Source: a virus
Taxonomy: Duplodnaviria > Heunggongvirae > Uroviricota > Caudoviricetes
Reading direction: 5' to 3' (one strand)
IMG/VR virus record: IMGVR_UViG_2579778982_000016
Coordinates: 1-18,115 of that record
Length of the DNA stretch: 18,115 bases
Translations under genes and position numbers: made by a program
In this document: in pieces, positions 1 to 18,115 of the stretch
How the letters are laid out: each line of letters begins with the position of its first letter
How positions within the stretch are numbered: position 1 is the first letter of the stretch
Notes under the pieces: model-generated
Databases searched by the model: none
Seen by the model: the letters and a program-made list of their open reading frames with translations, nothing else
Told to the model about the DNA's origin: nothing

Positions 1-2
1 AG

Positions 3-1910
3 GCATCGGAAGCGTTAGCCGAAAAGATGAACGGCAAATTCCGCGCTGACTATCAGGAAACATCCGGTGGCGAAGCGTGTGATAACGCATTTGATGATGC
101 TGTAACGGGCGGATTCGGTTGTTTCCGCATGTGTGCCGATTACGAAGATGAAATGGATCCGAGTAACGAGCAGCGACGCATCAGCCTTCTTCCTGTTTAC
201 GACCCAGCGACATGCGTCTTCTTCGATCAGGACAGCAAGCAATATGACCGCTCTGATGCTATGTGGGCTATGGAAATGTTCTCCATGACGCCTAAAGCGT
301 TCGAGGCTGAATACCCTGATTCCATCGCGGCAAGCCTTTCTCGTGATGACACTGGCACTCAATATGACTGGTCAACGCCCGATGCCATCTATGTTGGACA
401 CTACTACGAAGTTCGCATAGAGAAGGTGAAGCTCACGGCGTGGCGCAACCCTGTTAGCGGAGAAATGGCAATCTATGATGAAGAGCAAATCAAAAATATT
501 GTCGACGAACTGACCGATGGTGCATTCGAACTGATTGGCGAGCGAACGGTGAAGAAACGCCGCGTTTATTGCGGCCTTCTGTCTGGCGCTGAATGGCTGG
601 AAGAACCGAAGCGTATTCCGGGCGAACATATTCCTCTCATCCCGGTATATGGGCGTCGCTCGTTTGTTGATAATCAGGAGCGAATCGAAGGCCACGCAGC
701 AAAAGCGATGGATGCACAGCGTCTTGAGAACCTGATGGTTTCCATGATTGCAGATAACGCCACTCAGGCTGGCGGCGATGGCATTCCTGTAGTTGATGTT
801 GACATGATTCCTGGTCCTCTTGCCACTCATTGGGCGGAGCGCAACAAAAAGCGCCCGGCGTTCCTGCCGATGGTCAGTCTGAAAAACAAAAACGGAGATA
901 TTACTGCGCAGGCTCAGGTCAGCAGTTATACACCTCCGACACAAATGCCTCCTGCTCTTGCCGGGCTATTGCAGTACACCGGAACGGCTATTCAGCAAAT
1001 TACAGGTGCGTCGCAGCTTGAGAACATGCCGAGCAACGTCGCTACCGATACCGTTGATAGCATCTTTAACCGGATGGACACGCAGTCCTATATCTACATG
1101 GACAACATGGCTAAATCCATGCGCCGTGCTGGCGTCGTGTGGCTTTCTATGGCTCGTGAAGTCTATGGCAGCGATACGCCAATGCGCATCGTTAATGAGG
1201 ATGGCAGCGATGACGTGGCGCTGATGAATGGTGAAGTGGTTGACCGTCAGACAGGGAAGGTTATCGCGCTTAACGACCTTTCGCAGGGTAACTATGAAGT
1301 GACTGTCGATGTCGGTCAGTCGTTCGCTACTCGCCGTGATGCAACGGTTAAGTCGTTGCTTTCCATGCTGGCACTTATCCCGCCAGGAACGCCGAAGCAT
1401 GACCTTGTATCGTCGATGATTCTCGACAATATGGACGGCGAAGGGATGGACGACCTTAAAGAATACAACCGCAATCAGTTGCTTCTGTCTGGCGTTATTA
1501 AGCCGAGAACACCAGAAGAACAGCAAATGGTTGAGCAGGCGAAACAACAACAGGCCAGTCAGCCAGATCCGGCTATGGTTGCTGCGCAAGGTCAGCTTCT
1601 TGCTGGTCAGGCTGAATTGCAGAAAGCGCAGAACGAACAGGCAGCCATTCAGGTTAAAGCATTCCAGGCACAGACTGATGCTCAGGTTGCAGCGGCAAAC
1701 GTTGTGAAAATCCTCGCATCTGCCGATAGCCAGCAGAAATCTGATATCCGCGAGGCTCTGAAACTGCTCGGACAGTTCCAGCAACAGCAAGGAGACAATG
1801 CCCGTGCTGATGCAGAGCTTGTCCTGAAAAGTCAGGCACAGGGTCATGCGCAGCGCATGGACATCAGCAGCATCCTGCAAAAATCAACTCAGCAACAACC
1901 ACAGCAGTAA
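3..1910 (+). CDS. portal protein (P22 gp1-like), 5'-truncated at window edge
   Basis: Frame is open from nt 3 with no stop, so the gene starts upstream of the window (roughly 100 codons missing by comparison with remembered P22 portal). Motifs KKRRVY...GEHIPLIPVYG and a Q/A-rich helical C-terminal tail match P22-type portals. Sits immediately before scaffold and coat. Confidence 0.9.
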   Translation, partial: ASEALAEKMNGKFRADYQETSGGEACDNAFDDAVTGGFGCFRMCADYEDEMDPSNEQRRISLLPVYDPATCVFFDQDSKQYDRSDAMWAMEMFSMTPKAFEAEYPDSIAASLSRDDTGTQYDWSTPDAIYVGHYYEVRIEKVKLTAWRNPVSGEMAIYDEEQIKNIVDELTDGAFELIGERTVKKRRVYCGLLSGAEWLEEPKRIPGEHIPLIPVYGRRSFVDNQERIEGHAAKAMDAQRLENLMVSMIADNATQAGGDGIPVVDVDMIPGPLATHWAERNKKRPAFLPMVSLKNKNGDITAQAQVSSYTPPTQMPPALAGLLQYTGTAIQQITGASQLENMPSNVATDTVDSIFNRMDTQSYIYMDNMAKSMRRAGVVWLSMAREVYGSDTPMRIVNEDGSDDVALMNGEVVDRQTGKVIALNDLSQGNYEVTVDVGQSFATRRDATVKSLLSMLALIPPGTPKHDLVSSMILDNMDGEGMDDLKEYNRNQLLLSGVIKPRTPEEQQMVEQAKQQQASQPDPAMVAAQGQLLAGQAELQKAQNEQAAIQVKAFQAQTDAQVAAANVVKILASADSQQKSDIREALKLLGQFQQQQGDNARADAELVLKSQAQGHAQRMDISSILQKSTQQQPQQ

Positions 1911-2000
1911 TTAACCCATAACGTGCAATGGCTGTCTTTATGAGGCCTGGCACCCTATTGCCTTCCGATGGGCTGAACATCGAGTAAACAGGGGTAACAA

Positions 2001-2894
2001 ATGGACCAGATGGCAGAAAACACACCAGAAGTTGAAATCGAAACCGATGCGTCAGAGCAGATTCCTGATGATGTCGAACTGGCTGAAGAAGTCGAAACAG
2101 AAGATGGCAGTGAGTCCTCCGGCAATGATGCAGAGGAAGCTACTGAAACTGATGGCGACGAATCAGAACAGGAATTCTACTTTGGTGACGAAAAGCTGGA
2201 TTCGCCAACCAGCGAAGATGGCGCAGAGCATGGACTGGTAAAACACCTGCGCAAGACGATTAAAGAGAAAGACCGCGAGCTGAAAGAGCTGATGCGTCAG
2301 TCTCAGAAACCCGTCGAGCAGCAGCCGGTAATAACTCAACCACCGCGAATGCCAAAACTGGATGATGAGGACATCGGTTTCGATGAAGAAATCTACCAGC
2401 AACGCATGGCTAAGTGGGCAGAGGATAACGGCAAGTACCAGCAACAGGAGATGGCTCGCAAGCAGAAGGAGCAGGAGCTTCAGGCTGCCTATCAAGAGCG
2501 ATTATCCAAATATCAGCAACGTGTTAAGGCTCTCAAAGTTCCTGGCTATCAGGAAGCAGAACAGGCCGTACTCGAGGAAATCCCCATCGAGACACAAAAC
2601 GCGATCCTGTTTGAGTCAGAGAAGCCGGAAATCGTTGTTCTGGCGCTCGGTCGCAACGCTGAACTGCGCAAGCAACTGGCAGAAGCTACCAACCCCGTAG
2701 CAATTGGTCGTCTGCTGGAACGTATCGAATCGAAGGCCAGAGTCATGCCAAAAGCAAAAACCACGGCAGCCACAACCCCGACAGTTAAGGGGAGCAACGG
2801 CGCAGTAATCAACAACCTCGGCAAATTGAAAGCCAAGGCGCTGGAAACTGGTGACTGGACGCCGTATTTCGCCGCTAAAAAGGCAAAAAAATAA
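2001..2894 (+). CDS. scaffolding protein (P22 gp8-like)
   Basis: 297 aa, between portal and coat as in P22. Strongly acidic low-complexity N-terminus, central charged coiled-coil-like region, basic C-terminus (AAKKAKK). GGGG motif precedes the ATG. Confidence 0.75.
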   Translation: MDQMAENTPEVEIETDASEQIPDDVELAEEVETEDGSESSGNDAEEATETDGDESEQEFYFGDEKLDSPTSEDGAEHGLVKHLRKTIKEKDRELKELMRQSQKPVEQQPVITQPPRMPKLDDEDIGFDEEIYQQRMAKWAEDNGKYQQQEMARKQKEQELQAAYQERLSKYQQRVKALKVPGYQEAEQAVLEEIPIETQNAILFESEKPEIVVLALGRNAELRKQLAEATNPVAIGRLLERIESKARVMPKAKTTAATTPTVKGSNGAVINNLGKLKAKALETGDWTPYFAAKKAKK

Positions 2895-2912
2895 CCTATC
2901 GGAGCATTAAAC

Positions 2913-4166
2913 ATGGCTAACCAATTAGCAAAAGACCTTGAAATCATGTTCGAAAACTACGTTGAAGGCTTTGAGGCCGCCTGCGTAGTTTCCCGTAACG
3001 CTAAAAAATTCCGTCCCGGTGATACAGCAATGCAGCGAGCAGGTGATGTTCTGTATCGTCCGCAGCATTACCACATGAACATTGAGGAAGGCCTAGACCT
3101 CAGCGGCAAAACGCCAACAGCACTGGTTCAGCGCCTTGTTCCTTCTGTGTTCAAGGAGCCGAAAAACATTCTGTACACTCTGGATGCGCGTGAAATGCGT
3201 GACCCGGAACATAAAACTGAAGCTGGTCGCGCCGCAGGTATGCGCCTTGCTGCACAGATTGACTCTGACCTGATTTCCATGGTCACGCAGCGTGCTACTA
3301 ACGTGATCACAATGGCTGACTCAACCACTGGTTCACAGGGTCGTGATTTGTGGAACTGTGCGGCAGGTATTGATGCCACCATGACGGCGATTGGTGTACC
3401 ACAGGGTATCAACCGCCGCTCTTTCTGGAACCCCTTCAACTACAAAGACCTTGCTGGCGAGCTTGGTCACCGTGCCTATGCTCAGGGCGCAACCCTGACA
3501 GCATACGAAAAAGCGCAGATCCCTCCGGTTGCGTCCTTCGATAGCTACAAGACCGATATTTCTGGTCGTGTTCCGAAGGGTACAGCAACTTCCATTACGC
3601 TGGCAGCAGCACCTGCGCACAAGGTTGAAGCGAAAGATGCTAACGAAATGCCAGTGGATAACCGACAGGGGACCATTACGGTATCTGCTGAAGGTTTGCA
3701 GGTTGGCGATGCGTTTACCATCGCAGGGGTGAATTCCGTACACCAGATCACCAAAGATACCACCGGGCAGCCGCAGGTATTCCGCGTTCTGGCAGTTAGC
3801 GGAACGACAGTAACTATCTCCCCGAAAATTCTGCCGCCTGACAACGCGGATGTCGCCAGCCGTCCATATGCAAACGTTGATGCTAATGCGGCAAGTAGCG
3901 CAGCAATCACCATTCTCAACAAAAATGCCGCACCGGCTAACCTGTTCTGGGCTGATGGTTCTGTTGAACTGATGTACGGCAAACTGGCGTTCCCGACTGG
4001 TCAGGGTCCACAGGTAATGACAGCAACCACCGAGCAGGGCGCTACACTGATCATGTCTTACGCCTTCGACCACATCAAAGGCGTAACCACTGCGCGTTTC
4101 ACCACTCTGTACGGTTGCTCTGTACTGGTTCCTGAATATACGGGCATCGTTATTGCCGGGCAGTAA
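2913..4166 (+). CDS. major capsid (coat) protein, P22 gp5-like
   Basis: 417 aa, directly after scaffold, GGAG RBS 9 nt upstream. Length and several segments (e.g. ANLFWADGS, PYANVDAN) resemble remembered P22/Sf6-type coat proteins. Followed by a strong intrinsic terminator. Confidence 0.88.
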   Translation: MANQLAKDLEIMFENYVEGFEAACVVSRNAKKFRPGDTAMQRAGDVLYRPQHYHMNIEEGLDLSGKTPTALVQRLVPSVFKEPKNILYTLDAREMRDPEHKTEAGRAAGMRLAAQIDSDLISMVTQRATNVITMADSTTGSQGRDLWNCAAGIDATMTAIGVPQGINRRSFWNPFNYKDLAGELGHRAYAQGATLTAYEKAQIPPVASFDSYKTDISGRVPKGTATSITLAAAPAHKVEAKDANEMPVDNRQGTITVSAEGLQVGDAFTIAGVNSVHQITKDTTGQPQVFRVLAVSGTTVTISPKILPPDNADVASRPYANVDANAASSAAITILNKNAAPANLFWADGSVELMYGKLAFPTGQGPQVMTATTEQGATLIMSYAFDHIKGVTTARFTTLYGCSVLVPEYTGIVIAGQ

Positions 4167-4172
4167 TTTAGG

Positions 4173-4196
4173 TGGGGCTTCGGCCCCATTTTTATT
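4173..4196 (+). terminator. rho-independent terminator/attenuator after coat gene
   Basis: Hairpin TGGGGC-ttcg-GCCCCA followed by TTTTTATT, 7 nt after the coat stop codon. Confidence 0.8.
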
Positions 4197-4207
4197 GGGA
4201 GAAGACA

Positions 4208-4396
4208 ATGGCACGAACAATGCTCTATAAGCCGGGCAACATGATCACCTGTGGTCAGTTTGCTGTCGATTACATCATTGTTGATGACGAAGAAGTTAAA
4301 TCTCACCTGAAAAAAGGCTGGGTAAAAACTCCTGAAGAAACCGCAACGAAGCAAAAAGTGGCTAAGGCGGAAGAAGATGGCGAAAACGAAGGGTGA
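4208..4396 (+). CDS. small hypothetical protein (62 aa) between coat and gp4
   Basis: ATG at 4208 preceded by GGGAG with 7-nt spacer; the tracked ORF (from 4172) would run through the terminator hairpin, so the internal start is preferred. 3' end overlaps the next gene start by 20 nt. Confidence 0.4.
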   Translation: MARTMLYKPGNMITCGQFAVDYIIVDDEEVKSHLKKGWVKTPEETATKQKVAKAEEDGENEG

Positions 4397-4838
4397 TCTC
4401 GTTCTTAAGGCTTTACGAAAAGCCGGGCTGTATTCCAATGCCACGTTGACAGATGCTGACCCTCAGGCAATTGAAGATGCCATTAATGACCTCGAAGACA
4501 TGATGGCAGCATGGCAGGCAAAAGGTATCGAGCTTGGGTATCAGTTTGCTGATACAGAAAACGGCATCATGCCGTTACCTGACGATGATTCAGGTATCCC
4601 TGCATGGGCAAATGATGGCGTCGCTTTGAAACTCGCTGTGCAAGTGTGCATGGATAACGTCATTCAGCCGTCAGACGCTCTCCTTACCGCTGCTGACAGT
4701 GCATATCAGACAATCTGTATCGCTTTAACCAAAATACCACCACTTGAGCGGAGAAATGACATGCCTCGCGGTAGTGGTAACAAAAGCGCGTTTACGTGGA
4801 ATCGGTTTTACATCGAGAAAGATGATCCGAGTACGTGA
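4377..4838 (+). CDS. head completion / tail adaptor protein (P22 gp4-like)
   Basis: 153 aa; position after coat and before the gp10-like gene matches P22 order. Assignment by synteny and size. Confidence 0.7.
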   Translation: MAKTKGDLVLKALRKAGLYSNATLTDADPQAIEDAINDLEDMMAAWQAKGIELGYQFADTENGIMPLPDDDSGIPAWANDGVALKLAVQVCMDNVIQPSDALLTAADSAYQTICIALTKIPPLERRNDMPRGSGNKSAFTWNRFYIEKDDPST

Positions 4839-4847
4839 GGTGAATAA

Positions 4848-6266
4848 ATGCCGATTCAGCAACTTCCGCTTATGAAAGGTGTCGGCAAAGACTTTCGAAA
4901 CGCCGACTATATCGACTATCTGCCAGTGAATATGTTGGCAACCCCCAAAGAAATCCTGAACAGCAGCGGATATCTTCGCTCATTCCCGGGCATTGCCAAA
5001 CGCTCTGATGTGAACGGTGTATCGCGCGGCGTCGAGTACAACATGGCGCAGAATGCTGTTTATCGTGTCTGTGGCGGCAAGCTCTACAAAGGCGAAAGCG
5101 AAGTCGGTGACGTCGCCGGAAGTGGTCGCGTATCAATGGCCCATGATCGGACATCACAGGCGGTAGGTGTTAACGGGAAACTGGTCGAGTATCGCTATGA
5201 TGGCACGGTTAAAACAGTCTCAAACTGGCCAACAGACAGCGGATTCACGCAGTATGAATTAGGTTCGGTCCGTGACATTACGCGCTTACGTGGGCGTTAT
5301 GCGTGGTCAAAAGACGGAACTGATTCATGGTTTATCACTGACCTTGAAGACGAATCGCATCCTGACCGCTACAGCGCACAATATCGCGCAGAATCGCAGC
5401 CGGACGGAATCATCGGTATCGGCACATGGCGAGACTTCATAGTCTGCTTTGGTTCATCAACGATTGAATATTTCTCCCTGACTGGTGCAACCACAGTTGG
5501 TGCCGCTTTGTATGTCGCACAACCATCACTGATGGTGCAAAAAGGCATTGCCGGAACTTACTGCAAAACGCCGTTTGCTGACTCGTATGCGTTCATCAGC
5601 AATCCGGCAACAGGTGCGCCGTCTGTATACATCATCGGCTCCGGTCAGGTATCACCAATCGCCAGCGCGAGCATTGAGAAAATCCTCCGCTCCTACACTG
5701 CTGATGAACTGGCTGATGGCGTGATGGAATCGCTGAGATTTGATGCGCATGAACTGCTGATTATCCATCTTACGCGCCACGTCCTCGTGTACGACGCATC
5801 TTCAAGCGCCAATGGTCCGCAATGGTGTGTACTGAAAACAGGCCTGTATGACGATGTGTACCGCGCTATCGACTTCATTTACGAAGGCAATCAGATAACG
5901 TGCGGCGATAAGCTGGAATCCATGACAGGGAAATTGCAATTCGACATCAGCAGCCAGTACGACAAGCAACAGGAACATCTGCTGTTTACTCCTCTGTTCA
6001 AAGCGGATAACGCCAGAGTGTTCGACCTTGAAGTTGAATCGTCAACTGGAGTTGCGCAGTACGCTGACCGCCTTTTTCTCTCTGCAACCACTGACGGCAT
6101 CAATTACGGGCGTGAGCAGATGATTGAGCAGAATGAACCGTTCGTTTACGACAAACGCGTTTTGTGGAAGCGTGTCGGGCGAATAAGGAAAAATGTCGGC
6201 TTCAAATTGCGCGTTATCACTAAGTCACCTGTCACTCTCTCAGGCTGCCAGATAAGGATTGAGTAA
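4848..6266 (+). CDS. head completion / tail hub protein (P22 gp10-like)
   Basis: 472 aa, the length remembered for P22 gp10; stop overlaps the next gene's ATG (TAATG). Confidence 0.8.
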
Positions 6267-6967
6267 TGGCGGATTCGAATCTCAATGTGCCGGTAATCAT
6301 TCAGGCTACACGGCTCGACACATCAGTCCTTCCACGCAATATCTTCTCGCAGTCGTATCTGCTTTACGTTATCGCACAGGGCACTGATGTTGGTAACGTG
6401 GCTAACAAGGCCAACGAGGCCGGACAGGGCGCTTACGATGCTCAGGTGAAAAACGATGAACAGGATGTCGAACTGGCTGACCACGATGCAAGAATCACCG
6501 CAAACACAAAAGCGATAAATCTCCTTGAGGTCAGGTTAACAACCGCCGAAGGGAAGATAGTCGTACTGCGTAGCGATGTTGATTACTTGCTGGATGAGGT
6601 TATCGATATTCAGGCGCATCTGGTCACTGTTGACCAAAGACTGGATGGCGTAGAAAGCGATGTATCTGACATTAAGAGTGATTACGTATCGAAAACCGTA
6701 ACCGAATCGCAGTCTCTTGCGTCACCGCTGGATGTAAAAACATCATATTCAGTTGATGGAATTCAGGTTGTTGGAGCAAGAAATACCGGATGGACTGCAG
6801 CCACAGGTACACCTCTTCTTGGCTCATTCAACGCTAACCAGTCATACACGGTCGGCACTACGTACACACAATCCGAAGTCGCGGCTCTCGCTACAGGTTT
6901 GCAGCAGGCGCGGCAGCGTATTCTGGCGCTTGAAACAGCACTTAGATTACATGGGCTGATTGACTGA
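6266..6967 (+). CDS. tail needle protein (P22 gp26-like)
   Basis: 233 aa. N-terminus (VIIQATRLD...[20 protein letters not shown]...[24 protein letters not shown]) and C-terminus (QARQRI.ALE.ALR.HGLID) match the remembered P22 gp26 trimeric coiled-coil needle. TGATG overlap with the next gene. Confidence 0.9.
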
Positions 6968-7422
6968 TGATTACATTCAAACCAACGCGAAACATCGACC
7001 TGATAGAAGCAGTCGGAAATCACCCCGACATTATCGCCGGGAGCAACAACGGTGATGGATACGACTACAAACCTGAATGCCGTTACTTCGAGGTGAACGT
7101 GCACGGGCAGTTCGGCGGCATTGTTTACTATCAGGAGATTCAGCCGCTGACATTCGATTGCCACGCCATGTACCTGCCAGAGATTCGCGGATTCAGCAAG
7201 GAAATCGGGCTGGCGTTCTGGCGATACATTCTGACCAACACCACCGTTCAGTGCGTCACATCATTCGCTGCACGCAAATTCCGCCACGGTCAGATGTACT
7301 GCGCAATGATTGGCCTTAAGCGTGTAGGAACCATCAAGAAATACTTCAAAGGCGTGGATGACGTGACGTTTTACAGCGCAACACGCGAAGAACTAATCGA
7401 CTTCCTGAATCACGGGAGATAG
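6967..7422 (+). CDS. head assembly / ejection-associated protein (P22 gp14-like)
   Basis: 151 aa; between tail needle and the ejection-protein genes as in P22. Called on synteny. Confidence 0.6.
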   Translation: MITFKPTRNIDLIEAVGNHPDIIAGSNNGDGYDYKPECRYFEVNVHGQFGGIVYYQEIQPLTFDCHAMYLPEIRGFSKEIGLAFWRYILTNTTVQCVTSFAARKFRHGQMYCAMIGLKRVGTIKKYFKGVDDVTFYSATREELIDFLNHGR

Positions 7423-7424
7423 CC

Positions 7425-8117
7425 ATGTTATATGCATTTAAGCTGGGCAGAAAACTGCGCGGCGAGGAACCTTATTGCCCTGAAAAAGGCGGGAAAGGTG
7501 GCAGTTCTGATAAAAGCGCAAAGTATGCAGCAGAAGCTCAGAAGTATGCCGCAGACCTGCAAAATCAGCAGTTCAACACCATCATGAACAACCTGAAGCC
7601 GTTTACTCCTCTGGCTGATAAGTATGTCGGCAGCCTCGAGAACTTATCGTCTCTGGAAGGGCAAGGTCAGGCACTTAACCAGTATTACAACTCTCAGCAG
7701 TACAAAGATCTTGCTGGTCAGGCTCGCTATCAGAGTCTGGCGGCAGCGGAAGCAACGGGTGGATTAGGTTCCACAGCAACCAGTAATCAGTTAGCAACAA
7801 TCGCACCAACGCTTGGTCAGCAATGGCTATCTGGACAAATGAACAATTACAACAACCTGGCAAATATCGGTCTTGGCGCTCTTCAGGGGCAGGCAAACGC
7901 CGGGCAAACATATGCCAACAACATGAGTCAGATTTCACAGCAAAGCGCGGCGCTGGCTGCGGCAAACGCCAACCGACCGTCAGCATTGCAGCAGGGGGTT
8001 AGTGGTGCTGCATCCGGTGCGCTTTTGGGTGGTGGCATAGCCAGTGCTCTCGAGCTATCAACTCCGTGGGGTGCTGGTATTGGTGCTGGTCTTGGTCTGC
8101 TTGGTTCACTGTTTTAA
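7425..8117 (+). CDS. ejection (injection) protein, P22 gp7-like
   Basis: 230 aa; Q/N/A-rich with a glycine-rich hydrophobic C-terminus (GALLGGGIASALELSTPWGAGIGAGLGLLGSLF); first of three consecutive ejection-protein genes. Confidence 0.75.
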   Translation: MLYAFKLGRKLRGEEPYCPEKGGKGGSSDKSAKYAAEAQKYAADLQNQQFNTIMNNLKPFTPLADKYVGSLENLSSLEGQGQALNQYYNSQQYKDLAGQARYQSLAAAEATGGLGSTATSNQLATIAPTLGQQWLSGQMNNYNNLANIGLGALQGQANAGQTYANNMSQISQQSAALAAANANRPSALQQGVSGAASGALLGGGIASALELSTPWGAGIGAGLGLLGSLF

Positions 8118-8127
8118 GGGTTAATCA

Positions 8128-9513
8128 ATGGCTACGTGGCAACAGGGTATTAATTCTGGTGGTTTTCTGGCTGGCATCGGTACGCAAAATGAGAATGCGC
8201 CAAAGGCAAGCGACATTAACGCAACGCTTGGTCTGATCCGCGAAAACAATGAACTGGCTCGCTCAGGTGCAAATAACGTTGGTCTGACCGCGTTACGTGG
8301 TCTGGCTGGAGTTGCTGATATTTACAATCAGGAACAGCAACAGAAAGCTATTAGTGCGTTCAATAAGGTTCACGCTGATGCATGGGCTTCTGGTGATCCA
8401 TCGGGACTATTTAAGTTTGCCCAGGAAAATCCAGCGTTTGTTGCACAGGCACAACAGGCGTTTTCCGGTCTTAATGATCAGCAACGCAACGATATGGGCG
8501 ATTTAGCCATGAGGGCTAACGTCGCTCTTTCTCAGGGACCGGAAGCCTACAGTAAATTCATTACTGACAACAAGGACAGGTTAAATCGCGTGGGTGCGAA
8601 TGCTGACTGGATGATTCAGACAGGTATCCAGAATCCAGAGCAGCTATCACACATGCTGACTACTATGTCTCTCGGTGCGCTTGGACCAGAAAAGGCGTTT
8701 GCTGTTCAGGACAAGATGGCTGGTCGTGAAATTGACCGAGGCAGACTGGCAGAGACAATCCGCAGCAATCAGGCTGGAGAAGCACTTCAGGCGAGAGGGC
8801 AAAACCTTTCCTATCAGTCAGCAATGACTGGACACGGACTTGCAGCAGAAAGACTGGCACTTGATAAGCAGAAATTCGGTTTTGAAGTACAACAGGCACA
8901 AAAGAAGGCCGATGAACTTATTAATGCTGCGCCAAAACTATCCGTGAACATGGAAAAGGCTATAGAAAAATCAGCAGGTGATGCGGCAGCTAGTCGTAAT
9001 GCTGCCGATTCAATGACAACGCTTGCTGACACGCTTGAGAAGGAGAAGCCAACTCCTGGTTTGTTCGGTAACGCTGAAAATATGTTCTCTAAGCTTACGG
9101 GGCAAGATAACTACCTCCGAGATGTGCGGATTAGATTCAACCAACTAGCCAATGCGCAGGCAACCAAGCTTCTCCCTCCCGGCCCTGCATCAGATAAGGA
9201 TATTGAGTTTGCAAGGAAAGGCATTCCAAGCGAAACGGATAATCCAATGGTTATGGCTCGATGGTTAAGGGGTATGGCAAAAATGGAAAGTAATAACGCG
9301 AAATTCAACGAGTTTAGGTCAGAGTGGATGAGTGCAAACGGCAGCCCAGGACAATCTGATCGCAACCGAAACATCATGGGGATGGATGTTAAGAAGGGTG
9401 AATCATTGAACTCTGCGGCAAAACGTTTTCTTTCCTCAAGTTATGGCGATAGCCAACCTCAACAGCAATTGTCCGATGACGAATTAATTAGCAAATATCT
9501 CGGAGGGCAGTAA
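8128..9513 (+). CDS. ejection (injection) protein, P22 gp20-like
   Basis: 461 aa; second ejection-protein position; TAATG overlap with the next gene. Confidence 0.75.
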
Positions 9514-11339
9514 TGGCTTATAGTCGTGAACAATTGATGACGGCGTTAAGGAATGCTGATGCTGCTGGTGATACTGAGGGAGCACGTCGCATTGCTCAGA
9601 TGCTGTCTTCTGGTGATCAATCCACTCAAAACCAATCGCAGCCAGAAGAACAATCTCTGGTAGGAAAAGCTACTGACTGGCTCACTGGTGGTCAAAGTGC
9701 AGGGCAAATTGCTGAACAGGCTGGTCGTGGTCTGGTAAACATACCATTTGACGTATTGCAGGGTGGTGCAAGTCTGATTAATGCAATCAGCCAGGGGCTT
9801 GGTGGCCCAAAGGTTTTGGATGATGTTTATCGTCCAGTAGACAGACCGACAGACCCCTACGCTCAAGCTGGAGAAACAATTGGCGGGTATTTAGTTCCAG
9901 GAGTTGGAACGGCAGGAAGCATGGCTATTGGATCACTGGCAGAAGCCGCAAATCAGAAAGGCGATTTCGCGCAAAATGCAGCAAGAAACGCCGGAGTTAA
10001 CCTTGCCGCTCAGGGGGTTCTTTCCGCAGCAGCAAAGGGAATAGGGCGTGGAATAACGGCTATAAAAGGTGATATTGCGCCAGAAGTGGCGAAGAAAATT
10101 GCCACATCAGAATCGATGGGCGTGACACCAATGACATCTGATGTTATCCCGCCGAAAAATGCTTTCACTCGCGGCCTTACTCAGGATGCCGAGGGGGCTT
10201 TGCTCGGGACAGGCTCAAAGCGAGCTGAGCAATATGCAACGCGTAGTAAGCTGGTAAGTAATTATTTTGACCGTTTTGGTGAGTACAACCCTGATGATGT
10301 GGTGAAATCTCTGACCACCACGTTAAGGGGGCGGAAGGATGCCGCTGGCGCTGTTATCAATGACGTCACCAATAAAATGGGTAATGCCGCAGTTGATACC
10401 ACAAATACCATGAATGCTCTGAATACAGCGATCGCAAGACAGGAACGGCTTGGGACGTCTGCCAATCAAAGCCTGCTTACATCCTTGCGTAACCTACGTG
10501 AAGAATTAGCAAACCCTGCAACTGATTTGGATGTTACGTTTGATCTCTTGCGTCAGCACAGAACAGCATTTAGATCTAATGTTCAGGGAGATGCTATGGT
10601 CTTCCCCAACCAGGCAAAAGCAGCTACCAATATGGTAGAGAATGCAATGTCAAAAGACCTTCGTAACGCAGTTGCTAAAAACCTCGGTGCATCAGACGCA
10701 GCAAAATACCTTAAAGCAAATTCCGATTATGCAAACGTTTATAATAAGGTGCTTAATAAAAACATTGCTAACAAGCTCAACAAGGCAAGCAGTGAAGCCA
10801 GTCCTGAACTTATAAATACCGTTGTATTAAGCAGAAAACCATCTGACGTTAAACGAATCTGGAGCGCATTGGATGATAATGGGAAAGATGCTATGCGTGC
10901 AGCTTACGTCAGCAAAATAGCGGAAAAGGCCGGGGACTCTCCAGCCAAGTTCATCACTGAAGTTAATAAGCTGAAATCTCAGTCAGGCGGTGAAATTTAC
11001 AACACTATTTTTTCTGGAAAGCACATGAAAGAGCTTGATGCTCTTCATGAAGTTCTACAGCAAACAGCAAGGTCAGACACCGCAAATGTAGTAACTCAGA
11101 CGGGGCAATCGCAAGCCAACAGGATAAGGACGATTGGCGCAACTGCGACTCTTGGGGCAACACTGGCGCTTGAATCTGGTTTCGGTGCAATGATGCGCTT
11201 GTATGAATCCAAAGCCGCAAGGAATGCGCTCTTACGTCTGGCAAACACTAAAGCTGGAACGCCAGCCTATGAAAGAGCGCTGAATAACGCCGCAAATGCC
11301 ATCAGACCAATACTTGCCAATGATGCAACTGATCGCTAA
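9513..11339 (+). CDS. ejection (injection) protein, P22 gp16-like
   Basis: 608 aa against a remembered ~609 aa for P22 gp16; third ejection-protein position; last gene of the conserved late block. Confidence 0.8.
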
Positions 11340-11360
11340 GGGTTGATGTCATGGATGTTG

Positions 11361-11999
11361 TTAATTGCGAATGGAATCGCGGAACTCTTTACTTGATAGA
11401 AAAGGATCTGTTCTCCTTAACTCATCATAGTTTTTATTAAACTTTCTTGCTTCACCAGGGTATCTGTTGAACAAAACATTGCAGAAAAAAGAGAGCAATA
11501 ACTCACATATGAATGCTAATATCCTGAAAAATAAAGGTATAAAAAGAAGGAAAGGTTCATTGAAGTCTCTATTCCAAACAAAATAGACAATCATCCCGAC
11601 ATACCAAATTGATATCCCTATACTGATGATTGTTCCAACAGAGGTAACTACGATCCCGATTAAGTCGGACAGTCTGTTTGCCAGTAACTCATTTGAGTAT
11701 CTTGCAATCATATACCGCCAACATTTTGCAATATCATCCTGATCTGTAGAGTCTTCTGGAATGGCTAGGCTTCTACATATTGAAGCAGCTCTTTTTTTCT
11801 CAACTCTTTTTGAGAGCCATCCATTAAAGAGATACATCAACACCTGCGTTGCTATTCCTGCACCAAGTGATATCAAAGACATCCCCAAAAATCGCCACCC
11901 TGGAGATAGTGACTGGTACTGCCAAACAAAAAAAATTAAAAAACCTAATGATCCTATGACATAGGCTGATGTATCGCTATATATATCTATTTTTTTCAT
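11361..11999 (-). CDS. multi-pass inner-membrane protein, candidate superinfection-exclusion protein (sieA-like by position)
   Basis: ATG at 11999 (complement) preceded by GGAGTGG with 7-nt spacer; the tracked ORF's upstream extension lacks an RBS. About 4 hydrophobic helices (AYVIGSLGFLIFFVWQ, FLGMSLISLGAGIATQVLMYLF, IGIVVTSVGTIISIGISIWYVGMIVYFVW, FLLFIPLFFRILAFICELLLSFFCNVLF). AT-rich, opposite strand, convergent on gp16. Occupies the slot where P22 carries sieA. Confidence 0.6.
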   Translation of the reverse strand: MKKIDIYSDTSAYVIGSLGFLIFFVWQYQSLSPGWRFLGMSLISLGAGIATQVLMYLFNGWLSKRVEKKRAASICRSLAIPEDSTDQDDIAKCWRYMIARYSNELLANRLSDLIGIVVTSVGTIISIGISIWYVGMIVYFVWNRDFNEPFLLFIPLFFRILAFICELLLSFFCNVLFNRYPGEARKFNKNYDELRRTDPFLSSKEFRDSIRN

Positions 12000-12066
12000 T
12001 GAGTAGCCACTCCTTAGTTTTGAGCAGGATACCAGATGATAATGTGTAGTTGGAGTAGCGCGGTTG

Positions 12067-12160
12067 TAATGCAAGCATTTTGTTTTAGTTTTATGCTTGC
12101 TTGTATGTGTGTACAGTGCATATAATGCAAGCATACATCACAACAAAGGTGCTTGCATTA
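12067..12160. promoter_or_regulatory. divergent promoter/operator region with repeated inverted repeats
   Basis: TAATGCAAGCAT occurs at 12067-12078 and 12123-12134, each followed 14-15 bp later by its inverted complement (ATGCTTGC at 12093-12100; TGCTTGCATTA at 12150-12160). Sigma70-like -35 TTGCTT (12097-12102) and -10 TATAAT (12121-12126), 18-bp spacer, point at the 12160 gene. Confidence 0.55.
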
Positions 12161-13146
12161 TGACTGAAAAGAAAAGTGGCGAAGGGAAAGCTAAGGGTGG
12201 GATCGCTCGCGCAAAGTCGCTGACTAAAGAGCAGCGTTCTGAAATAGCAAAGAAAGCAGCGGCAAAACGATGGGAAGGTAAGCCACTAAGAGCGATCAGA
12301 AAGGGTAACTTCATTGATGATTTCGGCATTGATGCAGAATGTTACGTACTTGATGATAATGATAAAACGGTTGTAGTTAGTAAAACTGGTCTGGCTAAAT
12401 TACTAGGAATCGGTGAGCATGGTAGGGATGTAGACCGTTTTCTAAATACGAATTATATGGCTGATTTTGTCGATCCATTTTTGCTAGAAAAATTCAAAAA
12501 ACCTCTTATTTTTCAATGGAGAAGTCCGGTCCCAAACTCAGCCCCAAATCCACTCGCTGATGAGGCTCACGGTTACGATATTGCCCTTATCGGCGATATA
12601 GCCACAGCAATGATTAATGCCGATCGAGCTGGCGCTCTACCGCCTTCAAGATCAAAATCTGCCAGCCTTGCCCAAAGACTTGTTACCGCATCAATGAAAG
12701 CAGGGCTTAAAGGACTTGGTTATGCTATTGCAGGATATCGACCTGAAGTACAGGAGGTTATTGATTCCTTCAAGGCCTTTGTTCGTGAAGAGGCGAGGCA
12801 GTATGAAAAAGAATTTCCAGATGAGCTATATGAGGAGTGGTATCGACTGTACGGCCTGAACAGGCCAGAGAAAGGACGTCCAATTCGTTTTGGGCAGCTA
12901 ACCAACATGCAGATATACACTCCTCTAGCAAAGAGTAAAGGTAAAATCCTTGAACAGATTCGAGCCAGCCGAGACGAGAACGGAAAACAATCTGATAAGT
13001 TGCACCTGTTCCTTTCTGAAATTGGTGTCAAGGCTTTGCGTCAGCATATCGGTAAGCTTCTTGGTGTCGCAGCGATGAGCGAGACAAGAGAAGAATACGA
13101 AAAAGGAATCGAAAAGGTTTTTGGAAGAATAAAACCAGAAATCTAA
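12160..13146 (+). CDS. hypothetical protein (328 aa) with basic N-terminal motif, possibly P63C-domain family
   Basis: ATG at 12160 preceded by AAAGG; the tracked TTG start at 12097 lies inside the promoter repeats. N-terminus KGGIARAKSLTKEQRSEIAKKAAAKRWEG resembles a short basic motif I recall at the start of phage proteins annotated P63C; family assignment unverified. Confidence 0.6.
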   Translation: MTEKKSGEGKAKGGIARAKSLTKEQRSEIAKKAAAKRWEGKPLRAIRKGNFIDDFGIDAECYVLDDNDKTVVVSKTGLAKLLGIGEHGRDVDRFLNTNYMADFVDPFLLEKFKKPLIFQWRSPVPNSAPNPLADEAHGYDIALIGDIATAMINADRAGALPPSRSKSASLAQRLVTASMKAGLKGLGYAIAGYRPEVQEVIDSFKAFVREEARQYEKEFPDELYEEWYRLYGLNRPEKGRPIRFGQLTNMQIYTPLAKSKGKILEQIRASRDENGKQSDKLHLFLSEIGVKALRQHIGKLLGVAAMSETREEYEKGIEKVFGRIKPEI

Positions 13147-13153
13147 TTATGAA

Positions 13154-13176
13154 CCCACCTGACGGTGGGTTTTTTA
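13154..13176 (+). terminator. rho-independent terminator
   Basis: CCCACC-tgac-GGTGGG hairpin followed by TTTTTT, 8 nt after the stop of the 328-aa gene and immediately before the next gene's RBS. Confidence 0.75.
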
Positions 13177-13188
13177 TAAGGAGTAATC

Positions 13189-13374
13189 ATGACCATAGAA
13201 GAACGCCTGAACAACATTGAGTTGAATCAAACCCTGCTTGACCAGCGACTTTCAGATCTTGAGCTTAAAGATCTTGATGCGCAAATATCAGAAGCAGAAG
13301 CCAAGCTCTCCAGCTTAAACCACCGTAAGAAGCAAATCCGCGACAGAATTACTCGTGGACGCGGAGGCTGTTAA
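13189..13374 (+). CDS. small coiled-coil protein (61 aa)
   Basis: Strong SD AAGGAG with 5-nt spacer to ATG. Sequence is heptad-like and charged (LNNIELNQTLLDQRLSDLELKDLDAQISEAEAKLSSL); no recognisable family. Confidence 0.5.
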   Translation: MTIEERLNNIELNQTLLDQRLSDLELKDLDAQISEAEAKLSSLNHRKKQIRDRITRGRGGC

Positions 13375-13451
13375 GGCGTGATGGTAATCCTTGCTCACTA
13401 AATTTAAAGATGCGAATCTTTCCGGCCATAGGAGTAATCATGATTTACCCA

Positions 13452-13988
13452 TCAAACAACCCACCAGTTTGCCTGATTGGATACCAGCCTTGCAGTTTTT
13501 ATGGAATTAATTATGCCATGCTCAAGAGCCTTGTTAGCATCCAAAATGGTCGAGTCTGCTATCAGGGATGCCCACCTAATATGGGTTCCGATGTCGATAT
13601 TGAACGTCTCAACGAAGCGATCAAGATCGTTATCGAGGCATTTCCCGTACTCTCTCAATCTGGCATGGTCGGCGGCTGGGGTGGCAAAGCCCCATAATAG
13701 AGGATGTAACAGGAATCTTGATAATGGGTTTGCGAAACGTTCTGAGCCAGCCAGGAAAACGATATTAGCTATGGATTCAACATTGCTTATGTTGTGAGTT
13801 CTAACGGTAACAGGGAGTGACTTAAGAAAGTTATACGCAGTAAAGCCAGCGGCAGTTTCCCCTCCCTGACTTGATATATGGATATTTAATTCAGTTGCGC
13901 CTTGAGATAATGCGGTGAGACAGTGGTTCTGAAGTTGCCCAACAGTGGCGGTGTTAACGGGGCATAAGAAATGAATTGTGTGCAGCAT
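13452..13988 (-). CDS. ClpP-fold serine protease-like protein (178 aa)
   Basis: Translation aligns by eye along its length with E. coli ClpP core: IHISSQGGETAAGFTAYNFL vs INSPGGVITAGMSIYDTM; VRTHNISNVESIANIVFLAG vs [20 protein letters not shown] (catalytic Ser aligned); FLLHPLLWG vs VMIHQPLGG (catalytic His aligned); TILDANKALEHGIINSI vs FLSAPEAVEYGLVDSI. Start ATG overlaps the mnt stop (ATAAATAATG) with AAGGA upstream. Confidence 0.65.
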   Translation of the reverse strand: MLHTIHFLCPVNTATVGQLQNHCLTALSQGATELNIHISSQGGETAAGFTAYNFLKSLPVTVRTHNISNVESIANIVFLAGSERFANPLSRFLLHPLLWGFATPAADHARLREYGKCLDNDLDRFVETFNIDIGTHIRWASLIADSTILDANKALEHGIINSIKTARLVSNQANWWVV

Positions 13989-14236
13989 TATTTATCATCC
14001 TTACCATACATGGTTTTCAGCGTCTCCAGCAGCGCCTCTTTGAATTTGTCAGCTTCTTGCTGAGCAAATGACTCAACTGACTTTGGCGACCTATCTTCAT
14101 CAATCGCGGCTTGCAAAATCATGACGATCTCGGAGTTAACAGAGCGACCATTTTTTGATGCTCTAACAGCAAGAGCCTCGCGCAAAGATTCAGGGATTCT
14201 TACCGTAGTTGGAGAAATTGACACACCCTTTGCCAT
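13988..14236 (-). CDS. mnt: Mnt-like ribbon-helix-helix repressor
   Basis: 82 aa; N-terminal RHH with the NGRSVNSEI signature shared with P22 Mnt (NGRSMNSEL) and Arc; charged C-terminal helix for oligomerisation; divergent from arc-ant as in P22 immI. Confidence 0.8.
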   Translation of the reverse strand: MAKGVSISPTTVRIPESLREALAVRASKNGRSVNSEIVMILQAAIDEDRSPKSVESFAQQEADKFKEALLETLKTMYGKDDK

Positions 14237-14350
14237 ATCACACCTTTGGTATTCAATTTGATATCAAAGTGTATGCAAAAAAATTTTGACTAGATATACT
14301 CACTTTGCTATCTTTTGTATTCGAAAAGAGTTGTTTGCGTGGAGGGTAAC
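14237..14350. promoter_or_regulatory. divergent Pmnt / Pant control region with candidate operators
   Basis: Perfect 12-bp palindrome TTTGATATCAAA at 14257-14268. Rightward -35 TTGACT (14286-14291) and -10-like TATCTT (14309-14314), 17-bp spacer, ahead of arc; GGAGGG RBS at 14341-14346. Confidence 0.55.
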
Positions 14351-14503
14351 ATGGAGAAAGAAATAAGTAAGATTTTGGTAAGGATGCCGCAGTCGTTAAA
14401 GGATGCTATCGGTAGCAGGGCAAAGGAAGAGTGCAGGTCGTTTAACTCAGAGGTTATCAAGCGCCTGATAGACAGCCTGAAGAGAGAGGGGGTAACGGTG
14501 TGA
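14351..14503 (+). CDS. arc: Arc-like ribbon-helix-helix repressor
   Basis: Internal ATG at 14351 with GGAGGG RBS gives 50 aa, close to P22 Arc (53 aa). MPQSLKD...SFNSEVIKRLIDSLKREG parallels P22 Arc MPQFNLR...SVNSEIYQRVMESFKKEG. Confidence 0.75.
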   Translation: MEKEISKILVRMPQSLKDAIGSRAKEECRSFNSEVIKRLIDSLKREGVTV

Positions 14504-14673
14504 TTCGCTTGGATGCAGTAGTCAAAGAGATTGCGATTACCATTTTAAGACCAAATTTTGTTCATGGCGAATCATTTGGCACGAACGAAAAATTGAGAAG
14601 AGAAAGAGTATTCAGTGGCAAGCGCACGTTTTCAGAAGTGATGCTTGATGCGGCAAAGAAATCAAAACAGTGA
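14500..14673 (+). CDS. possible small ORF (57 codons, GTG start) in the arc-ant intergenic region
   Basis: GTG at 14500 overlaps the arc stop (GTGTGA), with GAGGGGG 8 nt upstream. Frame is open for 57 codons to TGA at 14671-14673. Below the ORF-track length cutoff. No homology recognised; could be non-coding spacer hosting a sar-like antisense RNA. Confidence 0.25.
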
Positions 14674-14735
14674 AGCCCCAACTGCTGGAACAGTCAGGGC
14701 TTCGGTTGTCGGTAAATCCGTGGAGAAAAACCAAC

Positions 14736-15638
14736 ATGAATAGTATAGCAATTTTAGAAGCAGTGAACACCTCTTACGTGCCATTCAACGGTCAGCAAAT
14801 TATCACCGCCATGGCTGCCGGAGTTGCATATGTTGCGATGAAGCCAATCGTTGAAAACCTCGGAATGAGCTGGTCAACGCAGCAAACAAAACTCATGAAG
14901 CAGATTAGCAAATTCAACTGTGTTCATATGAACATGGTTGCCGCTGATGGTAAGCTTCGTAAGCTACTCTGCCTTCCTTTGAAGAAGTTAAATGGATGGC
15001 TGTTCAGCATCAACCCTGAGAAAGTTCGTGCTGACATCCGCGATAAACTGATTCAGTACCAGGAAGAATGCTTTACTGTGCTGCATGACTACTGGACAAA
15101 GGGAGAGGCAGCAAATGCACGGAAGAAAACATCTGTTGATGACAGGACTCCGCTTCGTGATGCTGTAAATATGCTAGTCAGCAAAAAGCATCTAATGTAC
15201 CCAGAAGCTTATGCAATGATTCATCAGCGTTTCAATGTGGAAAGTATTGAAGAGCTTGATGCATCTCAGATACCACAAGCAGTAGAGTACATCCACAGGG
15301 TAGTGCTTGAAGGTGAGTTCATCGGCAAACAAGAGAAGAAAACCAACGAGCTTTCTGCAAAAGAAGCAAACAGCCTTGTATGGCTATGGGATTATGCCAA
15401 CCGCTCACAGGCATTATTCCGCGAACTGTATCCGGCGCTAAAACAAATTCAATCGAACTATTCCGGCAGATGCTACGACTACGGTCATGAATTCTCGTAT
15501 GTTATCGGAATGGCGAGAGACGTTTTAATAAACCACACACGAGATGTTGATATTAATGAACCAGACGGACCAACGAATCTTTCCGCATGGATGAGACTTA
15601 AGAATAAAGAATTACCTCCTTCAGTACATAACTACTGA
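14736..15638 (+). CDS. ant: antirepressor Ant
   Basis: ATG at 14736 gives 300 aa starting [21 protein letters not shown], which matches my recollection of P22 Ant in sequence and length; follows arc as in immI. The tracked GTG start at 14670 is probably an artefactual extension. Confidence 0.85.
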
Positions 15639-15656
15639 TAGATAACCAACGCAACG

Positions 15657-15680
15657 ACCCAGCTTCGGCTGGGTTTTTTT
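15657..15680 (+). terminator. rho-independent terminator after ant
   Basis: ACCCAGC-ttcg-GCTGGGT hairpin followed by seven T. Confidence 0.85.
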
Positions 15681-15738
15681 ATGCCCAAAATTCACCGTAG
15701 CCATGCTTCGGCGATTCCTTGTATCTGGAGCAAATTAA

Positions 15739-17787
15739 ATGACAGACATTACAGCCAATGTTGTAGTAAGCATGCCTTCGCAACTCTTCACTATGGCTCG
15801 TTCTTTTAAAGCCGTAGCCAATGGCAAAATTTATATCGGTAAAATTGACACGGACCCGGTAAATCCTGAAAACCAGATTCAGGTTTATGTAGAGAATGAA
15901 GACGGTTCTCACGTTCCTGTTCCGCAACCAATCATCATTAACGCCGCTGGATATCCGGTATATAACGGACAGATTGCCAAGTTCGTAACTGTGCAAGGCC
16001 ATTCTATGGCTGTTTATGATGCGTATGGTTCGCAGCAGTTCTACTTTCCTAATGTGCTGAAGTATGATCCGGATCAGCTAAGACATGAGCTAGCGTCGGA
16101 AGCGGGAACAACTTTAATAGGGAAGGGTGATCGAACTCTTGAAGAGTACTTAGAATCAAGCAAGGAAGATTTTGATAACTCATGGAAGAGATATGTAGGT
16201 AAATCTACAACGACACAAAAAGATAGCGCATACTCTGGAGCGGCTCACTACCAACCAGTTAGCGATGATGGGAGCGCAATTGGTAATTATACATTTGAAT
16301 CACCGGTGATTGTTGACTTCTCATCTACATCAGATTGTGTTATGCCAGATTCTGGTGTCGTTTTCAAAATGGGAGCTAATGGACTTACAAGTGGTAATTA
16401 TTTTTCTCAAGATAATTACCACTTAAAAAATGTAACGGCAATTGGCGGCACTCCTGAAATTGTTACATTTGAACCATACACAGGATTGACAGCACTAGTA
16501 GATGGTGTTCGCATTATAAATAATGGCTCTCCAGACAAGACCGCTATTAATTTTAAAGGACAGAACTGGTGGCCTACAGTATCTAATAATATATTTAAAG
16601 ATTATACAGATAAAAGAGGAAATTTTTGCAAGGCAATAGATGACGGAGGAGATTTATCTATAAGAAGGAGTGGGAATAGTAGATTGCTTTTCACTGGAAA
16701 TAAAGTCTACTTTGGTGGGGATGCTCTTGGTGGTACGATGTTGAAAGCCAGCGCTGTCTTTAATATTATAAAAGATAATGCCTGTGAACACGGAGAGAAC
16801 GCGATTGTGTTTGAGTACCCATCATCATTCTCAGTTGTCGACGGACTTTACACAGAATGTTCTTTTGGTGGTGGTAATCAGATAGTAATTGGTGACAAAG
16901 AACCTGATCCTAATATTGCAACAATGAATATGATTGGAATAACTATTAAGAATGTTTATTTCAATAATCATTCACATTCATCAAATAGGCTAATCAAATC
17001 TGGAAATGAAACCGTAAGAATAGACAGGTTAATTGTTGATAATATAATTGTCACAAATGCAAATGTTGCATCGCCAGTTATTGAGTTGAATGATGTTCCC
17101 GGGCAATCGATTTGTGTCGGAAATGTATACTCTGGAGTTTCACTAATAAATAAAACAAGCAATGCTGTAAAAATAATAGATATGAATAATAATTTTATTA
17201 AATCGCTAAATGGTAATTTAGCGTCTTCGGGGGGGGACTCCGCAACAGTAAATAATTCTAGAGAAAAAGTATTTGGTAACTTTTTTATTCAATCAACAGG
17301 AAGTTTGTCAGTTAGCAGATATGCAAGTGGTAATCAGTATCAAAAAAATAGAGAGTCAAAGAACTACGCGGCTATAACCATAGTTCCTAATACTTCGTGC
17401 GGTTTTGAGTGGCAGAACCCAAGATATTCAGACCTATCTGGATCTATAGCAACAGTTCAGTTTCTAGCCAAAGCAAGCACTACAGTGAGTGCAGTAGTTT
17501 TAGTTAAATACAAGAACAGTTCTGGAGGTGACACGCTTGCAGCATCATCAATTAGTATTAATGGTGGTGATTTTCAGGAGTTTACTATTCCATTCTTTGC
17601 TAACCGCAATGATGATGATGATTCTGTTCTCTCTGTTGATATTAGATTTGAAAATACATTATCAAGCATTGTTTTTTATGTTTGTGCTTTTAGATTAAAC
17701 AGGGGGGATACAGGACTATGCCGGTCTGCTAATGATTATACGACAGGAGAGATTGATGCAGAGATATCAAAATTCACATTTTATTAA
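15739..17787 (+). CDS. tailspike protein: P22 gp9-type head-binding N-domain fused to a divergent receptor-binding domain
   Basis: First ~113 aa ([60 protein letters not shown]...[11 protein letters not shown]) are near-identical to the remembered P22 tailspike head-binding domain. The remaining ~570 aa are unrelated to P22 gp9, AT-rich, with beta-helix-like G/N/V/I-rich repeats. GGAG RBS upstream. Confidence 0.9.
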
Positions 17788-17884
17788 TCTACGCAGATCT
17801 TTATAAAATCTGAGACAAGAGTTGGTGGCGGAAAAGCTTTGTACTGGATTGCAAAGCTTTGTGCTATTCGGTAGTTAAGGTGGG
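17788..17884. other. candidate attP / integrase-binding region between tailspike and int
   Basis: About 97 bp non-coding between convergent tailspike and int. Two direct copies of AAAGCTTTGT (each containing the palindrome AAAGCTTT) at ~17835-17845 and ~17861-17871; short hairpin GGTGG-gtcact-CCACC-TTTT at the int 3' end. Confidence 0.35.
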
Positions 17885-18115
17885 TCACTCCACCTTTTCA
17901 TCAATCCAATCCGCCCACCACTGCATCATTTCTCTGCGCTTATCGAGATACTGCGCATGGTTGTAAATACCGCGCACAGATCCGCCGTTGGCATGTGCCA
18001 GTTGCACTTCAATAGCATCAGCAGGCCATTCGTGCTCGTTCATAATCGTGCTGAATTCATGCCTGAATCCGTGACCGCTTTCCAGACCTTCATAGCCGAT
18101 TTGTTTGATCACAAG
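17885..18115 (-). CDS. int: tyrosine integrase, C-terminal part (gene continues beyond window end)
   Basis: Translation ...HGFRHEFSTIMNE...AIEVQLAHANGGSVRGIYNHAQYLDKRREMMQWWADWIDEKVE carries the His-x-x-Arg box and a C-terminal Tyr region typical of lambda-family tyrosine recombinases. Reading frame is open to the window edge. Confidence 0.8.
   Translation of the reverse strand, partial: LVIKQIGYEGLESGHGFRHEFSTIMNEHEWPADAIEVQLAHANGGSVRGIYNHAQYLDKRREMMQWWADWIDEKVE

Follow-up and report, generated by a model that had tools for sequence, protein, structure and literature searches.

What does the AT-rich membrane gene beside the DNA-ejection genes of this prophage encode? The initial annotation of the window, as we call the whole 18,115-nucleotide stretch of viral DNA analysed here, had placed a multi-pass membrane protein in the slot where P22 carries sieA, and had suggested that it may belong to a different exclusion-protein family at the same locus. 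The question is whether the gene is sieA itself, another exclusion gene, or a membrane gene of some other kind. The gene under study is:

11361 to 11999, minus strand: putative sieA, type B (stop codon included), an ORF of 212 residues for a predicted inner-membrane superinfection-exclusion protein, assigned by PHROG, BLASTP and identity to an HS1 protein

The ORF lies on the minus strand at these positions as had been described, and translation from the ATG at 11999 gives 212 residues. The mechanically called ORF is longer, running from 11361 to 12134 on the same strand, and an upstream ATG at 12134 would open a protein of 257 residues. This 45-codon extension was rejected: it has no ribosome-binding site, the similarity to E. 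coli HS ends within it at 12047, RefSeq annotates the 212-residue form in two E. coli genomes, and 8 of 11 aligned homologues have an MKK start at the position of the shorter form. The gene does have its own ribosome-binding site, as claimed, in the form of AAGGAG at 12015 to 12010, 10 nt 5' of the ATG. Because of this site, the RefSeq calls, the MKK starts and the end of the HS similarity, the ATG at 11999 is the credible start. The lower G+C content that had been noticed holds as well, with 36.3% in the sieA ORF against 46.8% in the window, 47.4% in the gene-16 homologue and 43.9% in the P63C gene. E. coli, Salmonella, Yersinia and Serratia all carry homologues of 52–98% identity, whose alignment has 61 invariant columns, and this conservation in four genera indicates a real gene rather than a chance ORF. 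An identical protein is encoded on 786 contigs from E. coli and Salmonella, and this speaks for an allele that is maintained and functional.

The window corresponds to the end of the late operon in a P22-like prophage, and these features surround sieA in it:

7425 to 8117: gp7 (PHROG)
8128 to 9513, plus strand: gene-20 homologue, ejection protein of 461 residues (PHROG 917, E = 3e-189), of the other protein class that is implicated as a target of SieA
9513 to 11339, plus strand: gene-16 homologue, ejection protein of 608 residues (PHROG 770 'DNA transfer protein', E = 1e-261), of the class that SieA acts against when it comes from an incoming phage
11340 to 11360: spacer of 21 nt between the convergent gene-16 and sieA stops, read from the sequence
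12160 to 13146: P63C-domain gene, divergent from sieA, with its ATG at 12160 (Pfam)
13452 to 13988, minus strand: ClpP-like serine-protease-domain protein of 178 residues (PF00574, E = 4e-12)
13988 to 14236, minus strand: Mnt/Arc-like ribbon-helix-helix gene (Pfam)
14315 to 14503: Arc-like gene (Pfam)
14670 to 15638: Ant homologue (PHROG)
15739 to 17787: tailspike (PHROG)

The sieA gene thus lies between the gene-16 and gene-9 homologues and is convergent with gene 16, and the P22 interval has the order gene 16, sieA (convergent), orf59a, mnt, arc, ant, gene 9. The gap between the gp16 and sieA stop codons is 21 nt in the window and 22 nt in P22, so that the placement in the sieA slot, convergent with the ejection genes, is borne out as the P22 arrangement. 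The 21-nt spacer at 11340 to 11360 holds no terminator-like hairpin.

The ejection genes resemble those of prophage HS1 of E. coli HS more closely than those of P22. The gene-16 homologue is 98.6% identical to HS1 gp16 and 75% identical to P22 gp16; the equivalent of P22 G532 is kept, and Ala stands in place of P22 P546. The gene-20 homologue is 98.9% identical to HS1 gp20, and P22 gp20 aligns to residues 1–242 only, the C-terminal half of the window protein having no alignment with it. At the DNA level, window positions 6967 to 12047 (gp14, gp7, gp20, gp16 and sieA) form one block of 5.08 kb with 98% identity to HS1, and the flanks of this block show much lower similarity or are unrelated. 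Its right breakpoint lies 48 bp 5' of the sieA ATG, just past the leader and the hexamer TATCAT described below. The last 280 bases of the window match DNA beside intS of another E. coli prophage. A coupling of SieA type to gp16 type was considered and rejected, since a gp16 95% identical to that of the window adjoins a type A SieA elsewhere and also adjoins two unrelated cargo genes. In the immunity region, the ClpP-like gene lies directly downstream of the Mnt/Arc-like repressor gene, its start overlapping the repressor-gene stop; at this position P22 has orf59a only, and one would not expect the immI region to contain a Clp-like protease gene that is co-transcribed with mnt.

To the question of family, database searches gave a consistent answer. 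The protein matches PHROG 7745, 'superinfection exclusion SieA-like', over residues 45–191 (E = 1.7e-20), and the alignment to P22 SieA that the initial annotation had called for gave 41 identities in 148 positions by BLASTP (28%, E = 2e-24), with window residue 44 corresponding to P22 residue 14. A tblastn search of 50,697 phage records matched 38, all of them Salmonella P22-type phages, and the only functional annotation at the matched loci was sieA (identity 27%, query coverage 75%, E ~1e-6). When the region was compared with the phage collection by megablast, the flanks were matched and the gene itself was found in no phage at the DNA level. A Pfam-A scan returned sub-threshold matches only (DUF3918, Vma12, DUF2530 and DUF3810), none of which is a transporter or holin family. 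Pfam entry PF26849.1 is precomputed for all type B relatives and gave no match in the local scan; it may be absent from the local Pfam copy.

The architecture of the protein was then compared with that of P22 SieA, with topology judged by hydropathy and the positive-inside rule. The relevant features are:

11916 to 11972, minus strand: predicted extra N-terminal transmembrane helix, residues ~10–28, which sets type B apart from type A (hydropathy, model and BLASTP register)
11469 to 11900, minus strand: three predicted transmembrane helices common to P22 SieA (residues ~34–56, 109–143 and 148–177) and the loop between the first two (hydropathy, AlphaFold2)
11433 to 11471, minus strand: SieA family motif FxRYPxEAxxFNK, here FNRYPGEARKFNK, residues 177–189, directly after the last transmembrane helix (translation and regular expression)

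A Kyte-Doolittle scan with a 17-residue window found four hydrophobic segments (residues ~10–28, 34–56, 109–143 and 148–177), the N-terminal one peaking at 1.76 at residues 10–26, and an AlphaFold2 model built from 12 sequences has helices at residues 9–27, 33–77, 105–143 and 149–177 (mean pLDDT 77, pTM 0.60). Four hydropathy peaks and four modelled helices thus agree with the earlier count of about four transmembrane helices. The loop between the first two P22-shared helices (residues 57–108) is basic, and since the 10 K+R within residues 56–112 agree with the positive-inside rule, it is probably cytoplasmic. The predicted periplasmic loops are short, at ~6–8 residues. The proposed topology thus has four helices, an N-terminus on the cytoplasmic side and cytoplasmic placement of the two large hydrophilic regions. 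The pattern F.RYP.EA..FNK matches both the window protein and P22 SieA, and 10 of the 13 motif residues (F177–P181, E183, A184 and F187–K189) are invariant in an alignment of 12 type B sequences. This motif is common to all SieA types and is predicted to be cytoplasmic (PMC10883804). In the type B alignment the invariant residues fall mostly in predicted cytoplasmic regions: W94-R95-Y96, R100-Y101-S102 and N108–S111 precede the third helix, and the motif and the tail SSKEFRDS follow the fourth. A fold search of the model against PDB and BFVD gave no match (best E = 2.6), and the fold comparison adds nothing on the mechanism.

Two readings other than SieA can be weighed on these data. A different, non-SieA exclusion family that merely occupies the sieA slot would account for the low identity to P22 SieA (27–28% over the 148–159 residues that can be aligned) and for the empty local Pfam-A result, and unrelated families do fill the same slot in other P22-like phages. 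We regard it as highly improbable, because the homology to P22 SieA is statistically clear both pairwise and against the PHROG profile, the motif and the three transmembrane helices common to both proteins line up with those of P22 SieA, the exact 13-residue motif excludes a compositional alignment, and the literature classes the 98%-identical HS1 protein as a type B SieA. A generic membrane protein, such as a housekeeping transporter or a holin, is a reading that a small, multi-pass, AT-rich membrane ORF might suggest, and it has next to no probability: Pfam yields no match over threshold, NCBIfam and PADLOC scans of the protein yield none at all, structural searches of PDB and BFVD find nothing better than E > 2, the gene lies outside the lysis cassette, and it occurs in a P22-like prophage context. 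No Imm, Sp or transporter family was matched in Pfam at E <= 1, so that neither the Imm/Sp-type relationship that had been raised nor the transporter homology that had been named as evidence to the contrary was found. By its alignments, the window protein classes as a diverged but clear SieA homologue of type B. Its 98% identity to the HS1 reference, set against 28% local identity to P22 SieA, fits the type B pattern of close identity to HS1 SieA and ~25% identity to type A. The proposal of an exclusion protein in the sieA slot therefore stands, given the 98% identity to HS1 and the homology to SieA, and the proposal of a different family does not, in view of PHROG 7745, the P22 SieA alignment and the motif.

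The closest relative that has been tested experimentally is the protein of E. coli HS prophage HS1, which shares 208 of 212 residues (98%) with the window protein. The E. coli HS chromosome holds a single match to window positions 11300 to 12200, at 98.1% DNA identity, which is annotated as a 212-residue 'hypothetical protein' and is convergent with a gp16 homologue. We regard its equation with EcHS_A0321, the HS1 gene that was tested, as secure, on the grounds that it is the sole match in the HS genome and agrees in position, length and N-terminal extension. The HS1 protein was named "type B SieA" (Leavitt et al. 2024, mBio 15:e02169-23, PMC10883804). HS1 sieA alone, in single copy at galK in Salmonella, conferred full exclusion of P22, L, MG40, MG178 and LP7, and a hybrid phage with HK620 ejection proteins was blocked partly by HS1 SieA and likewise by P22 SieA; the exclusion spectra of types A and B are indistinguishable (PMC10883804). 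P22 SieA was located in the inner membrane by fractionation, which was done with FLAG-tagged P22 SieA only, and it blocks K+ release and DNA injection of P22-like phages only (PMC10883804). Mutations that escape P22 SieA map to gp16 and gp20, those in gp16 being in its C-terminal region (PMC10883804). A P22 triple escape mutant carries G532W and P546S in gp16 together with G350D in gp20.

Taken with the homology and context, we hold it very probable that the window gene is the sieA, type B, of a P22-like (Lederbergvirus-type) E. coli/Salmonella prophage and that its product blocks P22-like DNA delivery across the inner membrane. The window allele, four residues away from HS1 SieA, would be expected to behave like it. 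The four-helix protein, presumably a product of prophage expression, would be located in the lysogen's inner membrane and would prevent adsorbed P22-like phages from delivering their DNA across it through their gp7/gp20/gp16 conduit. The likely route would be interference with how the trans-envelope conduit formed by incoming gp20 and gp16 assembles or works; alternatively, SieA might mask a host inner-membrane partner of the conduit, such as YajC. The molecular contact of SieA with its target is in either case one that we infer. Because most invariant residues are predicted to be cytoplasmic and the periplasmic loops to be only ~6–8 residues long, SieA would more probably act inside the membrane or on its inner side, the presumed place of gp16 insertion, than as a plug in the periplasm. 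A conserved cytoplasmic side and short periplasmic loops are hard to reconcile with a simple periplasmic 'plug' of gp20.

A SieA homologue could also have a real role other than DNA-entry exclusion, for example as a membrane moron for prophage or host physiology or as a modulator of late read-through transcription into the tailspike gene. It is the predicted cytoplasmic face that holds most of the conserved residues, induction brings an increase in sieA transcription, and deletion of the P22 sieA region was reported to improve tailspike synthesis after induction (PMC10883804 supplement). The tailspike effect, however, concerns the DNA region and its transcription, not the protein, and HS1 sieA by itself at galK fully excluded five P22-like phages, which makes exclusion a demonstrated activity of type B SieA. 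We therefore consider a different role quite unlikely and retain superinfection exclusion as the preferred reading.

Expression of sieA in its present upstream context is assumed, because no sigma-70 consensus promoter was found upstream of sieA on the minus strand (7/12 was the best score of a relaxed scan) and the HS1-like sequence reaches no further than 48 bp upstream of the ATG. Two elements lie within the part shared with HS1:

12036 to 12041, minus strand: TATCAT, a hexamer resembling a -10 element, adjacent to the conserved leader on its 5' side and kept in the HS1 copy
12010 to 12033, minus strand: conserved leader of 24 nt that has the Shine-Dalgarno sequence at its end (GGTATCCTGCTCAAAACTAAGGAG), with one match in the window against 0 expected

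The HS1 similarity ends 6 nt upstream of TATCAT, which is a possible -10 element of a sieA promoter. When folded, the leader RNA of the window showed no significant structure (z = -0.48); that of P22 folds somewhat better (z = -2.4), and the two have no structure in common. An Rfam scan of positions 11200 to 12300 returned microRNA-like matches only, far below gathering scores, and these are due to the inverted repeat at 12067 to 12160. The divergent intergenic region between sieA and the P63C gene (12067 to 12161) holds four copies of the near-palindromic TAATGCAAGCAT / ATGCTTGC(ATTA), arranged as two inverted pairs at 12067 to 12078, 12093 to 12100, 12123 to 12134 and 12150 to 12161, and these repeats overlap a TATAAT at 12121 to 12126. 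By their layout they look like repressor operators that might control the P63C gene.

The leader is not confined to this gene. P22 sieA is preceded by these 24 nt as well, one base being variable, though the two proteins are only ~28% identical. Copies of the leader (GGTATCCTGCNCAAAACTAAGGAG) were located at 12010 to 12033 of the window (minus strand), at 3933 to 3956 of locus L001 and in IMG/VR loci L004 to L123, an exact-pattern scan of IMG/VR giving at least 120 loci; the pattern had no match in a collection of one genome per species. Among the matches listed, an ORF of at least 40 residues starts just after the leader in 117 of 120 IMG/VR loci, and these 117 ORFs form at least 13 clusters that show no BLASTP similarity to one another. 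The two SieA types, A and B, are counted as one of these families, which leaves at least 12 further ones, and SieA of either type accounts for 8 of the 117 ORFs among the matches listed. Ten cluster representatives scanned against PHROG gave seven different 'unknown function' families, or none. At least one hydrophobic segment is present in 11 of 13 representatives, and several have a signal-peptide-like or lipobox-like N-terminus. Most of the families are predicted envelope proteins, and the cargo includes a secreted protein of 129 residues, a lipoprotein of 161 residues and an hkcB-like protein of 107/109 residues. All 11 representatives with informative flanks lie beside convergent ejection-protein genes, with mnt, ant or the tailspike gene opposite. 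Upstream, the flanks form at least 13 sequence classes that are freely combined with the cargo clusters among the matches listed.

At the 3' junctions, a CCATCCATGGC-like linker follows many cargo genes, and the spacer at 11340 to 11360 of the window holds, on the minus strand, an ATCCATG that resembles it. The 5' linker of the slot consists of a leader of 24–33 nt that includes the ribosome-binding site and the start (…GGTATCCTGCNCAAAACTAAGGAG, as a rule with GTTGGTGTG next to it). Gene 14 of phage epsilon34, which is homologous to HK620 hkcB, also has the leader in front of it. In some relatives (IMG/VR loci L027, ~7619 to 7700, and L062, ~3591 to 3680) a second small hydrophobic ORF (MVTVG…) begins beyond the 3' linker of the first cargo gene, its ATG being preceded by GGGAGG or GGAG, from which it follows that the slot can hold two cassettes in tandem. 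In Escherichia phage JEP4 (MT740315.1, locus L124, 1537 to 1748) the leader is followed by ~210 bp of unannotated DNA and then by the gene-16 homologue; the annotation of this record has probably overlooked a small cargo ORF. The combination of a constant leader with changing cargo is observed. As to its meaning, we tentatively conjecture that the sieA position is a cassette-exchange slot with conserved linkers, and that the hkcB homologues and the remaining families form a pool of alternative proteins for exclusion or envelope modification, exchanged through recombination at the linkers; we rate this as possible rather than probable. High variability of this interval is known already, under the name 'ant moron' (Villafane et al. 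2008, PMC2629481), and no description of the shared leader was found in the literature searched, the coverage of which was incomplete.

There is little new in the gene itself, since the exclusion activity of type B SieA was published in 2024, and the exclusion experiment that the initial annotation proposed has in effect already been done on the nearly identical HS1 SieA. The value lies rather in annotation. The 90% cluster of the window protein has 189 members, and every listed name is 'hypothetical' or 'uncharacterised protein'; because the names are uninformative and no NCBIfam or PADLOC model exists, surveys of defence and exclusion genes will miss type B SieA. Lysogens that carry the window sieA should be refractory to P22-like phages, and this effect on host range bears on generalized transduction and on the use of phages for typing or treatment in E. 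coli and Salmonella. The shared leader offers a cheap means of harvesting candidate exclusion genes from P22-like prophages.

Several small envelope proteins encoded by phages likewise stop the DNA entry of related phages, among them the inner-membrane blockers T4 Imm, HK97 gp15, phi80/N15 Cor (with an outer-membrane target) and Streptococcus Ltp. HK97 gp15 and Ltp are cited in the type B study (PMC10883804). Imm-type and other DNA-entry blockers show neither a sequence relationship (Pfam, E <= 1) nor a fold match to the window SieA. P22 SieA (type A; 162/164 residues) is homologous to it, with 28% identity over 148 residues, and has in common with it three transmembrane helices and, following the last of these, the FxRYPxEAxxFNK motif; its gene likewise lies convergent after gene 16, and leader and ribosome-binding site match those of the window at 23 of 24 positions. 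Relative to P22 SieA, the window protein has an N-terminal extension of 30 residues with a fourth transmembrane helix, and a C-terminal tail that is ~18–20 residues longer (…DELRRTDPFLSSKEFRDSIRN) and is kept within type B. An N-terminal extension with an additional predicted transmembrane segment is described for types B and C, being ~30 residues long in type B (PMC10883804). HS1 SieA agrees with the window protein in length (212 residues), in the motif and in its position beside gene 16, and the four substitutions between them (L62I, A72T, F150S and I159V, window versus HS1) all lie outside the motif. The two loci differ in the DNA upstream of -48, which in the window holds the divergent P63C-domain gene and four operator-like repeats; a same-strand helix-turn-helix gene takes this place in HS1. 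Judged by sequence, the window gene is a further copy of an already known and experimentally characterised SieA type.

What the first reader, a model, noticed from the sequence alone, without database searches (positions are those of the whole stretch)
12067..12162. Two direct copies of a 12-bp motif, each paired with its inverted complement, overlapping the -35, -10 and start codon of the 328-aa gene
TAATGCAAGCAT occurs at 12067-12078 and 12123-12134. Its inverted complement follows each copy after 14-15 bp, and the second partner ends exactly at the ATG (12160). The motifs overlap a TTGCTT/TATAAT promoter. This looks like a pair of dimer-binding operators controlling the divergent membrane-protein and 328-aa genes. 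In RNA the second repeat could instead fold into a hairpin that sequesters the RBS and start codon. The regulator could be the 328-aa protein itself or a phage repressor.
Basis: seen in the sequence. Interest (0 to 1): 0.55.

Follow-up and report, generated by a model that had tools for sequence, protein, structure and literature searches.

The report
Conserved four-box operator at a phage gene
The repeats are real: they are four copies of a 10-bp box built into the promoter and start site of an uncharacterised phage gene, an arrangement kept almost unchanged from E. coli phages to soil bacteria, and most likely the sites where the gene's own protein shuts it off.

Summary
TAATGCAAGCAT occurs exactly at 12067-78 and 12123-34. 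The second copy has a perfect 12-bp inverted partner ending in the ATG. The first copy has only an 8-bp partner.

The unit is a 10-bp box, ATGCAAGCAT, present four times in alternating orientation (12069-78, 12093-102, 12125-34, 12149-58). Box 2 holds the -35 hexamer. Box 3 abuts TATAAT and covers the predicted transcription start. Box 4 fills the gap between the ribosome-binding site and the ATG.

The same array, with the same box sequence and spacing (about 22/33/22 bp), precedes homologues of the 328-aa P63C-domain protein in 35 of 44 genome loci from many phyla. It also abuts 77 of 120 motif matches in viral contigs.

Deviations in the boxes are not compensated, so an RNA stem is not the selected feature. 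The boxes track the protein's N-terminal basic module (KGGxARA...RW), even when that module is fused to a RhuM-family body.

Best reading: an operator array embedded in the promoter, bound by the gene's own product. Binding was not tested. Control of the divergent membrane-protein gene is not supported. Only read-through late transcripts could form the hairpin that hides the start codon.

It is a new member of a known kind.

The parts
12069..12078 (+). Box 1 (ATGCAAGCAT). It is the most upstream box, about -65 to -56 relative to the predicted transcription start.
   Evidence: Sequence. The equivalent box lies near -86 from the ATG in 66 of 76 non-redundant homologous loci.
12093..12102 (-). 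Box 2 (ATGCTTGCTT on the + strand, 8 of 10 to the reverse box ATGCTTGCAT). It contains the -35-like hexamer.
   Evidence: Box 2 is conserved as ATGCTTGCat at about 2 bits per core position.
12097..12102 (+). The -35-like hexamer TTGCTT, separated by an 18-nt spacer from the -10.
   Evidence: Sequence. In the main spacing class, TTGC inside box 2 lies 17-18 nt from TAnnAT. In the short class a TTGACA lies just 5' of box 2, at 17 nt. The hexamer was not called by the consensus scan.
12121..12126 (+). The -10 hexamer TATAAT. Its last two bases are the first two bases of box 3.
   Evidence: T at -6 and A at -5 are conserved in front of box 3 (47 and 49 of 63 loci) but not in front of box 1.
12125..12134 (+). 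Box 3 (ATGCAAGCAT). It spans the -10/+1 region, with the predicted transcription start near A12133.
   Evidence: The transcription start is inferred from the usual distance of about 7 nt after the -10. It has not been mapped.
12145..12149 (+). Shine-Dalgarno sequence AAAGG, in the spacer between boxes 3 and 4.
   Evidence: The consensus aGGa lies immediately 5' of box 4 in homologous loci.
12149..12158 (-). Box 4 (GTGCTTGCAT on the + strand). It fills the spacer between the Shine-Dalgarno sequence and the ATG.
   Evidence: The core of box 4 starts 7-10 nt before the start codon in nearly all loci.
12160..13146 (+). Gene for the 328-aa P63C-domain protein. Residues 9-38 form the conserved basic module KGGIARAKSLTKEQRSEIAKKAAAKRW, the candidate box-binding part.
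   Evidence: Pfam PF10546, E = 9e-14, and phrog_2384. There are 1421 homologues. The N-terminal module is the best conserved segment.
13152..13175 (+). Intrinsic terminator closing the cassette: AACCCACC, loop tgac, GGTGGGTT, followed by a T run.
   Evidence: Read directly from the sequence. The fold is -15.8 kcal/mol. The terminator scan did not list it.
11361..11999 (-). Divergent SieA-like membrane-protein gene. It is a neighbour and not part of the module.
   Evidence: phrog_7745. Other prophages have different genes at this position next to the same box module.

Best explanation
The element is a promoter with an operator array built into it. It belongs to a self-contained cassette, roughly 12057-13175, made of boxes plus promoter, the 328-aa P63C-domain gene and a terminator.

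Four 10-bp boxes (consensus aTGCAAGCAy, each nearly palindromic as ATGC-AA-GCAT) lie in alternating orientation. Their centres are 23, 33 and 23 bp apart, which is about 2, 3 and 2 turns of the DNA helix, so all four face the same side.
- Box 2 carries the -35 hexamer.
- Box 3 abuts the -10 hexamer and covers the transcription start.
- Box 4 lies between the ribosome-binding site and the ATG.

The most likely mechanism is that a sequence-specific protein occupies the boxes, probably cooperatively, and blocks RNA polymerase. That protein is most probably the cassette's own product, acting through its N-terminal basic module, so the gene holds its own level down.

Shown here: the boxes, their positions, their conservation across phyla, their link to the gene family and to the N-terminal module, and the absence of compensatory changes.

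Inferred: the promoter and transcription start, the identity of the binder, and repression as the direction of regulation.

A likely side effect is that late-operon transcripts reading through from gp16 contain all four boxes. These would fold so that the start codon is buried, whereas the gene's own mRNA would not.
For: Conservation
- The same four boxes occur at about -86, -64, -31 and -8 from the ATG in homologues of 42-85% protein identity. These come from Enterobacterales, Beta-, Alpha- and Deltaproteobacteria, Acidobacteriota, Verrucomicrobiota and others.
- 35 of 44 loci found through the protein alone have the box 3, box 4, start codon layout. The rest are fragments, contig ends or variant arrangements.
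- 66 of 76 non-redundant upstream regions have all four boxes.
- Box cores carry 1.8-2.0 bits per position, against 0.1-0.3 bits in the spacers.

Association seen from the DNA side
- Of 120 viral-contig matches to TGCAAGCA-N13-17-TGCTTGCA, 77 abut a gene of this family.
- The other 43 look like chance hits inside unrelated ORFs.

DNA geometry
- The modal spacing is 21-23, 32-33 and 21-23 bp.
- A variant class has 23 instead of 33 bp between boxes 2 and 3, exactly one helical turn less. It carries a TTGACA just 5' of box 2, so the 17-nt promoter spacer is kept.

Promoter
- TAnnAT is conserved in front of box 3 only, and aGGa in front of box 4.

Not an RNA stem
- Core deviations in the downstream pair (boxes 3 and 4): 13 break pairing, 4 give a wobble pair, 0 are compensated.
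- Core deviations in the upstream pair (boxes 1 and 2): 31 break pairing, 10 give a wobble pair, 3 are compensated.
- Complementarity of the flanks is no better within a locus than between loci.
- Box 1 is flipped in two loci.

Identity of the binder
- The array travels with the gene whatever lies next to it: SieA here, an IS1-like transposase, Bro-N proteins or nothing.
- Residues 9-38 are the most conserved segment of the protein.
- Three distinct RhuM-family proteins (four viral loci) carry the same N-terminal module and all have boxes upstream. The 28 RhuM relatives without the module have none.
- A complete related prophage has no other box array, so the only visible target is the gene's own promoter.
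Against: - There is no binding, footprint, transcription-start or expression data for any member of the family.
- The N-terminal module has no Pfam or NCBIfam model and is predicted with low confidence (pLDDT 34-55).
- The protein model has no convincing structural relative, so DNA binding by this protein is unproven.
- The boxes and the first 40 codons are contiguous DNA. Their co-occurrence in the RhuM fusions could reflect co-inheritance as one recombination unit and need not mean they work together.
- The -35 hexamer is weak (3 of 6) with an 18-nt spacer, and the scan did not call the promoter.
- Some variants are one-sided: box 4 is TGCTTACA in at least 6 loci, and boxes 1 and 3 are both GCAGGCA in two loci. 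Forward and reverse boxes are therefore not fully equivalent, which a simple symmetric-dimer model does not explain.
- In the insertion-sequence loci a second small protein carries the same module and could be the real binder there. The window has no such gene.
Confidence: 0.6

Rival explanations
1. RNA fold-back structure. The inverted repeats are selected to form hairpins in RNA that hide the ribosome-binding site and start codon. In read-through late-operon transcripts this would keep the gene silent unless it is transcribed from its own promoter, as in IS10 and IS50.
For: - The fold of 12060-12200 is -50.8 kcal/mol with z = -5.5.
- With a 5' end at or before 12060, the AUG is unpaired with probability 0.01. 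With a 5' end at 12133 it is 0.71.
- The cassette lies in the path of rightward late transcription, between gp16 and the tailspike gene.
- The -10 hexamer lies inside the 5' arm, the same layout as in IS10.
Against: - The box sequence is invariant across phyla and does not covary.
- 44 of 61 core deviations break pairing, 14 give a wobble pair and only 3 are compensated.
- Flank complementarity equals the between-locus control.
- Box 1 is flipped in two loci.
- Boxes 1 and 2 lie upstream of the predicted promoter.
- The spacing changes by one helical turn, which matters for DNA but not for RNA.
- There is no Rfam match above noise.
- The array is equally conserved in chromosomal and insertion-sequence contexts that have no late operon.
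- The fold probably happens as a by-product, but it does not explain the conservation.
Confidence: 0.1
2. The boxes are operators for a different regulator acting in trans: a phage repressor (Mnt, Arc or the C2 type), a host factor, or a small module-bearing protein encoded elsewhere.
For: - Mnt-like and Arc-position genes lie 2 kb downstream.
- In the insertion-sequence relatives a separate protein of 57-100 aa carries the same KGG...RW module.
Against: - The array is kept in loci that have no immI genes, no phage and no transposase.
- The prophage in L167 has the module but no mnt, arc or ant genes.
- No second module-bearing ORF exists in the window.
- A host factor shared from Enterobacterales to Acidobacteriota with one invariant 10-bp site is implausible.
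Confidence: 0.12
3. Same binder, opposite sign. The boxes recruit the gene's own product as an activator (positive feedback), or box 1 activates while boxes 3 and 4 repress.
For: - The -35 hexamer is weak (3 of 6), which is typical of activator-dependent promoters.
- Box 1 lies at about -60, a classical activator position.
Against: Boxes 3 and 4 cover -10/+1 and about +17 to +26. Bound proteins at those positions normally block initiation or act as roadblocks. The short-spacing class has a consensus TTGACA and so does not need an activator.
Confidence: 0.1
4. The boxes are recombination or transposition sites left over from the IS1-like elements that carry this gene family.
For: About 14 of 37 distant loci pair the gene with an IS1-family transposase. 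In one genome the pair forms a four-copy 2.5-kb insertion sequence.
Against: - The boxes lie in the middle of that element, not at its ends.
- Its terminal repeats have a different sequence (GGTAGTGnnTCAGTTTGAA).
- No such repeat is present in the window.
- The boxes are kept where no transposase gene is present.
Confidence: 0.03

Closest known systems
Lambdoid and P22 operator arrays (OR/OL bound by cI/C2 and Cro; Omnt and Oarc in the P22 immI region)
   Same: Several copies of a short inverted-repeat site overlap the -35, -10 and +1 of a promoter. They lie on one face of the helix and allow cooperative repression and autoregulation. The element sits in the same genome region as immI, between gp16 and the tailspike gene.
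   Different: - The box sequence is unrelated.
- The boxes are 10 bp long and spaced 2-3 turns apart, not adjacent 17-21-bp operators.
- The presumed binder is neither a helix-turn-helix repressor nor a ribbon-helix-helix protein, but an unclassified basic N-terminal module.
- The array and its sequence are conserved far beyond phages, across phyla.
Autoregulated moron, toxin-antitoxin and defence-gene cassettes, where a promoter with a palindromic operator is bound by the cassette's own product
   Same: A self-contained unit of promoter, operator, gene and terminator inserted in a prophage late region. The operator has no other copy in the phage.
   Different: This cassette has a single gene and no partner antitoxin. 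The protein's function is unknown, and it matches no PADLOC model.
Fold-back inhibition of IS10 and IS50 transposase translation
   Same: The gene's own promoter lies inside the 5' arm of an inverted repeat whose 3' arm covers the start codon. Only transcripts that enter from outside can form the hairpin.
   Different: Here the repeat sequence is conserved and pairing as such is not selected. There are four boxes with helical phasing. The effect is probably a by-product.
IS1 InsA, an insertion-sequence repressor that binds sites overlapping the promoter of the element's transposase
   Same: Relatives of this cassette ride in IS1-like elements. There, related palindromes (ATGCTT-N6-AAGCAT) also overlap the transposase promoter.
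   Different: InsA binds the terminal repeats, whereas these boxes are internal. The window contains no transposase.

Membership tests
Sigma-70 promoter | A -10 hexamer close to TATAAT | tested here: met
   TATAAT lies at 12121-12126. TAnnAT is conserved at the same place in 47-49 of 63 homologous loci, and is absent in front of box 1.
Sigma-70 promoter | A -35 hexamer close to TTGACA, 16-18 nt upstream of the -10 | tested here: inconclusive
   TTGCTT matches 3 of 6 positions with an 18-nt spacer, and the scan did not call it. Across loci a TTG motif always lies 17-18 nt from TAnnAT, and the short-spacing class has a perfect TTGACA.
Sigma-70 promoter | A mapped transcription start | not testable with these tools
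   No transcript data are available. The start near 12133 is predicted.
Palindromic operator of an autoregulated gene | Inverted-repeat sites overlapping the core promoter or the start of the transcript | tested here: met
   Boxes 2, 3 and 4 cover the -35, the -10/+1 and the spacer between the ribosome-binding site and the ATG.
Palindromic operator of an autoregulated gene | The site sequence is conserved, and not merely the ability to pair | tested here: met
   Box cores carry 1.8-2.0 bits per position. Of 61 core deviations only 3 are compensated. Flank pairing equals the between-locus control.
Palindromic operator of an autoregulated gene | The sites co-occur with the regulator gene in different genomic contexts | tested here: met
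   35 of 44 protein-ascertained loci have the layout. 77 of 120 motif-ascertained loci abut the gene. RhuM-family proteins have boxes only when they carry the N-terminal module.
Palindromic operator of an autoregulated gene | Spacing consistent with binding on one face of the DNA helix | tested here: met
   The spacing is 21-23, 32-33 and 21-23 bp. The variant class differs by 10 bp.
Palindromic operator of an autoregulated gene | Demonstrated binding and repression by the gene product | not testable with these tools
   This needs gel-shift, footprinting and reporter assays.
Cis-regulatory RNA hairpin that occludes the start codon | Both arms lie within the gene's own transcript | tested here: not met
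   The predicted start at the end of box 3 leaves the 5' arm untranscribed. An RNA starting at 12131 has no significant structure (z = -0.23). This rests on the predicted transcription start.
Cis-regulatory RNA hairpin that occludes the start codon | Compensatory base changes that preserve the stem | tested here: not met
Cis-regulatory RNA hairpin that occludes the start codon | A match to a described RNA family | tested here: not met
   Rfam returns only sub-threshold microRNA-like noise, with best scores of 27.6 bits against gathering thresholds of 119.
Intrinsic terminator (considered for the 12122-12161 hairpin) | A G+C-rich stem followed by a T run | tested here: not met
   The stem is followed by GACTGAAAAG, and the scan did not list it.
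Terminal inverted repeats of an insertion sequence | Located at the ends of the element and similar to the element's terminal repeats | tested here: not met
   In the four-copy element the ends are GGTGGTGCATCAGTTTGAA and its inverted copy, with 8-bp target duplications, while the boxes are internal. The window has no match to the terminal repeat.
P63C-domain protein family (the gene product) | A match to Pfam PF10546 above its gathering score | tested here: met
   52.3 bits against a cut-off of 26.1, residues 205-292. The full length matches phrog_2384 at E = 1.4e-92.

The most novel reading that the evidence does not exclude
The roughly 30-residue N-terminal peptide KGGxARAxxLTxEQRxEIAxKAAxxRW is a previously undescribed, portable nucleic-acid-binding module that recognises the box ATGCAAGCAT. 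Together with the four-box promoter it forms a self-regulating unit of promoter, operator and N-terminal peptide. This unit has been grafted onto unrelated effector bodies (the P63C family and the RhuM family). It is spread across bacterial phyla by IS1-like insertion sequences and by P22-like phages, and in the insertion sequences the same module may also govern the transposase promoter.
Probability: 0.4. Interest if true: 0.7.

Novelty: new member of a known kind. Interest (0 to 1): 0.55.

Why it matters
P63C-domain proteins are common in prophages and mobile elements. This search found 1421 homologues, but none has a known function or known regulation, and the full-text library holds only three papers that mention the domain, each once.

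A cis-element kept nearly base-for-base between E. coli phages, Gallionella, Acidobacteriota and Verrucomicrobiota is unusual for an operator. It gives a direct experimental handle on the family: a defined 100-bp fragment and a 30-residue candidate binding module.

It also shows that the gene is an independently regulated cassette inside the late operon of P22-like phages. It links that cassette to a family of IS1-like insertion sequences that carry passenger genes. Finally, it offers a compact, apparently host-independent autoregulatory promoter that could be reused.

Tried and rejected
- **Rfam search of 11900-12400.** Only sub-threshold microRNA-like hits, the usual result for any long hairpin.
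- **Consensus promoter and terminator scan.** It called neither the TTGCTT/TATAAT promoter nor the terminator at 13152-13175, both of which are visible by eye. I kept them on comparative and folding grounds.
- **Family libraries.** PADLOC and NCBIfam gave no match for the protein. Pfam and NCBIfam have no model for the N-terminal module.
- **A false lead.** A sub-threshold Pfam hit to 'CSLinker' turned out to be an algal Rubisco-linker motif and was discarded.
- **Literature searches.** Searches for 'P63C', 'P63C domain', the box sequence and IS1/ISMhu11 found nothing on regulation.
- **Stem covariation.** I looked for it in the flanks and in the cores and found none.
- **Remnant of an insertion sequence in the window.** None found.
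- **A leftward promoter for the SieA-like gene inside the box region.** None found.
- **Rejected as binders.** Mnt, Arc, C2 and host factors, because the array is conserved outside phages. The transposase, because the boxes are internal to the element and persist without it.
Full report
**Context**

The window is the late region of a P22-like podovirus or prophage of E. coli or Salmonella. The rightward genes include the DNA-transfer protein gp16 (9513-11339), Ant (14670-15638) and a tailspike with the P22 head-binding domain (15739-17787). A Mnt-like ribbon-helix-helix gene (13988-14236) and a SieA-like membrane-protein gene (11361-11999) lie on the minus strand.

The finding lies in the 160-bp gap between the SieA-like gene and a 328-aa gene (12160-13146). 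The product of that gene carries a P63C domain (PF10546, E = 9e-14) and matches phrog_2384 over its full length. Neither family has a known function.

**The observation**

The sequence is as described. TAATGCAAGCAT is exact at 12067-78 and 12123-34. The second copy is part of a perfect 12-bp inverted repeat (12122-33 with 12150-61) that runs into the ATG. The first copy has only an 8-bp partner at 12093-100.

The 12-mer occurs nowhere else in the window. The promoter hexamers TTGCTT and TATAAT are present with an 18-nt spacer. The consensus scan rejects them because the -35 hexamer matches only 3 of 6 positions.

**What the unit really is**

Comparison with relatives changes the picture from two hairpins to four boxes. 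I searched with the 328-aa protein (1421 homologues) and fetched 44 genome loci that encode relatives of 42-85% identity. They come from Enterobacterales, Beta-, Alpha- and Deltaproteobacteria, Acidobacteriota, Verrucomicrobiota and other groups.

Nearly all of these loci carry the same sequence upstream, and not merely a hairpin. The box is aTGCAAGCAy, in the order forward, reverse, forward, reverse, at about -86, -64, -31 and -8 from the start codon.
- 35 of the 44 loci have the box 3, box 4, start codon layout. The other nine are gene fragments, contig ends or variant arrangements that still contain boxes.
- Among 76 non-redundant upstream regions, genome and viral loci together, 66 have all four boxes. 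The modal spacing is 21-23, 32-33 and 21-23 bp, and box 4 starts 7-10 nt before the ATG.
- Box cores carry 1.8-2.0 bits per position. The spacers carry 0.1-0.3 bits.

In the window the boxes are 12069-78, 12093-102, 12125-34 and 12149-58, spaced 23, 33 and 23 bp. Each box is itself nearly palindromic (ATGC-AA-GCAT).

**Association seen from the DNA side**

I scanned viral contigs for TGCAAGCA-N13-17-TGCTTGCA. Of these, 77 abut a gene of this family. The other 43 lie inside unrelated ORFs with no gene start next to them, as expected for chance matches to 16 specified bases in a very large collection.

In a complete related prophage (L201, 49 kb) the array occurs only at this gene. The three other lone 10-mers with one mismatch are at chance level, where shuffles give 2.9. 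The motif is therefore not a dispersed repeat, and the gene's own promoter is the only visible target.

**Promoter**

Aligned on box 3, the positions six and five bases upstream of the box core are T (47 of 63 loci) and A (49 of 63). With the AT that begins the box, this makes TAnnAT. The same positions in front of box 1 are not conserved.

In the main spacing class, the TTGC inside box 2 lies 17-18 nt upstream of this hexamer. Four loci have 23 instead of 33 bp between boxes 2 and 3. These four carry a perfect TTGACA directly 5' of box 2, which again gives a 17-nt spacer.

The promoter is thus kept in both classes. The difference between the classes is one helical turn, which matters for proteins on DNA and not for RNA.

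The transcription start is predicted at the last A of the box 3 core, near 12133. This gives a 27-nt leader with the Shine-Dalgarno sequence (AAAGG, consensus aGGa) directly before box 4. All of this is inference. No transcript data exist.

**DNA site or RNA stem**

The region folds well as RNA (-50.8 kcal/mol, z = -5.5). Selection for pairing is not visible, however.
- Deviations from the core consensus in boxes 3 and 4: 13 break pairing, 4 give a wobble pair, none is compensated.
- Deviations in boxes 1 and 2: 31 break pairing, 10 give a wobble pair, 3 are compensated.
- Complementarity of the flanking bases within a locus matches the between-locus control. The best case is 94 against 82.5 +/- 5.7, and the other comparisons are not significant.
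- Box 1 is flipped in two loci.
- An RNA that starts at the predicted transcription start has no significant structure (z = -0.23).
- Rfam has no matching family.

Sequence invariance at 45% protein identity, helical phasing and uncompensated deviations all point to sequence-specific protein binding on DNA.

**Who binds**

The array follows the gene whatever its neighbours are. The neighbour is a SieA-like gene here and an unrelated 134-aa gene in phage 611R6. In about 14 distant loci it is an IS1-family transposase. In two loci (L003, L025) the nearest upstream gene encodes a Bro-N protein, and in other loci there is no neighbouring gene at all.

The left edge of the module in E. coli prophages lies near 12057. 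The short block 12010-12047 occurs on its own upstream of other leftward genes.

Within the protein, residues 9-38 (KGGIARAKSLTKEQRSEIAKKAAAKRW) are the best conserved segment. In 51 distant homologues they are 63% identical, against 38-55% for the other segments.

A natural experiment supports a link between this module and the boxes. Four viral loci (three distinct sequences) encode RhuM-family proteins (PF13310) that carry the same N-terminal module in place of the usual RhuM N-terminus. All four have boxes upstream in the same promoter layout. The 28 RhuM relatives without the module have none, apart from two that each have one isolated 7-mer core about 120 nt upstream.

The caveat is that the boxes and the first 40 codons are contiguous DNA and could simply be inherited together. 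The module has no Pfam or NCBIfam model. The structure model is poor in that segment. No structural relative was found. I therefore put the identity of the binder at roughly 55-60%.

**Mechanism proposed**

The cassette's product binds the four boxes, which lie on one face of the helix over about 90 bp. It occludes the -35, the -10/+1 and the early transcribed region, and so limits its own synthesis.

The cassette ends in an intrinsic terminator at 13152-13175. It therefore looks like a self-contained moron inside the late operon.

A physical side effect is likely. Late transcripts that enter from gp16 contain all four boxes and bury the start codon, with a probability of being unpaired of 0.01. 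The gene's own mRNA leaves the start codon open, at 0.71. This is the same geometry as fold-back inhibition in IS10, but it does not explain the conservation.

**What is not supported**

A phage repressor as the binder is not supported. Joint control of the SieA-like gene is not supported either: no leftward promoter was found, and the source of leftward transcription remains open.

**Novelty**

Promoter-embedded palindromic operators and autoregulated prophage cassettes are well known. This box, its four-fold architecture, its conservation across phyla and the candidate binding module are not described in the libraries or papers I could search. I rate it a new member of a known kind, with a more novel reading still open: a portable module-plus-operator unit fused to different effector proteins.

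Noticed in passing
L020, L021, L022, L031 (about 1476-3992 in each); also L006, L008, L016, L018, L026, L027, L037, L038, L053: The gene family is a passenger of an IS1-like insertion sequence. In a Kaistiaceae genome a 2.5-kb element is present in four identical copies. Its terminal repeats are GGTGGTGCATCAGTTTGAA and its inverted copy, with 8-bp target duplications; two copies have swapped flanks, which indicates an inversion between them. The element carries a divergent DDE_Tnp_IS1 transposase gene, the P63C-family gene and a small third gene. The end sequence GGTAGTGnnTCAGTTTGAA recurs in several phyla.
   Followed up: partly
L020 3471-3785 (-); P0123-P0220: Small proteins of 57-100 aa end in the same KGGxARA...RW module that begins the 328-aa protein. 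In the insertion-sequence loci, this is the third gene. Some NCBI records name such proteins 'RNA-binding protein', but no Pfam or NCBIfam model matches them.
   Followed up: partly
L138/L168/L169, L099/L170, L171: These loci encode RhuM-family (PF13310) proteins that carry the same N-terminal module and the same boxes upstream. The 28 other RhuM relatives have neither.
   Followed up: yes
L020 about 2390-2410 and 3920-3940; L032; L038: A second kind of palindrome with the same core, ATGCTT-N6-AAGCAT, overlaps a TTGACA-N17-TATATT promoter directly upstream of the transposase start codon, which suggests a leaderless mRNA. In L020 and L038 it also lies upstream of the third-gene region.
   Followed up: partly
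window 13152-13175: A clear intrinsic terminator follows the 328-aa gene: AACCCACC, loop tgac, GGTGGGTT, then a T run (-15.8 kcal/mol). The consensus terminator scan did not list it.
   Followed up: yes
window 13410-13697 (+) and 13452-13988 (-): Two ORFs on opposite strands overlap by about 245 bp, and both match families: phrog_7758 (unknown function) on the plus strand and a ClpP-like protease (PF00574) on the minus strand. The protease ORF abuts the Mnt-like gene at 13988, so the two may be co-transcribed leftward. One of the two overlapping ORFs is probably not a real gene.
   Followed up: no
window 12010-12056; L166 1501-1538: A 40-47-bp block that contains the ribosome-binding site of the leftward gene is shared by many E. 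coli prophages. It occurs upstream of different leftward genes, with or without the P63C module, and behaves like a portable junction.
   Followed up: partly
window 11361-12134 (-); L001 2665-3069 (-): The longest leftward ORF in the window starts at an ATG inside box 3. In phage 611R6 the annotated leftward CDS starts at an ATG inside box 1. Both are probably over-extended, because a GGAG ribosome-binding site precedes the ATG at 11999 in the window.
   Followed up: no
L004, L005, L008, L012, L018, L051 (box 4); L004, L019 (boxes 1 and 3): Some box variants recur on one side only. Box 4 is TGCTTACA in several lineages. Boxes 1 and 3 are both GCAGGCA in two loci while boxes 2 and 4 keep the consensus. 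Forward and reverse boxes are therefore not fully equivalent. This is unexplained.
   Followed up: no
L167 (NZ_CP148579.1), L201 (NZ_CP083512.1): In some E. coli prophages the P63C cassette is followed directly by the tailspike gene, or by a single Arc-family gene, with no ant gene. The cassette and the immI genes therefore assort independently.
   Followed up: no

Follow-up and report, generated by a model that had tools for sequence, protein, structure and literature searches.

A short ClpP-like protein whose gene overlaps the mnt stop codon in P22-like prophages of Escherichia coli

The stretch of DNA considered here (the window: 18,115 nucleotides of the IMG/VR record IMGVR_UViG_2579778982_000016) corresponds to that part of a P22-like (Lederbergvirus) genome, of the E. 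coli prophage type, which holds the late genes and immI. Its late genes encode portal, scaffold, coat, head-completion, needle and ejection proteins, and its immI region contains, on the same strand as the mnt repressor gene and directly after it, an ORF of 178 codons for a ClpP-family peptidase (Table 1). A 57-aa ORF is listed after arc, before sar and ant, and a tailspike gene with the P22 head-binding domain is listed after ant.

Table 1. Position and basis of the features discussed, numbered from the first nucleotide of the window
Feature	Position	Strand	Basis
Head module	27-4166	opposite to the protease	portal-scaffold-coat order
Gene for SieA-like membrane protein	11361..12134	-	phrog_7745 superinfection exclusion SieA-like, 2.9e-20
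P63C-domain gene and 61-aa ORF	12097-13374	+	
ClpP-family peptidase ORF, 178 aa	13452..13988	-	PF00574; predicted PpClpP1 type
Translational-coupling junction	13986..14002	-	read from sequence
mnt homologue, ribbon-helix-helix maintenance repressor, 82 aa	13988..14236	-	Pfam Arc PF03869, 9.6e-11
Divergent mnt/arc-ant control region	14237..14314	.	promoter scan and inverted repeats
arc homologue, first gene of the ant operon	14315..14503	+	Pfam Arc, 9.6e-12
sar antisense RNA, immI regulator of ant translation	14669..14735	-	Rfam RF00262
ant antirepressor	14670..15638	+	P22_AR_N 5e-45, P22_AR_C 6.7e-30

The 82-aa product encoded upstream of the protease matches P22 Mnt with 37.5% identity across residues 13-79 (82% of the length) and, on sequence similarity, it is a true Mnt homologue. 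The counterpart of the arc homologue is annotated as Arc in phiv205-1 and IMT5155. The sar RNA was recognised with 83.9 bits against a gathering score of 43 (E=2.7e-17) and includes a terminator-like hairpin (14703-14672, minus strand), and the start of ant annotated in relatives such as phiv205-1 corresponds to the ATG at 14736 of the window. Between mnt and arc we found an imperfect 36-bp palindrome (14245-14280), which could be an operator, and a Pant-like promoter candidate (14286-14314, plus strand) that is a consensus match only and does not score above shuffled sequence. Simple consensus scans of the window, in which promoter and terminator scores in general did not exceed those of shuffles, gave no Pmnt-like promoter and no terminator after the protease gene.

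Between gene 16 and the protease lies a slot of variable content. Here it is occupied by the P63C-domain gene and the 61-aa ORF, and in related prophages by a Panacea-domain gene with a hypothetical gene or by a gene for a YafO-family toxin next to a hypothetical gene; the sieA-like gene, which shares the strand of mnt and the protease, stands at the far end of this accessory slot. In P22 the order is mnt-ORF59-sieA with no protease gene, and ORF59 and sieA take the place and the strand that the protease has here, after mnt and on the side of immI expressed in lysogens, but they are unrelated to the protease and P22 mnt is not translationally coupled to its downstream gene.

By contrast, the mnt homologue of the window and the protease gene share one nucleotide. 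In the junction GAT AAA TAA TG, the mnt TAA occupies 13990-13988 and the protease ATG 13988-13986, and a Shine-Dalgarno motif, AAGGA, is located nine bases upstream (14002-13998), within the last mnt codons; the ORF coordinates and the stop/start overlap given in the first-pass annotation of this DNA were exact. Fifty loci keep the 1-nt overlap, and between them they encode 14 distinct Mnt proteins, one of which has the P22 Mnt N-terminal sequence. These Mnt alleles span 35-100% identity whereas the coupled protease is 98-100% identical, and across the loci Arc (35-100%) and Ant (about 29-100%) are also far more variable than the protease. All 14 Mnt proteins nevertheless share a C-terminal tail, ...ETLK(T/K)(M/I)Y(G/A)KD(E/D/N)K, and this conserved tail, of the type ...ETLKTMYGKDEK, is encoded by the stretch that holds the protease ribosome-binding site. 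Co-expression of the protease with mnt, which had been proposed from the overlap seen in this one sequence, is implied by the architecture and agrees with its conservation across so many alleles. In P22, mnt encodes the maintenance repressor and is expressed in lysogens, so that lysogens should produce the protease in amounts proportional to those of Mnt.

Using Pfam, the protease was assigned to PF00574 (CLP_protease) with E=4.3e-12 and 46.7 bits, above the curated cutoff of 20.2, over residues 24-165, and the ClpP (peptidase S14) similarity first noticed by eye is thus borne out by a profile search; PHROGs and NCBIfam added a weaker, sub-threshold likeness to ClpP-related head-maturation proteases and to ClpP. 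A search of the PDB returned 9uxt ('Clp protease', 183 aa) with E=4.6e-35, all other ClpPs being at 1e-8 or weaker. The AlphaFold2 model (pLDDT 91) has the ClpP alpha/beta fold with the long (handle) helix at residues 108-132, and Foldseek aligned it to 9uxt with a TM of 0.89 at 38% identity, compared with 0.70 for E. coli ClpP and 0.70-0.78 across canonical ClpPs, so that the ClpP fold proposed for the protein stands on both profile and model. When 1.84 billion representative proteins were searched with a profile, 252 clusters reached E<=1e-30; those listed best were mostly of 180-200 aa, which indicates a broad family of short ClpP-like proteins.

We then considered the active site in an alignment of the query with 137 family representatives (138 sequences), to which E. 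coli ClpP was added as reference. The query residues Ser72 and His95 fall in the columns of Ser111 and His136 of E. coli ClpP (precursor numbering) and are invariant in 138/138 sequences, as are G42/G43, R84 and F92; the catalytic Ser and His are therefore where the first-pass annotation had placed them. Its 'apparently intact' triad, on the other hand, does not hold, since the column of the catalytic Asp is occupied by Ser146 in the query and by G, A, P or S in the family, and the acidic residue that had been noticed is Asp145, one residue off this column and replaced by E, Q, K or R in relatives, that is, not conserved. Residue 2 of the query is matched to precursor residue 40 of E. coli ClpP, and the axial-loop region is absent, in accordance with the earlier remark that the protein lacks the N-terminal axial loops of ClpP. 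Without the catalytic Asp and these loops, both of which define canonical ClpP, the protein is, as read from the alignment, a predicted Ser-His, gate-less ClpP-fold subunit and not an intact-triad ClpP.

The pocket of E. coli ClpP that receives the IGF/IGL loops of ClpX and ClpA is formed by residues which we take to be Y60, Y62, F82, I90, M92, F112, L114 and L189, and whose identities match the residues aligned. At these eight positions the query has N35, H37, S57, H65, I67, F85, N87 and K164, so that, according to the sequence alignment only, it carries polar or charged residues at six of them. The protein itself, with such a predicted pocket, probably cannot dock an unfoldase.

The CHARACTERISED homologue, and the nearest relative to have been characterised, is Pseudomonas plecoglossicida ClpP1 (PpClpP1; PDB 9UXT), which has been described as a homotetradecamer without the N-terminal region and with an axial pore of 42.7 A (PMC12900304, PLoS Pathog 2026). 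Its active site is a 'Ser-His-Pro' site that cannot do without its Ser and His but can do without the third residue (PMC12900304). The Pro of the AYPRIL motif of PpClpP1, which we take to be the authors' Pro151, aligns with Ser146 of the query. PpClpP1 has a peptidase activity 13-fold below that of its canonical paralogue, degrades alone neither casein nor GFP-ssrA and neither binds nor pulls down ClpX; combined with the canonical ClpP it forms a stable heterotetradecamer of higher peptidase activity that keeps ClpX binding, the ClpX-dependent degradation by PpClpP1P2 being only 'slightly higher' (PMC12900304). Its gene is treated as a chromosomal paralogue in that work, where phages and prophages are not mentioned (PMC12900304).

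The two proteins are alike in length (183 and 178 aa), in the absence of the axial region, in the retention of Ser and His and in the non-acidic residue at the Asp position. Being of about 180 aa, N-terminally truncated, with Ser-His and a non-acidic third residue, and nearest to 9UXT, the prophage protein is, near certainly as far as such comparisons go, a new member of the PpClpP1-type short ClpP family. They differ in setting, the prophage gene being coupled to mnt and probably expressed in lysogens, while related Pseudomonas loci lie among ordinary metabolic genes. The behaviour of PpClpP1 also makes it doubtful that the prophage protein is the 'standalone protease' suggested at first, because PpClpP1 alone is a weak peptidase without activity on the two protein substrates and its gain in activity appears only in the mixed tetradecamer.

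The distribution of the gene was then examined in phage and bacterial genomes. By tblastn, only 6 of 50,697 phage records encode the protein, all of them E. coli phages, and an allele of at least 95% identity is carried by 128 of 5,426 complete E. coli genomes (~2.4%), in all cases on the chromosome and in up to three copies per genome; carriers include the type strain DSM 30083 (ATCC 11775) and APEC/ExPEC strains. Relatives are encoded on 128 IMG/VR contigs. Together with the absence of the gene from P22, these counts uphold the initial view that it is no part of the canonical immI region, and its moron-type distribution that of an accessory gene. It is a real and widespread oddity of E. coli prophages.

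Genomic contexts were determined for about 170 loci by marker-based tblastn, extraction of upstream ORFs and Pfam scans of selected long ORFs. Alleles of at least 79% identity always follow a Mnt-like gene within mnt/arc/ant modules, except in derivatives with deletions or IS disruption: phage E212 has retained the protease and lost mnt and arc, and some copies are interrupted by IS elements. The module occurs either in a P22-like immI region or as an mnt-protease/arc/ant block inserted between the tail genes L and K, the latter in lambdoid phages such as PhiR12_1. By contrast, alleles of 45-60% identity stand alone, with no ribbon-helix-helix gene, mnt or ant nearby. The lone allele is found between the lysis cassette and terminase in lambdoid prophages of Klebsiella and E. 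coli, next to N in Proteus, and between the tape measure and DNA-circularisation genes in Mu-like Pantoea prophages, and wherever the flanking phage genes were identified they are on the strand opposite to it. The Klebsiella gene is preceded by a promoter-like site, and a terminator-like hairpin comes directly after its stop. More distant alleles also occur in Pectobacterium prophages, and distant members of the family from Pseudomonas, Actinomycetota and, less clearly, Massilia lie in ordinary parts of the chromosome, with neighbours such as a permease, an aldo-keto reductase, dnaE or hisD; two long Massilia ORFs near a family member had no Pfam match. These chromosomal members show that the family also serves the cell in a way that has nothing to do with phages.

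Comparison with the Pectobacterium allele gave dN 0.126 and dS 1.63 (dN/dS about 0.08), and S72 and H95 are unchanged in 20/20 distinct near-identical DNA alleles. The protease gene is under purifying selection, and on these two results a decaying remnant was rejected.

Several explanations can be considered for the presence of such a gene next to mnt. In phage phiv205-1 (MN340231) it is annotated in GenBank as a head maturation protease, and the S14/ClpP fold, the Ser-His site and its encoding by a phage are shared with these enzymes, as reflected by matches to PHROG_94 ('head maturation protease', 5e-21) and NCBIfam NF045542 (3.7e-13). The NF045542 score is nevertheless 49.7 bits against a cutoff of 120, and while head-maturation proteases sit in the head module, the prophage gene lies in immI, away from that module and on the other strand. 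Among the portal, scaffold and coat genes of the window there is no protease gene, as had been anticipated for a P22-type head. P22-type capsids mature without proteolysis. The protein furthermore has no C-terminal capsid-targeting extension, and its nearest relatives are cellular ClpP paralogues; on score, position, strand and family a prohead protease was rejected, and we regard it as extremely improbable. Hardly more credible is a type II toxin-antitoxin-like pair, with the ribbon-helix-helix 'Mnt' as antitoxin and the protease as toxin. A small ribbon-helix-helix gene overlapping a larger downstream gene by 1 nt is the classic architecture of such pairs, the upstream protein matches Pfam FitA-like_RHH (2.1e-08) and its C-terminal tail is conserved across alleles, but this tail coincides with the protease ribosome-binding site and one partner allele begins as P22 Mnt does. 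As the protease is often alone, without a ribbon-helix-helix partner in Klebsiella, Proteus and Pantoea prophages and in chromosomal loci and without mnt in E212, and has no constant antitoxin, this pairing was rejected too.

Two other readings deserve more attention. The protease may be a self-sufficient effector of defence or superinfection exclusion, a homo-oligomeric ungated protease that would degrade proteins of incoming phages, or host proteins that they need, without host ClpP. It would be in fitting company on the lysogen side, in an accessory slot with a sieA-like gene (P22 likewise has sieA downstream of mnt) that in relatives carries a Panacea-domain or YafO-family toxin gene; it is antisense to the neighbouring phage genes at every phage site identified, and the wide pore of PpClpP1 would suit an ungated enzyme. 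On the other hand, PpClpP1 alone is the weak peptidase described above, many family members are chromosomal and in non-phage contexts, a scan of the protease, Mnt and the products of neighbouring genes against PADLOC-DB 2.0.0 gave no family matching the protease at E<=0.1, and in the open-access literature searched we found nothing tying a ClpP-type protease to phage defence, so that we consider this role unlikely, though with an appreciable chance. A dedicated immI component, which would remove leaky Ant (or Arc), reinforce repression by Mnt and guard the lysogen from induction, seems to us rather improbable. The confinement of alleles of at least 79% identity to mnt/arc/ant modules (bar derivatives such as E212), the movement of the whole block into lambdoid L-K tail regions and a strict translational coupling that would fix the stoichiometry relative to Mnt all speak for it, and yet a protease so constant beside such variable Ant and Arc proteins is hard to square with specific recognition of these substrates, neither mnt nor ant accompanies the alleles of 45-60% identity, and E212 has kept the protease after losing mnt and arc.

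The reading that we favour, tentatively and with a little less than even confidence, is that the gene encodes a gate-less PpClpP1-type subunit, made in lysogens, that retunes host Clp proteolysis through a mixed tetradecamer. The gene would be a prophage moron grafted exactly on the mnt stop codon and transcribed from Pmnt, its translation being coupled whenever the maintenance repressor is made, i.e. in lysogens. The predicted subunit, with a catalytically competent Ser72-His95 dyad, no gate and a mostly polar unfoldase-docking pocket, would assemble, by homology to PpClpP1, into ClpP-type heptameric rings, and the phage ring would most likely become effective by stacking on a host ClpP ring. 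Docking of the unfoldase would then fall to the host half of the barrel, while the phage half would increase or change its capacity to cleave peptides, the result being a retuned Clp-dependent proteolysis in the lysogen with a pay-off probably to the prophage or the host, for example in prophage stability, in the control of unstable regulators or in interference with incoming phages.

No phage-encoded partner gene recurs across the protease sites among the loci compared. The four other phage positions, this lack of a recurring phage neighbour and the existence of cellular orthologues together make a host protein a more likely partner than Mnt, Arc or Ant, and the host ClpP ring is favoured because the only biochemistry available for the family shows pairing with a canonical ClpP. 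With 38% identity to PpClpP1, a heterocomplex with E. coli ClpP is an extrapolation, and by this analogy we would call it possible, if the less probable outcome; since the gain of PpClpP1P2 was only 'slightly higher', the physiological effect could be small.

Systems with two ClpP paralogues offer a precedent. In M. tuberculosis ClpP1P2, Listeria ClpP1/2 and P. aeruginosa ClpP1/ClpP2, the second paralogue is likewise weak or inactive alone and forms one ring of a heterotetradecamer in which only one ring docks the unfoldase; among the structural matches to our model, 4ryf and 4u0g gave a TM of about 0.77. These systems differ in being host-encoded, with chains of 194-208 aa that are ~20-24% identical to the prophage protein, whereas here the second paralogue would come from a prophage. 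In the open-access literature we found no non-structural ClpP paralogue described as a prophage moron or as part of immI, and no antirepressor-ClpXP link of relevance. What was already known is the fold and the family; new are the occurrence in phages, the link with mnt and a possible hijacking of the ClpP of the host.

Genes for ClpP-like proteins in phages are routinely annotated either as head-maturation protease or as the host 'ATP-dependent Clp protease proteolytic subunit', and the prophage gene is neither. If pairing with host ClpP is true, lysogeny would alter a central proteolytic machine of the cell, with possible effects on prophage stability, stress responses and competition between phages, and the recently solved PpClpP1-type 'orphan' ClpP family would gain a biological context. 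A more general proposal, speculative and in our opinion improbable without being negligible, is that temperate phages of Enterobacterales carry a 'donor ring', a gate-less ClpP paralogue made in lysogens, that caps the host ClpP heptamer and reprogrammes ClpXP/ClpAP, by which specific regulators or proteins of incoming phages could be stabilised or destroyed. Were this so, it would represent an unrecognised class of prophage immunity or host-takeover function that acts via the host's own protease.

Apart from the ClpP-family protease gene, the regulatory layout of the immI region in the window is that of the canonical P22 type. The sar antisense RNA is clearly recognised, carries its own terminator hairpin and immediately precedes the start codon of ant (ATG at 14736); in other respects, the order mnt / arc / sar / ant thus follows P22. 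The 57-aa ORF between arc and ant, of which P22 has no counterpart, is labelled hypothetical in the close relatives phiv205-1 and IMT5155 and had no match in Pfam.

Coordinates of the features considered, in the window unless another record is named
Feature	Position	Strand	Remark
P63C-domain protein (349 aa) and 61-aa ORF	12097-13374	+	PF10546 for the P63C-domain protein
57-aa ORF, GTG start	14500-14673	+	Overlaps arc stop
sar antisense RNA	14669-14735	-	Rfam RF00262, 83.9 bits
Tailspike, intact, 682 aa	15739-17787		Compared with L001 and L097
Protease gene, Escherichia phage E212 (locus L003, MZ043897)	5001-5579 of locus		100% amino-acid identity
Protease homologue, Klebsiella prophages (loci L084-L087)	6001-6717		Called as 238 aa
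Protease family member, plasmid NZ_CP091500.1	45568-46110		51% identity

The slot that separates the protease from the sieA-like gene holds, in the window, the P63C-domain gene and the coiled-coil-like 61-aa ORF; in otherwise near-identical prophages it is occupied either by a Panacea-domain gene and a hypothetical gene or by a YafO-family toxin gene with an adjoining hypothetical gene. It looks like a hotspot of cassette exchange for toxin-antitoxin or defence-like genes. The closest relatives, phiv205-1 (L001) and APEC IMT5155 (L097), have their tailspike split by an IS66-family element, and the receptor-binding part of the window tailspike differs from theirs.

As called, the Klebsiella homologue of the protease has a 60-residue N-terminal extension seen in no other family member; translation probably begins instead at the internal Met (MIHTVHF...). 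The sole plasmid record with a family member, a non-mobilizable 50 kb plasmid of the Enterobacter cloacae complex, may be a phage-plasmid.

Upstream of the protease, 14 Mnt variants, presumably differing in operator specificity, share one C-terminal tail (...ETLKTMYGKDEK), which implies a recombination boundary inside mnt; the last ~12 mnt codons move together with the protease. E212, a plaque-forming isolate from sewage, has lost mnt and arc and kept the protease gene, which is not annotated in its record and is separated from ant by ~500 nt; mnt loss may explain its recovery as a plaque-forming phage. In lambdoid phages such as PhiR12_1, the whole immI-like block, mnt-protease / arc / ant, is present as an insertion between the tail genes L and K (loci L002, L110-L114, L122, L125, L132, L134 and L136), and this location in a lambdoid tail region shows that the module travels between unrelated virion types.
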